Source of the DNA: Planctomycetota bacterium
GTDB taxonomy: Bacteria > Planctomycetota > Phycisphaerae > WQYP01
DNA: 64,000 nucleotides
Assembly (NCBI GenBank): GCA_021805985.1
Contig: JAJZDN010000008.1
Coordinates: 26,319 to 90,318 of the forward strand
Reading direction: 5' to 3'
This document shows, in pieces, positions 1 to 64,000 of the stretch. The notes below the pieces were generated by a model. The model had not been told where the DNA came from, ran no database searches, and was given only the letters and a program-made list of their open reading frames with translations. How positions within the stretch are numbered: position 1 is the first letter of the stretch; each line of letters begins with the position of its first letter. The translations under genes and the position numbers were made by a program.

Positions 1-457
1 GGTCGTGGATTTAATTGTGCGACATTGGCATGGCCCGGAGTGGCTGCCGCTGGCCACGGCTGCTGCCGCAATAGGCGGGCATGTATTTCCCTGCTATTTA
101 AAGTTCAAGGGGGGCAAAGGTGTGGCCACCACGTTTGGCGTGGTGATGGGGGTGTGGCCGGTTTTAACGCTCGCGGGTTTGGGGGCGGCGCTGGTGTTTT
201 TACTGGTGTTTCTGGTGTATCGGATCATTTCGCTTTCATCGCTGGTTGGCGTTATGGTGTTTATGACCCTGATTCCAATTATTGGCCATGACATAGGCCC
301 CGTTGATGGCTTCCTTTATCCCCAGCCCTGGACTAAACTCGCGCCGTTGATATTCACCGGGTGCCTGATTGGTGCGTTGATTATCATGAAACATCGCAGC
401 AACATCCGCCGACTGCTCAACGGCACCGAACCGCGAATGGGCGAAAAGCATAAATAA
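1..457 (+). CDS. plsY: Glycerol-3-phosphate acyltransferase PlsY, 5'-truncated by the window edge
   Basis: The translation is multi-TM and ends with HRSNIRRLLNGTE, the conserved PlsY C-terminal motif. The frame continues from the window start. Confidence 0.75.
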   Translation, partial: VVDLIVRHWHGPEWLPLATAAAAIGGHVFPCYLKFKGGKGVATTFGVVMGVWPVLTLAGLGAALVFLLVFLVYRIISLSSLVGVMVFMTLIPIIGHDIGPVDGFLYPQPWTKLAPLIFTGCLIGALIIMKHRSNIRRLLNGTEPRMGEKHK

Positions 458-569
458 TGCCTGCCGGCTTAGAACGCGTCGATCAGGTCAGGAATTCCAC
501 CTGTCCTGGGTGTATAATGTTTCGCCGGAGTGGCGGATGCTCACTGGCTTTTATGGAAAGGACTCTTTT

Positions 570-1649
570 ATGATTCAAACGCATGGCTATGCAGTGCAAA
601 GTGCTTCTTCTGCTTTGGAACCTTTTGTATTTTCTCGTCGCGTGCCGGGACCCAAAGATGTACATATTGACATACTATATTGCGGGATATGCCATACCGA
701 TTTGCATCAGTGTCGCAATGACTGGGGCGGTTCAACCTATCCGATGGTTCCGGGCCATGAGATTGTCGGACGCGTGAAATCGGTGGGTCCTGAGGTTACA
801 AAACTGAAAGTCGGCGACTTCGCCGGCGTCGGGTGTATGGTTGATTCCTGCCGCCAGTGCCCAGCCTGCCGGGCTGATCTGGAACAATATTGCGAAAACG
901 GCACCCTCTGGACCTACAATTCCAAAATTCCTGGCACCAATGAAAACACTTTTGGCGGTTATTCAGATCAGATCGTTGTGGAGGAACGTTTTGTCGTTAA
1001 AGTTGCATCCACGCTGGATCTCAAAGCCGCCGCGCCGCTGTTGTGCGCTGGCATTACCACGTATTCTCCGCTGCGACACTGGAAAATCGGTAAGGGACAA
1101 AAAGTGGGCGTGATTGGTTTGGGCGGCTTGGGGCACATGGGAATTAAATTTGCTAAAGCCTTGCAGGCTCACGTCGTCATGATCACAACCTCTCCGGAGA
1201 AAGCCAAGGATGCAATGCGACTGGGTGCGGATGAAGTTCTGATTTCCCGCGATTCCGCCGCCATGGCCCGCCACGCCAAAAGCTTCCATTTTCTGCTTAA
1301 TACCATTCCCACCGGCCACGATTTAAATCCGTATGCCCAGCTATTAAAGCTGGACGGCACCATGGTGCTGGTAGGCGCCTTAACCGCTCTGACGCCGCCG
1401 CTGCTGGGTGTCAGCATCATTCATGGTCGCCGCAGCATTGCCGGCTCCACCATCGGTGGCATGGCCGAAACGCAGGAAATGTTTGATTTCTGCGCGAAAC
1501 ATAACATTGTCAGTGATGTGGAAGTCATCGCGATTCAGAACGTCAATCAAGCCTTTGAACGCCTGCTGAAAAATGATGTCCGATACCGCTTTGTGATCGA
1601 CATGGCAACGCTCCGGACAACGGGATCGACAGGCGGCCCAGGCAAATAA
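570..1649 (+). CDS. Zn-dependent NAD(P)-dependent alcohol dehydrogenase (YahK / cinnamyl-alcohol dehydrogenase-like)
   Basis: GICHTDLH and GHEIVG zinc-ligand motifs, a structural-zinc Cys cluster (CRQCPACR) and a GLGGLGH Rossmann motif. The start was moved to the internal MIQTHGYAV that matches the usual N-terminus. Confidence 0.85.
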   Translation: MIQTHGYAVQSASSALEPFVFSRRVPGPKDVHIDILYCGICHTDLHQCRNDWGGSTYPMVPGHEIVGRVKSVGPEVTKLKVGDFAGVGCMVDSCRQCPACRADLEQYCENGTLWTYNSKIPGTNENTFGGYSDQIVVEERFVVKVASTLDLKAAAPLLCAGITTYSPLRHWKIGKGQKVGVIGLGGLGHMGIKFAKALQAHVVMITTSPEKAKDAMRLGADEVLISRDSAAMARHAKSFHFLLNTIPTGHDLNPYAQLLKLDGTMVLVGALTALTPPLLGVSIIHGRRSIAGSTIGGMAETQEMFDFCAKHNIVSDVEVIAIQNVNQAFERLLKNDVRYRFVIDMATLRTTGSTGGPGK

Positions 1650-1780
1650 GGCAGCCACTGGAAGACCTTCCCGCCTGAGGTACAGGCTACAAAGGACAGA
1701 TGGGATTTAACCCGTATTGATTGTTCGACCCCTGTTGAGCCGGAACAACACGGGGGCGTTTCTCCGGAGGAACTCATCAG

Positions 1781-3409
1781 ATGACACGTTTAGCCGTTTT
1801 AGTCGCGAGCTTGCCTCTTATGTTGTTCACCTTAACAGCGCACGCTGGAGTGCTTGGAGGGGTGCATGCCGATGGCTACATGTTTGTGCCCGTCAAGCGA
1901 GTGCCTAAAAATTATGATGCGGGCTTCTCCATGTATTCCGCGGCCTGGCCGCTCCTGCTGCGGTACCCGGGAAATCAATTTCAGTCAGGGCTTTTCGGTA
2001 CATGGATGGCGGCCCAGTACACAGGCAAGCCCCCGCAACATTTATATTCGGACATTGAAGGGGGCCTTGGCTGGTGGCGCGGAACCCGATTTCCCACTGC
2101 GGCCCCGAAGTTTCACCTGGGGGGTGTGGCGTTTAATTTTCAGTTCATAGCGGACGCACCGGGCAATGGCAAAGGCAGTTGGAAGCACCCGCGTGGGGCT
2201 TACGCCGTGGCCCAGCTTAGTCCTTGGTTGCTCTTTCCGCCTGATGGTCTCACACTGAAACCCGGCGTCAACGGTCAACTCTTTGGGTACGGCTATCTGC
2301 CGCTACCGCTTACCGATCCGCAAGCAACCACCGACGGCAAAAACATCCCCATGGGCAATCACTGCTGGACATTGTTTCTCAACACGCGTAACTTCAAGGG
2401 GCCAGTCTGTTTTTTTACGCCGTACTTCTGGAACCGCCCTGCCGTAAGGCACGCGCGCCTCGTTGGCAAATTGCTCGACTCGCGATGGTCCATTGCCAAT
2501 AAGGCCTTTCAGATGGAAACACAGTATCTTCCCGCCGCCATCAGCCAGATAAGTACGGGCACCTACGCGCGTCTGGGGCAGGTGTCCTTCCCAGCCGATC
2601 GCCAAGGGAACGCCGTCCTGCTCAACCGACTGACCAGTTACAGTCGTCAAGCGCTTTGGGACCCCGTAAAAGCTTGGTTTAACGGCGGCCCAGCGGTGAG
2701 CGGCAGGCTCCCCTCGTCGCAGGGCTTTGTGCAGCAGTTTAAGCCCCATTTGTGGTCTACTTGGAAGATCTATGCCAATAGTACGTCCAAGACGCAGCAC
2801 GCCGGACTGCCTTGGACACTTTTCGCCAAAGCATTTCTTCCCGACCCGGCGTCTTACGGCTTCACTTGGAACCGGCAGTTGGTGCACGACGGACCCGATG
2901 GAACCCGCGCCTTGTTACCGCGATTTTACCGGCTTGTGCACCGGGGAAAACAGGCCCAATGGCATGCGGTACACGCGGCCGATGTTCCCCCTGCGACTGG
3001 GCTTAAGCGGATCAACTTTTATCCATCGCGGAGGCGGCCGCCCCAACCCTACACCACGCCGGACGGCCCCAACAGTTCCTACAAAAAGCCCGGCCCGGCG
3101 GCCGGACCATTTTACGCTCATTTAAGCGATGGCTCGCTGGTAACCTATTACTGGTATCGCTTTGAAGACCAGCCCGCTCTGCTGCACGCCGACCTCAGCC
3201 AGGCCGAACGCAACAAAATGCAGAAGCGAGCGGAAATGCTGCAGCGCCATTGGACAAAAAATCGCCAGTACCTGCCGCCGCCAACCCGAGGATCGCTGGC
3301 TTATCTCGACCCGGCACAACTCGTCACGCCGCCCAAACGTCTGGCCATCGGCTATGTGCCGATTGTCACCCGCCAGCAGTGGGCGGCCTCTCGTGGCACC
3401 GGGAAATAA
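1781..3409 (+). CDS. Secreted hypothetical protein
   Basis: GGAGG RBS 9 nt upstream and a signal peptide MTRLAVLVASLPLMLFTLTAHA. The composition is rich in W, Y, G and P. No recognisable catalytic motifs. Confidence 0.5.
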   Translation: MTRLAVLVASLPLMLFTLTAHAGVLGGVHADGYMFVPVKRVPKNYDAGFSMYSAAWPLLLRYPGNQFQSGLFGTWMAAQYTGKPPQHLYSDIEGGLGWWRGTRFPTAAPKFHLGGVAFNFQFIADAPGNGKGSWKHPRGAYAVAQLSPWLLFPPDGLTLKPGVNGQLFGYGYLPLPLTDPQATTDGKNIPMGNHCWTLFLNTRNFKGPVCFFTPYFWNRPAVRHARLVGKLLDSRWSIANKAFQMETQYLPAAISQISTGTYARLGQVSFPADRQGNAVLLNRLTSYSRQALWDPVKAWFNGGPAVSGRLPSSQGFVQQFKPHLWSTWKIYANSTSKTQHAGLPWTLFAKAFLPDPASYGFTWNRQLVHDGPDGTRALLPRFYRLVHRGKQAQWHAVHAADVPPATGLKRINFYPSRRRPPQPYTTPDGPNSSYKKPGPAAGPFYAHLSDGSLVTYYWYRFEDQPALLHADLSQAERNKMQKRAEMLQRHWTKNRQYLPPPTRGSLAYLDPAQLVTPPKRLAIGYVPIVTRQQWAASRGTGK

Positions 3410-3439
3410 GCGCGATTGCTGCCCCATTTTTTATGACCG

Positions 3440-3485
3440 ACACCGTTTCCATAACGGTGTTCCGCTCTTAAAAGAGCGGCAAATT
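3440..3485. terminator. Two adjacent hairpins between convergent genes (possible bidirectional terminator)
   Basis: acaccgtt-tcca-taacggtgt and ccgctctt-aa-aagagcgg stem-loops. There is no strong U-tract. Confidence 0.25.
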
Positions 3486-3621
3486 TGCGGGCGTGTCATT
3501 GAAAAAAGGTATCAGGTAACTTTTTTTCTAGCGCCGTCGCAACCCGGCGATTACTCGGACAGGCTCCTAGCTGATAGCAAACAATTATTAACGTTGAGTG
3601 GATAATTCGTGCCTGACACCT

Positions 3622-4953
3622 TTATTTGCGGTTAACCCAGCCCGCATCCGGGGGCGGAGCGGGAAATGTTACATCACCGCTGGCACCGGCCCGCACTTTG
3701 GTATGCGGGGAATTATTAATCCGGACGGTGAGGGTAAAAGAAAGCGCCGGGAGACTCAGGTATAAAAGAATGCGCGTCAGGGTGAACCGTTGCGGCGGTT
3801 CGGGTTTTGGAAAATCCGGCGTAATACCGGCCGCGACGAGCCGGTCGTATAGATTCGGGTGTATGCGCCGGCGGCCCGACATCACGGCAGGCATCTGATT
3901 GACCTCGTAGATGCGCTGCAAGGCCTGCGCATAGGCGGCCTCCTTCCCCTCGTTTGCAGAGGCAATCGCATCCGCCCGGACTTCCATGCGCCGTCCCATC
4001 CTCCGAAAACGTGTCCGCATGATCAGTGTTACCGCCAAGAGACCGCCGCCCCACATCAGGCCATTTCCGCCGGTCGCGATCAGCGGCCGGATGAAAACCA
4101 ACGGGAAAAGGATCATGGGCTGCATCAGTCTCAGAAACAACACGCGGCGCGGCTCGGTTAAATGCGCTAATTCATGTCCAGTCACAGCGGCGATTTGCGC
4201 ATCCGAGAGGTGTCGCAGCAACCCCTGCGAAAAAATAAGTTCACGGCTAAGGGGCAATGCATACGCATTGGCAAATGCGCCGGGCAACACCCAGATGCGA
4301 CGTGGCTGCACATCCATGCGCCCGGCGACTTCAGCGACAATTGCCGCAAGCCGATCATCAGCCGGTCTAAGTAGCCCTGACAGAGAGAAAAATCGTATCA
4401 TTCCGCCCAGCCGCAAGGTCGCAAGAAGCAAAAAAAGCAGCCCGGCGATCAGCCACGTTTCAGCGCCAAAGTTTTTCGGCATCGTCACGATTGCCCACAA
4501 AAACAGGGCAAAGGGTATTACCCTCCCCAGTAGAATCATGAGCCAGGAAGTTAACCACTCCCTGAAAGTGGTTTCGGGGAATATTTCTCGGGTCAGCCAG
4601 TAGGATCCCAACCACGCCGCTAACAGGCTCGATCCGGCAGGTTCCCACGCCGGAACTGAAAGATGCAGTGTGCGTGCAAGCAGGTAGATGTCTACTGGAA
4701 GGAACACCATACTTAACCCGGCCGTGACACGGATTGGATACAGCAACCGTGCACGCAATGTCCAATGTTGCCCGCTGCTGCGTCGCCACGCGGACAATCC
4801 AAAATAATTGACTGCGCGTATAAGCAACAGCGTTGCAAAAAACGAAAAGACGACCAGAATTAACGTCAGCATACTGCCCATCATATTCAAGAAATGGTAA
4901 CCGTTCACAGCCTTCCAGCCGGCAAGGCACACCCTGAACGTCACCACGAGCAA
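3622..4953 (-). CDS. Membrane M56/M48-family zinc metalloprotease (BlaR1/HtpX-like signal-transducer protease)
   Basis: Multiple TM helices and a GHELAHL HEXXH zinc site placed as in BlaR1/MecR1 M56 peptidases. No adjacent BlaI-like repressor was found. Confidence 0.6.
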   Translation of the reverse strand: MLVVTFRVCLAGWKAVNGYHFLNMMGSMLTLILVVFSFFATLLLIRAVNYFGLSAWRRSSGQHWTLRARLLYPIRVTAGLSMVFLPVDIYLLARTLHLSVPAWEPAGSSLLAAWLGSYWLTREIFPETTFREWLTSWLMILLGRVIPFALFLWAIVTMPKNFGAETWLIAGLLFLLLATLRLGGMIRFFSLSGLLRPADDRLAAIVAEVAGRMDVQPRRIWVLPGAFANAYALPLSRELIFSQGLLRHLSDAQIAAVTGHELAHLTEPRRVLFLRLMQPMILFPLVFIRPLIATGGNGLMWGGGLLAVTLIMRTRFRRMGRRMEVRADAIASANEGKEAAYAQALQRIYEVNQMPAVMSGRRRIHPNLYDRLVAAGITPDFPKPEPPQRFTLTRILLYLSLPALSFTLTVRINNSPHTKVRAGASGDVTFPAPPPDAGWVNRK

Positions 4954-5282
4954 AGTATATCCATCTCTCGAAAAGAAGGAAGTTAAGCAAAAATGGCAAA
5001 CCCACGCGCCGCGTTGCTATGTCTATCATGGCAATCCTGCCGACCCAACCGGCAGGGGCGCACGCAGGAGCAAACCCCCGGCATTGCCCAGTGCTATGAT
5101 TTATGCGAAGCCGGCTTCAAGGGGCAGCCTTCAGGCCGGCCTACCGCAACCACGACCGGTTCGGTAGTATAGTTGTCGGAAGAGAACCTTTTGCAAGCTC
5201 CCCCGACGTTGTTTTGGTTATTGGTCTGCGGAGATGCCCCTGGCAAACGCCGCCGAGTAATTTAATAAAAGAGGTTAATGCG

Positions 5283-7115
5283 ATGAAGCCGAGAAAATTA
5301 AGCATAGTGGCGAATTCGGCCCTGGCCCACGTGGCTATTGCATTGGCTCTGTCGGGTGCGCAATGTGGGCAGGCGATCGGGGAAATTACTCCCGGCTTCA
5401 TGAAGGGTGTCCTTTCCGGCGCGATAAAGACCCGGCCACTTCTCGGCACGCTCGCCTTAAATCCTGTGAAGAGTATTGCGATCCATATAAAGCCTTTGCA
5501 CTCCAAGCTCCTGATTGGTGGCGGTGCGACGTTGAAGGAGTCCTTCCACAACACCGGAACACAGCCTGCCTCCATCGGGTTCAGCATTCCCTGGTCCGGT
5601 TCGTTGCAGAAGTTTTCGGTCACAGGCCCAGCACAACCTGTGGAACGAACGAGGCTTTCCCGTTGGTGGCCCGGTAGTTATCGCTCCTTTATGTTCCACA
5701 CTTCAGTAGCTGTCATGGCAATAAAAGGGGGCCAAGTGTTGCGCCGACCAGGCGTCCTGCTGCCCGGCTCAATCTTTGATATGACGGTGCCCGGCACGTA
5801 CCATATCCGCACGGCTACCGGACCGACAAAATCGAACCAGACGGTGATCGTAATGTTGCCTCCTAACGTCGATAATCGCCCCCTGCGTCCATTTGTTGTA
5901 CCGCCAGGCGATGCTTGGCCCCGCGCCGTCGTATGGGGCAGACCTTGGCATGGCCTTATGGTTCGCCTTTACCAAATTAAGTCCAGGAAAAGGCACGCGG
6001 AGACTGGCTTCAGGTTGAGGGTGATGATCCGTAACCGTAATAGCAGTCCAACTTCCATCAGGCTGGTGGGTGTTGCGGCGGGGGATTTCGCAAAAATGCG
6101 CATTTACGGTCCGAACGGTATTTATTCCAACGCTCGAAAAGGGAAGAAAGTTAACCTCACGAATATCCCGGTTCCATTGACCGCTTATGGCAAGCTGCTG
6201 GCGAGTGGAGGATTGGCGAAGGTAAAGAAAACAAGTTTCACGCTGCAACCCAGGACCACATACGAATACGCGCCTTTGATAATACCGAATGCAACCCATG
6301 ACTTGTCATTGCCGGGACGGTACCGATTACAGGTGGAACTCGCGGGTACGCATTGTTGGTCGAATGTTGTGTCCCTGGGCCGACAACTTTCAATAACACC
6401 GATATCGCCGTCTATTGGCGATGTCGGACCGATTCGCCCGCCGGTTGAATCAGTCAGTGGCATTACCGCACGCCTGATTCCTGGTGCATCAGGCGTGCTG
6501 GTCAAGGCCCAGCTCGTGGATGCGGGCGCAGCGAAAGCCTATGTGCTACAAGGGCCGGGAAGCGGTTGGACGTTGCGTGCGTTCAAGATAAAGGGCGGGC
6601 GGTTGCTGACGACGCCCCGGACGCCTAAGGGCCGCCATATGCAGGTTGACCGCAACATGGGTATGTCGCCCCCTGCGACGATCATAACGAGCCGGGTTGT
6701 GGGAGTTGAATCATTTCCCTTGCCCCAATATTTCGTGTTTTCGGCCCCTGGAAAGTATATCGTTAGCGCGAGCCGCTGGATTGGCATCAGAGGTCGGAAG
6801 CAATGGGTCCGCCTCACGACGAACCTTCTCGAGCTGACCCTGGACCGCGCGGGAAAGGCCACTTGGAAAACGCGAAACGTCCATTGGCCTAAGCCAGTCC
6901 CGCGAAAGGTTCCGCCAGCATCGCGATTGCAGTCGAGCGAGATTCCCAAGTCCTGTCCGGTCGCGCCCCTGGCCGAACTCGCAGCGGCTATCAATCAGCG
7001 AAATGTTCAAACGGTAACCCGCGCCGGTAACAAGGCAACACCATCGGCGTGGCCAAGGTGGCGTGGCCAAGGGGAATCTTTCAGCGCAGCATGGAGAGTA
7101 AGGCAGCGACTGTAG
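5283..7115 (+). CDS. Large secreted hypothetical protein
   Basis: AAAGAGG RBS, then a signal peptide MKPRKLSIVANSALAHVAIALALSGAQCG. The ORF track's upstream extension from 5103 has no RBS and was rejected. Confidence 0.5.
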   Translation: MKPRKLSIVANSALAHVAIALALSGAQCGQAIGEITPGFMKGVLSGAIKTRPLLGTLALNPVKSIAIHIKPLHSKLLIGGGATLKESFHNTGTQPASIGFSIPWSGSLQKFSVTGPAQPVERTRLSRWWPGSYRSFMFHTSVAVMAIKGGQVLRRPGVLLPGSIFDMTVPGTYHIRTATGPTKSNQTVIVMLPPNVDNRPLRPFVVPPGDAWPRAVVWGRPWHGLMVRLYQIKSRKRHAETGFRLRVMIRNRNSSPTSIRLVGVAAGDFAKMRIYGPNGIYSNARKGKKVNLTNIPVPLTAYGKLLASGGLAKVKKTSFTLQPRTTYEYAPLIIPNATHDLSLPGRYRLQVELAGTHCWSNVVSLGRQLSITPISPSIGDVGPIRPPVESVSGITARLIPGASGVLVKAQLVDAGAAKAYVLQGPGSGWTLRAFKIKGGRLLTTPRTPKGRHMQVDRNMGMSPPATIITSRVVGVESFPLPQYFVFSAPGKYIVSASRWIGIRGRKQWVRLTTNLLELTLDRAGKATWKTRNVHWPKPVPRKVPPASRLQSSEIPKSCPVAPLAELAAAINQRNVQTVTRAGNKATPSAWPRWRGQGESFSAAWRVRQRL

Positions 7116-7510
7116 TGCTCGAAACCCGGCTTGTCGAGGTGATCATAGGACCCGGCGGCCAGGTGGCCTGGAGGACACATGGCGTCGCATTGCCGCAGCC
7201 TCCCGTCCGGAAAATTCCGCGACCGCCAGGGTAAAGAATGCCACATTAACATTTACGCGCTGCTCCGCCAGAGGATGGTAAACTTGAAAGCTCCTGGATG
7301 ACAACAGGCTCCTGGATGCTGGCAGATGTTATCGCAGGATGTATTGTCTCACATATTGCTGCACGGTGTTTGGTGTTTGCAAGATGTCTGCAAGATGTTT
7401 GCACGCATGGGCGGTTTGAAGTAACTTCAACCCTTGTGTAAACCGCTCCTTTCGGCCGCCACCTATGACGGGGCGGGTTTGCGCATGATCCTTGGCACAG
7501 CGGCGGATTC

Positions 7511-9535
7511 GTGACACTTATGCAGCGCGACAAGCAAACTTCAAAATCAGGCCAGTCTCCACCGGATGGGACGCCTGCAGCAGAGCATCCGCAGGGTGAT
7601 AAGCGATCAGAATTTGCATCCGCGGCGCCGTGGTCGCCTCCACCCAACGACACTATCGGTGATCCCAACGAATTCACCAATTTTCAGCTTATAAAGCACA
7701 TGTTCCAATTTGTGCGGCCGGTAAAATGGCTGGCGGTTCTGGCCTGTCTGCTGGTGGGATTGGGCGTCTTTTTAGAAATATCGGCTGTAGACCTCACGCG
7801 CGTGGTGATTAATACTGTCGGCACCACATTAAGTTCAGCGGGGACGGCGATCGCTGGGGGCACGCAAAAGCCGGACTGGAATGCCTTTCGTCATGGTTCG
7901 CTGCATGTGGCGTTGATCCTGGTGGGGATGTTGGCGTTTTTTATCATTCTTTCGAGTGTATGCAATTTTTTTCGCAGCATTACCAACACCCGCTTAAGCA
8001 TGGATATGGTATTTCACATGCGATCAGCGGTGTACGATCAACTTCAGCAGGTGGGCTTTTCATTTCATGACGCCCATTCCAGCGGGCAACTGATCAACCG
8101 GGCGTTGTCGGATCTGCATAACGTGCGGTTTTTTGTGAACTTGTCGCTGGTTTCCATCGCGGAAATTGTCGGTTACACAATTGGTTATAATATTTTAATC
8201 GCCACGATCAACCCCTGGGTGGGCCTAGCGTCCTTATTGCCGGTGCCCTTTTGGATCTGGTACATTCTGCGATTTGGAAAAAAAATGCGCCCGGTGCAGC
8301 GCGATCTCATGGCCACCGGCGATCAACTGGTCAATGTGTACAGCGAAAATGTCGCCGGCGTAAACGTGGTCAAGGCTTTTGCTACCGAAACCACGGAAAC
8401 CGGCAAATACAACGCCACTGCCGATACTTATTTTTCTCAGGTGATGACCACCGTGGGCATGTGGGCGAATTTTATTCCCGTGATTCGGGGAATCGCCACG
8501 GGAGCCAATCTGCTGCTGTTTTTTCTGGGTGCCATGCTGGCGGTCAGCGGAAAACTGCACGCCGGTGATATTCTGGTATTTGGCGTAGCGATGGGAGCGA
8601 TCCTCTCACGCTTACAACAAATTAACCAGATCGCCAACCAATATCAGATGGCCGTGGTTTCCGCCCGGAGGTTTTTTGAAATTCTCTATGCGTATCCCAG
8701 TATCCCACAAGCAGCCGCATTACCGCAGTTGCCACGCGGGCCGGGCGCGGTGGAATTTTCCGGCGTTAGCTTTGGCTATCATCAGGAAAAGCCGGTCTTA
8801 AAAAATATCTCTTTTCAGGCACCTCCCGGTTCGGTTATAGCGCTGGTGGGGCCTACGGGTGCCGGCAAAACCACGATGATGCAGCTTCTCGCCCGCTTCT
8901 ATGACCCGCAGGCCGGGGCGATTTTTGTGGATGGTCATGATATTCGATCGGTTTCCCTGCGCTCGGTGCGGCAGGCTATGGGTTTTGTATTTCAGGAGAC
9001 CTTTCTTTTCTCGGACACCGTAATTAACAACATCCGCTATGGTGATCCCAAGGCCTCCGTGGAGCAGGTGGAGGCGGCGGCGCGGATTGCCCAGGCCCAT
9101 GAATTTATTATGGACATGCCAAAACAATATGACACCATGCTGGGCGAACGCGGGCTGACGCTTTCCGGAGGGCAGAAGCAGCGATTGGCCATCGCCCGGG
9201 CCATTGTAGCCAATCCGCGCATTCTCATCCTTGACGACGCCCTGGCCGCCGTGGATCCGGAGACCGAACACCTCATTCGCCGCGCTTTGGAACTCGTGTT
9301 ACAGGATCGCACCGTTTTTATCATCGCCCACCGTTTAAGTACGGTCAAAGCGGCTGATCTGGTGCTGGTGCTGGAAGAGGGAACGATTACGCAGGCCGGC
9401 ACGCATGACGTGCTATTGCGACAGCACGGGCATTACCGGGAAATTGCCCAGGTGCAGCTTGTCGGTGGCGGTCCGGGCGTCCTGCCACCGCTGGGATCAA
9501 CAGCGCGGCGCGTTGCCGCGGAGGGAACGCTATGA
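7511..9535 (+). CDS. ABC transporter permease/ATP-binding protein (exporter, heterodimer subunit A)
   Basis: An N-terminal 6-TM domain followed by Walker A GPTGAGKTT, an LSGGQKQR signature and a Walker B ILILDD. The start may be GTG at 7511 or ATG at 7520. Confidence 0.9.
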   Translation: MTLMQRDKQTSKSGQSPPDGTPAAEHPQGDKRSEFASAAPWSPPPNDTIGDPNEFTNFQLIKHMFQFVRPVKWLAVLACLLVGLGVFLEISAVDLTRVVINTVGTTLSSAGTAIAGGTQKPDWNAFRHGSLHVALILVGMLAFFIILSSVCNFFRSITNTRLSMDMVFHMRSAVYDQLQQVGFSFHDAHSSGQLINRALSDLHNVRFFVNLSLVSIAEIVGYTIGYNILIATINPWVGLASLLPVPFWIWYILRFGKKMRPVQRDLMATGDQLVNVYSENVAGVNVVKAFATETTETGKYNATADTYFSQVMTTVGMWANFIPVIRGIATGANLLLFFLGAMLAVSGKLHAGDILVFGVAMGAILSRLQQINQIANQYQMAVVSARRFFEILYAYPSIPQAAALPQLPRGPGAVEFSGVSFGYHQEKPVLKNISFQAPPGSVIALVGPTGAGKTTMMQLLARFYDPQAGAIFVDGHDIRSVSLRSVRQAMGFVFQETFLFSDTVINNIRYGDPKASVEQVEAAARIAQAHEFIMDMPKQYDTMLGERGLTLSGGQKQRLAIARAIVANPRILILDDALAAVDPETEHLIRRALELVLQDRTVFIIAHRLSTVKAADLVLVLEEGTITQAGTHDVLLRQHGHYREIAQVQLVGGGPGVLPPLGSTARRVAAEGTL

Positions 9536-11529
9536 AGCCGCGATTTCCCTTTTCACGCCGCCGGACGGACAACCCGCAGTCCGCAGCGCAACAGCGCACG
9601 GGGCCATCCGGCGGCGTATCGCCCTTGGATTCAGATTTTGAGCCCGATCGCAAGCCTATTGAACGCAAGGTTCTCCGGGGCGTGCTGGGCTGGATGCGGC
9701 CCTATCGCAATGCCTATATTCTTACCACCGTGGTGGGCACGATGGTGAATTTACTGGAAATGATCACGCCGCGTTATATGCAGCAATTGGTGGACACGGA
9801 TATTCCCGGAAAACATCCAAATATATTCACATCCTTTATTATCAATATGATCACGGAGGTTAATGTCGGGGCCGCGGGAACGCTGGCGCATCTGGGTCGG
9901 CGGGAGCTGGCGTATTGGAATATTACATCCACCATTGCTGCGTGGGCTTTAACCATGACTTTGGCGCTGCTGCTGCAGCGCTTCGGAATTTATTACACCA
10001 CATTGATCGGGCAGAAAGTGATTTTCACGCTGCGCCGGGCGGTTTTCGCGCATTTGCAGGAACTGTCCATGAACTTCTATGACAAAACACGTTTCGGCCG
10101 CATTCTCACGCGGGGCACCAGCGATATTGATTCCATGTCCAATTTTATCGTCTGGGGGATCAATACCGCTTTTTCCAACCTTACCATGATGCTCATTGCC
10201 GCAGGCATTATCATGCTGATGGACTGGCGCATCGGGCTGGCGGTACTGTGGCTGGGGCCGGTGCTTTATTTAATGAATAACTTTTATCGCCGGAAAGTGG
10301 GCGTCGCGTGGCGCATGACGCGTGAAGGCTATACACGCGTGAGCACCAATCTGGCGGAAAATATTTCCGGGATGCGCGTCGTGACCGCTTTTAACCGGCA
10401 GAATCAGAATCTGGATGTGTTTAATGATCTGCAAACCACCAACACCGCCAATAACATGCACGCCGCCTATATCAACGGCATTTATCAACCCCTGCTGGGG
10501 GTGGTGGGCTTTCTGGGAAAAGTCATTATTCTCCTGTTTGGCGCGTGGCTAGTTTTCCATACCGCCCATGGCCCGGCAAACCAGCGATTCAAAGTCGGGG
10601 AACTTGTGGCATTGTATGTTTACTGGGACTGGTTTATGGGGCCGGTCATTAACTTCGGCAATTTTTACAATGACACCATGATGGCCATGGCGTGTGCTGA
10701 GCGTGTCCAGAATCTGCTGGCGGAAAAGCCGCAAGTCACGGATGTACCCGATGCTCTGACACTTGCGGAAATTCGCGGTTCTGTGCGCTTTGAGCACGTA
10801 ACCTTCGGCTACGATCCCGCTAAGCCGGTGTTGCATGATGTTAATTTTGACGCCCAGGCAGGACAAACCATTGCGCTGGTCGGGCAGACCGGCTGCGGCA
10901 AATCCACGGTGATCAGTCTGATCTGCCGATTCTATCAACCCCAGCAGGGGCGAATTCTTATTGATGGTCATGATTTGCGGAAGATTCAGGGCGAAAGCCT
11001 GCACCGACAAACCGGAATTGTTTCTCAGAATAATTTTCTCTTCACAGGTACCGTCATGGATAACATCCGGTACACCCGCCCGGATGCGACGGACCAGCAG
11101 GTGCATGACGCCGCCCGGCAGTTGGATTGCTATGACATACTCTCTCGGCTTAAAGACGGTTTCCAGACCGATGTGGGTGAACGCGGCGGGTCACTTAGTC
11201 TGGGCCAGCGGCAACTGGTCTGCTTCTGCCGGGCGTTTCTGGCCAATCCCCGAATTTTAATTCTCGATGAAGCCACCAGCGCCATTGATACGCAAACCGA
11301 ACTGCTGATTCAAAAGGCTCTGGAACGCCTGGTGGAAAACCGCACCACGTTTATCGTAGCGCATCGCTTGAGCACCATCATTGGCGCCCATCAGGTGCTG
11401 GTGCTGGATCAGGGCCGTATTGTTGAACACGGAACTCATCAGAGCCTTCTGGATCACAATGGCCAATACGCCCGGCTCTACTACGAATTTACCCATGGCC
11501 ATGACGTTGCGCCGCATCAGGCTCCGTAG
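9532..11529 (+). CDS. ABC transporter permease/ATP-binding protein (exporter, heterodimer subunit B)
   Basis: ATGA start/stop overlap with the upstream subunit. Walker A GQTGCGKST, signature LSLGQRQ and Walker B ILILDEATSAID. Confidence 0.9.
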   Translation: MKPRFPFSRRRTDNPQSAAQQRTGPSGGVSPLDSDFEPDRKPIERKVLRGVLGWMRPYRNAYILTTVVGTMVNLLEMITPRYMQQLVDTDIPGKHPNIFTSFIINMITEVNVGAAGTLAHLGRRELAYWNITSTIAAWALTMTLALLLQRFGIYYTTLIGQKVIFTLRRAVFAHLQELSMNFYDKTRFGRILTRGTSDIDSMSNFIVWGINTAFSNLTMMLIAAGIIMLMDWRIGLAVLWLGPVLYLMNNFYRRKVGVAWRMTREGYTRVSTNLAENISGMRVVTAFNRQNQNLDVFNDLQTTNTANNMHAAYINGIYQPLLGVVGFLGKVIILLFGAWLVFHTAHGPANQRFKVGELVALYVYWDWFMGPVINFGNFYNDTMMAMACAERVQNLLAEKPQVTDVPDALTLAEIRGSVRFEHVTFGYDPAKPVLHDVNFDAQAGQTIALVGQTGCGKSTVISLICRFYQPQQGRILIDGHDLRKIQGESLHRQTGIVSQNNFLFTGTVMDNIRYTRPDATDQQVHDAARQLDCYDILSRLKDGFQTDVGERGGSLSLGQRQLVCFCRAFLANPRILILDEATSAIDTQTELLIQKALERLVENRTTFIVAHRLSTIIGAHQVLVLDQGRIVEHGTHQSLLDHNGQYARLYYEFTHGHDVAPHQAP

Positions 11530-11923
11530 CAGCCGCTCTGCATGAAAGAGTTTCAACGAAAAATACCTGCGTTGTTTTCAAGTGAGAATCGCCCACGTAG
11601 CTCAATGCGGCAGCGTTGAGTTGTTCGCGGAATGTGATCTGCTTGCCCGATGCCTTCTGTCCCGTCGCGGTTGCCCCAGCCCGTGACGACTTACGACGCG
11701 GTCTTTTCCGTGGCAACGTTTCGCACCAAACCCTGATGCTGCCGCATCAGGCTAGCTTTCCGTCCAGCGCATGCATGTCGCGTGGCAATACCGCGACTGT
11801 CCAAACCGGCGGGTGAAATCCATGCTGGCGATTGCCGCGGAGAGTGACGAGATGTTTTGGGACGCAAAAAATCTTTTGCGGAACAAAAATTTCTCAAGTT
11901 TTGCGTGCAGCCGGCGCGGCATA

Positions 11924-11929
11924 CGCTAT
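11924..11929 (+). promoter_or_regulatory. Candidate sigma70-type -10 box (TATAAT) about 50 nt upstream of the 11979 CDS
   Basis: A perfect TATAAT with a TTGCGT about 20 nt upstream. The spacing is suboptimal. Confidence 0.2.
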
Positions 11930-11978
11930 AATCTAAGTTAGAGCTGTGAGGGTGGTGTTACTTTTCGGGAGGTGCAAT

Positions 11979-12884
11979 ATGCGGCGCTCGCCAAAAAATC
12001 CGGAGAGTGTGGATATTTCTTCCGCGCTCTCTGGCTGGAGTTTTGAACCTGGACAGGTCAATGTTCGCATTATCCGCGGACGCGACGGAAAAGCTAAAAT
12101 TCAGTTACGGCTGGATCTGGGACTGCTGCAAATGGAAGTCAGCGGCCGACCCGATGGCAAACGGCCGCACAAACATGCCTCCGAGTTGGATTACCAACTT
12201 CATCGTTTGAAAAAACACCGTGACGCCAGCGGTGAGGAGAAAGATTTTCAGCTTACGCGGCGCGAATGTCAGGTATTACGCGAAGAATCCGCGATGTTTT
12301 ATCATCGCTATTTAAGCCTCTTTGTGCTGGGACAATATGATGGCGTGGTGCGCGACACGCGCCATAATATCGGGGTGCTTAACTTGTGCCATAAGTTCGG
12401 CCCCACCGAGCACGATCGGGAAATTCTCGAACAGTATCGTCCCTATATTATCATGATGGAAGGGCGCGCCCGCGCCTGTGCCGCTTTGCGTGATGGCTAC
12501 ACCAATACGGCGATCGCTTTTCTCCGCGGCACACTGCGCAACGTGATTCACACTTATGGCAACCCCGCCGCCAAAGAATCTCCGGAAGCCTTAATTTTGT
12601 CGGATATGATTCATGACATTCGCCGACAGTTGCCGCCCGACCCGCGTGAGGAACTCAATAAGTTGCTGAAAAAAGCCCTGGCTGGCGAAAAATATGAAGA
12701 GGCGGCGCAATTGCGGGACCAACTTATGGCTCTGCATGCCGCCGGTGCTGTGACGATGGTTAAACCTGCGTTGCGGACAGTCACCGCCAAACGCCGGGCG
12801 GCCACAGCGCGGAAATCCCGCCGCAAAGTTACACCGGATTCACAAGCTCAAGACCATTCCGCCAAGGACCCCGGTACCGCCTGA
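11979..12884 (+). CDS. Hypothetical protein with a C-terminal UVR (UvrB/UvrC-type) motif
   Basis: GGGAGGTG RBS 6 nt before the ATG at 11979. The EEAAQLRDQLMALHAAG segment matches the UVR coiled-coil motif. Confidence 0.5.
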   Translation: MRRSPKNPESVDISSALSGWSFEPGQVNVRIIRGRDGKAKIQLRLDLGLLQMEVSGRPDGKRPHKHASELDYQLHRLKKHRDASGEEKDFQLTRRECQVLREESAMFYHRYLSLFVLGQYDGVVRDTRHNIGVLNLCHKFGPTEHDREILEQYRPYIIMMEGRARACAALRDGYTNTAIAFLRGTLRNVIHTYGNPAAKESPEALILSDMIHDIRRQLPPDPREELNKLLKKALAGEKYEEAAQLRDQLMALHAAGAVTMVKPALRTVTAKRRAATARKSRRKVTPDSQAQDHSAKDPGTA

Positions 12885-13026
12885 CATCGCCTGAATCTTG
12901 ACATGTAGCACTGCGCGTGTTACGGTTCAATACTGTGCGGACGGCTTTGGGCGGAGAAATCGTATCATGCCTGCTGCTGATTCAGCGGGCCGATCAGGCC
13001 TTCATCGCATCGGAGATACAGAATTT

Positions 13027-14076
13027 ATGACGAAGCGGCAAAAACGCGTGGTACTGTCCCTGCTGGGTTCAGCGGGTTTATTTTTAACCCAGTTAGCCTC
13101 CGCTGCTGCCCCACCTTTACCGCTGCCAAGCCGCGGTACGCCTTCCGCATCGGACCAAACCAAAATCGCCGCCTTTGTGCAATATTACGCACAGCAAATG
13201 TCGGCCGCAGTGCGTGGCCGTGCGATGATTCGCGCCCGGCGGAAGCTGCTGGCCCCGCTGCTCTCAAAAAAAAATCCGCCATCCGCTGAATTTACCTACG
13301 ATTTTGGCACGCAGGTGGCCAATGATTTTACTTCCCTTTTGTCCAACAAAAAAACGGCCCTGAATGCCGCCATCACCGTCGGCTCAATTAACGACATCAG
13401 TATGCAGGCTCCACTCCAGGCCGCATTAACCAATGCCAGTCCCGCGGTTCGCTATTGGGGAGCCAAAGGAATGGGGAATATTTTCTCCGCCCTGATGTCC
13501 ATCGGGCCGGCCTACCAGCAGGGGGTCACGGCTGTTGAGCAAGCCCTCACCATTGAAACCGACCCGCTTGTCGCCGAAGAGATGAGCTCGGTTTTATTGA
13601 CACAAAATCCTCTTCCCCCCGGCTTGGCCAATCTCATCGCCAAAGCCGTGGCCCGTGGTATTGCACACTATCAGGATGTGGTGCCCACCAATCTGGATAT
13701 CATCAGCAGCCTGGTGGCAGACTTGGCGGAAGTGGCCCAGCATGGTGCCACTTTGACCGATGCCCAAAAGCTCGCAGCGATGAACACATTAACCGTTCTG
13801 ATGAGTGATACCGCACAATATCTTCGTGCGCACTTATTGGATCGCAAACAGATGCTTTCCGCATTTGCTGCCATCAACAATGCCGCCAATGCCATGAACG
13901 CCATTACCGGAACGACCAATTTTTCGCTTTCCGGGCTTAATGCCCAAAGCAACCCAGCCGCGGTTCTTCTAGCGGTCAATGCCATTACCGGCTCTCAAGG
14001 GCAGCCCGGCGCGGTGCAGAAACTTTTTCCAAACGTCCCCATCCCGCACAGGATTTCTGCTCTGCAAGCCCATTAA
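13027..14076 (+). CDS. Secreted hypothetical protein (Ala-rich, HEAT-like repeats)
   Basis: Signal peptide MTKRQKRVVLSLLGSAGLFLTQLASAAA. PAVRYWGAKGMGNI-type repeat helices. Confidence 0.45.
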   Translation: MTKRQKRVVLSLLGSAGLFLTQLASAAAPPLPLPSRGTPSASDQTKIAAFVQYYAQQMSAAVRGRAMIRARRKLLAPLLSKKNPPSAEFTYDFGTQVANDFTSLLSNKKTALNAAITVGSINDISMQAPLQAALTNASPAVRYWGAKGMGNIFSALMSIGPAYQQGVTAVEQALTIETDPLVAEEMSSVLLTQNPLPPGLANLIAKAVARGIAHYQDVVPTNLDIISSLVADLAEVAQHGATLTDAQKLAAMNTLTVLMSDTAQYLRAHLLDRKQMLSAFAAINNAANAMNAITGTTNFSLSGLNAQSNPAAVLLAVNAITGSQGQPGAVQKLFPNVPIPHRISALQAH

Positions 14077-14109
14077 TCCGGCGGTTTCACGCGAAGCGTT
14101 GTTGCACTT

Positions 14110-15438
14110 ATGCCCGAAAAATTGCCTGATGTCATTACCATTACTCCGCCCGGGCGGCCTTTTAAGGCCTCTCCCCGTATTGCGGGCAGCAAAAGTATTA
14201 CCAACCGCGCGCTGCCTCTGGCGGCGATGGCCGAGGGGAAAAGCACCCTCACGGGCGTACTTTTCGCCGATGACACGCTGCGGATGATTGAAGCTTTGCA
14301 AAAGCTGGGCTTTACGCTCGCCGTTGATAAGCCAGGGAAAAGTATTTCAATTGAAGGCTTAGGCGGAAAAATTCCCAATGCCTCGGCCGAATTATTTTGC
14401 GGTAATTCTGGCACGACCATTCGCTTTCTTGCGGCACTGTGTGCTGCCGGTGATGGGCGATACGTGCTCGATGGCGTGGAACGTATGCGACAGCGTCCCA
14501 TTGGCGAACTCGTTGAGGCTCTTGGAGCCATTGGCGCAAGCGCCGATTACACCGGCCAACCGGGCTATCCGCCGGTTCGGGTGGGGGGCGGCATTTCAGG
14601 CGGTACATGCCGTTTCGCGGCCAGCCAAAGCAGTCAATACATTTCGGCCATTCTCATGGCCGCGCCCCTGGCCCGCAACGCCGTGAATGTGGAATTAATC
14701 GGCCCGGTCACCAGTGAGCCGTATGTTCGCATGACCCTCTCTATGATGCAGCAGTTTGGTATAACCTGCCGGACGGGTCGCTGTGCGGACAATTCTCCAG
14801 CCAATCGGGTTATTCATATTCCCCACGGCAGCGGCTACAAAGCTCGGCCATACGCCATTGAACCCGACGCCAGCAATGCCAGCTATTTTCTCGCCGCTGC
14901 CGCAATATGTCCTGGAGCCCAAGTGACCATTCACGGTTTAGGTCGTGATTCTCTGCAGGGGGATGTTCTGTTTGCTGATCTATTGCGGCAAATGGGAGCC
15001 AATATGATGATGGAAGCAGATACTATTCATCTGGGCGGAGGCCGTAATCTCACCGGCATTACCGTCAATATGAATGGGATTCCGGATATGGTTCAAACAC
15101 TGGCAGTGGTGGCTTTATTTGCCCAAGGTCGTACACGGATTGTTAACGTGGGAAATTTGCGGGTAAAAGAAACCGATCGCCTGGCCGCGCTGGAAAAAGA
15201 ACTCACAAAACTTGGCGCTGTGGTGTCCACCACCGTTGATAGTATTGTCATTGATCCGCCGGCCAAACCGCACGGTGCCCGCATCTGCACGTATGATGAT
15301 CACCGCATGGCAATGGCCTTTGCGGTTGCCGGTACGCGCATCCCGGGTGTCGAAATTGAGAATCCGCTTTGCGCCGCCAAGACCTACCCTGAATTCTTTC
15401 AGGACTTTGAAGCCTGTATTACAGCCCGTAGTGCTTAG
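14110..15438 (+). CDS. aroA: 3-phosphoshikimate 1-carboxyvinyltransferase (EPSP synthase)
   Basis: KSITNRALPLAAMAEGKSTL matches the EPSP synthase N-terminal signature. Length 442 aa. A conserved LRVKETDR arginine/aspartate motif is present. Confidence 0.9.
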   Translation: MPEKLPDVITITPPGRPFKASPRIAGSKSITNRALPLAAMAEGKSTLTGVLFADDTLRMIEALQKLGFTLAVDKPGKSISIEGLGGKIPNASAELFCGNSGTTIRFLAALCAAGDGRYVLDGVERMRQRPIGELVEALGAIGASADYTGQPGYPPVRVGGGISGGTCRFAASQSSQYISAILMAAPLARNAVNVELIGPVTSEPYVRMTLSMMQQFGITCRTGRCADNSPANRVIHIPHGSGYKARPYAIEPDASNASYFLAAAAICPGAQVTIHGLGRDSLQGDVLFADLLRQMGANMMMEADTIHLGGGRNLTGITVNMNGIPDMVQTLAVVALFAQGRTRIVNVGNLRVKETDRLAALEKELTKLGAVVSTTVDSIVIDPPAKPHGARICTYDDHRMAMAFAVAGTRIPGVEIENPLCAAKTYPEFFQDFEACITARSA

Positions 15439-15712
15439 CGCTCCAGCCCTTAATGCGGCCCCGGCTCGGTTTGCGGCCATGATTGGCGGCCTTGCCGGCC
15501 CAACGTAACTTATGATTTCTTTTTCTGCGTGCCATGTTCTGATCCTTAAGCCTATCAACCGTCCATTAACAAATTCAAAGCTCCGCAGTATACCCCGGAC
15601 GCCAGAAAATCGCAAAAGCCCGGACCTGATGCTGGGATCTGATGAGAAAATCCAAGCGAAAAGCCGCCTTCCCGCCTTGCCGTTGACGGCTGCTGGGGAT
15701 ACTGTGGCGGGC

Positions 15713-17236
15713 ATGTCGAATCGCCGATGGTTTAAGTTTTATTGCGTTGTGGGGGTAATTCTCGGGATTGTGTTTTTGGCCCCGACGCTGCGTGCCATGG
15801 CACCCCCTGGCCAGATGCGCATTGCCTTAGACGGCGGCGTGGTTCCCCATGTAAATTCTTGGGTAACACTGCGGCTGACACTTCCGCCAGTTTCAGGCAG
15901 CAATATTACCGTGGAACTTCAGGATCTTCGCGGCGGCCCGACTGTTCGCCGCCGCTTGGCGGTGTATCGCCGCCATATTCTTATGCCCATGCCCTATGTT
16001 TCCGGGGCGGGCGGCTTGGGCGGCGCGTGGCCGGTGGTGGTCAAGCTTTTTCGTTCCGGGAAGCTCTTGGGGGTGCTGCACGCTCAGATTGACCTGCCTT
16101 TATCACACGCCGAAGGTGCAATATCTGTTGCGGTCCTCAGAGCGATGCGGTCAGAAATTCCGGCATTATCCTTAGCGTTGGGCAAACCGGTAACACCCCT
16201 GGTATTCTCCCGCCGCCAACTGACCTCCTCGCCGGCGCTCACTGTTGCATCGTGTCGATGGTTATTGCTCAATGGGACTACCGCACAGCAACTTTCCCGC
16301 CGTCGGGTATTGGACCTATTGAGCTTGGGGATACGTCTGGTTTATTTCGGTGCCGGGCGGGGCAGCCTTTTGCCATCATCCGCTTGGAGGATCATCGGAA
16401 AATCCGCCAACGGTCTGGCGATCTGGAAAACCCTGAGGCTTAATGGTTTTTCCCGCGGCCCACCGATGGTTGTCCCTCATCTTTCCCGTATGCGATTGCC
16501 GCCGCTGCATGCCCCAACGTCATGGGAAATGGTCGCATGGGCCATTGGGCCCGTAACCATTCTCATGGCGATTCTGCTGCGCTGGGCAGTGCCACGAGGA
16601 TGGTATTTTATATTAAGCATTGCTATCGGCGTGGCGTTGCTTTCCACCGCTGCGGTTTGCTTTCTGACCGCCACCACCGCCGCAGCCCAAAGCACGTTTC
16701 ACTGGCAAACTGATTTTCCGACCGCACCGGTGCGCATAGGCACAACCATCCGAATAAATCGCGCGTTGCACGGCGCCGGCTGGGTGGCGCCCCATACGCG
16801 TGGCATCATGCTGCCGGTGGCGTGGTCGGCGCGGGCGTGGTTCGCCTTTCATGGGGTTATCAGTTTGCATCGCAACACGACCACGTTGGCCTATTCCATG
16901 ACGCGCCACGTTACCATTCTGGCCTGTCAAACCCGTGCTACGGTGACCTCCACGTTTCCGCGAGGCGCATTAAGGCCGTCCAGCGGGCCTTCAGGCGTGC
17001 GGGCTTCCGGGTTTCCAACCGGTTACAGCGCGTTATTTGCACAGGGGCAGATTTTTCTTTCCGCACATCCACGTCATGGCCGGGACTTTTATAATTGGCT
17101 CAACCGCCAACCTCCGCAGGTGCAATCTACGCTCCGCCTGTGGCTGTTGCTGCAATTTAATCCGCGGCGGCGCTATGCGCTGTATACCTCGGTGAACCGC
17201 TTGCGGGTCATGCCCCTGGCGGCTTCCCTGCACTGA
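15713..17236 (+). CDS. Hypothetical membrane protein
   Basis: Long ORF with several hydrophobic segments starting MSNRRWFKFYCVVGVILGIVFLA. No motif was recognised. The Arg-rich composition means part of it may be spurious. Confidence 0.35.
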   Translation: MSNRRWFKFYCVVGVILGIVFLAPTLRAMAPPGQMRIALDGGVVPHVNSWVTLRLTLPPVSGSNITVELQDLRGGPTVRRRLAVYRRHILMPMPYVSGAGGLGGAWPVVVKLFRSGKLLGVLHAQIDLPLSHAEGAISVAVLRAMRSEIPALSLALGKPVTPLVFSRRQLTSSPALTVASCRWLLLNGTTAQQLSRRRVLDLLSLGIRLVYFGAGRGSLLPSSAWRIIGKSANGLAIWKTLRLNGFSRGPPMVVPHLSRMRLPPLHAPTSWEMVAWAIGPVTILMAILLRWAVPRGWYFILSIAIGVALLSTAAVCFLTATTAAAQSTFHWQTDFPTAPVRIGTTIRINRALHGAGWVAPHTRGIMLPVAWSARAWFAFHGVISLHRNTTTLAYSMTRHVTILACQTRATVTSTFPRGALRPSSGPSGVRASGFPTGYSALFAQGQIFLSAHPRHGRDFYNWLNRQPPQVQSTLRLWLLLQFNPRRRYALYTSVNRLRVMPLAASLH

Positions 17237-17244
17237 TCAATGTT

Positions 17245-18183
17245 TTACAGACCCGCCAAGCGCACATCCTGCTGATCCAGGCAATGCCTTACCTGATCCA
17301 CATGTTCGCCCGTGAGTTGTTTAAGGGCTTCCAGATATTTTCGCCGCGTTTGCTGCACCACATCCGTGGGCAAGGTGGGGCCGGGCGGGCGTTTATTCCA
17401 GGTTAATGTTTCCAGATAATTTCTAACATATTGCTTATCAAAGCTGATCTGTTCCAGTCCTGGTTTGTAATCCACCAGGGGCCAGAAGCGCGAACTGTCT
17501 GGCGTGAGAACTTCATCTATAAGAATGGGGCGTCCGGTTTTCGCATCCAGTCCGAATTCAAATTTGGTGTCCGCCACAATCAGGCCGTGCAGGCGTGCCG
17601 CCTCTGCGGCAATATTGTAAAGCTTGATGGATGTATCACGTAATTCCGTCATCACGCCGCGCCCAACTTTATCGCATGCCTGATCAAACGTAATACTTTC
17701 ATCGTGCCCCTTTTCGGCCTTGGTCGTGGGCGTAAAAATGGGTGTGGGCAATTGCTGGGATAGCATCAAACCATGCGGTAATTTTACTCCGCAGATGGCA
17801 CCGTTTTTTTTGTATTCTTTCCAGCCGCCGCCGGCAATATAACCGCGTACCACGCATTCAATAGGTATCACCGCAGTTTTGCGCACCACCACCGATCGCC
17901 CAGCCAATTGCGCGCGAAAAGGCCTTAGCGCCGCGGGAAATTCCGCCGGCCGCGTGGCCAACAGATGGTGCTTGATATGCGGTGCGAAAAGTGTGAACCA
18001 GTAATTGCTTAATGCTGTGAGGATAATTCCCTTTTCCGGTATGGGCGTAGGTAAAATAACATCAAAAGCGCTGATGCGATCCGTAGCCACAATCAGCAAT
18101 TGCGTGCCAAGATCATACACATCGCGCACCTTGCCGCGCCGCAGTGGAAAACCGGGAATTTCTGTTTCTATAACCGTAGCCAA
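17245..18183 (-). CDS. purC: Phosphoribosylaminoimidazole-succinocarboxamide synthase (SAICAR synthetase, long form)
   Basis: GKVRDVYDLG, ADTKFEFG and the overall length match PurC. Confidence 0.9.
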   Translation of the reverse strand: MATVIETEIPGFPLRRGKVRDVYDLGTQLLIVATDRISAFDVILPTPIPEKGIILTALSNYWFTLFAPHIKHHLLATRPAEFPAALRPFRAQLAGRSVVVRKTAVIPIECVVRGYIAGGGWKEYKKNGAICGVKLPHGLMLSQQLPTPIFTPTTKAEKGHDESITFDQACDKVGRGVMTELRDTSIKLYNIAAEAARLHGLIVADTKFEFGLDAKTGRPILIDEVLTPDSSRFWPLVDYKPGLEQISFDKQYVRNYLETLTWNKRPPGPTLPTDVVQQTRRKYLEALKQLTGEHVDQVRHCLDQQDVRLAGL

Positions 18184-18451
18184 AATACTCTTCTGCCTTT
18201 CCAGTACCCTGAATCGCCGCTAGTTTAGAGATTCGCGGCCGGTATGCAATAGCGCCTCATTAGAGTGCCTCATTAGAGAAGAGAAAATAGAGAGTTGAAA
18301 GTAGCGCAAATTTGGCTGGCCCAAAACAGTGGCTGTGGCGGAGGCGGCGTGGCACCGGCAGAGATAGGCGCAACGTGTTGCCATATTTTTCATTATGACG
18401 GGTGTCAGTTGGCCAAGAGGGCCAGGTGTTTTAACCCTTGGCACTCAGGAG

Positions 18452-18466
18452 GGAGTTAGGAGTTAG
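18452..18466. repeat. GGAGTTA heptamer tandem repeat (2 copies), left boundary of the island
   Basis: ggagttaggagttag. Its reverse complement is found as 4 tandem copies at 21614-21646. Confidence 0.6.
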
Positions 18467-18804
18467 TGCGCGGTTACAGGCTACAGAAATCCGAGGGGGT
18501 AATTTTATTATTCTTTTCAGCGGTGCTTTTCCAATCTGCGGTAGATGGGATTGCTTTATCAGGCCTTTTCGATTTGTGACACTGCGTCACGAATTACGTG
18601 CTGTTGGCGCGCGTCGATCACACCGAGGCAAGGAGGCAGCAGAGAACTGGAGTTCCCCGCGCACCGATTAGGCACTTCGATACGCTGTATTGTGAGATGA
18701 GAAACCCGGCAGTGGGGGGGAGGCCAACGCTGCGCCGTTAGGGCGGGATTAAAGATTTCCGCAAGGCAGGTTATGATCCTGGCCGGAAAGACGAGGATTG
18801 ATCC

Positions 18805-20064
18805 ATGGTCCGATTAATTGAAACGATGAACTACCGATCACTGAAGCGCGTGCGGCAGGAGCTGGATGAGTTCCATGTGCTCGTGGGGCCTAATGCCAGC
18901 GGCAAGAGCACCTTCATGGACGTGTTGGCATTTCTAAGCCGCCTGGTGAACGATGGGTTGGATGCCGCGATTGCCGAGCGAGGTACGTTTGATGATCTCT
19001 GCTGGAACCGCGCGGGACAAAGGTTTGAATTGGCCATTGAGGTTGTCCTGCCGGAGGACTATCGGCAGCTACAGCACGTCTTTCGGGGCGTAGAGCCTTG
19101 CGCCATTCGGTATGAGTTGGCCATTGCAAAGGATGCAGCGGGCACTGTCAAGATCGTTGACGAGCAGGTGCTGCTGGCACGCGACAGCGCCACCTATGAT
19201 CCGGCGGCGTTGAGCAAGGGCATGGAGGATACGGTCTTCATGACGACCACCGGTAACGGTTCTTGGGTTAAGCTGTTAGCGACCACGAAGGCTGGCCCGG
19301 AGTATGCGCTCTCGCGGGAAGTCCAGGACCTCGCACGGCCAGATGAGGATCGATACCACGTGGTGTACCGTCCCAACGGCAAGCGGCCGATCTTTGGAAA
19401 TGTCTCCGAAATTGAGTTCCCGAGCACTGTTGCGCTGGGGCTGCTTCTAAGAGACCAAATCACCAGAGTCGATGTTCGGTCTGACGCCCTGCGTGCGCCG
19501 TCAGCTCCCGGCCAGGGGGCGAGGTTTTCTGGCGATGGGGGAAATCTTCCGTGGTTGATTGATGACCTGAAGGAGAACAAAGTACAGCAATATAGTGATT
19601 GGATCAGGCACGTGAAGACGGCGTTGCGGGGCTTCGAGAGCGTGCGGGTTGTCGAACGTCCGGAGGATCGGAAGCGGTATCTGATGATCCGGTATGCCGG
19701 CGGGCTTGAGGTGCCATCCTGGTGCTGCTCCGACGGTACGTTGTGCCTGCTGGCGCTGACTTTTCTGGCGTATCACTCCAAGCCTGGGGATGTCTATCTG
19801 GTGGAAGAACCGGAATCCCACATCCATCCACTGAACATCGAGCCGGTGATGCAATCCCTCGGCAGTGTTTATGGCGGGCAGGTGCTGGTCTCCACCCATT
19901 CGCCCGCCGTGCTGGCGTTAACGGACGTGGAGGACGTGCTGGCGTTCTCGGCTGATCCGCAAAATGGCACGCGCATTGTGCCCGGCAAGGACCATCCCCG
20001 GCTCCGGGATTGGAAGGGCGAGATAAGTCTCGGGACGCTGTTTGCCAGTGGAGTGCTGGGATGA
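18805..20064 (+). CDS. AAA_21 / ABC-type ATPase (OLD/RloA/AriA-like)
   Basis: Walker A GPNASGKST near the N-terminus, a long insert, then Walker B VYLVEEPESHIHP and an H-loop STHSP. This is the architecture of OLD/PARIS/Gabija-class ABC ATPases. Confidence 0.8.
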   Translation: MVRLIETMNYRSLKRVRQELDEFHVLVGPNASGKSTFMDVLAFLSRLVNDGLDAAIAERGTFDDLCWNRAGQRFELAIEVVLPEDYRQLQHVFRGVEPCAIRYELAIAKDAAGTVKIVDEQVLLARDSATYDPAALSKGMEDTVFMTTTGNGSWVKLLATTKAGPEYALSREVQDLARPDEDRYHVVYRPNGKRPIFGNVSEIEFPSTVALGLLLRDQITRVDVRSDALRAPSAPGQGARFSGDGGNLPWLIDDLKENKVQQYSDWIRHVKTALRGFESVRVVERPEDRKRYLMIRYAGGLEVPSWCCSDGTLCLLALTFLAYHSKPGDVYLVEEPESHIHPLNIEPVMQSLGSVYGGQVLVSTHSPAVLALTDVEDVLAFSADPQNGTRIVPGKDHPRLRDWKGEISLGTLFASGVLG

Positions 20065-20687
20065 GCAGCACGCGGGACATGGATCTGATCGTGCTGGTTC
20101 CCGGCAAAGATGAATCGGCGGCGTTAGAGGCGATGTTTGCTCGCCGGGAAGCAATTGGCATCCGTCCACTTCGCTACAAAATTGAGCGCCACGAGGAACG
20201 GGACCCGGGTTGTCGATTACAAGCACCCGTTTACCTGAGGTCGGCCATTACGCAGTTTGATCATGCGATCGTGATGTTTGACCGGGAAGGTTGCGGCAGA
20301 GAGCAGATGACTCGCGTGGAATTAGAGAAGGATTTGGAATCCAGGCTGGCAACTTCCGGTTGGGGTGACCGGGCGGCGGCAATTGTGATTGACCCCGAGC
20401 TTGAGAACTGGATATGGAGTGATTCACCGCGCGTGGATGATGTATTGGGCTGGAGAGGCAGAACACCTGATTTACGCCAGTGGCTGCGGGACCAACGCAT
20501 GTTGGCGGAAGGCCAGACCAAGCCGCCCCGGCCCAAAGAAGCAACGACCGCCGCCATGAAAAAAGTAATGAAGCGACGGACCTCTGATATCTACACGGAG
20601 ATCGCCTCGTGCGTGAGCCTGACGCGGTGTGTTGATCCGGCATTCTTGAAACTCTTGGGAGTTCTACGCGGCTGGTTTAAGGAGTAA
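20061..20687 (+). CDS. DUF4276/RloB-like small protein (predicted TOPRIM-like partner of the ATPase)
   Basis: ATGA translational coupling to the ATPase. About 208 aa with acidic motifs LIVLVPGKDES, IVMFDREGCGRE and IVIDPELENWIW, as in DUF4276/RloB-type TOPRIM-like proteins. The start was moved from 20010 to the coupled ATG at 20061. Confidence 0.5.
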   Translation: MSSTRDMDLIVLVPGKDESAALEAMFARREAIGIRPLRYKIERHEERDPGCRLQAPVYLRSAITQFDHAIVMFDREGCGREQMTRVELEKDLESRLATSGWGDRAAAIVIDPELENWIWSDSPRVDDVLGWRGRTPDLRQWLRDQRMLAEGQTKPPRPKEATTAAMKKVMKRRTSDIYTEIASCVSLTRCVDPAFLKLLGVLRGWFKE

Positions 20688-20693
20688 ATATCT

Positions 20694-20885
20694 ATGGCTA
20701 AGCAACCCTGGAAAGCGTGGCATGAGTTCGTGAAACCGCGGGATGACTTGCGCTCGGGCGAACTGCCGTTGCACATGTTCGCAGCCGACCTCTACGAAGT
20801 TATGATGCAGAACGGCAAGCGGCCGATCTACGAGAAGCCTGAGAACTTCTTCGCCCTGACTTTCCCCACGCACAACCTGTCTTGA
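20694..20885 (+). pseudogene. N-terminal fragment (63 codons) of a DUF499-type BREX/Pgl ATPase (brxC/pglY-like), truncated
   Basis: MAKQPWKAWHEFVKPRDDLRSGELPLHMFAADLYEVMM...ENFFALTFPT matches the conserved N-terminus of BrxC/PglY-family proteins, which are about 1200 aa. The ORF stops after 63 codons, right at the repeat block. Confidence 0.5.
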
Positions 20886-20900
20886 CGTCAATGATCGATG

Positions 20901-20918
20901 ACCACGGATCACGGATGG
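20901..20918. repeat. ACGGATC heptamer pair, inverted copy of the 21203-21290 array
   Basis: accacggatcacggatgg is the reverse complement of the downstream tgatccg repeat. Confidence 0.6.
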
Positions 20919-21030
20919 TTCTGAAGGCTATAGGCTCCGGGGGGCGGGGAAATCAGAATTTGCCAGTAATCGCAGCATTCATCAGTAGACCCAGCATTGG
21001 ACCGTGGATTCAGCATTGAGCAGCCAGCTC

Positions 21031-21087
21031 AGATTCCAGATCCCAAATTCCAAATTCCAGGTTCCAGGTTCCAGGTTCCAAATTCCC
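21031..21087. repeat. ATTCCAR heptamer tandem array (about 8 copies)
   Basis: agattccagatcccaaattccaaattccaggttccaggttccaggttccaaattcc. Confidence 0.8.
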
Positions 21088-21088
21088 C

Positions 21089-21170
21089 CTCTCCAATCGG
21101 GCCGCCGCCCGATCCGCTCTACTGCTCACCTCTCAAAATTCACCTCTCTAATCGGGCCGCAGCCCGATTT
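21089..21170. repeat. Two direct copies of a 27-bp element, each with a perfect GC-rich hairpin
   Basis: ctctccaatcgggccgccgcccgatcc and ctctctaatcgggccgcagcccgattt. Each contains the palindrome atcgggc-N4-gcccgat. Confidence 0.75.
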
Positions 21171-21202
21171 CCCGTGCCCCTCGCGCCCTATAGCCCCGGT
21201 AT

Positions 21203-21290
21203 TGATCCGTGATCCGTGATCCATGATCCATGATCCGTGATCCGTGATCCGTGATCCGTGATCCGTGATCCGTGATCCGTGATCCGTGAT
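21203..21290. repeat. TGATCCG heptamer tandem array (about 12 copies, two TGATCCA variants)
   Basis: tgatccgtgatccgtgatccatgatccatgatccg... read directly from the sequence. Confidence 0.9.
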
Positions 21291-21613
21291 AACTGATCAC
21301 CGCCCGCTATTTGAAAACCAAATAATCCCCCAAGATCGCATGGCCCGCAATCCACAACCGCCACGCGTCGCGTCCTAAACTCCTTGCCCTGCACGCAAAC
21401 TCCCCCTGTTTAGCGTCGTCGCCCGGCGACGAGCGCCGCCAATACCAGACCAACCCCACTGGTATCCGCGTAATCTGGGCAATCCGCAAAATCTGTGGAC
21501 CCTCCGCCTCCGCGCCCTCGACGACCTCTGTGGCTCTTTCCGGCTGTCCCCTGTAACCCGTAACCTCGCACGGCATCCCGCATTTAGCATTTAGCCGCGC
21601 AGCGCTTCCAAAA

Positions 21614-21646
21614 ACTTCTAACTCCTAACTTCTAACTCCTAAGTCC
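21614..21646. repeat. CTAACTY heptamer array (4 copies), inverted partner of 18452-18466, right boundary of the island
   Basis: cttctaactcctaacttctaactcctaagtcc. Confidence 0.6.
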
Positions 21647-22227
21647 GTTCTCGTAAACCCCAGAATACTAAAACCCAAAATAACTTGGCCATCTTGGCCA
21701 CCTTGAACCAAACCCTCTAAAATCAACCCCTTCCTCTACATGTCCAACCTGGCCACCTAGCCTCTTTAACCTGGCCTCCTTGGCCCCCTTTGGCCCCCTT
21801 GATATCCACCACAATGAGCAATCAATAAATGCTCACATATTCCAAACTCCTCATCCCTGCGTTTAAAAAACAGTTTTCCACCTTGCAGCCGGAAACGGGC
21901 GCGAAAACTCCCCGTCGCCCTTCCCGGCAAAACGCCAGACGCCGTCTGACAAATTGGAGGCCACTGCGATCGGCTCGGAATCAGCAAGCAAATCAGGAAG
22001 CATAATAATCCCGACACCGCCCGGACAATCCTCTCCGTTCCCTCCGCCACCTCTTGTGAATTAACGTCTTTTGCGTTCAGAATCATTGAATTGCTTTTTT
22101 TACCACGCAGGCGGGGGGTTGGGGTATACTTTGGGGCTGCGAAGGTGGCCTGGCCGCGGATGCGGTGGAATTTTGGGCGGGCGGTATAAAGAGTCCCGGT
22201 TGGCTATCGGGTTTGGAAAAGAGATTC

Positions 22228-22638
22228 ATGAGCAAAATACTGTTGGCAGTTTCCGAACAATGGACGCCGGATAAGCGCATGGACGCTCTGGGGCAGTGGG
22301 CCAATCGTATGGATGCGCCGATTATTGCGGTGCATGTGGTGGTGGGGCTTTCGGAAAGTGCCAAGGAAGATAGTCCGGGCGAACGGGCGCTTAAAGATGT
22401 TGTCATTCAGTTAAAAAAGACCAATCCGCGGGTAGAATCGCAGCTTTTATTTGCCAATGATCTGGTAGATGGACTTTTTCAGGCCGCTACCGAGCATGAA
22501 GCTACAATGATTGTGCTGGGGCTTTCCCGGCACGGTGTGCTGGAGCGGCTGATTGAAGGCAACATTCAGCGGGCGATTCTGAATAATAGCCGCCTGCCGA
22601 TTTTGGCTCTGCCACCCGATTGGAACGGCATTATCTGA
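22228..22638 (+). CDS. Universal stress protein family (UspA-like)
   Basis: About 137 aa. ILLAVSE...IIAVHVV...TMIVLGLSRHGVLERL matches the Usp alpha/beta fold pattern. Confidence 0.7.
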   Translation: MSKILLAVSEQWTPDKRMDALGQWANRMDAPIIAVHVVVGLSESAKEDSPGERALKDVVIQLKKTNPRVESQLLFANDLVDGLFQAATEHEATMIVLGLSRHGVLERLIEGNIQRAILNNSRLPILALPPDWNGII

Positions 22639-22682
22639 TTAAACGGTTGCCATGAAATATTATTTGAAGGTTTTACAAAATT

Positions 22683-25619
22683 ATGAACGCGCAAGCTGCC
22701 CCTGTGATTTCCAACGTTGATTCCCGAGCCGGCCGGAATTGGGCTTTACTGGAACCGGCGGGTGGGTTTGCCGCCCGCCATAACGGCCCGTCCGACGATG
22801 AAGTTGTGCTGATGCTGCAAACGCTCGGGCTGGCTTCCCTGGATGATCTGGTGGATAAGACCGTTCCGTCCGCCATCCGCATGAGCCGCAAACTGGCGCT
22901 GCCCGCGCCGCTTTCCGAACGCGCGCTATTGGAAAAATTAAATGTCATGGGATCGAAAAATAAAAAATTTCGGTCGCTCATCGGCATGGGCTATTACGGC
23001 TGCATCACGGCACCGGTTATACAGCGCAACATTCTGGAAAATCCGGGTTGGTATACCCAATATACGCCTTACCAGGCGGAAATTGCCCAAGGGCGGCTGG
23101 AAGCCTTGCTGAATTTCCAGACCATGATAGCAGAACTTACCGCATTACCTGTTTCCAATGCGTCCTTATTGGATGAAGCCACCGCCGCCGCGGAAGCCAT
23201 GGCCATGTGCCATTCCGTCGCCGAGCCGGGGCGTAACGTATTTTTCATCGCAGAAAATTGCCATCCACAAACCATTGACGTGGTGCACACCCGTGCCATG
23301 GGCCTGGGCATTACGCCGGTGGTCGGTGCTGCGTCACAAATAGATTGCAAATCCGGAAAAATCTTCGGCATGTTGGTGCAATATCCCGCAACCGACGGCC
23401 AGATTATTCCCCTGGATGAGCTGGCGAAGCAGGCCCATCACGGCGGAATTAAACTCGTGGTAGCAACAGATCTTCTGACCCTGACCATCCTGCGGCCGCC
23501 GGGAGAATTCGGAGCTGATATTGCCGTGGGTTCCAGCCAGCGGTTGGGAATGCCGATGGGGTACGGCGGCCCACATGCGGGTTTCCTGGCGGCACGGGAG
23601 GAATTTACCCGGAAAATGCCAGGACGCATTGTGGGTATTTCGCGGGATGTCAATGGCGAGCCGGCCTACCGACTGGCGATTCAAACCCGGGAACAACACA
23701 TTCGGCGGGAAAAAGCCACCAGCAACATCTGCACCGCGCAGGTTTTGCCGGCGATTATTTCTGCCGCGCACGCGATCTATCATGGCCCGCAAGGCCTGAC
23801 GGATATTGCCCTGCGCATCCATGCCTGGACGCTGGTTTTGGCCGGCGGATTGGAACGCATGGGCTACAAAATCATGCATGAACATTATTTTGATACGCTG
23901 CGAATTATTCCATCGCCCGGCGTAACAACCCAACAAATTATACAGGACGCCGCAACGCGGAAATTTAATTTCCGTCCATTCGGGGACGGAACTATTGGCT
24001 TATCCCTGGATGAATTAACGGATCTTGAAGAAGTGCACTCGCTACTGCATGTATTTTCGCAGGGCCGGCCTCTGCCTTATCTGCTGAATCAAGTGGTCCA
24101 GGATATGCGTATGCAATATCCAACGGCCCTGGCCCGTACCAGCCGTTTCCTGACGCATCCGGTATTTAATACCCACCATAGCGAAACCGAAATACAACGT
24201 TATTTGCGCATGCTGGAATCACGGGATCTTTCATTGACCACGTCCATGATTCCGCTGGGGTCATGCACAATGAAACTTAATGCCGCCGTGGAAATGATGC
24301 CCATCACCGCACCGCATTGGGCGGATGTACACCCATTCTGCCCGCCGGATCAGGCGGCGGGTTATCAGATTTTAATGAGCCAGCTTGAACGGTTTTTATG
24401 TGAAATTACAGGCTTCTCGGCCGTATCATTCCAGCCCAATGCGGGTTCTCAGGGCGAATACGCCGGCTTAATGACGATTCGGGCGTACCATAGCGGGCAG
24501 GGGCAATCGGGTAGAAATATCTGCCTGATTCCCGTTTCCGCGCATGGCACCAATCCGGCCAGTGCGACCGTCGCGGGTTTGCAGGTCGTGCCGGTGGCCT
24601 GCGATGCGCACGGCGATATTGATCTGCAGGATTTGCGCCGCCTAGCGCAACAGCATCAGGAAAATCTCTCCTGTCTGATGGCAACTTACCCCTCCACGCA
24701 CGGGGTATTTGAAGAGCATATCCGGGAAATTTGTGACATTGTTCATGCCCATGGCGGCCAAATTTACATGGACGGGGCCAACATGAACGCCCAGGTGGGC
24801 CTGTGTCGTCCGGCGGATATGGGGGCGGATGTCTGCCACTTGAATTTGCATAAAACCTTTTGTATTCCGCATGGCGGTGGCGGCCCGGGAATGGGTCCCA
24901 TCGCCGTGGCTGAACATCTGATTCCGTATTTGCCGGGCCACCCGGTAATTGGCATGGGCACCGCCAAATCCCTGGGAACCATTTCCGCGGCACCGTATGG
25001 CAGTGCTTTAATTCTTATTATTCCATGGGCATATATCAGTCTGATGAGTGGTTCAGGCCTGACCCGTGCCACGGAACTGGCCATCCTGAATGCCAATTAC
25101 ATGGCTGCCCGCTTAAAAGAACATTATCCGATCCGTTTTGTCGGCACACGCGGGTTCTGTGCCCATGAATTTATTGTGGATGCCAGAGAGTTTGAAGCCT
25201 CAGCGGGAATTAAAGTTGAAGACATCGCCAAGCGCCTCATGGACTACAGCTTTCACGCGCCGACCGTTTCCTGGCCGGAGCCAGGGACATTGATGATTGA
25301 ACCCACGGAAAGCGAAAGTAAAGCAGAGTTGGACCGTTTTTGTGATGCCATGATCGCGATCCGCAATGAAATAAGGGAAATTGAAAGCGGGAAAGCCGAT
25401 CGTAAAAACAACGTGCTGAAAAATGCTCCGCATACGGCGCGCATGTTGGCCAGCGAAACATGGCCCCATGGCTACAGCCGCGAAAAGGCTGCCTATCCGC
25501 TGGATTATCTGAAAGCCCATAAATTTTGGCCGGCGGTCGGGCGCATAGATAATCCGTATGGTGATCGTAACCTGGTGTGCTCCTGCCCACCGATGCCGCA
25601 AAAAGAGGAAATATCATGA
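22683..25619 (+). CDS. gcvP: Glycine dehydrogenase (decarboxylating), single-chain P-protein
   Basis: 978 aa. The region around SMIPLGSCTMKLNA, and the lysine context CHLNLHKTFCIPHGGGGPGMGP, are diagnostic of GcvP. Confidence 0.9.
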   Translation: MNAQAAPVISNVDSRAGRNWALLEPAGGFAARHNGPSDDEVVLMLQTLGLASLDDLVDKTVPSAIRMSRKLALPAPLSERALLEKLNVMGSKNKKFRSLIGMGYYGCITAPVIQRNILENPGWYTQYTPYQAEIAQGRLEALLNFQTMIAELTALPVSNASLLDEATAAAEAMAMCHSVAEPGRNVFFIAENCHPQTIDVVHTRAMGLGITPVVGAASQIDCKSGKIFGMLVQYPATDGQIIPLDELAKQAHHGGIKLVVATDLLTLTILRPPGEFGADIAVGSSQRLGMPMGYGGPHAGFLAAREEFTRKMPGRIVGISRDVNGEPAYRLAIQTREQHIRREKATSNICTAQVLPAIISAAHAIYHGPQGLTDIALRIHAWTLVLAGGLERMGYKIMHEHYFDTLRIIPSPGVTTQQIIQDAATRKFNFRPFGDGTIGLSLDELTDLEEVHSLLHVFSQGRPLPYLLNQVVQDMRMQYPTALARTSRFLTHPVFNTHHSETEIQRYLRMLESRDLSLTTSMIPLGSCTMKLNAAVEMMPITAPHWADVHPFCPPDQAAGYQILMSQLERFLCEITGFSAVSFQPNAGSQGEYAGLMTIRAYHSGQGQSGRNICLIPVSAHGTNPASATVAGLQVVPVACDAHGDIDLQDLRRLAQQHQENLSCLMATYPSTHGVFEEHIREICDIVHAHGGQIYMDGANMNAQVGLCRPADMGADVCHLNLHKTFCIPHGGGGPGMGPIAVAEHLIPYLPGHPVIGMGTAKSLGTISAAPYGSALILIIPWAYISLMSGSGLTRATELAILNANYMAARLKEHYPIRFVGTRGFCAHEFIVDAREFEASAGIKVEDIAKRLMDYSFHAPTVSWPEPGTLMIEPTESESKAELDRFCDAMIAIRNEIREIESGKADRKNNVLKNAPHTARMLASETWPHGYSREKAAYPLDYLKAHKFWPAVGRIDNPYGDRNLVCSCPPMPQKEEIS

Positions 25620-25667
25620 CTGCTATGCAAGAATTTGCCGACGTTCTTCCGGGATTAGCCCAGCGGC

Positions 25668-25787
25668 ATGACCATCGTCATTCCCAAGGAACGTAACAAC
25701 GAACGTCTGCAATCCGAACGGCTGGAACGCAACGCGCCGTGCCCGTGCGGCAGTGGAAAAAAATACAAGAAGTGTTGCGGCCGCTGA
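25668..25787 (+). CDS. SEC-C motif small protein (39 aa), not in the ORF track
   Basis: [39 protein letters not shown]. The C-terminus is a canonical SEC-C Zn-binding motif [14 protein letters not shown]. It lies between gcvP and the MFS gene. Confidence 0.45.
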
Positions 25788-25808
25788 CGCTGCGGTCCAA
25801 AAAATATC

Positions 25809-27203
25809 ATGACTGACCTACCCGATGAACCTCTTGCTGCTTCCTCCGAAGCCGGAACATCATTGCCGGAAAAAAACCGGACGCCGGATTCTTTACTTCT
25901 GCGCCTGGCCGGCGCTCCGCTGGCACCCTTGAGCACGCTCTCGGCCATAGGGCTGCCGGCAGGGACGGCTTGGGCGGGCTGGTTCGCCCTGTTAAATGCC
26001 CTTACCTGGCCGATCGTATTAGGTTCGCCGCTGTTTTTATATGCCAAAAGCCTGGGCGCTGGTGATTTAATGCTGGGTATCCTGGCGGCGATTCCACCGC
26101 TGCTGGCCATTTTACACATTCCCGGAGCACACCTTATGCCGCGCATGGGGTATCGCCGCGTCATGATCTGGGGGTGGGGTTCGCGCACCGTTTTGATTTT
26201 TCTCATGGCTCTGACCACTGTGATCTTCGCCTCCAGCACTGGCCGGCTGGCCGGCATTTTTCTCTGCATTGTTATCTTCAGTTCTTTGCGCGGTTTATCC
26301 GGCGGGGCATGGATGCCGTGGGTGACGGGGCTGATACCGCCAGATGTGCGGGGCAAGTTTTTTCTGCGTGATCAACTGTATGGTCAATCGGGAAATCTTC
26401 TGGCCCTTTTAGCCTCCACCGCTTTTCTCCTGGGTAACCCCAGTTCGCGGCAATTTGGGCTGCCTTTTTTATTCGCTGGTATTGGTGGAACCATCAGTGT
26501 GTTGTGTCTTACGCGTGTGCCGGATATTTCCGCTCCGGAGCACCATGCGCAAACCGGCGAAGTGGTGGGCATGGCGCGAATGATGTCGGAAAAGATATTC
26601 CGCCGCTTGTGTGTATTTAACGTTCTTTACATGCTGGTACTGGGCGGCCTGACGGTGTTCACGGTGGCTTTTCTGCGCGGGGTTGTGGGGTTTTCTGAAA
26701 GTGCTATTGTGCTGTTGTCCGCAATGTCTGCACTGGGCGGTATATTTTCACTGTTTTGGTGTGGTGCGGTTATTGATCGCATCGGTTCCAAACCCATTAT
26801 GCTTTTGAGTCTCGTGGCCTTTGCGGTAGTCTTCGCCGGATGGTGGGCGGTGGCCGGGAAAATTCTGCCCGCATCGCCGATAGTGGTGGGCTTTTTATAT
26901 CTGCTCATGGGGATCGCCGGCATGAATTTTTCCGCCGCCAATAATCGCCTGCAAAGCCTGAATATTCCCAAGGCCGGACGCAATCATTATTTTGCGGTGT
27001 TTCTGGCCATCGTCAATGTCGCGGCAGGGGCATCGCCGCTGATCTGGGGACTCATTCTCGAAATCATCGGCCGGCATCATGCCGCGACCGGATCGCTGCA
27101 ATGGAACCGCTACAGCATCTATTTCGCCTGCGGCACCCTCTTAACCGTGCCACTTGTGGGCCTATGCCGCCAACTGGATGAAACCGTTCAAGCGGCAGTG
27201 TAA
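25809..27203 (+). CDS. MFS transporter
   Basis: Twelve predicted TM segments. MFS-like motifs GYRRVMIWG and LSGGAWMPW in loop 2-3. Confidence 0.7.
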   Translation: MTDLPDEPLAASSEAGTSLPEKNRTPDSLLLRLAGAPLAPLSTLSAIGLPAGTAWAGWFALLNALTWPIVLGSPLFLYAKSLGAGDLMLGILAAIPPLLAILHIPGAHLMPRMGYRRVMIWGWGSRTVLIFLMALTTVIFASSTGRLAGIFLCIVIFSSLRGLSGGAWMPWVTGLIPPDVRGKFFLRDQLYGQSGNLLALLASTAFLLGNPSSRQFGLPFLFAGIGGTISVLCLTRVPDISAPEHHAQTGEVVGMARMMSEKIFRRLCVFNVLYMLVLGGLTVFTVAFLRGVVGFSESAIVLLSAMSALGGIFSLFWCGAVIDRIGSKPIMLLSLVAFAVVFAGWWAVAGKILPASPIVVGFLYLLMGIAGMNFSAANNRLQSLNIPKAGRNHYFAVFLAIVNVAAGASPLIWGLILEIIGRHHAATGSLQWNRYSIYFACGTLLTVPLVGLCRQLDETVQAAV

Positions 27204-27486
27204 AGATCCGGTGAGGCCCTATTCGATAGGCCGCCTCATACAACACCAACTTTAGCGCCGAAACGTGCATGAGGAGATCTTCATCAATCCGCAGCCCACT
27301 CCAACCTGAAAATAGGACATCAATGCCCTTCACGGGCTTAGCTCGGACTGGCTACTGGACGTAAGTCCGTCGCCTCACTGTCGCCTCACTCCCTGACGCT
27401 TCACTTGGCGAAGTTGGTAAAGCGGTTTATTCTTCTGCTGATGCAAATAATTCATGCAGCAGGAATTTGCGACTCTTTTAGTGAGA

Positions 27487-30400
27487 ATGCCCATGCGGTC
27501 AACGTCCAAACGCGCAGTGCCTATCGGTGTGGCGCCCATAGTCTGTCTTCTTATGGCTCTGATTCTGGGGTTTAACACGCTGCCCGCGGCGTTGTCTGCG
27601 GCACCTGCTACGCTGGCGCAGCAGTTTCAATCGCCACCGGCACGGCATCGTTTGTACGTGTGGTGGCATTGGATGGGCCTTACCATCAGCCGGTATGGCA
27701 TTAAGCGCGACCTTACCGCCATGAAAGCCGCTGGTGTTGCGGGGGCAACCATTTGTCCGATAGGCTCGCAGGCGGGGGTTGCAGCCGATATCACCAACTG
27801 TGGAACGCGTAAACCTGTGAAATACTGGAGTCCGCGCTTTTGGCACATGGTGCAATATGCGGTCCATACCGCCAAGGGACTGGGGTTAAAGCTGGGCATG
27901 GAAAACTGCCCCGGCTGGGATGCCAGCGGCGGCCCATGGATCACGCCCGCGCTCTCCATGAAAATGGTGGTATGGAATATCACGACCGTTAAAGGCCCGG
28001 GTGTGGTGCATGTGCAACTCAAGCAGCCGCCAACGCGATTGGGTTTTTACCGCGCTATTGAAGTAGTGGCGCTGCCGGACACGGCCGTGGTGTCACCCGG
28101 AGAAATCAAAAATATTTCGGCCGATATGAAATCCGACGGCCGGCTTGTATGGCAGGCCCCGGCGGGGCGGTGGCGCATCTATCGCATTGGTTATACCTCC
28201 ACCGCCATGACCGACCACCCCGTGCCCGACAGCCTTGTAGGCCCGCATGGAACCGTGCATTCACTGGAGGCCGACAAGCTTAGTGCCAAGGCCGCGGCCT
28301 TCCATATTGAACATGTGATTCACGCAGTGCAGAAGCACCTTGGATCGGCGGTGGGGCATACATTTAATCATCTGCTGTTTGACAGTTATGAGGCTGGTGG
28401 TCAGAACTGGACGAAACATTTTCGTCGCGACTTTATAAAAATGCGTCATTACGATCCGCTGCCGTGGTTGCCGGTATTAAGCGGAGCCATTATTGGCAGC
28501 CCGGAGCTTTCGCAGCGTTTCCGCTATGACATGGCGCGAACGGTTTCCCAACTGTTTGTTAAAAATGATTTTGACGTGTACCGCAAACTCATTGACGCTG
28601 CCCACATGAAAATGTGCTTGGAACCCTACACCGGCCCCTTTAACACCATCGCCGCAGCGGCATCGTGTGATGTAACCATGGGCGAATTTTGGAACGCCAG
28701 CCGCAGTGGCATTGCCGGAAATGTGGCCGGTGCGGCCCGCGCAGATGGCCGCACGCTGGTCGGTGCGGAAACACTCACGGGCGGTCCTGGCTCCAGCCAG
28801 ATGACTGAAACGCCCGCGTTTTTGAAACCGGCACTCGATGGCGGTTTTCTCAGCGGTGTCAATAAGTGTTATCTTCACGATTGGACCCTTCAGGCCCTGA
28901 ACAAAAAATACAAGCCCGGTATCCTCATGGGCTGGTGGGGCACGCACTTTGGTGAAAACCAAACCTGGTTCAAGCCTGGCATTGCTTTTTTTACCTATAT
29001 CAACCGCTGCCAGACGCTGCTGCAGCAAGGCTCCCAGGTGTGCGATATCTGCACGCTCAACAGCGACCCACAGGGGCTTTCCGAAGACGCGTTAAGCCTG
29101 GCACTGTTTGAACAGGCGACGGTGCATAACGGCAAAATCACGCTTCCGGATGGCCGCGCTTATGCGGTGCTGCTGTTGCCGAATTCATCGCAAATGCTGC
29201 CCGCCGTCGCGCAAAAACTTCGGCAACTGATCGCGGCAGGGGCCACGGTCGACGGCCCGCGACCAACCGAGTCGCCCAGTCTTACGGGTTACCCGAAATG
29301 CGACCAGGTCGTTGCAAAAATCGGTAGCGCGGTATGGGGCAATTGCGACGGCGTTCATGTTACAGAGCACCGCTTCGGTAAGGGACAGGTCGTATGGAAT
29401 AAGCCATTGCCCCAAGTGCTTGCCGCGTTGGGAATTCAACCTGATTTTTCGGTACTCGCAGCCGATAAAGGCCCGCTTGTAATCCAATCCGCCATTTATG
29501 CGGCCCCAGGTGCAGGACGACGGGTAAATGTTACATCCGTGGTGCGAAACAACTTGCGGCAAAATAACGGCACCCTTGCGATGCGCGTGGATAATCAGGC
29601 GTTCGGAGGCGATCCGGCATTTGGGCATGTCAAATACCTTACCATCAAATATACGCTCGGCGGAAAGCCTGCGACCGCACGCATCCAGGAAAACAGCATG
29701 CTGGCGATTCCGTTTTTGCCGCTGACCGCCATCCATCGGCATTCGCGGGCGATGGACATTTATTTTGTGGTCAATCGATCTGGCCAGGCGGTCCATGCGG
29801 TGGCATCGTTTCGTATTTCCGGTAAGGTTCCTGAATTGTGGCAACCGGAATCCGGAAAGCGCCTGACCGATGGGGAATTCAGCGAAACTCATGGCCGCAC
29901 CAACGTGCCGCTGAATCTCGGGCCGCAGGCATCTGTATTTGTAGTGTTTCGGCATTCTTCGGCGGGCGTGGATCCGGTGATAGCAGTCAGACGTGATAAC
30001 CAGCCGACGGACAGCACCACCATTCAAATCCACCGCGACGGCCAGTTTGACATGCGGGCAACCCAGCCGGGAAGTTATGAACTGCAATTCGCTTCCGGGC
30101 GCAAAGAGGTGGTGAAAGTATCACCTTTGCCGGCACCGGAATCGCTCACCGGGCCATGGAAGGTCGGCTTTACGCCCGGATGGGGAGCACCGGGACATGT
30201 GGTTTTACAGAACTTAGCGTCGTGGACCGCTTCCAAGAATTCCGGCATCAAGTATTTTTCCGGTACCGGTGTGTACACGCAAACGGTGTCGGTCCCGGCA
30301 AGTTTTATCGGCTCGAAAAAGCGGGTGATTTTGCATCTGGGATCGCTTCATAGTCTGGCTGGGGTCTGGGTGAATGGGCATAATCTGGGCGTGCTGTGGC

Positions 30401-30732
30401 ACGCGCCATTCAAGGTGGATGTCACGTCGGCCATCCGAGCCGGGCGTAACCGCATTCGCATTGCAGTTAGCAACAGCTGGGCTAATCGCCTCATTGGCGA
30501 CCAGCAGCATTCCTCGGGCCTGCATTGGGGTGCCCCCACACCGGGGGGACGGCCCCTGCTTCGGTTTCCTAAGTGGGTGGTAGATGGCACGCGTCGGCCC
30601 TCCAAGGATTGCTATACATTTGAGACTTGGAATTACTATACAAAGAATTCGCAGTTGCATCCGTCAGGATTACTGGGGCCGGTACGGCTGACCGTCGCCG
30701 CCCGTATGCCTGTGTATGAGCGCACACATTGA
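27487..30732 (+). CDS. Secreted glycoside hydrolase (GH2/GH106-like, with a C-terminal GH2-type sugar-binding beta-sandwich)
   Basis: Signal peptide. The N-terminal RHRLYVWWHWMGLTISRYGIKRDL motif is typical of large GH106/GH2-like hydrolases. The C-terminal VWVNGHNLGVLWHAPFKVDVTSAI...RIAVSN matches the GH2 sugar-binding jelly roll. Confidence 0.5.
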   Translation: MPMRSTSKRAVPIGVAPIVCLLMALILGFNTLPAALSAAPATLAQQFQSPPARHRLYVWWHWMGLTISRYGIKRDLTAMKAAGVAGATICPIGSQAGVAADITNCGTRKPVKYWSPRFWHMVQYAVHTAKGLGLKLGMENCPGWDASGGPWITPALSMKMVVWNITTVKGPGVVHVQLKQPPTRLGFYRAIEVVALPDTAVVSPGEIKNISADMKSDGRLVWQAPAGRWRIYRIGYTSTAMTDHPVPDSLVGPHGTVHSLEADKLSAKAAAFHIEHVIHAVQKHLGSAVGHTFNHLLFDSYEAGGQNWTKHFRRDFIKMRHYDPLPWLPVLSGAIIGSPELSQRFRYDMARTVSQLFVKNDFDVYRKLIDAAHMKMCLEPYTGPFNTIAAAASCDVTMGEFWNASRSGIAGNVAGAARADGRTLVGAETLTGGPGSSQMTETPAFLKPALDGGFLSGVNKCYLHDWTLQALNKKYKPGILMGWWGTHFGENQTWFKPGIAFFTYINRCQTLLQQGSQVCDICTLNSDPQGLSEDALSLALFEQATVHNGKITLPDGRAYAVLLLPNSSQMLPAVAQKLRQLIAAGATVDGPRPTESPSLTGYPKCDQVVAKIGSAVWGNCDGVHVTEHRFGKGQVVWNKPLPQVLAALGIQPDFSVLAADKGPLVIQSAIYAAPGAGRRVNVTSVVRNNLRQNNGTLAMRVDNQAFGGDPAFGHVKYLTIKYTLGGKPATARIQENSMLAIPFLPLTAIHRHSRAMDIYFVVNRSGQAVHAVASFRISGKVPELWQPESGKRLTDGEFSETHGRTNVPLNLGPQASVFVVFRHSSAGVDPVIAVRRDNQPTDSTTIQIHRDGQFDMRATQPGSYELQFASGRKEVVKVSPLPAPESLTGPWKVGFTPGWGAPGHVVLQNLASWTASKNSGIKYFSGTGVYTQTVSVPASFIGSKKRVILHLGSLHSLAGVWVNGHNLGVLWHAPFKVDVTSAIRAGRNRIRIAVSNSWANRLIGDQQHSSGLHWGAPTPGGRPLLRFPKWVVDGTRRPSKDCYTFETWNYYTKNSQLHPSGLLGPVRLTVAARMPVYERTH

Positions 30733-31028
30733 AGCCCCCGGGCTATCAATCCCAATGTGCAGGCGGGACAAGGGCACGGGGGAATTACTATACCTACGGC
30801 CAACGGGATCGGACCGCTGATAACGCGGATATGAAGAGCTTGGCGGGGCAAAGGCCGGAATTGCAGCCACCCGGGCAGGCCCTGCACTCAAAGCATAATA
30901 GGACATTTTTTTCCTTGGGCGCTTGCCAGTTTGGCTGTTCCGTGCTATCTAAAGCAGCGGTCCGGGACTCGCTATCCACTGGCAAAAGCCGGGGCGGCCT
31001 GGGTGGATCCTTTGGAAGGAGCCTTTCC

Positions 31029-31487
31029 GTGCGAAAAACTTCTACGTTGTCGGCTGGGTTGGGAACTCTCGCGGCAGTGGCGCTGGCGATTGGTTTAGGC
31101 GGGTGCGCTAAAAATCAAACCCAGATGAACGGCCCGTCGCTCTATGAACAGTTGGGCGGTCAGTCGGGAATTACTACTGTGGTGCATGCGTTTCTGATTA
31201 ATGTCGGGAAGGATCATCGAATCAACGCGGCCTTTGCCCATGCCAATCTTGCTCACTTGCAGACGCAACTTGTGGCTTATATTGGCGAGAAGTCCGGCGG
31301 CCCGCAAATTTACACTGGCCCGGATATGTATCAGGCCCATAAAGGCATGCACATTACCGATGCACAGTGGAACGCCTTTGTCCAGGATCTCGGCACGACA
31401 TTAAAACAGGAGAAGGTGCCGGTACTGGCACAATCCGAGCTTCTGGGAGTTCTTATGCCGAAGAAATCGGAAATTGTCGGGCACTAA
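31029..31487 (+). CDS. Lipoprotein truncated hemoglobin (2/2 Hb, group I)
   Basis: GGAAGGAG RBS 7 nt before a GTG at 31029, then lipobox LGGC. LYEQLGGQSGITTVVHAFLINV...YTGPDMYQAHKGMHITDAQWNAF matches the truncated hemoglobin fold. The ORF track's extension back to 30729 was rejected. Confidence 0.65.
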   Translation: MRKTSTLSAGLGTLAAVALAIGLGGCAKNQTQMNGPSLYEQLGGQSGITTVVHAFLINVGKDHRINAAFAHANLAHLQTQLVAYIGEKSGGPQIYTGPDMYQAHKGMHITDAQWNAFVQDLGTTLKQEKVPVLAQSELLGVLMPKKSEIVGH

Positions 31488-31624
31488 ATTGTATAAAGCC
31501 TGAACAATCAGACTCTTTCAAGGCCGGCCAACTCCGGCCTTTTTTTCTAGGTGGCTTGCTCGTGGCCGGGCTTTTCCGCGGCTTTTATTGGTAAATCATA
31601 GGTTGTTGGGGCTAAAATCGGCTA

Positions 31625-32755
31625 TTGGCGTCGTGGTTAAAATCAGGAAGCAGCGCAACTGAGACCATCATGTTCATGGGGAAAATGTCATTGCGATCAC
31701 GGTACGTGCCGGGCGGACTATATTTTGGCCCACCGGCCTGGGATGCGCCTGTCTGGCCCGCGCGGGACATCGTCGAAAGTTCCCCTCCAACTCTGCTGCC
31801 TGAAAATCCTGAAGCTCTGCGGGAGGTGCTGCAGCGGTTGAATATAGGGCGCCAGGACACCTGGGCACCTGCTCTTCTGGATCAACTTAGGGGCGGGGCC
31901 GTAAGTGATGTGGTACTTAACCTTGTGGCCCCGCAGCCGGAATCCATCCTTCCGCGGGTGTTAAGTGAATTTGAATTGCCCCAACTGGTAACGGGTTTGA
32001 ATCTGGTTCGGCGGTGCGTATCGGCAAACCGGGCCATTCTGGCGATTCCACGGGATGAATCGGAAATCCGGTATCAATGGGGGGCTGTGGCAAAAGGGCA
32101 TCCTTTTGTTGTTCGCCCCCTGATTAATCGGTATCCGCTGGGGCACCCCAGTATTTTGTTGCGCTCTTTGCTGGGCTTGAAAATTCAGCCCTACGCATCG
32201 CCGGCAGATGCGGGTGTTATTCTTCTGGACCCTATGACGTGCTGGATATTAGGCTGCTGGATTGAATTCGGCGGCGTGCCGCAGTGGCGTCCCATAGAGC
32301 TATTCACCCACAACGCCATGCCCCGGCTCATTGCGGCAAATTTGGGACAACCACTGTCGCAGATATTCTCGGATGCCGGGATCATTTATAAAGAGCGGCA
32401 ATGTATCATCAACGGCATGATGGCCGGGGAACTGGCGAACCCGGAACAGACCGTTTTAGAACCGTGGATTCGGATTATCTCGCTGCGGCCGCCACCGCTG
32501 GTTGAGCAAAGCGTTGATTGTATCCGTTGCGGTTGGTGCGTGAACGCCTGCCCCGCAGGCTTGAACCCGGCCGGCCTGATGGCTCAGGTGCGCATGATTG
32601 ATAGTTTGCCCGCGATTTCCGCCCAGGAGGCTTCGGCCTGTATTGATTGCGGCCTGTGCACTTATGTGTGTCCGTCGCGGTTGGCTTTGGCAACGACGAT
32701 TCATTCCTTGAAGACCGGGGATGCCCGGGCGGACACACCGGGAGAGGCGACATGA
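31625..32755 (+). CDS. RnfC-like iron-sulfur protein (two 4Fe-4S ferredoxin motifs, no NADH-binding motif)
   Basis: CIRCGWCVNACP and CIDCGLCTYVCP. The N-terminal region resembles the RnfC/NqrA barrel and SLBB domains but lacks the GGAGFP nucleotide motif. The start is uncertain. Confidence 0.45.
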   Translation: MASWLKSGSSATETIMFMGKMSLRSRYVPGGLYFGPPAWDAPVWPARDIVESSPPTLLPENPEALREVLQRLNIGRQDTWAPALLDQLRGGAVSDVVLNLVAPQPESILPRVLSEFELPQLVTGLNLVRRCVSANRAILAIPRDESEIRYQWGAVAKGHPFVVRPLINRYPLGHPSILLRSLLGLKIQPYASPADAGVILLDPMTCWILGCWIEFGGVPQWRPIELFTHNAMPRLIAANLGQPLSQIFSDAGIIYKERQCIINGMMAGELANPEQTVLEPWIRIISLRPPPLVEQSVDCIRCGWCVNACPAGLNPAGLMAQVRMIDSLPAISAQEASACIDCGLCTYVCPSRLALATTIHSLKTGDARADTPGEAT

Positions 32756-33942
32756 CTGCCAAAGACACGCATATCGGTGACATGCCTGGGCCGGCGGCAC
32801 GTTTGATGGCGCAGCATAATGCCGGGGAGGAAAGGCCTTTTCTTTCGTGGCCGGTAGCGCGTAAGGAATTTTATCAAACGATCAGTGTATCGATGCTCCT
32901 GCCGCTGCTGTGGGGTGTCGCGGTATTTGGATTTCGGGCAGCGGTGATTATTTTGGCTGCTCTGGCGGCGGCGGGTGTCACGCACTATTTATTGGCGCGG
33001 TTTACCAGGCGCGGCAAACTGTTAACGTGGAATCACGCGTTGGCGTACGCGATGATTGCTTCGGGCCTGACCGCACCACTGCTCCCTTGGTATTGGGCAC
33101 CGGTGATGGGGGGAAGCTTAGTGCTGCTCATTTGGATTGCCGGCCTACCGGGAAAACAACGCTTTCATATTGCACTTTTGGCACCTCTGGCTCTAACCGC
33201 GATACTTCTGCCCGCCGGGCGCTGGCCGGTGCTGGTGTTAGATCATCTAACGATCGGCGATATTGATCGGTCCATACCGGCGCAAATATATCGCTGGCCG
33301 CAGCGATCACCGGGCCGGGGCGTCGATGCGGTATTGTTGCCGCGGCCCGAACAGGTTATTCAGCACACATTAGGGAAAATTGCCGGTGATCCGGCGGGGG
33401 TTGAGTCCCGCGTCGCGTTACGAAATATGTTCGCCATGAATTTGCCATCGCCGCCGACGCTGCTGTTGGGTGGCGTTCCGGGGCGCATTGGGACGGTAGG
33501 TATTTTCGCAATTATTATTGCAGGATTGTATTTGTCGTATCGGCATATTCTGCCACCGGATGCGTCGGCATTATTTCTAATTGCGGTATTGGTGGGGTTA
33601 ATTTTTGGGCCGCTGTCACCGCGCGTACTGCACCATGAATTTTGGCAAAGCATCGGCGGGTTGTGGTATCTTCCGCCGGAAAGATCCATCGCGTTATTAT
33701 TTTATGAAATGTGCAGTTCGGATTTTCTTTTTGCGTCAGTATTCATTTTGGCGCTGCCCGGCACATTGCCTATAGAACCGCTGGCTCGGAAAGTGTTTTT
33801 GGTGCTCGCGGGATTAACCGCCGCGCTGTTGCACCGGATTGCCATACCGCTGCCCCCAGCGACCGTAGCATTGCTGCTGTTGCAGCCGATCGCCCCGGCT
33901 TTAGATATGCTGCTGCACCGCCGGCCTTGGCTGCTTGACTGA
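32752..33942 (+). CDS. RnfD/NqrB-like polytopic membrane protein
   Basis: ATGA overlap with the upstream gene. Multiple TM helices with an RnfD-like N-terminal arrangement. Confidence 0.4.
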   Translation: MTAKDTHIGDMPGPAARLMAQHNAGEERPFLSWPVARKEFYQTISVSMLLPLLWGVAVFGFRAAVIILAALAAAGVTHYLLARFTRRGKLLTWNHALAYAMIASGLTAPLLPWYWAPVMGGSLVLLIWIAGLPGKQRFHIALLAPLALTAILLPAGRWPVLVLDHLTIGDIDRSIPAQIYRWPQRSPGRGVDAVLLPRPEQVIQHTLGKIAGDPAGVESRVALRNMFAMNLPSPPTLLLGGVPGRIGTVGIFAIIIAGLYLSYRHILPPDASALFLIAVLVGLIFGPLSPRVLHHEFWQSIGGLWYLPPERSIALLFYEMCSSDFLFASVFILALPGTLPIEPLARKVFLVLAGLTAALLHRIAIPLPPATVALLLLQPIAPALDMLLHRRPWLLD

Positions 33943-34378
33943 ACGAAAATCAGGGAAAGAACCAACTTTGATTCTTTCGTAAATTCATAAATACGAATAT
34001 TCAAAAACGTGATAAAAAAGTTATCAGAAATAATTTTTGATCCGATAACAAAGATGGCTAGAATAAAGGCAGTTGATCAGTGCCGAGCGGCGTATATTCC
34101 AAGTTTTAAGAAACACACCCCCTCGCTCGGGACAGTCAGGTGCAGCATTCGGACGGTCTCGTTGGAAATATCCCGTTTTGGATTTTCCGCACGATTTTGC
34201 CGGGAAAGTTAAATGAAAACGGAGAAGAATTCCCGAACAGGGCGTTTGCCAATCGCCGAAAAGTAGAAGGCGTGTCGGATTTTGTAATCCCGGTAGTTGG
34301 CTAGCGGCATGGTTGTTTCACCTTGCGGCGGAGACAGGCCACATGTTTCTGATGCGACGTGCCGCGTGAGGACAAGGT

Positions 34379-36469
34379 ATGAGAACAATCAGTGATTTGC
34401 AGGATCAGGCCGCCGGCGAGAGTGATATATTCCTGCAAATATTTAATCAAAGTCCGGCCATCGAGTATCTTTTGGACTCCGAGAACGGGCAAATTGTTGA
34501 TGCTAATAATGCCGCCTGCGACTTTTGGGGTTGGTCTCGCCAGCAGTTGAGCGCAATGCGCATTTGGGACATTAACATTGCGGGGCAGAAAATATTGGAG
34601 CAGCAGTTTGCCGAAACCAAGGCAGGCGTCACCAATTTATTCATAGCTCAGCATCGTACCGCCTCGGGTGAGATTCGAAATGTAGAAGTTTATGTCAATC
34701 CGATTGTGCTGAAGGGTCGAAAATTAAATCTGATTATTGCCCATGATGTCACGGATCGCCGGCGGGCGGAAGATTCGCTTCGCCTGGCGCACCGGGCGTT
34801 GGAAGCGGCAACCATTGGCATTTTAATTGCCGATGCGCAACAGCCGGACATGCCGATTTCTTATGTCAACCCCGCCTTTGAAATTCAGACCGGTTACTCT
34901 GAGGCAGAGGTGCTTGGCCACAATTGCCGCTTTCTGCAAGGCACACAACGGGATCAACCGGGACTTGATGAATTACGATCAGCTTTAAAAAAAGGCTGCA
35001 GTTGTGAAGTGATCCTCCAGAACTTTAAGAAAGACGGTACGATGTTCTGGAACCAACTGCATATTGCGCCGCTCCGCAATGACGCCGGCATCATCACTCA
35101 TTTTCTCGGTGCCCAAAAGGACATCTCCGGTCAAATGGCGGTGAGCGCCCGGATGGACCACATGGCCTATTATGATCCATTAACTGAACTGCCTAATCGA
35201 CGGTTGTTTCTGGATCGGCTGACGACGGCTGTAGCCGCAGCGCAAAGAAATAGCGTTTTTGGCGCAGTGGTATTTATTGATCTGGATAATTTTAAAAATC
35301 TCAATGACGCTGAGGGGCATGAAGTTGGCGACGATCTTTTACGGGAAATAGCGAAGCGGCTGGGGCACTTGCTGCGACAGGAGGACACGGTCAGCCGCTC
35401 GGGCGGAGATGAATTTGTCCTGCTGCTTCCGGCGATATCCGATAATTCCGAAATTTCCGCGAACATGGTACAAGTCGTGATCGCGCGCATTCAAAAAGCA
35501 ATTTGTGAGCCTGTGGTGCTCGGAGAGTTACAGCATCACATTACGGCGAGCATCGGCGTGACGCTTTTTCCCAAGGGCGTGGAATCCACATCGGATTTAC
35601 TAAAGCAGGCGGATACAGCCATGTACCGCGCTAAAGCCACCGGACGTAACAGTGTCTGTTACTTCGAACCCGCCATGCAGGCTGCCGTTAGTGCGCGGCT
35701 TACTCTTGAGCAGGATTTGCGTCAGGCGATGGAACGTGAGGATTTCCGCATGTTCCTGCAAGGGCAGGTCAATGCGTCAGGGAAGATTATTGGTGCTGAG
35801 GCGTTAATCCGGTGGCACAATAAAGAAGGGGGGCTGATTTCTCCCATGGCGTTTATTCCTGTGGCGGAAGAAACGGGGCTGATTGTTCCCATGGGAACAT
35901 GGATGCTTAGACAAGCGTGCCGGGCGATTAAAAAATTGGAGCAGGCGGGCAGGCCTATTCGCATCTCCGTGAATGTCAGCCCGCGGCAGTTTCGCGGCCC
36001 GGATTTTCGAGATTGCGTGGCGATGGTACTGCAGGAAACCGGTGCCAATGCCAGTTTGCTAATGCTGGAGATTACCGAGGCGGTGGTTTTTGATAATCTT
36101 AATGAAGCGATTACAAAAATGCAGCAGCTTAAGGCGCTGGGGGTTCACTTTTCCATCGATGATTTTGGTACAGGTTATTCATCGCTGGCGTATCTGAAAA
36201 AGTTGCCGCTGACTGAACTGAAAATTGATAAAAGTTTTATCCAGGACGCCCCGACGGATATGAATGATGCGTCATTGGTTGAAGCCATTTTGGCGGTCGC
36301 TACCCACCACGGGCTACAGGTTGTCGCCGAGGGCGTGGAAACCCTCCAGCATGTTGATTTCCTCAAAGAACGCGGATGCCCGCTGTTTCAAGGGTATTAT
36401 TTCGGCCGCCCTATTCCCGGCGAGGAATTTGTGCAAAAGGTATTGAGTGGTCCTGAGGCCAATAATTAG
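34379..36469 (+). CDS. PAS/PAC-GGDEF-EAL signalling protein (c-di-GMP cyclase/phosphodiesterase)
   Basis: Two PAS-like segments, a GGDEF site RSGGDEF, an EAL site EALIRW and the downstream DDFGTGYSS motif. Confidence 0.9.
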   Translation: MRTISDLQDQAAGESDIFLQIFNQSPAIEYLLDSENGQIVDANNAACDFWGWSRQQLSAMRIWDINIAGQKILEQQFAETKAGVTNLFIAQHRTASGEIRNVEVYVNPIVLKGRKLNLIIAHDVTDRRRAEDSLRLAHRALEAATIGILIADAQQPDMPISYVNPAFEIQTGYSEAEVLGHNCRFLQGTQRDQPGLDELRSALKKGCSCEVILQNFKKDGTMFWNQLHIAPLRNDAGIITHFLGAQKDISGQMAVSARMDHMAYYDPLTELPNRRLFLDRLTTAVAAAQRNSVFGAVVFIDLDNFKNLNDAEGHEVGDDLLREIAKRLGHLLRQEDTVSRSGGDEFVLLLPAISDNSEISANMVQVVIARIQKAICEPVVLGELQHHITASIGVTLFPKGVESTSDLLKQADTAMYRAKATGRNSVCYFEPAMQAAVSARLTLEQDLRQAMEREDFRMFLQGQVNASGKIIGAEALIRWHNKEGGLISPMAFIPVAEETGLIVPMGTWMLRQACRAIKKLEQAGRPIRISVNVSPRQFRGPDFRDCVAMVLQETGANASLLMLEITEAVVFDNLNEAITKMQQLKALGVHFSIDDFGTGYSSLAYLKKLPLTELKIDKSFIQDAPTDMNDASLVEAILAVATHHGLQVVAEGVETLQHVDFLKERGCPLFQGYYFGRPIPGEEFVQKVLSGPEANN

Positions 36470-36658
36470 CGGCAAAATCGGTCTGTACGGCTGCCCGAAA
36501 TATCCCTGAGGGCCAGCCAAAATCAGGCGTAAAAATTTAATAACGCTTTTGCGAATATAACACAGTCAAATACGCTTTTAACTTCGTCAGAATTGGCATA
36601 GAATATTGACTTGAAGAATCAGCTGAAGGCTGGTTGCGCTACGAAAGGGATTCTTGGA

Positions 36659-37705
36659 ATGACCGGCTCACCGGAAATATTTGATTTGACGATAATCGGC
36701 GGTGGCCCGGTAGGGCTATATGCCGCGTATTACGCGGGTCTGCGACAGATGAAAACCAAAATCATCGATTCGCTGGATCAGTTGGGCGGCCAATTAGCCA
36801 CGCTATACCCGGAAAAATATATTTATGACGTCGCCGGATTTCCCCGGGTAATTGCCCGCGATCTGGTCAAAAACCTCATGGAACAGGGATTGCAATATCA
36901 TCCTTCCGTGCATCTATCAGAAACGGTAAAAACGCTCAAACGCCATGAAGCCCTGGATTGCTACATTGTCGGTTCAGAGCATGGGGAACATTACACCAAA
37001 ACTCTGCTGATCTGTGCGGGAGCGGGCGCGTTTCAGCCCCGCAAAGTCATGCTTCCCAATGCTGCAGAATGGGAAAATAGGGGCATTTATTATGCTGTTT
37101 CTTCCAAAGCGACGTTTGCCGACAAGCGGTTATTGATCATCGGCGGCGGCGATTCGGCCTTGGATTGGGCGATGAATCTGTATGGAACCGCCTCGGAAAT
37201 TTCCATTATTCACCGGCGTAATCAATTTCGGGCCCATGAAGACAGCGTGGCCAAGGTTTTGGCTTTGAACATACCAATTTTAACATTTTGGGAATTAAAA
37301 GAGCTGGTAATAGCCGATAATGTTTTAAAGGGTGCCGTTCTGGTCAATAACCAGAGTCAGGAAGAGCGGAAAATATCGGTTGATGCCATACTTCCGCAAC
37401 TGGGTTTTATCAGTTCTTTAGGCGCTATTAAAACTTGGCCTATCAAGCAGGAAGGCCAATCCATTCTGGTCAACCAGCAGATGGAGACCAATATGAAAGG
37501 GATTTTTGCAGCCGGTGATGTTGCGGGATTTTCCGGCAAACTCAAGCTGATCGCCACAGGATTTGGCGAGGCGGCAACGGCGGTAAATTACGCGAAAATC
37601 CAGCTTGACCCGAAAGCCAAGGCCTTTCCTGGACACAGCAGTGAAATGGGCCCTCAAGCGATGACTACCATTGCTGATCCGCAGCAATCTGTAACTGTGC
37701 AATAA
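36659..37705 (+). CDS. Ferredoxin--NADP+ reductase, thioredoxin-reductase-like (YumC type)
   Basis: FAD GxGxxG motif IIGGGPVGLYAAYY, then QLGGQLATLYPEKYIYDVAGFP, which is typical of TrxR-like FNR. A second Rossmann motif IIGGGDSALDWA follows. There is no CxxC, so this is not a true thioredoxin reductase. Confidence 0.7.
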   Translation: MTGSPEIFDLTIIGGGPVGLYAAYYAGLRQMKTKIIDSLDQLGGQLATLYPEKYIYDVAGFPRVIARDLVKNLMEQGLQYHPSVHLSETVKTLKRHEALDCYIVGSEHGEHYTKTLLICAGAGAFQPRKVMLPNAAEWENRGIYYAVSSKATFADKRLLIIGGGDSALDWAMNLYGTASEISIIHRRNQFRAHEDSVAKVLALNIPILTFWELKELVIADNVLKGAVLVNNQSQEERKISVDAILPQLGFISSLGAIKTWPIKQEGQSILVNQQMETNMKGIFAAGDVAGFSGKLKLIATGFGEAATAVNYAKIQLDPKAKAFPGHSSEMGPQAMTTIADPQQSVTVQ

Positions 37706-37750
37706 GTTGGGCGTTTGGTATAACGGTCAGCAAGCTCAGGATGAGCGACT

Positions 37751-38638
37751 ATGAAGAAAAGGACACCACAAAAATTGAACTTCAACGGCCTTATAACCTT
37801 TAAATTGCTAGGCGTGGTACTGCTTGCCGGGTCCTTGCTGTCCGTCTGGCCGGGATGCAAGGACGGATCAACCGGTTCGGCCTCCGCGCCCAGCCGCGGC
37901 GGCCGGGTGCGCCCTGTCGCGTTGGAAGCCCTGCCTCTGAAAGCCTCGCAACATGCCATGACCAATCCGTTGGAGGCAGAGGTCTGGAAACATGCGCAAT
38001 GGTTCAAATTGGCCAAAGGGCGATCGTCCCGAATTGCCGGCGTGCACACCAAAATTTCTGCAGTATTCACGCCTGCGGACCTGTATATTGCAATTGTTGC
38101 AACGGGACCATATCAGGCAGTGGGCAATGTGGCGGCGGATAAGCTCTGGCGGCAAGACTGTTCGGAAATCTGGCTCGATACGTCGCGGAAACAAAATGGC
38201 ACCAATTTTTTTGAGTTGGTCGTATCTCCAACAGGCCGGACCCACGGTGTATGGCATCGGTCTTCCACAGCACCGACGCCCACATCATCGGGGGCACCGG
38301 ATTTGAATCATCCGTATGGCCTGATTCCATGGAACATTCAAGGCCTTAGCGTAAAAATTGGCACCGGAATCTGGCGCGGCCATAGCGCCGCAACGACCGT
38401 GGTAAAAATCCCGATTGCCGGACTTCCCCGGCCGCTGCGCTTTATCAGTAAATCCGGCGGCCGATTCCGCGTGAATGTGTTACGGTATATTTGGCGTGCC
38501 AATCCTGCCGGCCGTCGGCGGCTTGCCCAATACAGCTTGTTCCCCGTGCCGCCTGAGTCGCAGGCTTTTGCCCCCTACCTCATGGGGCGCTTGGCGTTGA
38601 TTTCATCTAACGACGCAAATTTGGCGCTGCGGCGGTAA
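37751..38638 (+). CDS. Lipoprotein, possible CBM9/DOMON-like carbohydrate-binding domain
   Basis: Lipoprotein signal ...LLSVWPGC. The DCSEIWLDTSRKQNGTNFFELVVSPTGRTHGVW segment resembles the CBM9-like beta-sandwich. Confidence 0.35.
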   Translation: MKKRTPQKLNFNGLITFKLLGVVLLAGSLLSVWPGCKDGSTGSASAPSRGGRVRPVALEALPLKASQHAMTNPLEAEVWKHAQWFKLAKGRSSRIAGVHTKISAVFTPADLYIAIVATGPYQAVGNVAADKLWRQDCSEIWLDTSRKQNGTNFFELVVSPTGRTHGVWHRSSTAPTPTSSGAPDLNHPYGLIPWNIQGLSVKIGTGIWRGHSAATTVVKIPIAGLPRPLRFISKSGGRFRVNVLRYIWRANPAGRRRLAQYSLFPVPPESQAFAPYLMGRLALISSNDANLALRR

Positions 38639-38775
38639 TTTCGGACGCCATTGTGCCCGACAGCCGTAATTTCTCGCGGCGATTTAGTACTAAGCTTTTT
38701 TACTTCTCAAAGCGTAGTTCTATCCACTATGATATTGTTGACCCTGTACGAAGAATTGATATCTGGAGTTGTCCT

Positions 38776-39744
38776 ATGCCCGTCATTGACATGCCCATGG
38801 AAAAATTGGAAACCTATAGCGGTCGTAATCCGCGCCCTGCCGATTTTGATAAGTACTGGACTGAGGCGCTGGGGGAAATGCGGGCGGTAAAACCCGATGT
38901 TGAACTACGCGCGGCGGAATTTCATGCACCGCACGTGGACTGCTTTGATATGTACTTTACTGGCGTGGGGGGAGCGCGCATACATGTCAAATTTCTCCAA
39001 CCAAAACACCTGGCCGCCGGTACAAAACGGCCTGCCATCTGCGTGTTTCACGGCTATTCAGGCCATGCCGGCGACTGGACTGAGAAACTTGCGTGGGCGG
39101 GAGCGGGCTACATTGTGGCTGCCATGGATTGCCGGGGCCAAGGTGGATATTCCGAGGATATTACCCCGGTACGTGGCACGACGCATCGCGGGCATATTAT
39201 TCGCGGATTAAGTGACCCGGATCCGCAGAAATTGCTATTTCGATCTATTTATCTTGATACAGCGGAGCTTGCCGGTATTTTGCTGGCCATGCCCCAAGTC
39301 GATGCGACGCAGGTCTACGCCATGGGCGGCTCACAAGGCGGCGGTCTGACGCTGGCGTGTGCGGCCTTGGAACCGCGCATTGCCAAAGCGGCATCACAAT
39401 ATCCCTTTCTATGTGATTACCAGAGAGTCTGGGAAATGGATCTGGCCAAAGACGCCTATATGGAACTCCAGGCTTTTTTCCGCCACCAGGATCCTCGGCA
39501 TCTGCGCGAACATGAGATATTTTCCCGCTTAGGCTATATCGACTGCCAGCACCTGGCACCGCGGATCAAAGCCAGAACCATCATGGCCATCGGCTTGATG
39601 GACGCGGTATGCCCGCCGTCCACGCAGTTTGCCGCCTACAACAAAATGACGTGCGAAAAACGCACCGTGATTTATCCCGATTTCGCGCATGAGGTGCTTC
39701 CGGGTTGGTATGATCTGGTTTTTGATTTTTTCACCAACCAGTAG
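38776..39744 (+). CDS. Acetyl-xylan esterase / cephalosporin-C deacetylase (CE7 family)
   Basis: MPVIDMPMEKLETYSGRNPRPADFDKYW N-terminus. Nucleophile elbow GGSQGGGL. C-terminal His region typical of CE7 (Axe1/CAH). Confidence 0.8.
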   Translation: MPVIDMPMEKLETYSGRNPRPADFDKYWTEALGEMRAVKPDVELRAAEFHAPHVDCFDMYFTGVGGARIHVKFLQPKHLAAGTKRPAICVFHGYSGHAGDWTEKLAWAGAGYIVAAMDCRGQGGYSEDITPVRGTTHRGHIIRGLSDPDPQKLLFRSIYLDTAELAGILLAMPQVDATQVYAMGGSQGGGLTLACAALEPRIAKAASQYPFLCDYQRVWEMDLAKDAYMELQAFFRHQDPRHLREHEIFSRLGYIDCQHLAPRIKARTIMAIGLMDAVCPPSTQFAAYNKMTCEKRTVIYPDFAHEVLPGWYDLVFDFFTNQ

Positions 39745-39886
39745 CCCATTTGAAATTTAAAATTTGAGATTTGAAAAACCTAAAGTTGGCGGCTGCGCGG
39801 TGAGCTTGTGTGGGCTTGATCTTGTGTATCTGTTGGCCCCCGGGGCGATTCAGGCTTATAATCGCTTTGATATTGGAGAATACTAA

Positions 39887-40291
39887 ATGAAATTTATTGT
39901 TGAGAGTATTGAAAACGATCTGGTGACGTTAAAGACGCCCAATGCGAATTATCGTAATACATTCAAGTGTTCATCGGCCGCGGATCTGGTTGTGGGCAAA
40001 TGGATATCCGGGCATATTCATGCACCAGCCCGAAAGATTGACGTAGTCAGCGAGGGGGGGAATTTTGTGGAGCCGCTTTTTGGCCGCCCGCGGCACATGC
40101 AGGGGCTGGTTTTGCAGCAAAACCCCGCCGAGAATTCCCTGCTTGTACAAACCGCTTATAAAACCACCGTGCAATTGCCGCAGTCTCAGCAGGCCGCGGA
40201 TTATGCAGCCGGCAGCCGCGTAGGCTGGGATAACGCGGATTGGCCGGAGTTTCTGGTGGAAAAATCTGCATCAGTACCGGCTCATGTCTGA
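39887..40291 (+). CDS. Small hypothetical protein
   Basis: GGAGAATACTAA RBS. 134 aa with no recognised motif. Confidence 0.4.
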
Positions 40292-40317
40292 TTTGTGAGC
40301 CAAGGGGCGGGAATCCG

Positions 40318-41823
40318 ATGAACGTTGTTTTGGCATTGGATCAGGGAACCAGCAGTTCACGAGCCATTGTGTTTGATCACACTGGGCGATCCCTGGCGAT
40401 GGCGCAATTGGAACTTGGGGCGATATTTCCCCGCCCCGGCTCCGTAGAACAAGACCCCCAGGTAATTTGGCGCACGCAACTTGCCACAGCACAACAAGTC
40501 ATAAGGCAGGCGGGTATTGCAGCTACGGATATTGCCGCTATCGGCATAACCAATCAGCGGGAAACCACATTGGTATGGAACCGGAAGACCGGGGAACCCA
40601 TTTATAATGCCATCGTCTGGCAGGACCGTCGGACCGCTGATTTTTGCGAGACGCTTAAATCTGCAGGGCATGGGGAAATGGTAGCTCGCAAGACCGGCCT
40701 GATTATTGACCCTTATTTTTCTGCCAGTAAGCTGCGCTGGATTTTGGACCAAGTCCCCGGTGCCCGGGAAATGGCCGCCCATGGTGACTTGGCGTTTGGC
40801 ACAGTGGATTCTTGGTTGCTTTGGAAACTTACAGCCGGCGCGGTTCATGCGACAGATATTTCCAATGCGTCCCGCACCATGCTTTTTAACATCCACACTG
40901 GCCAATGGGATCCTGAACTTCTGGCTTTAATGGATATCCCAAGGTCTATGTTACTTGAAGTGCGGTCCTCCTCTGAACTATATGGTCACACTTCGGGGGA
41001 TTTACTGGGGGCGCGGGTGCCGATCTCGGGTGTGGCCGGGGATCAACAGGCTGCGTTATTCGGGCAAACCTGTTTTACCCCCGGGTCGGTAAAAAATACC
41101 TACGGCACCGGATGCTTTATGCTCATGAACGTAGGAGAAAAGCCGGCAGAATCCGCGAATAAGCTTTTAAGCACTGTTGCCTGGAGGCTGGGTGGCACCA
41201 CCCATTACGCCTTGGAGGGAAGCGTGTTTATCGGCGGGGCGGTGGTGCAATGGCTCCGCGATTCACTGGGGATTATTCAAAGCAGCAAAGACATTGAAGC
41301 CCTGGCGGCCAGCGTAGAGAATTCCGGCGGCGTATATTTTGTTCCCGCGTTCGCGGGGCTGGGTTCGCCCTATTGGGATGCCTATGCGCGGGGATCCATT
41401 TCCGGTCTGACGCGCGGAACAACTGCCGCACACATTGCCCGGGCGGCGTTGGAAAGTATTGCCCATCAGACTGCGGACTTGCTGGAGTGCATGCAAAAGG
41501 ATTACGGACAGCCGGTGGCTGAAATGCGTGTAGACGGCGGTGCGGCGGAAAACAATTTGCTGATGCAAATTCAGGCTGATTTACTGGGCGTTCCAGTGTT
41601 GCGGCCGCAAGTCATACAGACCACAGCTCTGGGAGCTGCGTATCTGGCGGGTTTGGCGGTGAAGTATTGGGAAACACCGGCCGATGTCGCCCGCCACTGG
41701 GTTGTCGAGCGCATTTTTGAACCGCGGATGAGCCGTGATGAAGCACATTTCCGCCGACAGCGGTGGAAGAAGGCCGTTGCACGATCCCAGGACTGGGAAG
41801 AGCATAGCGAAGCGCTTAATTAA
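40318..41823 (+). CDS. glpK: Glycerol kinase
   Basis: N-terminal [28 protein letters not shown] and the FGGY-family C-terminal domain. Confidence 0.9.
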
Positions 41824-41842
41824 CGCGCGGTGGAACATATCA

Positions 41843-43387
41843 ATGAATAGAGATATATCCTTACAGCGAATAATTGACCGGCGTGAATCCTGGGACATTG
41901 CAGTCATTGGCGGCGGAGCCACGGGCGTGGGCATTGCGGTTGATGCGGCGGCCCGCGGATACGCGGTTTGCCTGCTGGAACAAAGCGATTTTGGCAAAGC
42001 CACCAGCAGCCGCTCCACCAAACTGGTGCATGGCGGCGTGCGTTATTTGCAGCAGGGCAATATTGCTTTGGTCACAGAAGCCTTGCATGAACGTGGAATC
42101 CTTAAAAATAACGCCCCGCATCTGGTGCATGATCTGGCTTTTGTCGTGCCGAATTATCAATGGTGGGAAGCTTCGTTTTACGGGGTCGGATTAAAAGCCT
42201 ATGACCTGCTGGCCGGGAAATATGGATTTGGAAAATCCCGGCATTTGAGCCGCCAGGAAGTGCTGCACTATATTCCCACGCTGAAAACCGACGGCCTGCG
42301 GGGTGGCGTGCTGTATCATGACGGACAATTTGATGATGCGCGGCTGCTGATAGATTTAGCCGCCACCGCCACGCGGATTGGCGCCGCACTTTTGAATTAT
42401 GCCCCCGTCACACACCTGGTGCATGATGCCACAGGACATCTGCACGCGCTGCGGTTTACCGACAGCGAAACTGGGCAGACACATACTGTTGCGGCACGAT
42501 GTGTGATTAACGCAACGGGGGCCTTCAGCGATCAGTTGCGGCACATGGATAACCCGGCCGCGGCCGGTATTATTGCTCCCAGCCAAGGCGTACATTTGGT
42601 GCTGGAAAGAAGTTTTCTTTCCGGAGACACCGCCATGATGGTGCCGCATACCAGCGATGGGCGCGTGTTGTTTGCTATACCCTGGCACAATCGCACACTG
42701 TTAGGCACAACCGATACCGCGCTGGAAAACGTAGCCTTGGAACCTGTACCGCAGGATCAGGAAATTGATTTTATTCTTGAAACCGCCGGGCAATATCTAG
42801 CGAGAAAGCCCAAACGCAGCGACATTGTCAGTATGTTCGCGGGGATTCGCCCCCTGGTTAAAGCACCGCAGAATACCGCTACCGCGGCATTGTCCCGTGA
42901 TCATACCATTGACATCAGCAGCAGCGGATTATTGACCATTGCCGGCGGAAAATGGACAACCTATCGGCGCATGGCAGAAGATGCGGTCGATCATGCCGCC
43001 AGCATCGGCTCTTTGCCCGTGCGGGACTGTATCACGCGCAGCTTAAAAATATCCGGTTCTCAAAATTCCGACGCAATTGAAACGAGTCCCAGCAAGCGCA
43101 CGGCCGGGTCCGCGAGGCTGACGCAAAGCGATCTTACAACCGGGCCATGCGGGATTACCGCCGAGGAAATCATCTATTTCATCCGCCACGAAATGGCCCG
43201 CACAATTGACGACATCCTGGCCCGTCGCACGCGCCTCCTGTTTCTGGACGCCCGCGTTGCAATCGCAGCAGCACCCCATGTCGCCCAAACGATGGCCACA
43301 GAATTAGCCCGCGACAAACCCTGGATCGAAAACCAAGTCCTTGAATTCAACGCCATAGCCAAACACTACCTGCCGCCAGTGACATGA
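41843..43387 (+). CDS. glpD: FAD-dependent glycerol-3-phosphate dehydrogenase
   Basis: WDIAVIGGGATGVGIAVDAAARG FAD motif, then TSSRSTKLVHGGVRYL. Adjacent to glpK. Confidence 0.85.
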   Translation: MNRDISLQRIIDRRESWDIAVIGGGATGVGIAVDAAARGYAVCLLEQSDFGKATSSRSTKLVHGGVRYLQQGNIALVTEALHERGILKNNAPHLVHDLAFVVPNYQWWEASFYGVGLKAYDLLAGKYGFGKSRHLSRQEVLHYIPTLKTDGLRGGVLYHDGQFDDARLLIDLAATATRIGAALLNYAPVTHLVHDATGHLHALRFTDSETGQTHTVAARCVINATGAFSDQLRHMDNPAAAGIIAPSQGVHLVLERSFLSGDTAMMVPHTSDGRVLFAIPWHNRTLLGTTDTALENVALEPVPQDQEIDFILETAGQYLARKPKRSDIVSMFAGIRPLVKAPQNTATAALSRDHTIDISSSGLLTIAGGKWTTYRRMAEDAVDHAASIGSLPVRDCITRSLKISGSQNSDAIETSPSKRTAGSARLTQSDLTTGPCGITAEEIIYFIRHEMARTIDDILARRTRLLFLDARVAIAAAPHVAQTMATELARDKPWIENQVLEFNAIAKHYLPPVT

Positions 43388-43448
43388 CACGGGCGCTGCC
43401 GGTTCGTTAATTGGTCAATCTGAAGCGATAACGCGGATGTAGGAACTG

Positions 43449-44723
43449 TCACGTCTCGGCCACGTGCGCGATGCGGTGGTTTGTGATCTGGTATTTCACA
43501 ACAAAGGGGGAGACTTCAAAATCCGCCGCAATGTCCGAAATTTCCTCAGCCGTGACTTCGGTGGAGGTAATTCGAGACTCAATTACATGGGCGGGAATTA
43601 GAAACTCGGCCGCGAAGGACCGCTCCCTCTGCTGGCGTTCTGTTATGGCCGAGGTAAGAAGATAAAGTGAACGATCCCCGCCATAAAACAGGCTCATCAA
43701 CGAACGTGCAATCAAAAATCGAAACGATTCTGGTCGCCTTTTGAAGGCAAAACACCGGATCACTCGCTGGTCCAGGCCGACAAGGCCTTCTATGCTCGGC
43801 ATCGGTGTCGGTGCGGCGGCAACTGGCGAGGTGAATTGAAATACATCCGGGGCTTTTTGCTCATCCAGATTTAGCTGCGCGCGTGCATGTTGTGCCAAGG
43901 CGTACCCTTGCTCCCAAGGCGCAGCGGTCTCCGCGACCTGTGGTACATCGTATAAACCTTTGAACGGATGCTGACCCAAGATGGACGTCCCCAAGGCGTC
44001 CAGTCCGCTTGCAAGCCATCGCTCGACCTCCGGAAGTCGTTCAATAGTTGATGCACAAAACGTATCCGCACGAAGGCCTTGGGGGATTGCCGTCCATACA
44101 TTCATAATTGTTTCAGCTGCGTTTGCGGGAAGCGCGTAGGGATCGAGTCCAAGCCATGCCGCCGCGCGGCAGAATTCGGCCTCTTCCTGGTCCGCATTTA
44201 TTATGGCTTCCCAGTTTTGTGTCAGGGTGCCAGCGGAAAGTTTTAACGATTCCAATCGGCCCAACACGGCCTCGATAAGCTCGGCCGCTTTGGCGCGGAA
44301 TAACTCCGTCGTAACCCGCTGCTCACCAGTGCTTATAAACTCAATATCCTGATGCTCGCTTTGGAATGATGCCCACGTTAAATTCAGTTTATCACCTTCC
44401 GGATAAATGCGCAGTCTGGGAAGGGGAAACCCTTCCTGCGCGGAATATAAGCAATGACGCACATCTACACCGTCAGCGATAGCCGTTTTGCCAGGCGCGT
44501 GTACTTCGTTAAACAGACACCACCAATTCGCAACCAGCCATTCCGCCAATGGGTACAGCGGCACTCGGATATAATCGCGCGTGGTGCGGGCGCGTTTGTC
44601 AAGAACCTTAGTGATAATCTGTTGGCCGCAAGTTAAGGTAAAATCCGCAAATGTTCCATTAATTTCGGGCGCATCGTTACACCCAAAATCCAACCATGTA
44701 TATTGTATGTCGAATTCACTCAC
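43449..44723 (-). CDS. Hypothetical protein whose C-terminal domain is ImmA/IrrE-like (COG2856) but lacks the HEXXH site
   Basis: The C-terminal region ...FLIARSLMSLFYG...ERQQRERSFAAEFLIPAHVI aligns with the ImmA/IrrE pattern RFTLAHELGH...E.EAN.FAAELLMP. The HELGH is replaced by RSLMS. The N-terminal roughly 330 aa are unrecognised. Confidence 0.45.
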   Translation of the reverse strand: MSEFDIQYTWLDFGCNDAPEINGTFADFTLTCGQQIITKVLDKRARTTRDYIRVPLYPLAEWLVANWWCLFNEVHAPGKTAIADGVDVRHCLYSAQEGFPLPRLRIYPEGDKLNLTWASFQSEHQDIEFISTGEQRVTTELFRAKAAELIEAVLGRLESLKLSAGTLTQNWEAIINADQEEAEFCRAAAWLGLDPYALPANAAETIMNVWTAIPQGLRADTFCASTIERLPEVERWLASGLDALGTSILGQHPFKGLYDVPQVAETAAPWEQGYALAQHARAQLNLDEQKAPDVFQFTSPVAAAPTPMPSIEGLVGLDQRVIRCFAFKRRPESFRFLIARSLMSLFYGGDRSLYLLTSAITERQQRERSFAAEFLIPAHVIESRITSTEVTAEEISDIAADFEVSPFVVKYQITNHRIAHVAET

Positions 44724-45024
44724 GGCAATCCTCGCACGCGTTCATCGGAATCCAGCGGGTAACTCATGTGCTACCCACACAACGAACTTGAGCACTGACC
44801 GCAGCGATATGGATACCCGCCGGAGCAGGGCCGATGCCTCTATTCTTGGCTGTTCTTGTGTATTTCGGCGGTTTCATAACACTGTTATTCTACGGGATTC
44901 GCCCTGCCGTCGCCATTGTATGACAAGCGTGGACGATTCAGGCAAGGTACTCTTCGTACAGCATGGAAATGAAAGACGCCTCGGTTATGCTTAAAAAAGT
45001 TCGCGCGCTGAAGGAGTTGCTGAA

Positions 45025-45297
45025 ATGACAAAGACTCAAGCACAATCTCTTAAAAAAGCCCTCGAAAAGAAATTTGACGGGCTGGCCGAATTCGAGCTGG
45101 CCGGAAGGTCCGGGCGCTACCGTTTTGCGGTCAAATCTAAGAAGTTTGATAAAATGCCACAGATGAAGCGGCAGGATGAGGCGTGGAAAATTGTCGACAA
45201 AGTGCTCGAACGCGATGCAATACTGGACATTTCTCTAATACTTACCTTTGCGCCCCGGGACATCGCGACGGGAAAAATCCGGGGCCATGCAACATAA
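45025..45297 (+). CDS. Small protein, weakly BolA-like
   Basis: RFAVKSKKFDKMPQMKRQDEAWKIVDKVL...ILDISLILTFAPRD loosely fits the BolA motif HF.V.VVS..F.G...V.RHR.V...L...IHAL.I...TP.E. Confidence 0.35.
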   Translation: MTKTQAQSLKKALEKKFDGLAEFELAGRSGRYRFAVKSKKFDKMPQMKRQDEAWKIVDKVLERDAILDISLILTFAPRDIATGKIRGHAT

Positions 45298-45655
45298 ATT
45301 TGGAGAACGGATGCGGCGCGTCGGCCACGTGTCGGTGGGTCCTTACCATATTTGGGCCTCCAATTTGCAGCGCGGCCCCTCGGAGTACCCTCGTGTTAAG
45401 GCTCGCCGCCAGCGGTACTTGTAGAGCACCGGATGATAATCCGGTGGTTGATCCAGTGCCGCCAACCAACCACCGGGTTATCACCACGGTGCTCAATGAC
45501 GTGATGTTCCGCCGTCGCAACCCGGCCATTACTGGGACAGGCTCGGGGGCGACGGCTGGCTTTTATGCGGCGTTCCACCGCCGGCATAGCCGGCGGCTTT
45601 GTGGGGTTTTCATGCACGGTCGCGCGGAGCGGAGATGTTGATGCGGCTGTGTTTT

Positions 45656-47782
45656 TCAACGGCCGGGCACGTGGTCAATCACGATGCCGGGGGCGGTGGG
45701 TTGGGCGATGGGGGTTAGGCCGAGGGACTGGAGCTTGGCGATGTTTTGGGGGGTGATGATGGGATCAAAGCCGTAGGTTTTTCGCAGGCGAATTATTTCC
45801 GGCCAATCAATGATCAGGTAATTCACGTGATGGCTTTGCAGATAACGCAATGCCGCAGCTGCGCCGCCGTGGTGAAAGGCTCTTGCCAGCTTGTTGCGAT
45901 CAAAGACGGTGGCATAAATAACGTGCCCGCGGATGTATAGCGGGGTGCTTAAACCTTCCAGATAATAGGTGGTACGTGACGTAAATTGCCCCGGCGGCGG
46001 GGGGGATGAAAGCCAGTCTTCGGGCAGGCTGATCGCCGCACCGATGGGCGGCGGCATTTGGGCATGGATGGGGCCAAATAAGAGTCCGGCTTCGGGTCTA
46101 AGCAGCAAAGCACAGCCGACGGCCTGCACCGTAAGCCCTGCAGTAGCCGCGGTGAAATAAGCCGGCAGCAGATCGGCGGCCATTCCCAGCATCCACGCCA
46201 AAGGAATAACGGCAGGTAATAAAAATCGGGCCTGCAATTGGGTGCAGGTTATCCAGGCAAGCATTTGCACCAGCAGGCACAGGGCCAGAAGCCACGCCTG
46301 AATTCCGGTAAATAGTGCCAGGGCAACGGCGGGGATCAGCACCAGCCAGAGCGGGCCGAACCTTAGAAGCCAAGGGGTTTGCGGACCGGGAAAGCCGGGT
46401 TTGGCGTCCAAGGCATCGAGCCAGGCGGCGATTCCCGGCGACCATTGGCGATTGAGAATTGATTGATCAACCAAGGCGTGTAAATGTCCCGCTACGCCAG
46501 CATCCCGCGCCGGCGGCCGGTGGCCCCGGTCGAAGCGCAAGGCAATGGATTTTCTCCAATGGCCGCGACCAAGGGTACCGGTAAAAATGGGAAATATGGG
46601 GTTGCCCAAGCTGCGGCTAGTGTGGGTGGCGGCCATGGAACGGACCATCCAGGGGCTGTAGATAAGTAATGCAGTAACTGTAACAATCGCCAATTGACGA
46701 AAATTGCGGCGTGCCAGAAGAATGGCGGCAATGGGCAGTGCCACCATAACGCCGGCGGTCATTTTGGTTCCCACGGCCAAACCCAGCAACACGCCCAGGA
46801 TCAGCCACTCCGGCCAGCGCGTTGCCACGCACGCCAAGGTGACCGCCAACACACCGTACAGCAATACCGCACCGTCGTTGTAAGCCAGCGATCCTACAAC
46901 CAGCGTCCAAGGGGTGGCCAGTACCACCAGGGCGGCAATAACGCGGCCTGGGGCTTTCAGATTCAGCGGCGCAAAAAGTATTGCCGCAACCGCCAAAAGT
47001 GTCACCACGGCATGTAATATTTGCGATCCAAATACGAGAGCATAAATATATCCCGCCCCAATCGCCGATTGGGCCACGGCGGCGAGAAGCAGATACAGCA
47101 TCTCCATATTTAATGGCATATATGAGTATATATTTCCATGCACTGGTGCCGTGCTGTGCATAGCCAGGAATTGCCGGGGTAATTGCAAATGGTATTCCAG
47201 CACATCAAAGCCGTTGCCTTCGGTGTGCCACAATGTTCCGGCGGGAAAGCACACTGCGATAAGCAATACAGCCAGAGGAATACAGGCCAGTAAAATCAGG
47301 GCGTGTCGGCGTTGCAGCGGACGCTGGAGAAATTCCAACTGAGATTTCAATTGGCGCGCAAATGGATATCCGGCGGCCGCTGAGCCGATCAACAGGATAC
47401 CGCCGGCCGGCCCGGAAATCAGGCCGCAACTTCCCAAGGCCAGCGCAGCTAAGCTCAAGGCACCCATGCCCAGCGCAGCCGCCATAACCAGGCGAAAGCC
47501 CAGAGGCCACGGCGAGAGCTGCATCATGGGCAGGTTGCGCAGGGGATGAGTCAGGGCCAAGCCCAGCAAAAGGGCTGGTAGAATAATAATGCCAGCCCAG
47601 GCGGCGTTACACAGGGTTGCCAATACCGCCGGCATTTGCGATCCGGAAATGAGCAGCATCATCAACAGTGTGGTAATCAGCATTGCCGGCATTAACACCC
47701 AGCGCGGCAGATGATTGCCGCCACCGGACGCGGCAGGGGATGTTCGGCGGTAGGCGATACGTGGCTTCATGACGCAAACCAA
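45656..47782 (-). CDS. Polytopic membrane protein, putative GT-C-fold glycosyltransferase (ArnT/PMT-like)
   Basis: At least 12 TM helices, an FDVLEYH acidic loop motif after early TM helices, and a C-terminal soluble domain. The assignment is tentative. Confidence 0.4.
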   Translation of the reverse strand: MVCVMKPRIAYRRTSPAASGGGNHLPRWVLMPAMLITTLLMMLLISGSQMPAVLATLCNAAWAGIIILPALLLGLALTHPLRNLPMMQLSPWPLGFRLVMAAALGMGALSLAALALGSCGLISGPAGGILLIGSAAAGYPFARQLKSQLEFLQRPLQRRHALILLACIPLAVLLIAVCFPAGTLWHTEGNGFDVLEYHLQLPRQFLAMHSTAPVHGNIYSYMPLNMEMLYLLLAAVAQSAIGAGYIYALVFGSQILHAVVTLLAVAAILFAPLNLKAPGRVIAALVVLATPWTLVVGSLAYNDGAVLLYGVLAVTLACVATRWPEWLILGVLLGLAVGTKMTAGVMVALPIAAILLARRNFRQLAIVTVTALLIYSPWMVRSMAATHTSRSLGNPIFPIFTGTLGRGHWRKSIALRFDRGHRPPARDAGVAGHLHALVDQSILNRQWSPGIAAWLDALDAKPGFPGPQTPWLLRFGPLWLVLIPAVALALFTGIQAWLLALCLLVQMLAWITCTQLQARFLLPAVIPLAWMLGMAADLLPAYFTAATAGLTVQAVGCALLLRPEAGLLFGPIHAQMPPPIGAAISLPEDWLSSPPPPGQFTSRTTYYLEGLSTPLYIRGHVIYATVFDRNKLARAFHHGGAAAALRYLQSHHVNYLIIDWPEIIRLRKTYGFDPIITPQNIAKLQSLGLTPIAQPTAPGIVIDHVPGR

Positions 47783-47852
47783 CTGTCACAACAGGGCGTA
47801 GAGCCAGATCATCAGCGGGCAATCTGACGGCCAACGCCGTAATAGCGCATAC

Positions 47853-48398
47853 TTAAGCCGGCACCGGCTGTTGACTGCAACAGCTTTTGCATTTAGTCGC
47901 GGCTTCCGGAATAGTGTCCAGGCAGAACGCGCATGTTTTTGTCGGTGGTGGCGGCGGCGCGGGCGGTGGTGGCGGCGGGGCTTTTACCAACATCTTAATG
48001 ACGAAAAAACAGACCAGGCCGGTAATGATTAAAGTCAGAAACGTGTTGGCCAGATCGCCAATGAGCAATTTCACCGGCTCCAAAATCACCTGATGCGTTT
48101 TTGGGTCAAGAAGAGGTTTGAACGTCGTGGGATTGAGTTTGGGAACATGGCCAATGGTAATACCCGCCGTGCGCCAGGAGCCATCGGGCAGGAATAAATT
48201 AATGATCGGCATGATCAGGTCAGCGTTGACCTTGCCGACAAACCCGCCAAAGGCACCGCCAATGATGACACCGATCGCCAGCGAAAGCGCATTACCTTGA
48301 AACAGGAATTTTTTGAATTCATGGTGGAATCCCAGGGTCTTTTCTTTCAGCGCCTTATGATCCAGCAATTTTTTGGCGTCAAAATTCATTACGTCCAT
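47853..48398 (-). CDS. mscL: Large-conductance mechanosensitive channel MscL with an extended C-terminal Pro-rich linker and Cys4 zinc ribbon
   Basis: [30 protein letters not shown] matches the MscL TM1 signature. TM2 is followed by [12 protein letters not shown] and CAFC...CKSCC. The start codon is ambiguous between 48389, 48398 and a TTG at 48407. Confidence 0.75.
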
Positions 48399-48457
48399 CT
48401 CCAGCAACCCATGATCTAAACCGATGGGCGATATTAGAAAGGATAGTCAGCGGGGAA

Positions 48458-49363
48458 TCAAGCATCAATCAGTTTGGTTTTGGTACGAAGTAGCGCGATA
48501 AACTGCTCCACGGGTTTGCTCCAATGGCGGCTTTTGACCCATAACATGTGCAAGGATCTTTCAATCCGCCCGTCGGCAAGATTCAAGGCGACTATTCCCG
48601 AGGCTTTCCCTGCGGCAGTAGACTCGCCGGCGGCCAAGGCGGAAATGACTGCCACACCGGCACCGGCGGCTACCAGCGCCTTAATGGCTTCAGTGCTGGC
48701 GAGTTCCAGAATCGGTTTGAGCGTCACACCGCGTTTGGCGGCTGCGAGTTCCAGCACGGTGCGGGTACCGGAGCCGGGTTCCCGGATAATCAACGGTTCC
48801 CGGGCCAGCATTTCCAACGTGATGCGCTTGCGTTTGGCTAAGGGATGATTGACGGGAACAATGGGTACCAGTTGATCTTTCCAAAATACGCGGCTGGCAA
48901 GTTCGGGATTTTCAGCAGAGCCTTCGGTAAATCCCAGATGCAGCGTGCCATCCAGCAACGCCTGCTGCACCTCCGCCGTGTTGGCAATGCGCACGGAAAG
49001 CTTCACGCCGGGATGCGCCTGCCGGTAGGCCGCCAGCAGCGCCGGTAGCAGGTAAGCCCCAATGGTGGTGCTGGAACCAATGGCCAGACGCCCCTGTTTA
49101 AGGTCTCGTATGTCGGCAAGGGCATGTTCGGTTTCCGAAAAAAGGTCCGCAAGGCGGCGGGCGTACTGCATGAGTGTCACACCGGCATCCGTTAAAACAA
49201 TACCGCGGGGGCGGCGGTCCATAAGCCTCAGGCCCAGCGACTTTTCCAGAAGCGCCATCTGCATGGAAACCGCCGGTTGACTGATGCCCTGAAGTTTAGC
49301 CCCGGCGCTAAAGCCCCCGGAGTCAGCCACCGCCAAGAATGTCATTAATTGCTCATAGGTCAT
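48458..49363 (-). CDS. LysR-family transcriptional regulator
   Basis: N-terminal wHTH MTYEQLMTFLAVADSGGFSAGAKLQGISQPAVSMQMALLEKSLG plus a LysR substrate-binding domain. It is divergent from a YeiH-family gene, mirroring yeiE-yeiH. Confidence 0.85.
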   Translation of the reverse strand: MTYEQLMTFLAVADSGGFSAGAKLQGISQPAVSMQMALLEKSLGLRLMDRRPRGIVLTDAGVTLMQYARRLADLFSETEHALADIRDLKQGRLAIGSSTTIGAYLLPALLAAYRQAHPGVKLSVRIANTAEVQQALLDGTLHLGFTEGSAENPELASRVFWKDQLVPIVPVNHPLAKRKRITLEMLAREPLIIREPGSGTRTVLELAAAKRGVTLKPILELASTEAIKALVAAGAGVAVISALAAGESTAAGKASGIVALNLADGRIERSLHMLWVKSRHWSKPVEQFIALLRTKTKLIDA

Positions 49364-49492
49364 GGCATAATAATAACTGATGAGTCATATTATTGCAATT
49401 TATTCGACTGATATCATGGCAAAGTCTATGATCGCACCGACTTGGAGGGATGTGGTAAGTCCCCGCAGGATAATAGACTCAGGAGTTCGATT

Positions 49493-50584
49493 ATGCCCAT
49501 GCTGAATGAAGAAGAGCAGGCCATCACGTTAGATTCGCAAATTTCAACCGTCCGGCCCATGGACAGACTCCTGCGTTTGTTTGACGCGATTAACCGACCG
49601 GTGTTTGTATTGGCAATCATTTTTTGCCTTTCACCCTGGGCCTCGGCACCGATTGCCTTGGCGTTGGGCATGGCTTTGGCGTTGACCATTGGCACGCCGT
49701 GGCGGAAAACCGCTCATTCGACCGCAAAAATCATGCTGCAGTTTTGCGTGGTGCTGTTGGGATTTACCATGAATCTCCATACCGTTCTGGCGGCCGGGGC
49801 GGCCGGGGCCTTGATGGCGGCAGCGAGTATCAGTGTGACTTTTTTTGCCGGCTGGCTGCTGGGACGCTGGCTTAAAATTGATCCGCAAACGTCCTGGCTG
49901 ATTAGTTCGGGCACAGCCATCTGCGGTGGATCAGCCATCGCCGCAGTAGCTACGGTGCTGGACGCCGGTGAAAGCCAGATGACGGTTTCAATGGGTACCG
50001 TATTTCTGCTTAATGCGGTTGCTTTGTATTTATTTGTGCCGATCGGCCACGCGTTACATCTCACGCAGTATCAGTTTGGCGTGTGGGCAGGCATATCCAT
50101 ACATGATATTTCATCGGTCGTGGCGGCCGCATCACGTTATGGTCCGTCGGCTCTGACCACGGCCACAGCCGTGAAACTTTCGCGGGCACTATGGATTGTT
50201 CCGGTGTCGATGGTTTTCGGGTGGTATGCCAGCCGCATTGCCCGCAGTGAGCCGGCCGGCCTGAACAGCGAATCAACCGACAATAAGCCATCGGTTGCGC
50301 CGGCTCGTAAAGCCAAAGTGCATGTGCCCTGGTTTATCGGGTTGTTTCTAGTGGCGTCACTATCACGGAGTTTCATCCCGGCGATTGATCATGCCGCACC
50401 GGATATCGGCCATTTAAGTGAGATCGGTTTAACGATCACACTGTTTCTCATTGGGGCGGGACTTTCGCGCGCTACACTGAAAAAAGTGGGCATTCGGCCA
50501 ATGGTTCAGGGCGTATTACTCTGGCTGCTCATGGGCGGAGGCACGCTACTGCTGATTTTGCTGCACCGCCGCCACGGATCGTGA
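49493..50584 (+). CDS. YeiH/UPF0324-family membrane protein (putative sulfate exporter family)
   Basis: Polytopic membrane protein with a conserved divergent LysR partner. Conserved SGTAICGGSAIAAVA motif. Confidence 0.7.
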   Translation: MPMLNEEEQAITLDSQISTVRPMDRLLRLFDAINRPVFVLAIIFCLSPWASAPIALALGMALALTIGTPWRKTAHSTAKIMLQFCVVLLGFTMNLHTVLAAGAAGALMAAASISVTFFAGWLLGRWLKIDPQTSWLISSGTAICGGSAIAAVATVLDAGESQMTVSMGTVFLLNAVALYLFVPIGHALHLTQYQFGVWAGISIHDISSVVAAASRYGPSALTTATAVKLSRALWIVPVSMVFGWYASRIARSEPAGLNSESTDNKPSVAPARKAKVHVPWFIGLFLVASLSRSFIPAIDHAAPDIGHLSEIGLTITLFLIGAGLSRATLKKVGIRPMVQGVLLWLLMGGGTLLLILLHRRHGS

Positions 50585-50796
50585 ATGTTTTCCGCCGAAT
50601 TCGTATAACGGTTTTCGCCGGCGATGGCGGGCACAACGAACGGGAAACCAGAATCGCTGGGCCGGCGGGGTTCAGGAAAATGGGCCGCTGTTACCGTTGC
50701 CCTGCCCCACCAGCACGCGGCTTCCGCAGGCGGGTTGTCGCAGGCGGGTTATCCCCAAAGCCCTACAATGGGATATAATAGCTCTATGGTTAATTT

Positions 50797-53319
50797 ATGG
50801 AGCCACTATTGTTAGATCCGCTTATTGGACAAATTCTCGATGTACTGGCCGCCGCTGATGGTGGACCAATTTCCCTGCGCGACATGATGACGCGGCTGGG
50901 GCTAGGCACAAAACAGCAGGAACAGCTTCATCACGCTTTGGACACGCTGATTACCGCAGATTGCGTGATACCCAAAGAGGATGGCCGGGCTATGGCGCTG
51001 CCGGATATGAAGCAGCAGGCCGCAGGGGTTTTTCATGGAACCGGGCGGGGGTTTGGATTTGTTACACCGCTGCGCCCGGACAAGCTCGGGGATTTATTTA
51101 TTCCCCCTTCCGACACGCTGGATGCCATTAGCGGAGATCTTGTAATTTTCCGCATTATTGCGGTAGACAAGCAGGATTCGCGCGGTCGCAGCCGCACGGG
51201 GCGCATTATCCGCATTTTACGGCGCGGCACCAACCGCTGCGTGGGCACTTTGGCCAGGCAACTCAATGCGTGGGTGGTCATTCCGGATGGCTCTATTCTC
51301 AAACAGCCGGTCTCCATACAGGATGTCTCGGCCAAATCCGCTGCAGAAGGCGACAAAGTGGTCGTGGAATTGCTGGAATTTCCCCGCGCAGGCAAACCTG
51401 CAGAAGGGGTTATAACAGAAGTCATCGGCCCCCGTGGCGAGCCGGAAGTGGAATTAGCTTCTGTGATTAAACAGTTTGATTTGCCGATGGAATTTCCGCC
51501 GGAAGTGCTGGATCAAGCCGGAAAAGCCGCCCGCGATTTTGATACCGCATCGCTGGAGGACAGAGAAGATATAAGCAGTCTGGTTACCGTGACCATAGAC
51601 CCCGACGATGCGCGTGATTTTGATGACGCCATTACCCTGCAAATGCTGGATCATAGCGAAGAAAAGCCGGTAGAGGATCTGCTGGGTCCGGCCGATCATG
51701 ATCGGCCCGGGGATGCCGTGTGGGAACTTGGCGTGCATATTGCCGATGTTTCACATTTTGTCGGCGTGGAAAGTCCGCTGGATATGGAAGCTCGGAAACG
51801 GGGCAACAGCATTTATTTTCCGCGGCACGTTATACCCATGTTGCCAGAGGTGCTGTCTAATGGTGTATGCTCTCTGCAGGAAAATAAACCGCGATTAACA
51901 AAAAGCGCTTTTATACGGTATGACCGGCAGGGACATGTGGTCTCCACACGCTGCGCTAATACCCTTATTCGTTCGCGCCGCCGGCTCACTTATACGCAGG
52001 CGCAGGCGATTATTGATGATGCCAAGGGACAGGGTCGCCCGTACGCCAAAGGCTTGCTGGAATCTCCACCCGATCCAAATGTGCCGCAAGTTCCTTCGGC
52101 GATACGCGAGTTATTGGTAAACATGGATCGCCTGGCGCGGGCCATTGAACACCGGCGACTGGAACAGGGAATGATTGTGCTGGATTTGCCGGAGGTGGAG
52201 TTGGTGATGGACCCCACGGGCCGGGTGATTGACGCGCATCCCGGTGACGACGCCTACACGCATAAAATTATCGAAATGTTTATGGTGGAAGCCAATGAGG
52301 CCGTGGCGACATTTTTAACCAGCAAAAAACTCAACGTCCTGCGGCGGATTCATCCCGATCCCGACATGGACGCCAGTGAGAACGTGCGGCAGTTTGTACT
52401 TTCCACCGGGCACAAGTTGCCGAAAAAACTGGATCGCAATGTGATTCGCGAACTTCTGGATTCCGTGCGCGGCACCCCCTTGGCGTACGCGATTCATCTA
52501 AGCGTGCTTAAAACTTTCAGCACAGCGGAATATTCGCCTCTGGAACAGGGGCATTATGCATTGGCCAGCGCCAATTATGCGCACTTCACTTCGCCGATTC
52601 GGCGGTATGCCGATCTGGTGATTCATCGCCTGCTTGATAGCGTCCTTACCGGCCCGCGAAAAAAGGCGGCCCGGGGCAAAAAACGCGCTACCAAACCTGC
52701 AGCGCTTACCACAGAAATTAACGCCTTGATGCCCATGACCTTGAGCAATGTGCCGGACTATAACACTCTGGTTCGCCTGGCGCGGCATTTGTCCTTTACT
52801 GAACGCCGGGCACAGGATGCAGAGCGCGAATTGCGGGCGGTGAAAGTTCTTGATCTACTTTCGCAGCATATCGGCGATGTCATTGACGGCGTGGTGACGG
52901 GTGTCAACAATTCGGGCGTATTTGTGCAATCCACGCGCTTTCTGGTGGAGGGGCAGATACGCATGAACGATTTGCCCCCGGATTATTGGATTTACGACCA
53001 GCGCACAGCGTGCTTGCGCGGGCAGCGTTCCGGCCGGCGAATCACGCTGGGGGATCTGGCGCGCGTACAAATTGTGGCGGTGAATATTTCTTCACGCCGC
53101 ATGGAAGTGCGGCTGATTGAACACGGCTCGACGATTCGCGGTGAGAAGCACATGCGGAAAGTTGAACCCGCGCGTGCCCCCAAGCCCGGGAAAATTCCCG
53201 AGCCAGGCGACCGCAACGTGGAACGGCACAAATCCAAACAAAAAAACAACCAGGGTAAAGATCCCGCCAAGGATGGAAAACGCTCCAAACGTTTTGGCCG
53301 CCGCCGGCGAGGACGCTAG
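50797..53319 (+). CDS. rnr: Ribonuclease R
   Basis: An N-terminal HTH/cold-shock region, an RNB catalytic domain (VTIDPDDARDFDDAI) and a C-terminal S1 domain with a basic tail. Confidence 0.9.
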   Translation: MEPLLLDPLIGQILDVLAAADGGPISLRDMMTRLGLGTKQQEQLHHALDTLITADCVIPKEDGRAMALPDMKQQAAGVFHGTGRGFGFVTPLRPDKLGDLFIPPSDTLDAISGDLVIFRIIAVDKQDSRGRSRTGRIIRILRRGTNRCVGTLARQLNAWVVIPDGSILKQPVSIQDVSAKSAAEGDKVVVELLEFPRAGKPAEGVITEVIGPRGEPEVELASVIKQFDLPMEFPPEVLDQAGKAARDFDTASLEDREDISSLVTVTIDPDDARDFDDAITLQMLDHSEEKPVEDLLGPADHDRPGDAVWELGVHIADVSHFVGVESPLDMEARKRGNSIYFPRHVIPMLPEVLSNGVCSLQENKPRLTKSAFIRYDRQGHVVSTRCANTLIRSRRRLTYTQAQAIIDDAKGQGRPYAKGLLESPPDPNVPQVPSAIRELLVNMDRLARAIEHRRLEQGMIVLDLPEVELVMDPTGRVIDAHPGDDAYTHKIIEMFMVEANEAVATFLTSKKLNVLRRIHPDPDMDASENVRQFVLSTGHKLPKKLDRNVIRELLDSVRGTPLAYAIHLSVLKTFSTAEYSPLEQGHYALASANYAHFTSPIRRYADLVIHRLLDSVLTGPRKKAARGKKRATKPAALTTEINALMPMTLSNVPDYNTLVRLARHLSFTERRAQDAERELRAVKVLDLLSQHIGDVIDGVVTGVNNSGVFVQSTRFLVEGQIRMNDLPPDYWIYDQRTACLRGQRSGRRITLGDLARVQIVAVNISSRRMEVRLIEHGSTIRGEKHMRKVEPARAPKPGKIPEPGDRNVERHKSKQKNNQGKDPAKDGKRSKRFGRRRRGR

Positions 53320-53586
53320 CGCGAGCTTCAAACGACCCGCCGCCTTGATAACCTTGCCTTGCCCCATTGACGTTGCCGACCAATAGCCATCGGGTTGTCA
53401 ACCGCCTGTCGGGGATCCGCTGTCGTCACGAAGTAGAAATGTCACCCTATTAGCCGAAATAGAAGTGTCACCCTGACATCGATTTCCTGGTGGCACGCCG
53501 GCCACGCTTGGCCGCCTGCCGGAGATCCTCCTGTCCCCAGAGCCCACAGCGATATATAATAATTCAGTACTAAAGTGGGAAGACAA

Positions 53587-55221
53587 ATGAAAATCGACAT
53601 GCAGCGTCGTAATCGCCGCCAAGACAGCACGTTTCCGAGACATTTTCGTGCGCGATCATGGCTTACACACCTGTTGGCACGCTGGCCCTTCTGGATATGG
53701 GCGGTTATTACTGCGGGAATCGTCTGGAGGTTGCTGGATTATTCCCTGCGTTATCCCGTGTGGACGGATGAAGCATCACTAACTCTCAATATCATCCATC
53801 GCTCCTACGCCGGGCTGATACGCCCATTGAATTTATATCAAGTGGGGCCGCTGTTTTTTCTCTGGACCCAAAAATTTGTTATTGACCAATTAGGAACTTC
53901 AGCATTGAGCATCCGTCTGCTGCCCTTTGTGGCCGGAGTGGCATGCATTCCGCTGGCGTGGCTGGCATATCGCCCGGCATTTGGACCGCGCGCGGCTCTG
54001 GTGGCAACGGCATTGATCGTCTGTTCTCTGGCGCCGGTACGCCTGACCTGCGAGGCCAAGCCCTATTCAGTTGATCTGCTCTTCAGCCTGATCTTTATGG
54101 GTGCCATGATGCGGTATCTCATGGCCCCGGGGCGATCGCGGTGGATGATTTTCCTTTGCATGTTGACGCCGGTGGCAATGGGATTTTCCTTTCCCTGCAT
54201 ATTTGTGCTGGGTGCCGCCAGTGTTGCCGCAGGCTGGCAACTCTGGTGCCGAGGAAAATTGCGCGTTTTGCCGGTGTGGATATTACTTAATGTCATGGCG
54301 ATCGTGGCCTTCGTAATTAATTATGTTTGGATCATCCATCCGCAAACTCTGAAAACTCGATCCTTTATGGACAGTTTCTGGAAGCATCAGTTCCCACCAC
54401 ATAACTTAGGAATATTCTGGTGGCTCATTAAAGCCAGCGTGTCGGAAATGATGTCCTATCCATTTGGCAGAAATTATGGATTCGGGTTGCTTCTGGCTCC
54501 GTTGTGTCTGATCGGGGTGGTGCGGCTAGTCCGTTCGCGAGGCGCTGCGTGGGGGATTTTGTTAGCCGGTCCATTCGTGTTGACGTTTCTGGCAGCGCTT
54601 TTTCGACATTATCCATTTGGTGGTGCCATTCGCCTGCAACAACAACTGCTGCCTTCTATCGCGATACTCTCTGCCTGGGGAATGCGAACTGTCCTGACAA
54701 GGCTTTTTCATAAACAGTTGGACCGCAGAATGGCGCGTGCGGTGGTGATAGGTGCTGCGGCTGCTTTGGTGGGCTATACATTCGTACAAATACCCATGGA
54801 TATTCGCTCACCCTATGGCCATGGGTTTCGTAGCATGGTGAAGTTGCGGAGGATAGTGCATCGAGCGTTTGATCATGCCGGCGATCACACTGAAATTATG
54901 GTGACCGGACCGGCTTGGCATACGGCGCAAGAAATGGAACCGGAGATTTACTGGTATTTAACGACACAAGCGATTCCCTGTAACACCTCCGGCCAGATGT
55001 GGAAGTCTCCTGTGAACAATAAGCAGGCCAACTTATGGGTGATAAACTTCTGGCGTCCCAGTGATGCCCTCGCGGGTCGCGCCGCCAACCAACAGATGCA
55101 GAATCAGATTGCCCGCTCGGGCCTTCACCTTCACTTGAAGCAAAATAAGGTATTCTATTTTGGTGAGCTGGGTTTTAATTATCACCAAATGTATTGTCAG
55201 GTGGAACGATACACCCCGTGA
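53587..55221 (+). CDS. Glycosyltransferase family 39/83-like membrane protein (ArnT/PMT family)
   Basis: The N-terminus has WTDEASL (loop-1 DE motif) and multiple TM helices, as in ArnT/PMT GT-C enzymes. Confidence 0.55.
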   Translation: MKIDMQRRNRRQDSTFPRHFRARSWLTHLLARWPFWIWAVITAGIVWRLLDYSLRYPVWTDEASLTLNIIHRSYAGLIRPLNLYQVGPLFFLWTQKFVIDQLGTSALSIRLLPFVAGVACIPLAWLAYRPAFGPRAALVATALIVCSLAPVRLTCEAKPYSVDLLFSLIFMGAMMRYLMAPGRSRWMIFLCMLTPVAMGFSFPCIFVLGAASVAAGWQLWCRGKLRVLPVWILLNVMAIVAFVINYVWIIHPQTLKTRSFMDSFWKHQFPPHNLGIFWWLIKASVSEMMSYPFGRNYGFGLLLAPLCLIGVVRLVRSRGAAWGILLAGPFVLTFLAALFRHYPFGGAIRLQQQLLPSIAILSAWGMRTVLTRLFHKQLDRRMARAVVIGAAAALVGYTFVQIPMDIRSPYGHGFRSMVKLRRIVHRAFDHAGDHTEIMVTGPAWHTAQEMEPEIYWYLTTQAIPCNTSGQMWKSPVNNKQANLWVINFWRPSDALAGRAANQQMQNQIARSGLHLHLKQNKVFYFGELGFNYHQMYCQVERYTP

Positions 55222-55235
55222 TACTTATAGGCAGA

Positions 55236-56663
55236 TTATCGGGTAATGGGCCGGATTTTAGTCAGCAATGATAAATCTTCAGTAAGCAGATGGAAATAGG
55301 AAAACACGTTCAAGCGCGTTCGGATCAGCTCCTTCTGGGCGAGAACCGCACGCCGCCGCTTTTGATATTCAGCCTGCCAGTTTTTCCAGTCGATTTTTTC
55401 CACATCCGAAGTCAGGATGTACGATTCTGGATAGGCATAAAGATCAATATTAGCAGCACCATCATAAAGCGGGACTGCATTACATAATATGGCGTCTGTG
55501 AATTTTTCCGTGATGTAATCATCTGCCACCGCCCGTTCCAGGGATAGATAAAAGCCATGATTTTCAATGCCCAGATATTTGTCGTTGCCATGGTGACTGT
55601 CGCTGCTGCGGTGATATCCGCCCAGCGCCCGGTCGGCGAGCCGGCCGTAAATATCCACATCGCCGATGCGCCGGGCCAGATCGCGAATCATGGCGGCGCG
55701 CCAGGCGTATTGCCCGTTATCCACCACGGAACATCGGCGGGTTTTTATGGCGTCACGCGGCGGGACCCAACAGCAGAAAGTTGGTGCGTAACGGATGCAG
55801 GCCGGGTCATCTTCCGGCAGCGGGTTCTGAACAAAACTGTGACAACGCGGTATTTTGGGGTGCCGGGTTTCTTTCTCCACTGAGAGCAGGAATTTTTGGC
55901 CCGGAAGATCCGCAACGCTCCCCGCAATCGTCGCATCATTAAGATATACGCCCACGACAAAATCCGCAGGCGCATCGCCACTGATCATATTGCAGCCCGG
56001 CATTACCCAGGGCAAAATTGTCTGCGACATAAACCGCATCACATCCGAAGACGGAAATATCCAGCGAATAGTTTTGTTGCCAAAGCCAATCATCACGCTA
56101 TTTTCCATCAGCCGAGAGCGTGGTAATACCGCAGGCTCAGGCCGCTTGCCGGCACCGATGGCGTAACGAATTTCACGTACCAGTGTATTGAGCGGCCCAA
56201 AGGCGGATCGCCATTCCGGGGAAAGCCGGGCCGTTTGGGCGGGTGAAGTAGTCAGATCAGTTCCGGTGAAATGTTTGCGATTTGCGGTAGTCAATTCAAC
56301 AGTCCGCCGGCCGTCGCGGTGACGTAAAACCAGATGACCATCTTCGATAGCCCAACTATGCTCATGAATGGATGGCGCTCCCTCCAGCCGATGATCCGGT
56401 CGTAAGGTTAAACGCCTGGAACGTCGCCCGGCGGCACGGTAAACATACCGCTTGCCGGCAATGTCCCGTTCCAGAATTTCCTTCCCTGCGTGCTCCTGCC
56501 GTGCCACTGGGAAAATCCTTTCATAAGTGCCAATTGCTGTGTCTAAGACGCCCGCGAATCCAGATAATTCACCACATCGCGGGCAACCCAGCTCATCGCA
56601 TCCATGGCCCCCTGCGTCCGGGCCGCCAGATGGGGCGCGAAAATCAAATTCGGTGTTCCCCAC
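55236..56663 (-). CDS. GT10-like alpha-1,3-fucosyltransferase-family protein with an N-terminal extension
   Basis: The C-terminal KYLGIENHGFYLSLERAVADDYITEKFTDAILCNAVPLYDG matches the GT10 motif YxFxLxFENS...DYxTEK. The only start upstream of the domain is a GTG at 56663, which would overlap the next gene by 120 nt. The first internal ATG is about 176 codons further in, so the true start is uncertain. Confidence 0.5.
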   Translation of the reverse strand: MGNTEFDFRAPSGGPDAGGHGCDELGCPRCGELSGFAGVLDTAIGTYERIFPVARQEHAGKEILERDIAGKRYVYRAAGRRSRRLTLRPDHRLEGAPSIHEHSWAIEDGHLVLRHRDGRRTVELTTANRKHFTGTDLTTSPAQTARLSPEWRSAFGPLNTLVREIRYAIGAGKRPEPAVLPRSRLMENSVMIGFGNKTIRWIFPSSDVMRFMSQTILPWVMPGCNMISGDAPADFVVGVYLNDATIAGSVADLPGQKFLLSVEKETRHPKIPRCHSFVQNPLPEDDPACIRYAPTFCCWVPPRDAIKTRRCSVVDNGQYAWRAAMIRDLARRIGDVDIYGRLADRALGGYHRSSDSHHGNDKYLGIENHGFYLSLERAVADDYITEKFTDAILCNAVPLYDGAANIDLYAYPESYILTSDVEKIDWKNWQAEYQKRRRAVLAQKELIRTRLNVFSYFHLLTEDLSLLTKIRPITR

Positions 56664-57469
56664 AACGGATAGTCGGCCGGTGGGGGTTCGGGTTCGTGAA
56701 CATCCAAAGCCGCTCCAAAAACTTTGCCGGTTTTCAGAGCTTCCGCCAGCGCGTAAGCATCCATCACTTCGCCGCGGGAGGTATTGACCAGAATGGCATG
56801 ATTTTGCATGAGGGAAAATATTTCGCGGTTAATCATGTGCGCATTGCCCGGACGGTGGCTGACGTGAATTGTCAGGATATCAGAGCGGCGATATAACTCT
56901 GCCTTTTCCACACTTTGTGCGGGAAAATCAACCTGAGAGGCAACATCCAGAACATCGTTATAGATAATCTTCATGCCAAATGCATGGGCCACCCGTCCTA
57001 CCGCTGTGCCGATGCGCCCCATGCCCAGAATGCCCAATGTTTTTCCATGTAATTCCAAACCGCGGCTGGTTTTGCGAAAGCGATGAAATTCTTCCGCAGA
57101 AACCGGCGTTTTCAAATTCACCACCGGCCTCGCGAGCGTAAATATCAGATTAAACACATATTCCACCACGGCATGGGTATTAGCCTGGGGCGTGGAAATT
57201 ACTTTAATATTGCGCCGGGCACAAGCATCTTGATCTATATTTTCCAAGCCAACACCGGCCCGTCCCACCACCTGAAGGTTTGGGGCCAAAGCCAGAAGAT
57301 CGGGATTCACCTGCGTATACGTGCGGACAATCAGCCCAGCGGCCTGGCTTAACGCGGCAGCAAGTGCCGGGCGGTCCTTATAGGATATTTCGTGAACCGC
57401 AGCGTTCTGTTTCAGCCAGGCTAACGGCGTAGCTTCGAGTCCTTCGGTGAGAATAATGGTATGTTTCAT
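56543..57469 (-). CDS. D-isomer-specific 2-hydroxyacid dehydrogenase (SerA/PdxB-like)
   Basis: NAD-binding motif GILGMGRIGTAVGRV, and the catalytic His/Glu/Arg region FAPHLAART. Confidence 0.8.
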   Translation of the reverse strand: MKHTIILTEGLEATPLAWLKQNAAVHEISYKDRPALAAALSQAAGLIVRTYTQVNPDLLALAPNLQVVGRAGVGLENIDQDACARRNIKVISTPQANTHAVVEYVFNLIFTLARPVVNLKTPVSAEEFHRFRKTSRGLELHGKTLGILGMGRIGTAVGRVAHAFGMKIIYNDVLDVASQVDFPAQSVEKAELYRRSDILTIHVSHRPGNAHMINREIFSLMQNHAILVNTSRGEVMDAYALAEALKTGKVFGAALDVHEPEPPPADYPLWGTPNLIFAPHLAARTQGAMDAMSWVARDVVNYLDSRAS

Positions 57470-57699
57470 AGCCGGCTTTTTCCTTCCCCGAAGTCCCTCG
57501 AGGTAATAGCTTTGAGTATAGTTTGATTTCCAGTGCATTGCCACCACGCGACGGACGTTATGGCACAGCGTCTCTCGTGATGCCAAGAACCGCCCGGCTC
57601 GGCTAATGGCTTAGGCATTGGCTTAACTATTGGCCTTGCAATTCAACGCTTCTGCGCACAAGATTAGCAGGACGGTCACTGGCGACCGTGCCGGGATGA

Positions 57700-58995
57700 A
57701 TGATGGCTGCTTTTTTATTACATAATCTGGATGTCCTGGCTCCCATGCTGGTGCTACTGGCCGTGGCGGCGGTTTTTGCGGCTGTGGAGACCATGTTTTT
57801 TTCTTTGACACGCCATGAACTTTATGAGTTCAAAATCAGCGGTAAACGTGGGCAGGTGCTCGCCGCTTCTTTACGCGAGCGCAGCCGGCCGCTGCTAGTG
57901 CTGATTCTGCTGGTCAATATGGGCTGCACGATTCTGTTTTTTGTGCTTAGCACCGTTCTGCTGCAACGCCTGAACCGGCATTATGGGCACGTTGCGGTTA
58001 TCGCATTGAGCTTGGTACCGGTGGTAATAGTGGCATACTTCGGGGAATTGGTTCCGAAAATTTTCGCCCGAAGATTCAACCGGCGACTGGCTGCTGCAGC
58101 GGCCGGCCCCATGACCGTTTTGATGCGTGGAGCTGCGCCGGTGATGGGGGCCATTGAACGGGTATTAATCAATCCGTCGCACCGACTTCTGGGGCGCAAG
58201 GCCGGCCCGCATTTGTCACTGACGGAACTGCGCGAATTGCTGCTGATGAGCCGGGATCAGGGGGTAATTGATACCGCGGAAAATCAGGTGATTCAGCAAG
58301 TGCTGTGGCTGCGGGAAATACGGGTGCGCCATGTGATGGTGCCCCGGGTGGATATGGTGGCTTTTAATATCCAGCGCCCGATTTCCGAGCTTTCAGACCT
58401 GCTGCAGCGCAGCAGACTTTCCAAGATTCCGGTGTATGACCGGGACATCGATAATATTCTTGGCATACTGTATGCCAAGACGTTTTTACTTGATACGCCC
58501 GTAAGTTCCGCAGGGCTGGTGCCACTGCTTAAGCCAGCACACTTTGTACCTGAGCTTCAAACACTCGACCAGTTGCTGGCCGGGTTTCGCGCCCGACACC
58601 TCCAAATGGCCATGGCAGTGGATGAATACGGCGGCATCGCCGGCGTAATTGCGCTGGAGGATGTTGTAGAGCAACTTATCGGGGAAATTTATGAACCCCA
58701 TGAGCCGGTAATAATACCCGTTCGAGAAATCGCACCGGATGAATTTCTGGTATCCGGTGATTTATCGCTGATTGAATGTGGTGAACTTTTCGGCGATCCG
58801 GTAAAAGCGCCGCACATTTCCACCATTGGCGGACTGATTTACGCCCAGCTTAATCGTGTGCCTCGCCCCGGGGACACGGTCGCCCTGGATCGCATGCAAT
58901 TAACCGTGCAATCCATGCGCGGCCGACGGGTGGATCAGGTAAAAATTGTTTTACGTGATGATGCAGAGCACGCCCATCCGGAGGGCCGGCAATGA
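57700..58995 (+). CDS. CNNM/HlyC/CorC-family transporter (DUF21 + CBS pair + CorC_HlyC)
   Basis: An N-terminal 4-TM DUF21 domain, a CBS pair, and a C-terminal CorC/HlyC transporter-associated domain. Confidence 0.8.
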   Translation: MMAAFLLHNLDVLAPMLVLLAVAAVFAAVETMFFSLTRHELYEFKISGKRGQVLAASLRERSRPLLVLILLVNMGCTILFFVLSTVLLQRLNRHYGHVAVIALSLVPVVIVAYFGELVPKIFARRFNRRLAAAAAGPMTVLMRGAAPVMGAIERVLINPSHRLLGRKAGPHLSLTELRELLLMSRDQGVIDTAENQVIQQVLWLREIRVRHVMVPRVDMVAFNIQRPISELSDLLQRSRLSKIPVYDRDIDNILGILYAKTFLLDTPVSSAGLVPLLKPAHFVPELQTLDQLLAGFRARHLQMAMAVDEYGGIAGVIALEDVVEQLIGEIYEPHEPVIIPVREIAPDEFLVSGDLSLIECGELFGDPVKAPHISTIGGLIYAQLNRVPRPGDTVALDRMQLTVQSMRGRRVDQVKIVLRDDAEHAHPEGRQ

Positions 58996-60032
58996 CACAT
59001 ACCACGGCATCCATATTCTTTTCCGGGGCGGCAGGGCTGCATTTCCCAGGGTATGCGGTGATCGGGCCTTGGCTGATTCTGGCGATTTTGGGACTTCTAG
59101 GGTCCATGATATTCAGCGGGATGGAAACCGGCCTGTACACCGTTTCGCGGTTGCGCCTGCAACTGCGATCATGGCGAAGGGAGCCTGCGGCGCTGCAAAT
59201 TGAGCGCTGGCTGCACGAGCCTGCCGCGGTTCTGGCGGGCTTGCTGATTTGGCAAAATTTATGTAATTTTGCGGTATCGGCGGGGGCGACAGTGCTTCTA
59301 AGAGAGGCACAAATTCCTGATGAGGTCCAAGCCATTCTGACGGCTTTTCTGCTGACACCCCTGATGCTGTTGTTTGCGGAAATTATTCCCAAAGACATGT
59401 TCATGGTCCATGCCGATAAATGGACTTACCGACTGGTAGGATTTTTAAAATCTGCATTGCGGGTTATTACCATTATTCCGTTGCTGCCGCTGTTGCTGCT
59501 GTTAAATATTGCGGCGCTGCGGCTGTTTCGCGGCGGCGATATTAAGGCGGGGGGGGCGCGGGCGGTTTTAAGTTTTGCGGAGGAATCCTCAGCCACCGGT
59601 CTGATCAGTGATACTCAGCATGATCTGATTCGCCGGGCGTTGCGCATGGCGCATGTGGTGGTGGGAGATGTGATGGTGCCCTGGAATCGGGTTATCGGGA
59701 TACCGCAAACCATTAGTCGCACAGGTTTTTGCGCTTTGGTGCGGCGGTACAATGTTTCCCGCCTGCCGGTGCTGGGGCGCAACACCGAGGATATTCTGGG
59801 CGTGCTTTATGTGGTGGATGTGCTGGGTCAAAAGCAGGACTTTAATATCCGGGCCAATCTCAAACAACCCATTACGCTTTTTCCTGAACAGTCGGTGCGC
59901 TCGGCCATCACGCTTATGCAGGCGGCGCGTCAAACGTTGGCGATTGTTGTAAATCGGCAAGGCAGGCCTATGGGGCTGGTCACCATGAAGGATCTGGTGG
60001 AGGAACTGATCGGAGAACTGCAAAGCTGGTGA
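58992..60032 (+). CDS. CNNM-family membrane protein (DUF21 + CBS pair)
   Basis: ATGA overlap with the upstream paralog. Same DUF21 plus CBS architecture but without the C-terminal CorC domain. Confidence 0.75.
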   Translation: MTHTTASIFFSGAAGLHFPGYAVIGPWLILAILGLLGSMIFSGMETGLYTVSRLRLQLRSWRREPAALQIERWLHEPAAVLAGLLIWQNLCNFAVSAGATVLLREAQIPDEVQAILTAFLLTPLMLLFAEIIPKDMFMVHADKWTYRLVGFLKSALRVITIIPLLPLLLLLNIAALRLFRGGDIKAGGARAVLSFAEESSATGLISDTQHDLIRRALRMAHVVVGDVMVPWNRVIGIPQTISRTGFCALVRRYNVSRLPVLGRNTEDILGVLYVVDVLGQKQDFNIRANLKQPITLFPEQSVRSAITLMQAARQTLAIVVNRQGRPMGLVTMKDLVEELIGELQSW

Positions 60033-60035
60033 CGT

Positions 60036-61247
60036 TCAAGTTCCGAAAGCCTGCAGAGCGGCAAGCTCCCTTTCCGCCATTTCACGTTGCGTTCCATCAT
60101 GCAATTTCGGCAGAGCCTTTTGAAATAAATCAATAGCCCGCTTACGATTAACAAAATAACGCGTATAAATTAACGCCAGAACCAGTTGCACCTGATCACA
60201 GTTGGTGCCGGTGCCATAATATTTCAGATAATCTTCATACGCTGTGGCTGCCTGCGGATACTGCCCGGCCGCCATGAGTTGATTGGCAATATCCAATTGG
60301 CTTTGTGCCGGAAGAACCTGTGTGGGATCAAGCTGCTTTAATTCCAGATACGCATTGGCGGCTTCCGGCAGCAGATGATCGCGCCGCAGATCGGTGATGC
60401 GTTCGCGTAATTCCTGACTGCGAAGATAATGGGGCGAATCCGGGCGCAGCAGCATGGGGCCGTCCGGTTTGACAACATTACCGCCCTGCGGTGATGCAGC
60501 AAAAGGATTGTACCCTGTGGCCACCATGGAACGATAAATATATTTGCGGTGCCAGCGGGTTAAAAGAGCGGGCAGATCAGCTGGATCCCGCGGCACAAAT
60601 CGCAGCAACAGGAGAATAATTCCGACAGAAAACCCGGTGGTGTAACCCGTGAGATGGGCAAAATGGGCGACATCATCATTGCGACCGGGGAATATTGCCC
60701 CGGCAAGATCAAAGGTGACAATTTCAAAAAGAATAAAGAGCAGACTGGGGACCTTGAAAATGAAAAAGAAAAACCAGACACGAATATTGGTCAGCGGTGC
60801 CAGCACCAGAAACATTCCCGCCACCGCAGCAATTGCGCCCGAGGCACCCAGTGTGGGCGCGCCGGACGTTAGCACCTGTCCCACGCCGGCAAATATTCCG
60901 CCCGCCAGAAAAAATAGCAGATAAGCAACATGGCCTAATCGCTGGTTGACGGTGTCCCCAAATACCCATAGGAACAGCATATTTCCCAGAATATGCAGAA
61001 TATTGGCATGAAGAAACAGGTAAGTGACAAACTGATACAAATGCAAATGCTGCCGCCACAGCAGAAACCTGCCCCATCCGGGATTAACCCCCAGATAATG
61101 GGCGCTGGGGTTGTTGGGGTGGGAAATAAAATAGATAACAAAGCAGAGCGCAATAATGGCCCAGTTCATCCAAGGAGTGCGCCGCCGGGGCGCGTCAGTA
61201 CCTATCGGAATCATTAATGCCTCTGGATCAACCTTTACATCCACCAA
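60036..61247 (-). CDS. Rhomboid-family intramembrane serine protease with C-terminal TPR repeats
   Basis: Catalytic GASGAIAAV (GxSG), a His in AHLTGYTTG, and 6 TM helices. The C-terminal roughly 150 aa carry TPR-like helices. Confidence 0.7.
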   Translation of the reverse strand: MVDVKVDPEALMIPIGTDAPRRRTPWMNWAIIALCFVIYFISHPNNPSAHYLGVNPGWGRFLLWRQHLHLYQFVTYLFLHANILHILGNMLFLWVFGDTVNQRLGHVAYLLFFLAGGIFAGVGQVLTSGAPTLGASGAIAAVAGMFLVLAPLTNIRVWFFFFIFKVPSLLFILFEIVTFDLAGAIFPGRNDDVAHFAHLTGYTTGFSVGIILLLLRFVPRDPADLPALLTRWHRKYIYRSMVATGYNPFAASPQGGNVVKPDGPMLLRPDSPHYLRSQELRERITDLRRDHLLPEAANAYLELKQLDPTQVLPAQSQLDIANQLMAAGQYPQAATAYEDYLKYYGTGTNCDQVQLVLALIYTRYFVNRKRAIDLFQKALPKLHDGTQREMAERELAALQAFGT

Positions 61248-61382
61248 GCGCCTGCCATATTATTGAGATTTCGGCCCAAGAGGTCAAACGGGATGACTTT
61301 TTCAGTTGCAACAAAACGCCTTGGCGGATACAAACAATGGAATTATCAGGCCAGCCGGCGAATGTCAGCCAGCCTGCCAAAC

Positions 61383-62707
<1,325 letters not shown>

Positions 62708-62802
62708 AATATTTGTGCCTCCACTGGTTCATTAATCATCATAGCATTTGGCCTGCGGCCGGTCTAATAAGTTTGACACGACTTCAACCTAAAATTTCAC
62801 TA

Positions 62803-63033
62803 TCAATTCCGATGAATGGCGAACTCGCGGAGGTTTTCAATAAACGTCTCCAAGTCCACTTCGGCAATGCGTGTGCTACGCAAACCGATATGCACCGCTG
62901 GCAGTTGCCCTTGGGATATCAGTTGCCACGTCTTGCGCGTACTGATGCCCAATCGTTCTGCAACGGCGGGAATCGTCAACAATCGGGCCTGGGGCTTTAC
63001 TTCACTGACTGTCTTAATCATTTGAATCTCCAA
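62803..63033 (-). CDS. AlpA-family HTH excisionase / prophage transcriptional regulator
   Basis: LLTIPAVAERLGISTRKTWQLISQGQLPAVHIGLRSTRIAEVDLETFI matches the AlpA/Xis MerR-like HTH. Immediately upstream of int. Confidence 0.7.
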   Translation of the reverse strand: MEIQMIKTVSEVKPQARLLTIPAVAERLGISTRKTWQLISQGQLPAVHIGLRSTRIAEVDLETFIENLREFAIHRN

Positions 63034-63181
63034 AATTCACAACCTAACATCATACGAACATAGTATGTGTATATTACGGATAAAGTCAATGGTATTATTA
63101 AAGACAAGTCGCTTTTAGCCGTTTTGCCACCTTATATACCGTTATATGCCGCTTGCCCGCCACCGGATGAACATGTAGACT

Positions 63182-63439
63182 TTGCTCGTTATGGCCAAAC
63201 GAAACAAACCAGTAAAGACCGCCAAGAGCGCCGACAGGCCCCTGACCGTTCAGAGAACCTATCGCTTCAATACGGAACTCTTTGAATCCTTTGAGGAGGA
63301 TTGTGCTCGGCATCTGGCCAATCCCAAGCTGGTGATGGAGGCACTTATTCTGCACTGGCTGGAAGGTGACGCCAAGGCGCGCGGAGCCATCGCGATGCGG
63401 CACCGCCAACGGTTTGGGTTGTCATCCCAGGACGAGTAA
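63182..63439 (+). CDS. Small ribbon-helix-helix (CopG/Arc-like) protein inside the integrative element
   Basis: The RTYRFNTELFESFEEDCARHLANPKLVMEALILHWLE pattern (beta-strand, helix, helix). Divergent from the alpA-like gene across an AT-rich region. Confidence 0.4.
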   Translation: MLVMAKRNKPVKTAKSADRPLTVQRTYRFNTELFESFEEDCARHLANPKLVMEALILHWLEGDAKARGAIAMRHRQRFGLSSQDE

Positions 63440-64000
63440 TTCCCACATCGGCATCGGCCCCCACCATTACCAAGACGCCGCGCCGCGGCAACGTTCCAAC
63501 CGGCAGCATCAATCGTGTAATTACCGTGCTTTGCCCTCGGCTTGCGCCGGGCAACCGCCGCGCCCTCGCTGTGTTCCACTTCGCTCCGTCACGCCGGATT
63601 GCTCCGGCTCCAGCCGGTGCAAAGCACTGGCCGAAAGACACTATCAGACCGCCCGCCTTGGCTTCCCGCCACCTGACGTGGAAGGCCAAGGTGGGCTATG
63701 TTGTTGGCACAACCGAATGGACGAGTGGGAGGGCTTTGAAAGCTCCCGCCACTGGCATTGGTGAGATGTAAACAACTGGCCGGCGCGATGTTCGGAGGCG
63801 GTTACGAATCGCCGGTGGAGGTTCTCCGGTCCCCTGACGTCCACGGTTTCCGGAGAAGTAAATGCCAGGCCGCCGAGGGGCGACTTCACCCTGGCTGACT
63901 TGGTTCGGTGGCTGGTTTTGCCACGCCCCGTGACACCGACAAGTTGGCGTTCCGCACCGTTGCCCGCCGTCCCGTGTCGGCAGATGGCCACGCCACCAAT

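Follow-up and report, generated by a model that had tools for sequence, protein, structure and literature searches.

We identified a lineage-specific insertion between the divergent purC and usp genes of the window (the whole 64-kb stretch of DNA analysed), the core of which derives from the interior of a methylation-based anti-phage operon (Hma/MADS). This slice retains both genes that, in Hma operons, separate the methylase gene from that of the DUF499 ATPase; the parent system's helicase, methylase, DUF499 ATPase and nuclease have been lost. On either side of the core are non-coding arms belonging to a family of repeat-mosaic DNA that is also present in another Phycisphaerae genome, L059. 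We assign a probability of about 75 % to the explanation as a whole, namely, an inserted Hma slice within repeat arms, with the gene pair still working. The features of the locus are listed in Table 1.

Table 1. Features of the purC–usp locus (positions in the window)
Feature	Position	Strand	Remarks
purC	17245–18183	−	SAICAR_synt, E 8.6e-70
Ancestral spacer, purC-proximal half	18184–18347		Outside insert; 84–89 % nt identity to L001, L002 and L005
Direct repeat AGGCGG, left copy	18342–18347		6 bp, bounds insert
Left non-coding arm	18348–18749	+	402 bp, GC skew +0.20
54-nt element	18643–18696	+	Common to the region upstream of the L046 truncated cassette
hmaB (= mad2) 3′ stub	18751–18801	+	Last 16 codons, KDFRKAGYDPGRKDED, and stop
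ABC-type ATPase (HEC-01A/MAD3 type)	18805–20064	+	Intact, 419 aa
TOPRIM-fold protein (HEC-01B/MAD4, DUF4276-like)	20061–20687	+	Intact, 208 aa
hmaC 5′ stub (DUF499 ATPase)	20694–20885	+	63-aa ORF; codons 1–62 homologous, 20694–20879
Right non-coding arm	20880–22108	−	1229 bp; mosaic of 7- and 9-nt tandem arrays and hairpins
Palindromic sub-element	20886–21296		Adjoins hmaC breakpoint; inverted repeats I2–I13 and I17, direct repeat D5
Repeat module, ~180 nt	21595–21790	−	Homologous to two tandem copies in L059
Direct repeat AGGCGG, right copy	22109–22114		6 bp, bounds insert
Ancestral spacer, usp-proximal half	22109–22227		Outside insert; carries conserved GGGGTATACTTTGG motif
usp	22228–22638	+	Usp, E 3e-8
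gcvP	22683–25619

The purC–usp distance in the window is 4044 bp (18184–22227), and the stretches without an ORF (621 and 1342 bp) make up 48.5 % of it, in agreement with an earlier sequence-only reading that had described an island of about 4 kb, over 45 % non-coding. The three ORFs in the gap are all on the plus strand. That reading named the bordering housekeeping genes correctly, but position 18183 is the start of purC rather than its end, because purC lies on the minus strand.

The purC–usp–gcvP synteny was compared with five related Phycisphaerales/Planctomycetota sequences (L001–L005; the L001 contig stops before usp). In L002–L005, representing four species with 90–94 and 90–96 % amino acid identity to the window in purC and gcvP, respectively, purC and usp are adjacent, divergent and only 263–432 bp apart, and L001 has both flanks without island content. 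The island genes were present in none of the five, and none carried the same island with intact genes in the same place. The homology of the flanks to L005, the closest empty site, stops at 18341 and restarts at 22110. The insert is therefore 18348–22108 (3761 bp) and not the whole gap, as had been proposed; the outer 164 bp on the purC side and 119 bp on the usp side represent the ancestral spacer. The match to the purC-proximal spacer reaches only 18255 in L003 and L004, and 22110–22400 is 80–89 % identical to L002–L005 at the nucleotide level (84 % to L001, across the 117 bp available). The junction of the empty sites shows a single GGGCGG, with one copy of GGCGG compared with two in the window. 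The AGGCGG repeat could represent a target-site duplication or microhomology, or could have arisen by chance within the G-rich spacer. These results show a lineage-specific insertion, in which 3.76 kb of foreign DNA entered between the two divergent promoters in this Phycisphaerales lineage, presumably via illegitimate or microhomology-mediated recombination that left the AGGCGG repeat behind.

The core (18750–20879, 2.13 kb) is colinear with and 92.2 % identical at the nucleotide level to the hmaB–ATPase–TOPRIM–hmaC segment in L055 and L050; its identity to the complete Hma operon of L052 is lower, at 82 %. DNA homology to the intact operons starts at 18750. The hmaB stub is 100 % identical to residues 137–152 of the upstream ORF of L055 (tblastn), the L050 counterpart of which matches PADLOC HmaB (E 3.5e-24). 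At the other end, DNA homology to hmaC stops at 20879; the hmaC-stub ORF runs two further codons into the right arm before its stop, and its homologues read on (...NLRxLVRDV...GGGKTH) past this point. The hmaC stub matches positions 4–57 of the 941-position PADLOC HmaC profile (4e-7) and shows 95 % amino acid identity to residues 1–62 of the L055 hmaC, a 379-aa fragment that matches NCBIfam DUF499_antiphage. The gene relic recognized in the sequence-only reading is thus the 5′ end (62 codons) of hmaC, which encodes the DUF499 ATPase; a second relic, consisting of the last 16 hmaB codons just 5′ of the gene pair, had been missed.

The defence-like gene pair noted earlier was recognized by PADLOC and NCBIfam as HEC-01A/B, also named MAD3/MAD4. 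The ATPase matched Pfam AAA_21 (1.5e-24) and AAA_15 (3e-15), PADLOC HEC-01A (5.7e-37) and mad3 (4.5e-35) and, over its full length, the NCBIfam MAD3 equivalog at 398 bits (E 5e-119), slightly below the 420-bit cut-off. The TOPRIM protein, the gene of which begins within the last 4 bp of the ATPase gene, passed the curated MAD4 equivalog (201 bits, cut-off 160) and gave a weak match to PADLOC HEC-01B (8e-4). Walker A with K34, the signature motif, the EEPE Walker B and the H-loop are kept in the ATPase, and every family-invariant residue is present in both proteins. The dN/dS ratio was 0.16–0.29 for the ATPase and 0.11–0.29 for the pair, on branches that include Hma-embedded relatives and hence do not isolate the period after truncation. 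Judged from their sequences, both genes of the pair are intact and evolve under purifying selection. The island had been described as acquired defence cargo that has since decayed; its acquisition is upheld, and the decay is that of the parent Hma operon, not of the pair.

The two arms are partly inverted copies of one another. The left arm contains a terminator-like GGCCAAGAGGGCCA hairpin followed by a T-run (18409–18432), two copies of GGAGTTA at 18452–18466, and GGTTACAGGCTACAG; elsewhere in the window, the left-arm motifs occur solely in the right arm, inverted. Its three forward frames gave no Pfam or PADLOC match. The GC skew of the right arm is −0.29; thus, it is G-rich on the minus strand as the left arm is on the plus strand. 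The dense repeats mentioned earlier were located as 7- and 9-nt arrays, namely, CCAGGTT/CCAAATT (eight copies, 21030–21086), (TGATCCG)x12.6 (21203–21290), (AACTCCT/AACTTCT)x5 (21613–21646) and 9-mer arrays at 21684–21705 and 21772–21801. Arrays of 7-nt units hardly occur outside the purC–usp gap in the window and in approximately 90 kb from related genomes, and all matches to GGAGTTAGGAGTTA (5, with 0.04 expected) and CGGATCACGGATCA (13, with 0.4 expected) lie within the gap. The palindromic sub-element has imperfect arms of approximately 65 nt (20888–20954 and 21166–21296), between which lie the CCAGGTT/CCAAATT array and a pair of ATCGGGCCGC(C/A)GCCCGAT hairpins; (TGATCCG)x12.6 is located on the second of these arms, and the sub-element forms an extended hairpin when folded (−72.9 kcal/mol, z −3.6). 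The repeat module consists, in order, of GGCCAAG-type 9-mers, TTGATTTTAGAGGGTTTGGTTCAA, an GGCCAAGATGGCCA hairpin with a T-run, and GGAGTTA/GAAGTTA heptamers, and is 67–69 % identical over 182–189 nt to L059 7163–7333 and 7349–7526 (blastn, E 2e-16 and 6e-15), non-coding DNA beside a restriction-modification island. The left arm holds a partial inverted copy of the module, and the four copies were aligned.

A second truncated cassette, L046, lies in a different context and has the same hmaB breakpoint, with approximately 54–110 bp of non-Hma sequence in common beyond it. The 54-nt element gave a local alignment score of 28 against L046, compared with 10.0 ± 1.4 (maximum 18) for 500 dinucleotide shuffles and 10 for the intact-operon sequence L055. 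Because this breakpoint and non-Hma sequence are shared, the left truncation, at least, is probably older than the insertion at the purC–usp site, and the cassette would already have been left-truncated when it arrived. In a quartet analysis, the window pair was sister to the Hma-embedded L055 pair and not to L046 (63 : 17 : 12 informative sites), so that the shared breakpoint needs an extra recombination event or another explanation. The 54-nt element may have been captured and act as promoter or operator for the stand-alone pair.

Several other origins of the island were considered. The sequence-only reading had proposed to look for a deviation in GC content and codon usage; none was found (GC 0.559 in the island and 0.546 in the window; codon-usage z-scores −0.6 and −0.2), and composition does not mark the island as foreign. 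This fit to the host is the one point in favour of an ancestral region deleted in the relatives, a reading that has no direct support and that we regard as scarcely credible in view of the empty sites described above. Since the window is nearest to L002 by protein identity (gcvP 96 %) and groups with it inside the empty-site set, several exact deletions would have to have occurred independently, and a single gain is more parsimonious; in addition, the 92 % identity of the core to an operon from an unrelated context exceeds the 84–89 % identity of the flanking spacer to its orthologues. It is also very improbable that the 1.23-kb right arm is hmaC and downstream hma genes decayed in situ. Although the arm begins precisely where hmaC homology ends, identity falls from approximately 94 % to nothing at one nucleotide (20879) and not gradually, the arm measures 1.2 kb and the lost part of the operon over 8 kb, the strand composition of the arm is the inverse of that of the coding core, and the arm is homologous to the non-coding repeat DNA of L059. 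Searches of the right arm with full-length hmaC and hmaB of L052 and L055 (tblastn) gave no credible match (arm matches E > 1), nor did Pfam in six frames, PADLOC in three forward frames or Rfam. Delivery by a non-autonomous transposable element, with the arms as MITE-like or composite carrier ends and AGGCGG as a target-site duplication, is less easily dismissed but still improbable. The 6-bp direct repeat lies exactly at the insert edges, the arms show inverted common motifs and mirror-image GC skew, CGTGGCA (18348) and TACCACG (22101–22107) form a terminal inverted match with a 1-nt offset, the sub-element of approximately 410 bp with imperfect inverted ends of approximately 65 nt abuts the hmaC breakpoint, and related modules exist in L059. 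However, there is no transposase or integrase within the island or nearby, the inverted motifs lie 66 and 323 bp inward from the ends, the terminal match is merely 5–7 nt, no second copy was found in the window or in approximately 90 kb of relatives, and one metagenome scan detected a single other locus, with 67–69 % identity.

The alternative to which we give most weight, albeit an unlikely one, concerns the pair itself, which might be a dead remnant of a broken Hma/MADS system, functionless without its partners and not yet decayed. HEC-01 gave no protection against any tested phage in E. coli (bioRxiv 10.1101/2024.01.29.577857), and mad3 and mad4 of Pseudomonas MADS act as required parts of the whole system (bioRxiv 10.1101/2023.03.30.534895), so that a pair without partners could be inert; the neighbouring hma genes are cut to stubs, and 92 % identity to the embedded copy suggests a fairly recent origin. 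Against this, both ORFs are full length with all invariant residues kept, and dN/dS is 0.2–0.29 even in comparison with the likewise truncated L046, in which the hmaC stub has decayed (ATG to CTG) and the pair is intact, indicating differential preservation. Furthermore, independent stand-alone pairs without hma neighbours occur in at least three other contexts (L044/45, L046 and L047/48), and of the seven contigs in which usp is identical, none has an empty site (0/7), each containing the island or stopping inside its right arm.

With regard to known systems, HEC-01 consists, like the window pair, of an ABC ATPase gene followed by a small TOPRIM gene; in Hma operons it follows the methylase gene and precedes that of the DUF499 ATPase, and such candidates are frequent elsewhere than in hma loci as well (Payne et al., bioRxiv 10.1101/2024.01.29.577857; PADLOC-DB). 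The top PADLOC matches of both window proteins were HEC-01 or mad models, and their close relatives in L050, L052 and L055 are embedded in Hma operons at exactly this position; in contrast, the hma genes on either side of the window cassette are reduced to stubs of 16 and 62 codons, and the cassette lies in a spacer between housekeeping genes, with repeat DNA around it. The pair also resembles MAD3/MAD4 of MADS (Maestri et al., bioRxiv 10.1101/2023.03.30.534895; NCBIfam NF047739 and NF047734), and the order mad2 (methylase), mad3 (ATPase), mad4 (DUF4276), next gene corresponds to hmaB stub, ATPase, TOPRIM, hmaC stub. The window ATPase differs in scoring below the MAD3 cut-off, and classification of the island as a MADS system was rejected, as neither the island nor the window contains mad6–8, which are treated as mandatory, or the methylase. 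The arms resemble heptanucleotide long simple-sequence repeats, such as the cyanobacterial STRR and the Beggiatoaceae TAACTGA repeats (PMC4679880; Mrazek et al. 2007, cited there), in being intergenic 7-nt tandem arrays with different units side by side. Unlike these, the window arrays are combined in conserved order with 9-mers and hairpins in the ~180 nt module, which is homologous between two Phycisphaerae genomes, and in the sequence sampled they are concentrated beside acquired defence genes instead of being spread over intergenic regions. Units of the GGAGTTA type were also present in 49 viral contigs that differ widely in GC content.

The window pair shares the logic of an ABC ATPase with a TOPRIM nuclease with OLD-family proteins, PARIS (AriA/AriB) and Gabija (GajA). 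The ATPase showed weak sequence matches to PtuA and AriA, with just 10–16 % identity, and the partner is of the DUF4276 type, a Toprim-superfamily domain (DUF4276/Mad4; PMC12065111), instead of DUF4435 or Toprim_Old, with D74 and E113 as TOPRIM acidic residues and with D-R-E-G and D-P-E-L-E in place of the canonical DxD acidic motif. If the preferred reading of an inserted slice with a working pair is correct, the surviving genes would act alone as an OLD/PARIS/Gabija-like module, in which the ABC ATPase may sense or gate and the TOPRIM subunit may cut nucleic acid upon infection. The earlier view of the island as the most likely site of novel biology was overstated, because its cargo belongs to a described family; the evidence gives good support to a fairly ordinary defence islet of a described kind.

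We analysed the DNA between purC and usp, which the sequence-only reading had described as a decayed island of horizontally acquired defence cargo. The two genes are separated by 4044 bp, and the stretches free of ORFs measure 621 and 1342 bp, jointly 48.5% of the gap. The long non-coding stretches noticed in that reading were therefore confirmed, as were the dense repeats, by Tandem Repeats Finder and a repeat finder. Position 18183, previously given as the end of purC, is its start, the gene being on the minus strand.

Features of the purC–usp gap, its flanking genes and its repeats, with the parts of a similarly built locus, L119 (L055 is an Hma operon with an embedded ATPase–TOPRIM pair)
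Feature	Positions	Strand	Description
purC	17245–18183	-	SAICAR_synt, E 8.6e-70
hmaB stub	18751–18798		last 16 codons; 100% aa identity to L055
ORF	18805–20064	+	419 aa
ORF	20061–20687	+	208 aa; 4-bp overlap with 419-aa ORF
ORF	20694–20885	+	63 aa
hmaC stub			codons 1–62; 95% aa identity to L055
Right-stretch arrays			(TGATCCG)x12.6; CCAGGTT/CCAAATT, 8 units (8.1 copies); (AACTCCT/AACTTCT)x5 (4.9 copies); 9-mer arrays
Arm motif series			GGCCAAG..GGCCA hairpin with T-run, then GGAGTTA heptamers, then GGTTACAG-type heptamers
usp	22228–22638	+	Usp, E 3e-8
gcvP	22683–25619		after usp
L119 parts			hmaB tail, ~70 codons; DUF433/DUF5615 toxin–antitoxin-like pair; hmaC head, 54 codons

With the purC protein as query, species-representative genomes yielded five close Planctomycetota/Phycisphaerales MAGs (purC 90–94% amino acid identity). 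Four of these loci are long enough to include usp, which there adjoins purC in divergent orientation across a spacer of 263, 317, 318 or 432 bp, and gcvP and an MFS transporter follow downstream, as in the window; in the fifth, L001, both flanks are present and the contig ends before usp. The ATPase gene, the TOPRIM gene and the relic of the window were absent from all five related purC loci, and the flanks were 80–89% identical between the window and these relatives. The comparison of purC–usp–gcvP synteny thus upheld the proposed insertion, with conserved flanks and an empty site in four species. By protein identity, the window clusters with L002 inside this set (gcvP 96.4%), and a single gain fits the pattern better than several precise losses.

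DNA homology to the closest empty site, L005, extends up to 18341 and resumes from 22110. The hexamer AGGCGG is present at 18342–18347 and 22109–22114, at a junction read by eye, and the empty sites carry a single GGGCGG. Based on these homology limits and this junction, the insert is 18348–22108 (3761 bp). The outer 164 and 119 bp of the gap represent the ancestral spacer, split in two, with each half still next to the gene it belongs to. The spacer is variable among the relatives: those of L001 (118–307) and L002 (9687–9851) carry approximately 165–190 bp, including CATAATTATAAATCTT, a variant of which also occurs in the L003 and L004 spacers. Since this extra DNA is missing from both L005 and the window, the pre-insertion spacer of the window resembled that of L005, although the window proteins are closest to those of L002. 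On the purC side, a 574-aa ORF adjoining the gene (15512–17236) lacks a Pfam domain and is evolving much faster than its neighbours, with 51–81% amino acid identity to relatives whose purC, usp and gcvP are 90–96% identical.

Seven metagenome contigs with an identical usp were recovered; all seven carry the island or break inside it, and no polymorphic empty site of the same population was found among them. Neither an integrase nor a transposase was detected among the ORFs tested, and no tRNA or att site was recognised, with no Rfam RNA match over 17000–23500 and a direct repeat of 6 bp only. The deviation in GC content and codon usage that had been proposed as a check was not observed (GC 0.559 versus 0.546 for the window; codon-usage z-scores of -0.6 and -0.2), and the GC3 of the ATPase gene (0.69) was the sole composition value at the top of the window's range. 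Composition is uninformative on foreign origin here, and the donor was probably compositionally similar.

The 419-aa protein is an ABC-type ATPase (Pfam AAA_21, 1.5e-24; also AAA_15), and its best PADLOC matches were HEC-01A (5.7e-37) and mad3 (4.5e-35). Against the NCBIfam MAD3 equivalog it scored 398.2 bits (E 5e-119), under the cut-off of 420, in an alignment running end to end (protein 1–418, profile 1–427 of 427). The protein is thus a near miss, homologous to MAD3 and formally not an equivalog. The 208-aa protein gave weak PADLOC matches to mad4 and HEC-01B and passed the NCBIfam MAD4 equivalog cut-off (201 versus 160 bits); it is a DUF4276/MAD4 TOPRIM-fold protein in which the conserved acidic metal-binding residues are present. 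DUF4276/Mad4 has been placed in the Toprim superfamily (PMC12065111). The two genes adjoin each other in the same orientation and are translationally coupled, overlapping at 20061–20064, and this coupled, co-oriented layout is common to all related loci. An ABC ATPase with a TOPRIM protein constitutes the HEC-01 cassette embedded in Hma (bioRxiv 10.1101/2024.01.29.577857), and mad2–mad3–mad4 and the next gene of MADS correspond by gene order to the window core (bioRxiv 10.1101/2023.03.30.534895). The cargo family HEC-01/MAD3–MAD4 is already described, and stand-alone occurrences are already known.

The order hmaB, ATPase, TOPRIM, hmaC is found in two Hma operons, L050 and L055 (92% nucleotide identity), and in L052, a complete operon (82%). 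All three are colinear with the window over 18750–20879 and no further. Of the 941 positions of the PADLOC HmaC model, the 63-aa ORF covers the first 57, and it shares 80–89% identity with DUF499 ATPase N-termini across several phyla; these homologues run on as ...NLRxLVRDV...GGGKTH precisely where the ORF stops. Instead of a full-length methylase (HmaB/mad2) the island contains its last 16 codons only, and instead of a full-length HmaC it contains codons 1–62 only, the right arm bearing no further similarity. No HmaA helicase or nuclease component was found among the island ORFs, and tblastn of the 64-kb window with the methylase of L052/L055, the DUF499 ATPase and their neighbours, a query set without a helicase or PLD nuclease, recovered the stubs only. 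With these defining components missing, the island does not constitute a MADS or Hma system. Together, the synteny, gene identities, stubs and repeats support the earlier description of the island as defence cargo that was acquired and carries relics and repeats.

The 63-aa relic as query, in a search that scored 50 candidates and may favour short sequences, returned only short proteins (P0001–P0050; 42–109 aa), several on contigs of up to 2.8 Mb; several were the same conserved DNA (...WCGTWCCGWRART...) read in a shifted frame. Public assemblies may hold many hmaC heads that are truncated or frameshifted, and the N-terminus of hmaC is unusually conserved across phyla (~80–89% amino acid identity). 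We also observed a 19-nt exact direct repeat, AACGGCAAGCGGCCGATCT, encoding NGKRPI, at 19375–19393 in the ATPase gene and at 20811–20829 in the hmaC stub. The surrounding peptides are alike in the two (D-x-Y-x-V...NGKRPI[FY]...FP[ST]), and the duplication is kept in L055, degenerate in L052 and L053, and missing from the consensus of the remoter ATPase homologues. Its origin may lie in gene conversion or in a common binding motif.

Every residue that is invariant among 51 homologues, D74, E113 and E115 included, is retained in the pair, and the ATPase retains Walker A (G28–K34), the signature motif, the EEPE Walker B (334–337) and the H-loop T364/H365. The dN/dS values for the ATPase and TOPRIM genes were 0.17 and 0.13 against the embedded pair of L050, 0.29 and 0.21 against the stand-alone pair of L046, and 0.16 and 0.11 against that of L047. 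Pairs standing alone without hma neighbours were found at L044/45 (with AIM24 genes, in a Tepidisphaeraceae MAG), at L047/48 (beside proB) and at L046, where the hmaC stub has decayed and lost its start codon and the pair is intact. Taken together, the invariant residues, motifs, dN/dS values, stand-alone loci and decay of the L046 stub favour the pair being a still-functional autonomous module. By analogy with OLD, PARIS and Gabija, the ABC ATPase would sense or gate, and the TOPRIM nuclease would cut nucleic acid. Published experiments pull opposite ways on the autonomy of the pair: HEC-01 gave no protection in E. coli (bioRxiv 10.1101/2024.01.29.577857), whereas deletion of mad3 or mad4 weakened MADS defence in P. 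aeruginosa (bioRxiv 10.1101/2023.03.30.534895).

Nearly all repeats of the gap lie in the right-hand stretch, and arrays of 7-nt units exceed chance (13 matches versus 0.4 expected; 5 versus 0.04 expected). Short inverted copies of the right-arm motifs occur in the left stretch and at the start of the right stretch, and are absent elsewhere in the 64-kb window. The motif series runs in the same order on the plus strand of the left arm and the minus strand of the right arm, and a G-rich skew is common to both (+0.20 left; +0.29 right, read on the minus strand). The hmaC breakpoint is followed immediately by a ~410-bp palindromic sub-element, whose arms of ~65 nt are imperfect. No coding remnants were detected in the right arm against Pfam (six frames) or PADLOC (three forward frames), or in the left arm against PADLOC (three forward frames). 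Besides weak matches in L046 and L059, a Phycisphaerae locus with related repeats, no copies of the arms were found elsewhere in the window or in the other loci retrieved.

Arrays of heptanucleotides have been described before as a class of simple-sequence repeat in bacteria (PMC4679880). Metagenome contigs L042/L117 and L051/L118, from two samples, end inside the (TGATCCG)n array (21203–21290), although its 88 bp fall below the 141 that the 'k141' contig names imply; in two other samples the assembly passes through the array and again has 12.6 copies. These breaks would fit population heterogeneity in copy number. Other short tandem repeats of the arm type occur in the window only at 7046–7072 (GGCGTGGCCAAGGT x1.9, with a GGCCAAG core in common with the arm motifs) and at 39748–39776 ((ATTTGAA)x4.1, inside a 0.5-kb intergenic region).

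Scanning metagenomes with the shared arm motif led to one other locus, L059, which carries approximately 1.2 kb of heptamer-rich non-coding DNA between ychF and a Vsr/EcoRII/Dcm restriction–modification cluster. Two tandem modules of ~180 nt at this locus are 67–69% identical to window 21595–21790 (E 2e-16 and 6e-15). The contigs of L059 (6955–11573) and L109 (7090–13089) share 84% identity as far as the stop codon of ychF and then diverge, the former continuing with the heptamer mosaic, Vsr, EcoRII endonuclease and a C5 methylase, and the latter with a type I CRISPR-Cas system (Cas3, Cas_GSU0053) and a (CGTTGTT)x6 array. The DNA downstream of ychF is a variable defence hotspot in this Phycisphaerae lineage.

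Several explanations of the arms and of the broken hmaC were considered. Gradual decay of hmaC in situ was rejected, since homology stops abruptly at 20879, the breakpoint. A riboswitch or small RNA as the reason for the long spacers was likewise rejected by an Rfam search (E <= 1) over 17000–23500, which returned only a spurious miRNA match inside the ATPase gene. An RNA hairpin under selection was discarded on the evidence of one L059 module copy, in which both 9-mer units are altered jointly (GGCCAAG to GCCCAAG/GCCCTAG) and the hairpin is destroyed, a joint change that points to concerted evolution of tandem units. Viral carriage of the island was also rejected: MAD4 relatives were not found in IMG/VR, and the GGCCAAG hairpin motif is absent from viral contigs. 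Heptamer arrays of the arm units do occur in viral contigs, the GGAGTTA-type unit in 49 of very different GC, but share no flank homology. In viral contigs L056 (1059–1221), L057 (6540–6709) and L058 (1–400), CACGGAT/TGATCCG arrays are interleaved with TGTTTCACGTGAAACA palindromes, and together they form a higher-order repeat of 35 nt. The region resembles an iteron or origin-type sequence and, beyond the repeat unit, is unrelated to the arms of the window.

Two further explanations concern the role of the repeats, which may aid insertion in the manner of a MITE or merely accumulate in unconstrained DNA. The MITE-like explanation draws on the AGGCGG direct repeat and on a short inverted match at the ends of the insert, in which CGTGGCA (18348–18354) and TACCACG (22101–22107) agree at approximately six of seven nucleotides, one base off the right boundary and just inward of the two AGGCGG copies. 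This match is too short to qualify as a terminal inverted repeat; the larger inverted motifs of the arms are internal, not terminal, and one related locus, at 67–69% identity, was found in metagenomes. The description that fits the arms best is a lineage-associated repeat mosaic found alongside acquired DNA. Together with L059, these two or three cases hint at a feature of Phycisphaerae defence hotspots that is specific to the lineage.

The stand-alone locus L046 differs from the window in context: it lacks purC and usp, and a gene for a PEP-CTERM protein lies downstream. Hma homology begins at the same nucleotide in both, and non-Hma sequence beyond the breakpoint (18643–18696) is common to them, with an alignment score of 28 compared with 10.0 +/- 1.4 for shuffles and 10 for the intact operon. 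This shared breakpoint and match suggest that the left truncation occurred once, before the cassette reached the purC–usp site. Quartet analysis placed the window pair with the embedded L055 copy over its whole length (63:17:12), and a recombination mosaic within the core was rejected, the sliding identity being uniformly closer to L055 than to L046. The conflict between the breakpoint shared with L046 and the phylogeny of the pair suggests that an intact operon and a stand-alone cassette have recombined. Its simplest reconciliation would be homologous exchange via the conserved stubs, which would explain the pristine look of the hmaC stub in the window.

A locus of the same layout with different cargo, L119 (GCA_900174565.1, FWPU01000476.1; 7156–8207), is flanked by ~1 kb and 0.6 kb without called genes, and the remaining Hma system is missing. 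Together with the window and L046, it makes three loci of the type 'cassette with two stubs'. A more general proposal, which we regard as improbable, is that cassettes embedded in Hma/MADS operons leave and re-enter them as units bearing short conserved stubs of the methylase and DUF499 genes, with the stubs as homology arms for cassette swapping. In Phycisphaerae, the landing sites would be defence hotspots in which a transmissible heptamer/9-mer mosaic marks the site and favours illegitimate recombination. The three two-stub loci, the conservation of the hmaC head, the conflict between breakpoint and phylogeny at L046 and the repeats at the ychF hotspot are its hints. Cassettes with both hma stubs, the evidence for exchange between stand-alone and embedded copies, and the repeat mosaic across Phycisphaerae defence hotspots are worth pursuing.

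The island provides a clean natural example of the fate of a multi-gene defence operon. Having outlived or escaped its Hma/MADS host, the embedded ATPase–TOPRIM pair survives by itself under purifying selection, and this persistence argues that the pair may act autonomously. The bounded insertion, the empty sites and the 92%-identical embedded counterpart are ready material for tests of the pair both alone and together with the parent system.

Follow-up and report, generated by a model that had tools for sequence, protein, structure and literature searches.

The ATPase and Toprim genes

Two adjoining intact genes on the forward (+) strand form the core of a locus between purC and usp in the window, by which we mean the whole 64-kb stretch of DNA that was analysed. 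The first (18805-20064) encodes a 419-residue ABC ATPase of the AAA_21/AAA_15 families, named here MAD3 or HEC-01A, and the second (20061-20687) encodes a 208-residue Toprim protein of OLD type whose C-terminal region is helical, named MAD4 or HEC-01B. The ATG of MAD4 at position 20061 overlaps the TGA stop of MAD3 (20062-20064) by four nucleotides on the same strand (ATGA), and MAD4 is translationally coupled to MAD3 through this overlap. An earlier note on this DNA had described a 419-residue ATPase with the motifs GPNASGKST (residues 28-36), LVEEPESHIHP (residues 332-342) and STHSP (residues 363-367), coupled by ATGA to a protein of about 208 residues, and we recover each of these features. 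The two are not chance open reading frames, since they match Pfam AAA_21 and the NCBIfam MAD3 and MAD4 models and since the same locus recurs in at least four independent metagenome assemblies.

In Pfam, MAD3 matches AAA_21 (E=1.5e-24) and AAA_15 (E=3.3e-15), and over its full length it matches the NCBIfam MAD3 equivalog NF047739 with 398.2 bits (E=5e-119), just under the cutoff of 420. Among the PADLOC models the best match is HEC-01A (E=5.7e-37, residues 5-418), followed by mad3 (E=4.5e-35), AbiLi (E=4.6e-18) and GajA (E=4.7e-15); the AriA models rank below HEC-01A and mad3 with partial coverage, and a phmmer comparison with AriA structures gives an E-value of 9e-4. In the Walker A motif (18886-18912, + strand), Gly28, Asn30, Gly33 and Lys34 are the same in all 23 locus-derived and all 47 database homologues compared. 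A signature-like SDGT (residues 309-312) lies just upstream of the Walker B/D-loop VYLVEEPESHIHP (residues 330-342), which together with the H-loop STHSP spans 19792-19905 (+ strand). Glu334, Glu335, Pro336, Glu337, His341 and Pro342 are invariant in both sets of homologues, and His365 is invariant in the 23 locus-derived sequences and conserved in at least 90% of the 47 from the database. Walker A, the signature-like motif, Walker B and the H-loop are all intact, and together with the ABC head fold of the AlphaFold2 model (pLDDT 84.8) they place MAD3, as judged from sequence and predicted structure, in the ABC ATPase clade. We note that MAD3 is devoid of the coiled-coil insertion typical of SMC/Rad50. 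We also observe that a clade-specific region of MAD3 (residues 181-227, including NGKRPIF) resembles the N-terminus of the adjoining DUF499 protein, with a z-score of 5.2 against shuffled sequences and an exact DNA match of 19 nucleotides.

MAD4 passes the NCBIfam MAD4 equivalog NF047734 (201 bits, cutoff 160, E=2.2e-59, residues 8-206), and in PADLOC it matches the mad4 model (E=3.3e-5) better than the HEC-01B model, to which the match is weak (E=6.4e-4). The earlier note had read the small protein as an acidic Toprim protein of DUF4276/RloB type carrying LIVLVPGKDES, IVMFDREGCGRE and DPELENWIW. All three motifs are found and the Toprim fold holds, but the match to DUF4276 (PF14103) reaches only 18.2 bits against a gathering threshold of 30.2 and covers residues 37-194, leaving the N-terminal strand-1 motif unmatched, RloB belongs to a different family, and the protein is not acidic (pI 8.4, with 33 Asp and Glu against 35 Lys and Arg). 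Precomputed PF14103 matches occur in only a few MAD4 homologues, and neither protein of the pair has a Pfam match to DUF4435. The predicted MAD4 fold matches the C-terminal regions of class 2 OLD proteins, Ts OLD, AriB and GajA, which points to a Toprim α/β fold with Toprim nucleases as its closest solved relatives. A MAD4 profile found no match among the sequences of solved structures (best E=1.4), so this kinship is seen only by fold comparison. Two acidic clusters (20280-20405, + strand), D74-R-E76-G77-C-G79 and D111-P112-E113-L-E115, follow strands 3 and 4 as assigned from the predicted model and may form the metal site. Across 45 homologues, Asp74, Gly77, Gly79, Pro112, Glu113 and Glu115 are invariant, while Asp111 is present in 43 and Glu76 in 35. 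The canonical Toprim Glu after strand 1 is missing, as position 14 is Ala or Pro and never Glu in the 45 sequences, all of which carry an Asp at position 15 or 17. After strand 3, where Toprim proteins have a DxD motif, MAD4 has D74-x-E76. An origin of the pair from phage was rejected, as a search of 2.9 million viral contigs with the MAD4 alignment turned up no relative.

The purC-usp insertion and its hmaB and hmaC remnants

Relative to sister Phycisphaerae lineages, the pair lies within about 3.86 kb of inserted DNA (18256-22119) that separates purC from usp; its edges are approximate (left 18256-18320, right 22060-22120). The flanks (17245-18255 and 22120-22700) are 82-84% identical in alignments with three loci of these lineages (L114, L116 and L117), in which only about 138 bp lie between the aligned flanks and purC and usp are about 318 bp apart. 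The exact flanking proteins retrieved only the same allele, and the empty sites were found with purC variants of the 90%-identity cluster. No target-site duplication, integrase, transposase or tRNA was found at the insertion, and the only tRNA of the window lies at 61383. The left non-coding arm (18256-18750) contains a 13-nucleotide tandem duplication GCCTCATTAGAGT (18254-18278), bears no similarity to the close relative L023 or to the empty sites, and holds no convincing open reading frame. The right non-coding arm (20886-22119) is rich in heptanucleotide tandem arrays, namely TGATCCG in 12.6 copies (21203-21290), CAGATTC-type in 8 copies (21030-21086) and AACTCCT in 4.9 copies (21613-21646), with a strongly negative GC skew of down to -0.41; no copy of this arm was found elsewhere among the sequences searched. 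An Rfam scan of 18100-22750 gave no match at E<=0.1. Mirrored inverted-repeat pieces (18407-18486 and 21544-21703) score 65 against 48.6 +/- 7.3 for shuffles (maximum 75), and a transposon-like structure was rejected given a score not clearly higher than that of shuffles and the lack of a target-site duplication, integrase, transposase or adjacent tRNA. Genes within 10 kb on either side encode ABC transporters, AroA, PurC, Usp, GcvP, an MFS transporter, a glycosyl hydrolase and three proteins of 301, 369 and 535 residues without a Pfam match.

Both sides of the pair carry gene remnants on the + strand. Upstream (18751-18801) are the last 16 codons of hmaB, a DUF1156-type methyltransferase gene, read as KDFRKAGYDPGRKDED and followed by a stop, with no start codon. 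This remnant is identical at the protein level (100%) to the C-terminus of a 352-residue open reading frame fragment upstream of the pair in L023, a fragment that is 62% identical to a 1073-residue DUF1156 protein of L005, which in turn matches the NCBIfam model DUF1156_antiphage (E=7.5e-51). DNA homology with L023 starts sharply at about 18750. Downstream (20694-20885) is the 5' end of hmaC, a DUF499 ATPase gene, with 62 homologous codons (20694-20879) followed by a Ser codon and a stop; it matches the PADLOC HmaC model (E=4.1e-7) and shares 82-87% identity with the first 62 residues of the full-length DUF499 proteins of L005 and L008, each about 1,100 residues long. What had been called a BREX-type gene relic is, more exactly, a DUF499/HmaC gene cut off after its first 62 codons. 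Its homology stops exactly after ...FPTHNL, and it carries three window-specific substitutions (V12F, L15P and Y59H) at sites where the relatives spanning them are conserved. A frameshifted continuation of hmaC was rejected, as neither translation in three frames nor tblastn with two complete DUF499 proteins detected anything past codon 62. Full-length DUF1156 and DUF499 queries in tblastn found no further similarity to either family in the 64 kb. Of the complete Hma set (the helicase HmaA, HmaB and HmaC), the DUF1156 and DUF499 searches recovered these 16 and 62 codons, and a check run found both flanks to be homologous to hmaB and hmaC of longer relatives. In L023, whose proteins are 92-93% identical to the pair, an hmaB frame (352 residues, running off the contig start) lies upstream and an hmaC start (34 codons to the contig end) downstream, so that the flanking genes are kept as far as this short contig reads. 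According to the literature, an AAA_21 ATPase with an unannotated gene is the standard insertion between hmaB and hmaC, and HEC-01 has been described as Hma-embedded (Payne et al. 2024 bioRxiv 10.1101/2024.01.29.577857). The homology of the flanks shows that the pair derives from the hmaB-hmaC interval of an Hma or 'BREX-related' system.

Selection and a proposed function for the orphaned pair

The pair has no internal stops and keeps every family-invariant motif. The dN/dS ratios against L023 are 0.17 for MAD3 and 0.13 for MAD4, values that average the whole L023 divergence (dS 0.2-0.3) and would not reveal a function lost only very recently. Amino acid changes on the window branch (15 versus 9 in MAD3 and 4 versus 6 in MAD4) show no excess of replacements, and relaxed selection on this branch was not detected. 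These sequence comparisons indicate that MAD3 and MAD4 are intact and under purifying selection.

In relatives, 19 loci with at least 3 kb on each side and 9 with at least 1 kb carry the pair without DUF1156 or DUF499 neighbours, versus 7 in which it is embedded, a tally drawn from those of the best 80 of at least 562 metagenome loci that have enough flank to judge. The alignment-based metagenome scan was far more productive than a single-sequence scan of genome contigs, which returned four close loci. Annotated genes next to the stand-alone pairs are, among others, gyrB, valS, nnr and an aminotransferase gene. On the MAD4 tree the embedded and the stand-alone pairs are intermingled, which takes seven or more changes of state, and the pair is found with methylation-based hosts, namely Hma/BREX-related systems, MADS and, in one case, a type III R-M-like operon.

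We hypothesize that this orphaned, Hma-derived MAD3/MAD4 pair, which is intact and under purifying selection, quite probably acts as an ATPase-regulated nuclease defence; the candidate anti-phage module of an ATPase and a Toprim-like protein that had been proposed earlier is supported by the MAD3/MAD4 and HEC-01 models. In MADS of P. aeruginosa, defence needs both mad3 and mad4, and a mad3 deletion strain keeps methylation and loses restriction (Maestri et al. 2023 bioRxiv 10.1101/2023.03.30.534895). From these genetics, and from the likeness to PARIS, Gabija and OLD nucleases, MAD3 would serve as an ATP-driven sensor and regulator that holds or licenses MAD4. A phage cue, for example an anti-restriction protein or foreign DNA, might act as the trigger, upon which MAD4 would cut nucleic acid via its acidic metal site and thereby restrict the phage or abort infection. 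Whether the pair still works here without Hma is a closer call, which we judge to lean modestly towards yes, given how often relatives carry stand-alone pairs among housekeeping genes.

The strongest competing explanation, though an unlikely one, is that the pair is a non-functional leftover that works only as a subunit of Hma or MADS and has yet to accumulate disabling mutations. The truncated flanks show that the host system has been lost, the hmaC stub has changed at three conserved positions, and no sigma-70-like promoter was recognised on the + strand upstream of MAD3, by a scan that may not suit Planctomycetota. Also, HEC-01 expressed alone in E. coli gave no protection against a phage panel (Payne et al. 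2024 bioRxiv 10.1101/2024.01.29.577857). In MADS, an eight-gene system, mad3 and mad4 behave as integral parts: deletion of mad5 is tolerated only together with deletion of mad2 or mad3. Against a leftover stand the low dN/dS ratios without a replacement excess on the window branch and the retention of all invariant catalytic residues. Moreover, clean stand-alone pairs without Hma remnants, lying among housekeeping genes, are the majority of the judgeable relatives, which is hard to square with orphaned pairs being useless.

An improbable reading is that of a selfish, toxin-antitoxin-like addiction module, in which MAD3 checks a toxic nuclease MAD4 and the pair persists because its loss is costly. 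It would fit the Pfam name of AAA_21 ('putative AbiEii toxin, Type IV TA system'), the label 'antitoxin' given to PARIS AriA in PDB entries, the mad3-dependent toxicity in MADS, and the mobility and patchiness of a pair that shifts between unrelated genomic contexts. However, the pair is absent from the viral contigs searched, it has no plasmid or mobile-element genes next to it here, and its characterised relatives (MADS, PARIS, Gabija and OLD) serve phage defence. We note that addiction and abortive-infection defence can coexist and are not mutually exclusive. A housekeeping role in DNA repair or chromosome maintenance, with a RecF/Rad50/SMC-like ATPase and a Toprim partner, is highly improbable and effectively refuted by the empty purC-usp sites of sister lineages whose purC is at least 90% identical. 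The genomic contexts of the pair are also non-conserved, the specific family models are those of defence families and an SMC/Rad50-type coiled-coil insertion is lacking.

The find itself is not new, since the family is already catalogued. Its value lies in natural-history evidence on whether embedded pairs of ABC ATPase and Toprim protein are integral subunits of their hosts or independent defence modules, a question raised by the contrast between the failure of HEC-01 alone in E. coli and the requirement for MAD3 and MAD4 inside MADS. The pair here has been caught just after leaving its host system with purifying selection persisting, and stand-alone pairs outnumber Hma-embedded ones in the judgeable metagenome loci; both favour autonomy. 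A tentative and rather doubtful extension is that the locus represents a natural 'excision experiment', in which Hma-embedded ATPase-Toprim modules are autonomous and can leave their host and defend alone. More speculatively, residues 181-227 of MAD3 might act as a decoy or a shared interaction motif by which the module monitors attack on the host system, akin to PARIS, which senses anti-restriction proteins.

Comparison with known ATPase-Toprim systems

Among known systems, GajA, RloA/RloB and AbiLi/AbiLii likewise combine an AAA_21/AAA_15 ABC ATPase with a partner or domain of the Toprim superfamily, and RloA/B pairs are similarly embedded in restriction-modification loci. However, GajA is a fused protein that works with the helicase GajB, RloB and AbiLii belong to other Toprim families, and none of these systems provides the best profile match. 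ATPase and Toprim are also fused in class 2 OLD proteins of Burkholderia and Xanthomonas (6nk8/6njw) and in the class 1 Ts OLD (6p74), whereas they are separate reading frames here; in MAD4 the canonical Toprim Glu after strand 1 is also replaced by Ala or Pro, and an Asp follows one or three residues further on. In PARIS (PMC11464382), the Toprim protein AriB is of DUF4435 type and has about 300 residues, in contrast to the 208-residue, DUF4276-like MAD4, with 12-17% identity between them; with no DUF4435 match and AriA not the best model for the ATPase, the pair falls outside PARIS.

With MADS the pair shares gene order, size and coupling; MAD4 passes its equivalog cutoff (201 against 160) and MAD3 nearly does so (398 against 420). 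The other genes of MADS, encoding an HTH protein, an N6-methyltransferase, a specificity subunit, a kinase, a DptG-like and a HerA-like protein, are all absent here, including the mandatory MAD6-8 (kinase, DptG-like and HerA-like), methyltransferase and specificity subunit expected within about 10 genes, and the flanking remnants are DUF1156 and DUF499, which are Hma-type. In HEC-01, the HEC-01A ABC ATPase is likewise followed by the HEC-01B Toprim gene, and the hmaB-hmaC position is kept here as remnants; the differences are that the Hma host system is deleted and that mad4 describes the small protein better than the HEC-01B models do. On these sequence similarities the locus is best described as an orphaned two-gene module of an already catalogued type, HEC-01 in PADLOC and MAD3/MAD4 in MADS.

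Identity of the MAD3-MAD4 pair

The ATPase gene MAD3 (18805-20064, + strand, 419 aa) and the small-protein gene MAD4 (20061-20687, + strand, 208 aa), whose ATG shares an ATGA overlap with the TGA stop of MAD3, are present as the earlier note described them, with every motif that it quoted. Four or more independent metagenome assemblies contain the identical locus, which is therefore not an assembly artefact. MAD3 matches AAA_21 (E=1.5e-24) and also AAA_15 in Pfam, and the NCBIfam models for the methylation-associated defence system (MADS) proteins MAD3 and MAD4 score it at 398 bits, just short of the curated cutoff of 420, and MAD4 at 201 bits, over the cutoff of 160. In PADLOC, the ATPase matches HEC-01A (E=5.7e-37) and mad3 best and the small protein matches mad4 and HEC-01B best, with AriA, AbiLi, Old, NsnB and GajA ranked lower. 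The small protein had been called acidic but is slightly basic (pI 8.4), and its Pfam match to DUF4276 stays under the threshold (18.2 bits against 30.2) and leaves the N-terminal 36 residues uncovered.

MAD4 was modelled with AlphaFold2 from 45 homologues; the model is confident (pLDDT 91.5), and its top four PDB matches by Foldseek are all class 2 OLD C-terminal Toprim-plus-helical regions (TM 0.47-0.54, probability 0.99-1.00). Together with the Pfam, NCBIfam and PADLOC matches, these fold matches bear out the earlier reading of a split OLD/PARIS-like ABC ATPase and Toprim nuclease. D48, D74, G77, G79, P112, E113, E115, K154 and P155 are invariant in the 45 homologues, and D111 is almost invariant. 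No canonical Toprim Glu follows strand 1, position 14 being Ala or Pro, and an Asp is present at position 15 or 17 in 45 of 45 sequences, as D15/N17 in most and as G15/D17 in the window's clade; judged from the alignment, this Asp is consistent with a relocated metal ligand. DUF4276/Mad4 has been placed in the Toprim superfamily (2025 NAR paper). The pair is a catalogued system, HEC-01 being an ABC ATPase together with a TOPRIM protein embedded in Hma systems (Payne et al., bioRxiv 10.1101/2024.01.29.577857), and the locus is a new, orphaned member.

An Hma operon fragment inserted between purC and usp

Just downstream of the pair, a 63-aa ORF (20694-20885, + strand; PADLOC HmaC, E=4.1e-7) encodes the N-terminus of a DUF499/HmaC ATPase; it shares 82-87% identity with residues 1-62 of full-length proteins that are about 1,100 aa long, and the homology breaks off exactly past codon 62. 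Directly upstream, an hmaB tail (18751-18798, + strand) encodes KDFRKAGYDPGRKDED and then a stop codon, and this peptide and the C-terminus encoded by the ORF preceding the pair in the homologous locus L023 share 100% identity; that ORF is itself homologous to the DUF1156 methyltransferase of another such locus, L005. MAD3 and MAD4 of L023 are 93% and 92% identical to those of the window, and DNA homology between the two loci starts abruptly at about 18750. With an hmaB tail and an hmaC head beside the pair, the window therefore holds a 2.13-kb Hma operon fragment in the order hmaB tail, MAD3, MAD4, hmaC head; no further Hma sequence was found elsewhere in the 64-kb window. All Halomonas hma loci carry an AAA_21 ATPase and an unannotated gene between hmaB and hmaC (2024 study); Hma systems have been renamed "DUF499-centred BREX-related" systems (2026 NAR paper). 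The pair originated from Hma.

The start codon of the hmaC stub is retained, as is an AGGAG upstream of it, and in public assemblies the stub is still called as a 63-aa gene. Its window-specific substitutions V12F, L15P and Y59H fall at positions conserved in the relatives covering them (loci L005 and L008, and L023 for the first two positions only) and are compatible with relaxed constraint, although the sites are too few for a test of it.

The fragment sits in an insertion. The host belongs to Phycisphaerae by its housekeeping proteins, and in sister lineages (purC identity 90% or higher) the two genes purC and usp are divergent neighbours with about 318 bp between them; by alignment to these, window positions 18256-22119 (3,864 bp) stand in place of about 138 bp. 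The insert comprises a non-coding left arm of 494 bp, the Hma fragment, and a right arm of 1.24 kb packed with heptanucleotide arrays. Neither an integrase, transposase or tRNA nor a target-site duplication was found at the insert, and candidate flanking inverted repeats were not clearly over shuffled controls. A perfect 13-nt tandem duplication (GCCTCATTAGAGT, 1.9 copies, 18254-18278) lies at the left junction, precisely at the point from which homology to the empty purC-usp site fades. A whole Hma system may have inserted and then eroded, or the fragment alone may have arrived.

In the right arm, about 0.9 kb of non-coding DNA (20890-21800) is dense in heptanucleotide tandem arrays, namely TGATCCG x12.6 (21203-21290), within which same-strain assemblies break, CAGATTC/CAAATTC/CAGGTTC x8 (21030-21086) and AACTCCT x4.9 (21613-21646); the same stretch also has GCATTTA x2 and an array of the 9-10-mer TGGCCCCCT. 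Directly at the hmaC truncation point lies a short run of inverted CGGATCA (20895-20916). GC skew in the array region reaches -0.41; the region has no Rfam match and no copy elsewhere, and the 64 kb hold one other heptamer array only (39748-39776).

MAD3 residues 181-227 (19345-19485) resemble residues 31-62 of the hmaC stub (20784-20879), with the common pattern NGKRPI[F/Y] ... FP[S/T] ... L[L/V]RD and 19 nt of identical DNA (19375-19393 = 20811-20829). Aligned locally, the two segments score 56 against 30.5 +/- 4.9 for shuffles (z=5.2; reached by 0 of 300). The NGKRPI-type motif is restricted to the window's MAD3 clade (window, L023, L024, L025), and the resemblance is absent in the embedded pairs L005, L087 and L098 (z<1), with L069 showing it weakly (z=2.0). 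A small tract of conversion may account for it, or else an interaction motif common to both proteins.

Constraint on the pair and its distribution

The pair is under purifying selection. Both genes are free of internal stops, dN/dS against L023 is 0.17 for MAD3 and 0.13 for MAD4 (dS 0.2-0.3), and outgroup-polarised replacements (window branch first: 15 vs 9 in MAD3, 4 vs 6 in MAD4) reveal no excess on the window branch. The MAD3 Walker A (G28...K34), SDGT (309-312), EEPE (334-337) and H365, invariant or nearly so in homologues, are all intact. On balance, we lean towards the pair being active alone at this locus; the main rival, a leftover that is still undegraded and needs its host system, appears unlikely. 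HEC-01 expressed alone in E. coli gave no protection (Payne et al., bioRxiv 10.1101/2024.01.29.577857).

Among the best 80 metagenome loci and additional homologous loci, scored for flanking DUF1156/DUF499 genes with two query proteins per family and ten neighbours annotated, pairs stand without such neighbours at 19 loci that extend 3 kb or more to each side and at 9 further loci that extend 1 kb or more, and 7 are embedded. Genes flanking stand-alone pairs are heterogeneous, the annotated ones including gyrB, valS, nnr and an aminotransferase. In a MAD4 neighbour-joining tree, which has no support values, the two states, embedded and stand-alone, are intermixed with at least seven changes, and the window's clade runs from L023 (embedded) through the window relic to L024, L025 and L017 (stand-alone) and then P0006 and L008 (embedded). 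No relatives were found in 2.9 million viral contigs. The locus offers modest natural evidence that embedded modules can persist independently.

At locus L105 (10001-16470), DUF1156 and DUF499 do not flank the pair; both genes are found downstream of it. The module thus has no fixed position in operons of the Hma type. In L005 (399-6786), the region upstream of the Hma-type operon encodes a TrlF-family AAA-like ATPase of 913 aa (534 bits). It also encodes a second, distant ABC ATPase of 427 aa, which scores only 94 bits with the MAD3 model and has a 222-aa partner of its own. The arrangement resembles several ATPase-based modules stacked at a single locus.

Putative mechanism and relation to known systems

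The analysis shows the family identity, the folds and the intact motifs; by analogy with PARIS, Gabija and OLD nucleases, MAD3 would act as an ATP-dependent sensor and regulator and MAD4 as a metal-dependent nuclease effector. Such a scheme fits the mad3-dependent restriction and toxicity in MADS. Defence by P. aeruginosa MADS needs both mad3 and mad4, methylation persists in a mad3 deletion strain, and mad5 is deletable only when mad2 or mad3 is also deleted (Maestri et al., bioRxiv 10.1101/2023.03.30.534895). "MADS3-4" has been named among ABC ATPase and TOPRIM systems (PARIS Nature paper), and OLD-ABC and TOPRIM modules have been treated as backup effectors (2026 NAR paper).

At locus L061 (5551-12467), a MAD3/MAD4-type pair has a Mod-like N6_N4_Mtase of 749 aa on one side and a ResIII-domain protein of 892 aa on the other. 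The operon in which it is embedded is thus type III R-M-like rather than Hma or MADS, and would add a third type of host system for the module. The genes listed for MADS differ from the remnants flanking the window's pair, which are Hma-type.

Follow-up and report, generated by a model that had tools for sequence, protein, structure and literature searches.

The 63-codon ORF under study raises the questions of which gene and which defense system it derives from, how it came to be cut short, and whether it still serves a purpose. We analyzed it within the window, i.e., the whole 64,000-nt stretch of DNA of which positions 20694-20885 are shown above. The preliminary description had read the ORF as an N-terminal relic of a BREX/Pgl-type DUF499 ATPase gene, left behind when the rest of its locus was deleted or replaced. 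Our results indicate that it is probably a non-functional 5′ stub of hmaC, the ATPase gene of an Hma (helicase-methylase-ATPase) operon, and that it forms one edge of a 2.13-kb piece cut from such an operon. The features of the locus are collected in Table 1. The ORF starts with ATG, and the sequence quoted for it earlier is present. An AAGGAG Shine-Dalgarno sequence (20679-20684) lies 9 nt before the start codon and touches the stop codon of the upstream gene, MAD4, from which the stub is separated by a spacing of 7 nt, equal to that in intact operons.

Table 1. Features of the locus between purC and usp, in window coordinates.
Feature	Position	Strand	Remarks
3.86-kb insert between purC and usp	18256..22119	.	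Absent from close relative L086
54-nt leader block	18643..18696	+	Common to second standalone copy (L133/L134); local alignment
hmaB 3′ stub (DUF1156 methylase)	18750..18801	+	Last 16 codons, KDFRKAGYDPGRKDED, plus TGA stop (18751-18801)
MAD3 / HEC-01A ABC-type ATPase, 419 aa, intact	18805..20064	+	NCBIfam, PADLOC and Pfam matches
MAD4 / HEC-01B DUF4276 (TOPRIM-like), 208 aa, intact	20061..20687	+	NCBIfam and PADLOC matches
hmaC 5′ stub (DUF499 ATPase), probable	20694..20885	+	Codons 1-62 (20694-20879) homologous, then one foreign codon and stop
Imperfect palindrome, ~410 nt	20888..21300	.	Starts 8 nt after the break; arms are heptamer arrays
Non-coding remainder of right flank	21301..22119	.	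C-rich on + strand; short arrays, including AACTYCT at 21613-21646 (TRF)

The predicted similarity of the 63-aa peptide to DUF499-type N-termini proved significant, with a best E of 1.7e-31 at 89% identity among the first 50 matches of a word-indexed search. An exhaustive search of 1.84 billion representatives returned 303 proteins at E <= 1e-3, 129 of them at E <= 1e-10; the matches end at or before query residue 62, and the full-length subjects measure 1,095-1,110 aa. The first 50 word-indexed matches were all short (42-109 aa), which suggested a conserved small gene. We rejected this candidate because the lengths of the short matches vary, several are frameshifted or lie at contig ends, and alignment showed that the longer ones continue past the cut (...NLRxLVRDVVLRLAGKNDKAVRQLELTYGGGKTH) into the Walker A region, as expected of fragments of a larger gene. 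The N-terminus recurs with 77-95% identity at 80 genome loci, where it begins an ORF of ~1,100-1,124 aa whenever the contig is long enough. This agrees with the earlier statement that full-length members exceed 1,000 aa, and the best hmaC matches come from Phycisphaerae MAGs. The view of the ORF as a truncated relic of a DUF499 ATPase gene, and not a conserved independent gene, is thus borne out: 62 of its 63 codons match proteins of ~1,100 aa across these 80 genomes.

In the homologues the Walker A motif (GGGKTH) starts ~25 residues past the cut, and the stub contains none. Since the stub ends that far short of Walker A, it cannot be an ATPase; the ORF has neither the P-loop (Walker A/B) AAA+ core of DUF499/HmaC proteins nor the multidomain length of HmaC, which carries wHTH domains and a C-terminal RRM-like region in ~1,000-1,100 aa (PMC12839542). 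An AlphaFold model of the 63 residues (pLDDT 62, pTM 0.40) was of too low confidence for fold searches, and searching by sequence found no solved structures related to HmaC. The cut falls within a conserved block and not at a domain border. We also considered that the 5′ end of hmaC might be specially conserved, as a kind of anchor. This idea was rejected, as the first 62 HmaC residues are ~70% identical between independently ascertained proteins, no higher than the ~75% of the adjoining ATPase core.

The position at which homology breaks off could be determined to the base. In an alignment with five close homologues, DNA homology ceases after CACAACCTG, the last homologous base being 20879 (Leu62), and BLASTN alignments with the closest relatives stop at the same base. 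The exact break, 20879|20880, lies one codon ahead of the stop; TCT (20880-20882) and TGA (20883-20885) follow. No other hmaC-like sequence was found in any frame of the whole 64 kb, and sensitive tblastn, tblastx and blastn searches of the window and its flanks with several reference sets found no hmaA, hmaB or hmaC remnants besides the two stubs. A junction next to repeats may in principle be created during assembly, by misjoining the hmaC 5′ end to another locus. Three of the five metagenome contigs of this locus end within the heptamer arrays of the adjacent repeat block, matching contigs from the same samples begin within them, and breaks occur on both sides within the GATCCGT array. We nevertheless find an artefact very unlikely, with a probability close to negligible, as the break itself, 8 nt short of the repeats, is in unique sequence and every contig crosses it, and both sides of the insert are anchored by synteny with a close relative (L086). 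Two independent assemblies, moreover, span the entire region with a single mismatch each relative to the window (99.99% identity), and three shorter contigs match the window up to their own ends.

We next consider the family and the parent system of the relic. The PADLOC HmaC profile matches the 63-aa peptide with E = 4.1e-7, aligning residues 7-61 with profile positions 4-57 of 941; the peptide alone reaches no model in Pfam or NCBIfam. Its N-terminal homology to full-length members places the ORF in the DUF499/HmaC family. These relatives match Pfam DUF499 above the gathering score (E = 1.2e-15) and the NCBIfam model "anti-phage-associated DUF499" below its cut-off, and in PADLOC at E <= 1e-5 they match HmaC (E = 3.7e-73) and a generic DUF499 model and no others. 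PADLOC profiles of BrxC/PglY matched neither the peptide at E <= 1 nor the full-length homologues at E <= 1e-5; the library has models of BREX components (BrxHI/II, PglX), and BrxC/PglY models are presumably included. At E <= 1 the peptide matches no PADLOC profile other than HmaC. The recognition of a BrxC/PglY N-terminal signature in the preliminary description was right as to the DUF499 N-terminal motif and outdated as to the family label. BrxC proper is best described by DUF6079, the equation of BrxC with DUF499 is outdated, and DUF499 ATPases form clades apart from BrxC, although Hma systems, which are centered on DUF499, are related to BREX in a deep evolutionary sense (PMC12839542).

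The company that the gene keeps points the same way. In intact relatives its partners are a SNF2 helicase (HmaA) and a DUF1156 methylase (HmaB), as illustrated by locus L006, where the upstream genes match these PADLOC models with E = 3e-153 and 1e-113, respectively. No pglZ, pglX or brxA/B/L gene was found in the window or in intact relatives. Judged by these sequence comparisons, the parent system is Hma and not BREX/Pgl as had been proposed, and the complete brxC/pglZ/pglX cluster for which related genomes were to be checked did not appear: the corresponding site is empty in L086, and the intact relatives carry Hma genes. The locus descends from an Hma operon and is itself no Hma system, since of the three core genes hmaB is down to 16 codons, hmaC to 62, and hmaA is missing altogether.

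The relic is not the sole survivor, contrary to the earlier suggestion that only the 5′ end of one gene was left, for an intact MAD3/MAD4 pair and a 16-codon tail of hmaB lie directly upstream. MAD3 matches NCBIfam antiphage_MADS3 (NF047739) with E = 5e-119 and 398 bits, just under the equivalog cut-off of 420, as well as PADLOC HEC-01A (E = 6e-37) and mad3 (E = 4.5e-35) and Pfam AAA_21 and AAA_15. MAD4, whose start overlaps the stop of MAD3 (ATGA), matches NCBIfam antiphage_MADS4 (NF047734) with 200.6 bits against a cut-off of 160, PADLOC mad4 and HEC-01B, and weakly Pfam DUF4276 (E = 0.004). An ABC-type ATPase with an overlapping DUF4276/TOPRIM-like gene is what defines HEC-01 and MAD3-MAD4, and the pair in the window has this composition. 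The name HEC abbreviates Hma-embedded candidate. HEC-01, in which an ABC ATPase is paired with a TOPRIM-like protein, occurs both embedded in Hma operons and outside them, and alone it gave no protection in the E. coli tests of one published study (bioRxiv 10.1101/2024.01.29.577857). MADS, a methylation-associated defense system, has eight genes; in its authors' detection model MAD6, MAD7 and MAD8 are mandatory, and mad3 and mad4 are required for its defense in P. aeruginosa (bioRxiv 10.1101/2023.03.30.534895). MAD6, MAD7, MAD8 and the other MADS genes are absent here, and no further defense genes lie within 10 kb of the pair. As both genes are intact and show purifying selection, MAD3 and MAD4 presumably form the working unit, an ATPase-nuclease pair resembling OLD, Gabija and PARIS.

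The closest relatives show where this segment comes from. L128, L135 and L136 encode the nearest MAD3 proteins (93% aa identity), and as far as their contigs extend they match the 2.13-kb segment 18750-20879 with 92% DNA identity and match nothing outside it. In these loci the pair lies between a long ORF of the hmaB C-terminus, ending in KDFRKAGYDPGRKDED and a stop, and an hmaC whose reading frame extends over 379 aa or more and which matches the PADLOC HmaC profile with E = 9e-58. All 16 residues encoded by the hmaB stub of the window recur at the C-terminal end of the protein whose gene precedes MAD3 in L128/L135, and 13 of the 16 match the 1,088-aa PADLOC HmaB of L129. DNA homology at this stub starts at 18750 in L128, L135 and L136 and at 18754 in L129, with no hmaB similarity to the left of 18750. 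In L129 and L141 the segment lies inside complete hmaA/hmaB/hmaC operons, and the order hmaB-MAD3-MAD4-hmaC is found in L032, L129 and L141-143, with an additional 415-aa ORF between MAD4 and hmaC in L032. In total, MAD3-MAD4 lie just upstream of the DUF499 gene at ~10 of the 80 loci. Going by these alignments, the window holds a slice from the middle of an Hma operon, comprising the tail of hmaB, MAD3, MAD4 and the head of hmaC.

Standalone copies of the pair occur elsewhere as well. A second such copy, in L133/L134, has a different genomic setting, next to a gene for a PEP-CTERM protein, and its left junction coincides with that of the window. Its hmaB stub has decayed (12/17 aa, stop lost), as has its hmaC stub, which is reduced to at most 66 nt at ~67% identity with ATG changed to CTG and an in-frame TAG; MAD3 and MAD4 are intact. 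The two copies also share the 54-nt leader block, the local alignment of which scored 28, a value that none of 500 shuffles reached (highest 17). This stretch has no similarity to hmaB of L128 or L129, and may represent upstream or promoter sequence that belongs to the module itself. Three other standalone pairs, L132 (beside proB), L139 and L140 (between gatA and gatB), have no stubs.

These copies allowed us to ask how old the cut is and whether the stub is under constraint. Relative to L128, dN/dS is 0.16 for MAD3, 0.15 for MAD4 and 0.085 for the hmaC stub, the last based on 3 non-synonymous and 8 synonymous differences. When polarized with seven outgroups, the stub shows 4-5 window-unique changes. 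The replacements V12F and L15P are window-specific and affect positions that are invariant in eight close comparators, L15 being conserved in at least 90% of a 38-sequence alignment. The window branch shows 8.6% unique change at 4-fold sites of MAD3/MAD4, and a stub evolving neutrally along that entire branch would carry ~16 changes, far more than the 4-5 observed (P ~0.001). These are too few for an old neutral relic, which leaves two explanations, a recent cut or persisting constraint on the stub. We favor a recent cut, as the changes V12F and L15P at invariant sites, the decay of the L133 stub and the low-confidence structure model together point to it, and the truncation of hmaC was probably recent.

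The relationships among the copies are less clear-cut. The window lies at dS 0.22-0.30 from the embedded copy L128 and at 0.38-0.47 from the standalone copy L133, and the tree of the three is a near-trichotomy with a fast L133 branch, given which the shared left junction may have arisen once. A mosaic structure was tried as an explanation of the conflict in the tree and rejected, the window being nearer to L128 than to L133 in 13 of the 14 comparable windows of ~150 nt.

Given its intact reading frame, strong Shine-Dalgarno sequence and dN/dS of 0.085, the stub may encode a peptide that is still under constraint, and one may ask whether the 63-aa product has a role of its own. It might serve MAD3/MAD4 as an adaptor or regulator, or act against incoming Hma systems as a dominant-negative fragment. 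Its spacing after MAD4, which is that of intact operons, its shortfall of changes relative to the neutral expectation and its identity in all 10 contigs of the population would be in keeping with such a role. That identity, however, follows from the 10 contigs coming from one population. In L133 the equivalent stub lost its start, gained a stop and diverged at an approximately neutral rate while MAD3 and MAD4 stayed intact, and three standalone pairs do without any stub. The window stub has itself changed at two otherwise invariant positions, ends inside a conserved block and yields a structure model of low confidence. We give a functional peptide very little credence; most likely the stub has no function.

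The right-hand side of the cut is occupied by an unusual repeat block. The preliminary description had placed the cut exactly at the repeats, which is true to within a few bases, as an imperfect palindrome begins 8 nt past the break. Its outer arms are arrays of CACGGAT (~3 copies) and GATCCGT (12.6 copies), its inner arms lie at 20926-20952 and 21169-21195, and it encloses a TTCCAGG-type array (21030-21086) and hairpins at 21095-21113 and 21151-21169. Folded as single-stranded DNA it reaches -72.9 kcal/mol, compared with -57.3 +/- 4.4 for shuffled sequences (z = -3.5). Palindromes stimulate deletion, and a cut ending where a long hairpin begins would be in keeping with this behavior; the deletion of the remainder of hmaC may have been tied to the hairpin at 20888-21300. 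Elsewhere in the 64 kb we found no array of at least 4 heptamers, and across 1.59 Mb of other loci such arrays are rare, with 7 occurrences, none of them tied to Hma. We therefore rejected the idea that they characterize the genome or Hma loci in general.

The right flank as a whole is non-coding, with a GC skew of approximately -0.3 to -0.4 over 21000-22000. The ORFs of the right flank have no Pfam matches, nor do the short ORFs of both flanks, the right flank holds no hmaA, hmaB or hmaC remnant, and Rfam models gave a single match on 18100-22700, at chance level. A 30-nt match of 21933-21963 to DUF1016/YhcG-like genes near hmaC elsewhere was dismissed as chance, as it has no significance at the protein level. 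Likewise, terminal inverted repeats around the module were sought and rejected: 18407-18486 and 21544-21703 show weak collinear similarity (E ~0.001-0.05) that consists mostly of two terminator-like hairpins, and these weak inverted matches are not convincing as evidence for a mobile element.

The module lies among housekeeping genes, its neighbors being purC, usp, gcvP, an MFS transporter gene and a GH106 gene. In the metagenome contig L086, whose PurC, Usp and GcvP are 94%, 93% and 91% identical to those of the window, purC and usp are adjacent with a 381-bp spacer; its alignment with the window stops at 18255 and resumes at ~22120, and L086 has 138 unrelated bases in between. We found no target-site duplication and no reuse of the 138 unique bases of L086. 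Every contig with an identical stub, MAD3 or Usp has one and the same structure, and no allele with a longer hmaC was found at the locus. As L133/L134 share the left junction in a different context, the left truncation predates at least one of the placements, which suggests that the module arrived already without hmaA and hmaB.

Alternatively, a full hmaA-hmaB-MAD3-MAD4-hmaC operon may once have stood between purC and usp and decayed in place through two flanking deletions, one taking all that lay left of the hmaB tail and the other all that lay right of hmaC codon 62. Stubs of both neighbors are the expected leftovers of such deletions, the pair is bordered within the insert by odd, repeat-rich non-coding DNA, and complete Hma islands with the embedded pair, adjoining a serine recombinase, exist in Phycisphaerae. 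The number of changes in the stub, far below the level of long neutrality, also indicates that hmaC was probably intact until recently. Decay in place would, however, require two deletions that both spared the embedded pair exactly, and it leaves the left junction and 54-nt leader of L133/L134 in a different context, the lack of any hmaA or hmaB remnant in 18256-18749 and the clean empty site in L086 to be explained. We consider it unlikely. The earlier suggestion that a complete locus once sat here and was then deleted gains support for hmaC, which by the substitution counts was probably longer until recently, and is not borne out for the complete locus in view of the empty site and the shared left junction.

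We also weighed whether the stubs could be homology arms with which the cassette recombines into and out of resident Hma operons. Embedded genes are held between the core genes by 62.7% of Hma systems, in 376 distinct cassettes (bioRxiv 10.1101/2024.01.29.577857), and arms of this kind would explain the presence of so many different cassettes. The window cassette bears pieces of both flanking genes, its standalone copy and the embedded copy of L128 are close relatives from the same metagenome series, and gene flow between embedded and standalone forms would ease the puzzle of the tree. The left arm, however, is only 52 nt long and lies in the variable tail of HmaB, and in hmaC the conservation of codons 1-62 does not exceed that of the ATPase core next to them. 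Nor do the three stubless pairs, the decaying stubs of L133 or the lack of any direct sign of exchange favor exchange through the stubs, and we hold it to be highly improbable. The wider proposition that the stubs are such arms and the standalone copies a shuttle form, or in a weaker variant that a translated 63-aa fragment partners MAD3/MAD4, has in our estimate a small chance of being correct.

The favored course of events, that of a piece cut from an Hma operon, would then run as follows. The segment 18750-20879, with MAD3/MAD4 and 52 nt of hmaB and 186 nt of hmaC at its edges, would have been derived from the middle of an Hma operon. In a first step the module would have lost hmaA and hmaB, at the junction common to the second standalone copy; hmaC would have been cut later and fairly recently, with the deletion endpoint at the foot of the hairpin-forming repeat block. 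The order of the truncation events is uncertain. With its good ribosome-binding site the stub may well be translated as the last cistron.

The ORF is best treated as a pseudogene fragment, to be annotated neither as a gene nor as a BREX component. Although its provenance can be traced neatly, the remnant itself is an ordinary one. Its modest value is that of a dated scar, which shows that an Hma operon was the source of this standalone MAD3/MAD4 (HEC-01) pair. It thereby provides direct sequence evidence linking the embedded and free-standing forms of a defense module and shows multi-gene defense systems shedding parts. It also calls for caution with automated callers of defense systems, since the peptide matches the HmaC model and the old label equating DUF499 with BrxC invites a wrong BREX call.

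Hma systems also go by the name of BREX-related or BR systems. In comparison with known systems, the stub resembles HmaC (PADLOC PDLC00662, Pfam PF04465, NCBIfam NF042962) in its residues 1-62, which fall in the same range of identity to HmaC N-termini as given above, and in its place directly after MAD4. It differs in keeping 62 of ~1,110 codons, without Walker A, the wHTH domains and the C-terminal RRM-like region, and the window differs from Hma systems in having no hmaA and no hmaB beyond 16 codons. BrxC and PglY are distant homologues that share its general plan, in which wHTH domains come after an N-terminal ORC/Cdc6-like AAA+ ATPase (PMC12839542), whereas no BrxC/PglY HMM matches the stub or its full-length relatives. 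The window pair matches the models of HEC-01 and of MAD3-MAD4 of the Pseudomonas MADS, and its relatives are embedded between hmaB and hmaC; unlike HEC-01 in that setting, it stands alone yet bears the scars of both Hma neighbors, and unlike in Pseudomonas MADS, the other MADS genes are missing. Like other truncated gene remnants at deletion or insertion junctions in defense islands, the stub shows a sharp end of homology followed by foreign sequence (here one codon) up to a chance stop, decay in a sister copy and an empty site in a relative. In no essential respect does it depart from such remnants; somewhat less usual are the survival of stubs on both sides and a cut lying right next to a 410-nt palindrome made of heptamer arrays.

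Immediately right of the truncated hmaC, the heptamer tandem arrays that crowd the non-coding flank are built from the units CACGGAT, TTCCAGR/TTCCAAA, GATCCGT (12.6 copies) and AACTYCT, and the GC skew of this region is strongly negative, with a minimum of -0.41. No comparable arrays were found elsewhere in the 64 kb, and only 7 occurrences were detected across 1.59 Mb of fetched loci. These arrays are break points of metagenome assemblies. The two terminator-like hairpins that flank the module are mutual inverted copies, and both are part of weak collinear inverted matches (18407-18486 vs 21544-21703).

Coordinates of features (window positions unless a comparison locus is named)
Feature	Position	Strand	Details
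535-aa ORF	15629-17236		flanked by the EPSP synthase gene and purC
Terminator-like hairpin	18409-18425	+	GGCCAAGAnGGCC, then T-run
Terminator-like hairpin	21686-21700	-	GGCCAAGAnGGCC, then T-run
Non-coding flank	20886-22119		1.24 kb, dense in heptamer tandem arrays
30-nt stretch	21933-21963		CGCCAGACGCCGTCTGACAAATTGGAGGCCA; blastn E = 2e-4 vs DUF1016/YhcG-like PDDEXK nuclease genes
Counterpart in L057	8980-9010
Counterpart in L050	1958-1984
Counterpart in L075	1178-1202

The 30-nt stretch corresponds to the 'RQTPSAKFEA' portion of the DUF1016/YhcG-like nuclease genes, which lie upstream of hmaC in the three comparison loci L057, L050 and L075. Protein-level comparison of the stretch with these genes gave no significance, and the nucleotide match could be fortuitous or could mark a very small remnant of a further embedded gene.

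Among the database matches to the 63-aa ORF, several independent fragments of the hmaC N-terminus (P0006, P0007, P0008, P0018, P0030 and P0036) turn out-of-frame around codons 45-66, the out-of-frame part being a translation of the same gene's DNA in another frame (e.g., '...TWCCGWRARTIK'). These frame switches may only reflect a search that favours short proteins. The 535-aa ORF has no match in Pfam and shares only 53% identity with its counterpart in L086, the close relative with an empty site, compared with 91-94% for its neighbours; the gene appears to evolve fast.

The second standalone MAD3-MAD4 copy (L133, 1-1090, and L134) has the left junction and 54-nt leader in common with the window, despite which it is more divergent from the window than is the embedded copy in L128. 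Its upstream region contains a direct repeat of ~130 bp (around 1-100 and 557-660). In a gatCAB operon on a 2.4-Mb contig (L140, 6457-11408), another standalone pair separates gatA from gatB, and intergenic regions close by hold heptamer arrays (5794-5829, 6320-6359). The Phycisphaerae loci L141-L143 (13434-15411) have the entire Hma operon, including an embedded MAD3-MAD4 pair, and directly after it come DUF2924 and a large serine recombinase, which suggests that the whole Hma system is carried there by an integrative element.

Follow-up and report, generated by a model that had tools for sequence, protein, structure and literature searches.

Heptanucleotide arrays and REP/BIME-like twin hairpins beside a truncated anti-phage island in a Phycisphaerae genome: probable mosaic repeat DNA at a recombination scar

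The window, i.e., the whole 64-kb stretch of Phycisphaerae (Planctomycetota) DNA analyzed here, carries between purC and usp a block of 3.85 kb (18256-22107) which the closest relative, L216, lacks; in L216, the Usp of which is 93% identical, 318 bp separate these two genes. The homology between L216 and the window ends at position 18255 and resumes around 22108-22120, at the right edge of the insertion, where the native usp upstream region (22108-22227, plus strand) was delimited by blastn and by alignment A5, in which it is conserved in four relatives. When GTDB was searched with gcvP for a close genome, the best match was 62%. The genes neighboring the repeat-rich segment studied here encode an AAA_21 ATPase, a DUF4276-like protein, a DUF499 stub, Usp, and GcvP.

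The coding part of the block begins with the last ~55 bp of the gene preceding the ATPase in the intact island (18750-18804, plus strand), which were recognized by their match in L230. These are followed on the same strand by the AAA_21 ATPase gene, which is HEC-01A/mad3-like (18805-20064; Pfam AAA_21, 1.5e-24; PADLOC HEC-01A, 5.7e-37, and mad3, 4.5e-35), by that of a DUF4276-like partner of the HEC-01B/mad4 type (20061-20687; PADLOC mad4, 3.3e-5; Pfam DUF4276 weak), and by a 63-codon stub of a DUF499/HmaC AAA+ ATPase gene (20694-20885; PADLOC HmaC residues 4-57 of 941, E = 4e-7). The stub shares 88% identity with the N-terminal end of a DUF499 gene from Elusimicrobia, and the DUF499 homology, which covers its first 62 codons, stops at 20879. 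Positions 409-2532 of L230 match 18750-20879 of the window at 92%, after which L230 continues into the full DUF499 gene, while the window switches at 20879/20880 from the DUF499 gene to a heptad arm. Both breakpoints of the defence fragment, 18749/18750 on the left and 20879/20880 on the right, are clean cuts. The Hma/MADS set (helicase, DUF1156 methyltransferase, full-length DUF499), intact layouts of which are present in L099 and L230, is incomplete here, consisting of the AAA_21/DUF4276 pair and the 62 DUF499 codons, and no remnants of DUF499, DUF1156, or DUF1016 were detected by tblastn in the flanks beyond the stub. Short DUF499 proteins among the results of a protein search, which at first suggested a pattern, proved to be frameshifted or cut-off full-length genes.

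The left non-coding arm of the block (18256-18749, no strand assigned), delimited by the end of the homology with L216, TRF, and a hairpin scan, contains, at its junction, a tandem duplication of 13 bp (18254-18278), and also a terminator-like hairpin (18409-18425), two GGAGTTA units (18452-18466), and a GGTTACAG/GCTACAG pair. These motifs are collinear, in inverted orientation, with 21550-21790, at modest significance only. In the comparison between 18184-18804 and 21300-22228, strict gap costs leave only the GGAGTTA array (score 30 vs. a shuffle maximum of 29), so that this inverted similarity is at best suggestive.

A non-coding tract of 1.23 kb starts exactly at the right-hand cut, its first part being a single imperfect palindrome of ~410 bp, the arms of which measure ~70 nt. 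The left arm (20885-20954, no strand), defined by inverted repeats I1 and I11, arm alignment, and folding, is composed of the degenerate heptads TCAATGA, TCGATGA, CCACGGA, and TCACGGA, followed by GGCTATAGG...GGGGCGGGGAAATC; the two exact CACGGAT units at 20903-20916 sit within a degenerate run of four units (20888-20918), as judged by eye. A motif search identified three CAGCATT-core repeats (20973-21029, no strand) at 20973, 20992, and 21011, on the same strand and at an exact spacing of 19 bp, which account for 3 of the 20 CAGCATT matches in the window. The adjoining CARRTTC array (21030-21086, no strand; TRF and exact runs) has a period of 7 and 8.1 copies with 86% matches in TRF, its three unit variants being CAGATYC, CAAATTC, and CAGGTTC. 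The right arm (21166-21300, no strand; TRF, inverted-repeat search, and arm alignment) consists of GATTTCCCG...GCCCTATAGCC, then the expanded TGATCCG array (21203-21290; 12.6 copies, 97% matches, TRF score 162), which includes two CCATGAT variants. Two inverted copies of a heptad-plus-GC-box module flank a twin hairpin and two further tandem arrays, and the whole segment folds into a single long hairpin (z = -3.5 for the DNA and -5.65 for the minus-strand RNA). The three arrays described in the sequence-only reading (ACGGATC twice on the left, 8 ATTCCAR units in the middle, and 12 TGATCCG units on the right) and the twin hairpins all lie where it had placed them, far beyond chance expectation. 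Its claim that the outer arrays are inverted relative to each other was borne out and extended to the ~70-nt arms, the alignment of 20885-20954 with the inverted 21166-21300 scoring 52 vs. 20 ± 4 in shuffles.

The identity at lag 7 across 20890-21300 amounts to 0.57, the maximum in the window, vs. 0.251 ± 0.032 in 411-bp tiles across the window. Of the 11 exact runs of period 7 contained in the window, seven fall inside 20903-21595. The array density is ~7 per kb here vs. ~0.2-0.8 per kb elsewhere in the window. An assembly artefact was ruled out, since the array sequence is identical in the two assemblies spanning it, L083 and L084, which are separate assemblies, apparently of one population; three further contigs agree with the window up to their ends, which fall inside an array.

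The twin-hairpin module (21079-21169, minus strand) was delimited by duplication D4, a mismatch search, folding, and matches in relatives. The two hairpins, AATCGGGCCGCNGCCCGAT, are located at 21095-21113 and 21150-21168, and each has an 8-bp GC-rich stem and a 4-nt loop, with a predicted folding energy of about -16 to -17 kcal/mol; the folding of both, which the sequence-only reading had proposed as a check, gave about -16 kcal/mol each. They had been described there as direct copies and are indeed part of a 55-bp tandem duplication (D4: 35 nt, 86% identical, direct orientation). The search of the window with three mismatches allowed yielded 4 matches vs. 0.23 expected, i.e., the two palindromic sites counted on both strands, which are the sole copies within the 64 kb. 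The module has matches in L221/L222/L223 (38 nt, 86.8%, E = 9e-7) and in L224/L225 (56 nt, 78.6%, E = 4e-5). An element of ~68 nt, which is 95% conserved between two loci of these relatives, one 3' of batA and the other 3' of an MFS gene, matches both hairpin copies of the window; no more than ~15 nt separate its start from the stop codon of batA, to which it is in sense orientation, and in L224 two copies form a direct pair of the same kind, spaced by ~55 nt. The minus strand was assigned to the module because this is the orientation in which the relatives carry it just 3' of genes. Among the 230 loci surveyed, the hairpin pattern occurs only in those of Phycisphaerae. A stricter pattern had no match in IMG/VR; a looser one had two matches there, which are probably due to chance, their flanks being ORF-like and non-repetitive. 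Judging from three loci, the number available since about 140 kb of related genomes was examined, the twin hairpin is a putative dispersed, lineage-specific extragenic repeat.

The rest of the inserted non-coding tract (21301-22107, no strand; GC skew, TRF, and hairpin scan) is strongly C-rich on the plus strand, with a GC skew of -0.3 to -0.48. It contains six further short arrays, GTAACCY x2 at 21554 (read from the sequence) and, detected by TRF, GCATTTA x2.3 at 21580, AACTYCT x4.9 at 21613, a 9-mer array at 21684, a 9/10-mer array at 21772, and a 12-mer array at 21979, together with a terminator-like hairpin found on the minus strand by the hairpin scan (21686-21700). Rfam gave nothing in the tract, either at the gathering threshold over the window or at E <= 5 over 18100-22700, and no Pfam match was obtained with six tract ORFs. 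The longest of the tract ORFs (106 aa, 21766-22086, minus strand), which lies outside 20890-21300, had zero phmmer matches among 1.84 billion proteins. The non-coding character claimed for this DNA agrees with these results, and a hidden or decayed gene was rejected on the Pfam, phmmer, and tblastn nulls. A CRISPR array consists of repeats of 23-50 nt with unique spacers between them; the units observed here are 7 nt long and contiguous according to TRF, and this, together with the Rfam result, upholds the earlier rejection of CRISPR. A C-rich box and the modules following the hairpin resemble sequences in the relatives at a level which is not significant (z = 1.7-2.9), and the 11-mer vocabulary common to the tract and the relatives is not discriminating, as ordinary coding segments share as many 11-mers.

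Heptamer arrays also occur in the related genomes: TRF detected 1-4 period-7 arrays per ~15-20 kb in four related contigs and none in three non-Phycisphaerae control loci, and all 7 of the arrays placed against gene calls are intergenic. An AATCTGA array, orthologous in the two related strains, comprises 4.6 units in L221 vs. 3.6 in L222 between identical flanks, a difference of exactly one 7-bp unit. The fact that an array of the relatives has changed by a single unit makes the slippage origin put forward in the sequence-only reading plausible, and the arrays in the window would have arisen by the same process; the contingency role suggested along with it is unsupported. The public assemblies brought no variation in copy number to light at this locus: their contigs agree where they do not end within an array, and the two identical spanning assemblies come from what is apparently the same population. 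As to whether the arrays are a generic dispersed repeat, the possibility by which the sequence-only reading was to be judged, this holds in part: the hairpin is dispersed in the lineage and the relatives have other intergenic heptamer arrays, but neither the exact TGATCCG array nor the CARRTTC one recurs in the lineage DNA examined (~140 kb of relatives). The propensity of the lineage to form arrays does not explain their density in the tract, since exact heptamer duplications outside the block are at chance level (4 observed vs. ~3.9 expected in the window).

REPs are usually present in more than 100 copies per genome, and one end of their stem bears an unpaired tag, GTAG or CGTC; in BIMEs, they occur in alternating orientation, and a RAYT (Y1 transposase) gene is associated with them in the genome. 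These repetitive extragenic palindromes, including GTAG-tagged REPs (PMC3733652, PMC2817692), the latter of which are reported from the PVC superphylum, are mostly found downstream of coding regions, and for many of them a role at the RNA level is assumed (PMC3733652). On its sequence features, the hairpin element may be called REP/BIME-like: it is a short, GC-rich, imperfect palindrome which is extragenic, recurs at unrelated loci, lies just downstream of genes in the relatives, is grouped with other short motifs as a mosaic, and has GTAG 5' of the stem in three of its four distinct copies. It differs from the known families in that the two copies are direct rather than alternating (55 bp apart here, and likewise in L224), in that GTAG lies 5 nt upstream of the stem instead of being adjacent to it, in the length of the conserved element (~68 nt, longer than a classic REP), and in that no RAYT gene was found among the window ORFs scanned.

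Heptanucleotide repeats are described as the commonest class of long simple-sequence repeats in many bacteria, slippage being the mechanism proposed, at least as Mrazek (2007) is reported in PMC4679880 and PMC4692102. The arrays studied here have head-to-tail units beyond chance (12.6 and 8.1 units; lag-7 identity as above). They share with the known heptanucleotide repeats, such as the cyanobacterial STRR heptamers, TAACTGA, and GGGNATC, their intergenic 7-nt tandem units, the presence of different heptamers side by side, and the variable number of units. By contrast, their host belongs to the Phycisphaerae, outside the repeat-rich groups which are named where those two papers deal with the subject (Burkholderia, Cyanobacteria, Actinobacteria, and Xanthomonas; PMC4679880, PMC4692102), their units are not of the G-quadruplex type, they are not located just upstream of start codons, and their density is extreme. 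Multi-heptamer contigs of a similar type were found in IMG/VR (L173, L182, and L171), and these include inverted pairs of arrays and arrays with the same units.

We consider it fairly probable that the segment lies at a recombination scar and consists of mosaic repeat DNA without coding function, in which REP/BIME-like repeats are combined with heptanucleotide microsatellites. A recombination scar was among the options of the sequence-only reading and is the one that best fits the context, since the tract starts at the exact DUF499/HmaC breakpoint and the block is absent from L216. The block between purC and usp has as its core an internal section from an anti-phage island of the Hma/MADS type, to the right-hand cut of which two kinds of repeats from the intergenic DNA of the lineage would have been joined: the dispersed twin hairpin, which lies 3' of genes in the relatives, and heptanucleotide microsatellites growing and shrinking through replication slippage. 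The heptad run in one arm of the palindrome would have expanded to its present 12.6 units, and the repeats may have been substrates or by-products of the rearrangements that cut the island short. The segment would be neither a gene, nor a switch, nor a new genetic system, and no function of their own would fall to the arrays at this locus; the hairpins might at most serve as RNA 3' stem-loops, as REPs do.

This last role can be extended to a reading in which the hairpins, and possibly the whole palindrome, would act as RNA 3' stem-loops which end or stabilize transcripts, insulating usp-gcvP from read-through from the defence genes. It is compatible with the mosaic-repeat scar and agrees with the stability of the predicted stems, with the position and sense orientation of the element behind batA, and with the RNA role attributed to many REPs (PMC3733652), but we regard it as unlikely: neither hairpin is trailed by a U-tract, the terminator scan flagged neither of them, the orientation of the module relative to the upstream hmaC stub is opposite to that in the relatives, and the heptamer arrays are left without a reason. 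It is less likely still that the 410-bp palindrome is a MITE-like non-autonomous element inserted in hmaC, an adjoining deletion having removed the remainder of the gene. Its size of ~400 bp is typical of MITEs, as are its non-coding nature, its strong fold-back potential, and its long imperfect terminal inverted repeats (the ~70-nt arms), the left one of which begins 5-8 bp from the hmaC breakpoint. There is, however, no target-site duplication, the flanks GACGTCAA and CCGCCCGC having nothing in common; hmaC is not resumed past the right end; the interior consists of tandem repeats; no second copy was found in the 64-kb window or in ~140 kb of relatives; no transposase was found nearby among the window ORFs scanned; and a scan of JGI metagenomes with the arm pattern gave one match, in an unrelated context, which is about what chance would produce by a rough estimate.

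The binding sites of the ribbon-helix-helix protein ParB/omega of pSM19035 are runs of 7-10 contiguous WATCACW heptads, both direct and inverted, and this system needs at least 4 contiguous heptads (PMC9499535). By analogy, the heptads studied here might be candidate binding sites for a protein reading 7 bp, so that the segment would be an operator, a centromere-like site, or, as the sequence-only reading had also suggested, an iteron array. The right-hand array reads (GATCACG)n on the minus strand, with an ATCAC core in 12.6 contiguous units, and 2-4 inverted units lie 290 bp away, as in the parS/omega operator with its direct and inverted units. We nevertheless hold this to be very unlikely, given that no RHH, ParA, or Rep genes were found among the neighbors, the tract ORFs, and the large window ORFs scanned, that the context is chromosomal, that the flanking bases are G vs. 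A/T in WATCACW, that the array is much longer than those of pSM19035 and is adjoined by several unrelated heptamers, and that the arrays of the relatives gain and lose units freely. The probability is lowest, and close to nil, for a contingency (phase-variation) locus switching a neighboring gene by unit number. Long near-perfect microsatellites are prone to slippage and several assemblies break within the arrays, but the break in the Logan contig may merely reflect a short assembly k-mer, as we assume, and the copy numbers are identical in the spanning assemblies. Moreover, no array lies inside an ORF; the arrays come after a truncated gene that is presumably dead, and the conserved usp upstream region, with its start near 22108, is at least 820 bp downstream of them.

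Beyond the mosaic-repeat scar, which remains our preferred explanation, a more active part for these elements may be envisaged. The heptad-plus-hairpin elements would provide the working ends, or the substrates for recombination, in a process specific to Phycisphaerae by which accessory blocks such as defence islands are inserted, swapped, and truncated, with the arrays bound by a putative 7-bp-reading protein, a proposal which we regard as unlikely. Three observations hint in this direction: in L222, a 3.9-kb block which the sister strain L221 lacks is enclosed by two direct copies of a ~290-bp element, each starting with a heptamer array; inverted collinear motif patches (18410-18480 and 21610-21790) flank the defence fragment; and no more than 8 bp separate the gene breakpoint from the start of the palindrome. 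A function or a mobile element that an analysis of sequence alone does not reveal could lie behind the palindromic layout and the heptads with their ATCAC core.

An odd-looking cluster of repeats would thus find its explanation in repeat classes already known from bacteria. For uncultured Phycisphaerae, both the REP/BIME-like family of twin hairpins and the tendency to heptamer slippage would be new, no earlier description of either in this class having been found in a limited literature search. The locus also provides an example of the decay of an anti-phage island, with exact breakpoints and an intact version in a relative. If it is true that these repeats systematically edge variable gene blocks, the plasticity of genomes in this lineage could usefully be traced by them, and they might even be among its drivers.

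All the features named in the sequence-only reading of the segment at 20890–21300 were found in the sequence. A TGATCCG array with a period of 7 is present at 21203–21290 (12.6 copies, 97% matches, score 162; Tandem Repeats Finder), along with a CARRTTC array of the same period at 21030–21086 (8.1 copies, 86% matches; Tandem Repeats Finder) and an exact repeat of two CACGGAT units at 20903–20916. The hairpin core AATCGGGCCGCNGCCCGAT occurs in the window only at 21095–21113 and 21150–21168, each hairpin having a stem of 8 bp, a loop of 4 nt and an energy of about -16 kcal/mol; when 3 mismatches were allowed, 4 matches were obtained in the window vs. 0.23 expected, these being the two palindromic sites, each read on both strands. 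The lag-7 identity over 20890–21300 is 0.57, the maximum in the window (411-bp tiles: 0.251 ± 0.032), and 7 of the 11 exact period-7 runs in the window lie within 20903–21595. The arrays are real and not assembly artefacts: L083 and L084, two independent assemblies apparently from one population, span them with identical sequence, and three more contigs match the window up to ends located inside an array. The TGATCCG array carries, at 21203–21299, 13 GATC sites at 7-bp intervals beside what is left of a defence system linked to methylation.

As had been claimed, the outer arrays are inverted relative to each other: they form the tips of inverted arms of about 70 nt (20885–20954 vs. 21166–21300), and since these arms align well above shuffles (score 52 vs. 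20 ± 4), the 410 bp form one imperfect palindrome. Its folding clearly exceeds that of shuffled controls, with z = -3.5 for DNA and z = -5.65 for minus-strand RNA. Judged by eye, the left arm contains four degenerate heptads and the right arm the same heptad unit expanded to 12.6 copies, while three further tandem systems lie between the arms: CAGCATT x3 with an exact 19-bp spacing, the eight CARRTTC heptads, and a 55-bp duplication carrying both hairpins. The segment is the opening third of the non-coding tract 20880–22107, the remainder of which, on the + strand, is strongly C-rich (GC skew -0.3 to -0.48) and includes six more short arrays. Rfam gave no match within the tract, Pfam no family for six tract ORFs, and the longest ORF (106 aa) had zero relatives among 1.84 billion representative proteins.

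Ending at 20885, a 63-codon ORF represents the N-terminal part of a DUF499/HmaC AAA+ ATPase (PADLOC match to HmaC residues 4–57 of 941, E = 4e-7) and shows 88% identity with an Elusimicrobia homologue. The AAA_21 ATPase upstream of this stub and its DUF4276-like partner match HEC-01A/B and mad3/mad4. Another MAG, L230 (GCA_021794795.1), harbors a 92% identical copy of the defence stretch, with a gene directly preceding the ATPase and a full-length DUF499 gene after it. The limits of its homology in the window are exactly 18750 and 20879: past ...CACAACCTG, L230 stays in the gene, whereas the window switches to TCTTGACGTCAATGATCG... and enters the left arm. Protein queries against the flanks detected no additional DUF499 or DUF1156 remnants beside the stub, which, together with these exact limits, indicates that what remains in the window is a 2.1-kb internal piece of an Hma/MADS-type island. 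This piece is cut cleanly at both ends, and the palindrome starts at most 8 bp from the right-hand cut. The AAA_21/DUF4276 pair (HEC-01, mad3/mad4-like) is intact between the two clean deletion breakpoints (18750–20885); L230 1–3484 is the intact version.

Usp homologues with 85% and 71% identity bear the name Phycisphaerae, which places the organism in this group of the Planctomycetota, and the closest relative found (L216/L217/L218, Usp 93% identical) has a purC-usp gap of 318 bp. Its alignment with the window extends to 18255 and resumes at about 22108–22120, 3.85 kb being replaced in the relative by a 138-bp stretch, so that all the repeat-rich DNA is part of the inserted block. Since only about 120 bp preceding usp are conserved in four relatives, a distance of at least 820 bp separates the arrays from the native upstream region of usp. 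The left edge of the block, where homology with the closest relative stops, coincides exactly with a 13-bp tandem duplication (GCCTCATTAGAGT x1.9; 18254–18278). L089 1–2439, from another sample, corresponds to 21272–23710 and is identical through the non-coding tract and usp to 22628, and about 10% divergent from 22629 into gcvP; this switch reflects either a population recombination boundary or a chimeric contig. In a strain with an 89% identical Usp, all four assemblies (L224–L227) stop 296–370 bp upstream of usp; as these contig ends (the first 296–370 bases) are not microsatellites, something that is variable or cannot be assembled lies just beyond.

Four related contigs carry 1–4 period-7 arrays per ~15–20 kb (TRF), 7/7 of those placed against gene calls being intergenic, and three non-Phycisphaerae control loci had zero. 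At one orthologous site, an AATCTGA array is longer in L221 (4.6 units) than in its sister strain L222 (3.6 units), the alignment showing a clean gap of 7 bp between identical flanks. Repeats of 7 nt are reported to be the most frequent long simple-sequence repeats of many bacteria, and slippage of the polymerase has been proposed to generate them (Mrazek 2007, as cited in PMC4679880 and PMC4692102). Exact two-unit heptamer duplications outside the inserted block occur at the chance level in the window (4 observed vs. ~3.9 expected), and a habit of the lineage alone therefore fails to explain the extreme density observed here. Among IMG/VR contigs, TGATCCG arrays were found in 8 and CCAGGTT arrays in 9, and many different heptamers with some inverted array pairs in L173, L182, and L171. 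L173 (14 kb, 65% GC) carries at least 19 exact heptamer arrays of 7 kinds, including inverted AGGAGTT/AACTCCT pairs forming hairpins (e.g., 1273–1311 and 5546–5623); multi-heptamer genomes thus also occur well outside cyanobacteria. In unrelated environmental IMG/VR contigs (L095 1059–1221, L096 6540–6709, L098 1–420), CACGGAT/TGATCCG arrays alternate with a GTTTCACGTGAAAC palindrome, forming units of 35 bp, which is a different mosaic on the same heptad. Elsewhere in the window, an ATTTGAA x4.1 array (39748–39776) starts 4 bp past an acetyl-xylan-esterase stop codon and shows 79% identity over 29 nt with the relatives' AATCTGA/AATTTGA array 3' of batA.

The pattern GAGCAG[C/T]AGAGCGAA[T/C]CGGGC[T/C]GCGGCCCGATTAGAGCAGGTGTGAGTAGAACAGGTGAACAGT was identified at two other loci in related Phycisphaerae, directly after the batA stop codon (L221/L222/L223) and about 440 nt past an MFS gene (L224/L225). 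These two loci are ~95% identical over ~68 nt, and the window copies match the element over 38 nt at 86.8% (E = 9e-7) and 56 nt at 78.6% (E = 4e-5). L224 has the same twin layout as the window, its second hairpin being GC-rich, different from the first and located ~55 nt downstream. No further locus was detected among 230 examined, a set that covered 80 genomes of other phyla, and IMG/VR gave zero matches; by sequence comparison, the twin hairpin is dispersed within the lineage and specific to it, with three known loci in all. On the sense (minus) strand, GTAG occurs 5 nt ahead of the stem in 3/4 distinct copies, resembling the GTAG-tagged REPs reported in the PVC superphylum (PMC3733652). In strict REP/BIME terms, however, the tag does not adjoin the stem and the two window copies are direct rather than alternating; as, moreover, no RAYT gene was present among the window ORFs scanned and three loci were seen, the element is REP/BIME-like but was not filed as a member. 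The L224 copy lies in a 1.39-kb non-coding tract past the MFS gene (5983–7372), which, judged by eye, also contains a long repeat of roughly 270 bp in addition to the twin hairpin. Part of this tract is shared by L216 at the syntenic position, where a CAACGAA x3.9 array is present together with a TGATCACGGATCAAT motif.

The segment belongs to already known kinds of bacterial repeat, and is probably a mosaic of extragenic repeats attached to the broken end of a defence island that has decayed; in this mosaic, a twin-hairpin element and heptad arrays made by slippage would be arranged as inverted modules. Two of the interpretations offered by the sequence-only reading are in line with these data, namely a slipped-strand origin, in view of the one-unit difference between L221 and L222, and a recombination scar, given the palindrome's position within 8 bp of the hmaC cut and the absence of the block from the closest relative. 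A contingency switch is highly improbable, since neither an ORF nor a promoter is involved and the copy number is the same in every assembly spanning the arrays (L083, L084).

That a MITE-like element truncated hmaC seems doubtful: the palindrome has arms and a fitting size, but there is no target-site duplication, hmaC does not resume beyond the element, and zero other copies were found in the 64-kb window and ~140 kb of relatives, a JGI metagenome scan giving one chance-level match. A role of the hairpins as an RNA 3' stem-loop or insulator, which would be compatible with the mosaic reading and fits the element's position in relatives, is somewhat less improbable, although the hairpins have no U-tract and their orientation is reversed relative to the upstream stub. 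The heptads might, by analogy with pSM19035 parS (PMC9499535), be sites for a heptad-reading DNA-binding protein, since on the minus strand the array is (GATCACG)n, which has an ATCAC core and comprises at least 4 contiguous units; the absence of RHH or ParA genes nearby, the G at the unit flanks and the other heptamers adjoining the array make this very unlikely.

In L222, a ~290-bp element starting with a heptamer array is present in two direct copies, 91% identical, flanking a 3.9-kb gene block that is absent from L221. Besides the AATCTGA array and the dispersed hairpin, this non-coding element 3' of batA (~290–440 bp; L222 1–287 and 4233–4673, L221 5253–5700) contains a C-rich box and a 67-nt duplication internal to it; the L222 block comprises four genes, in place of which L221 has PIN/MazE and methyltransferase genes. 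Short collinear motif patches (a terminator-like TGGCCAAGAKGGCCA hairpin, GGAGTTA repeats and a GTAACC-type pair) are located in inverted orientation on both sides of the defence fragment, at 18410–18480 and 21610–21790, with modest statistical support. There is a slight chance that the repeats may mark, or even mediate, the turnover of accessory gene blocks. At 61383–62707, a tRNA gene (61383–61455, +) and a phage-type integrase ORF (61415–62707, -) overlap at the end of the latter, a likely integration hotspot unrelated to the repeat segment.
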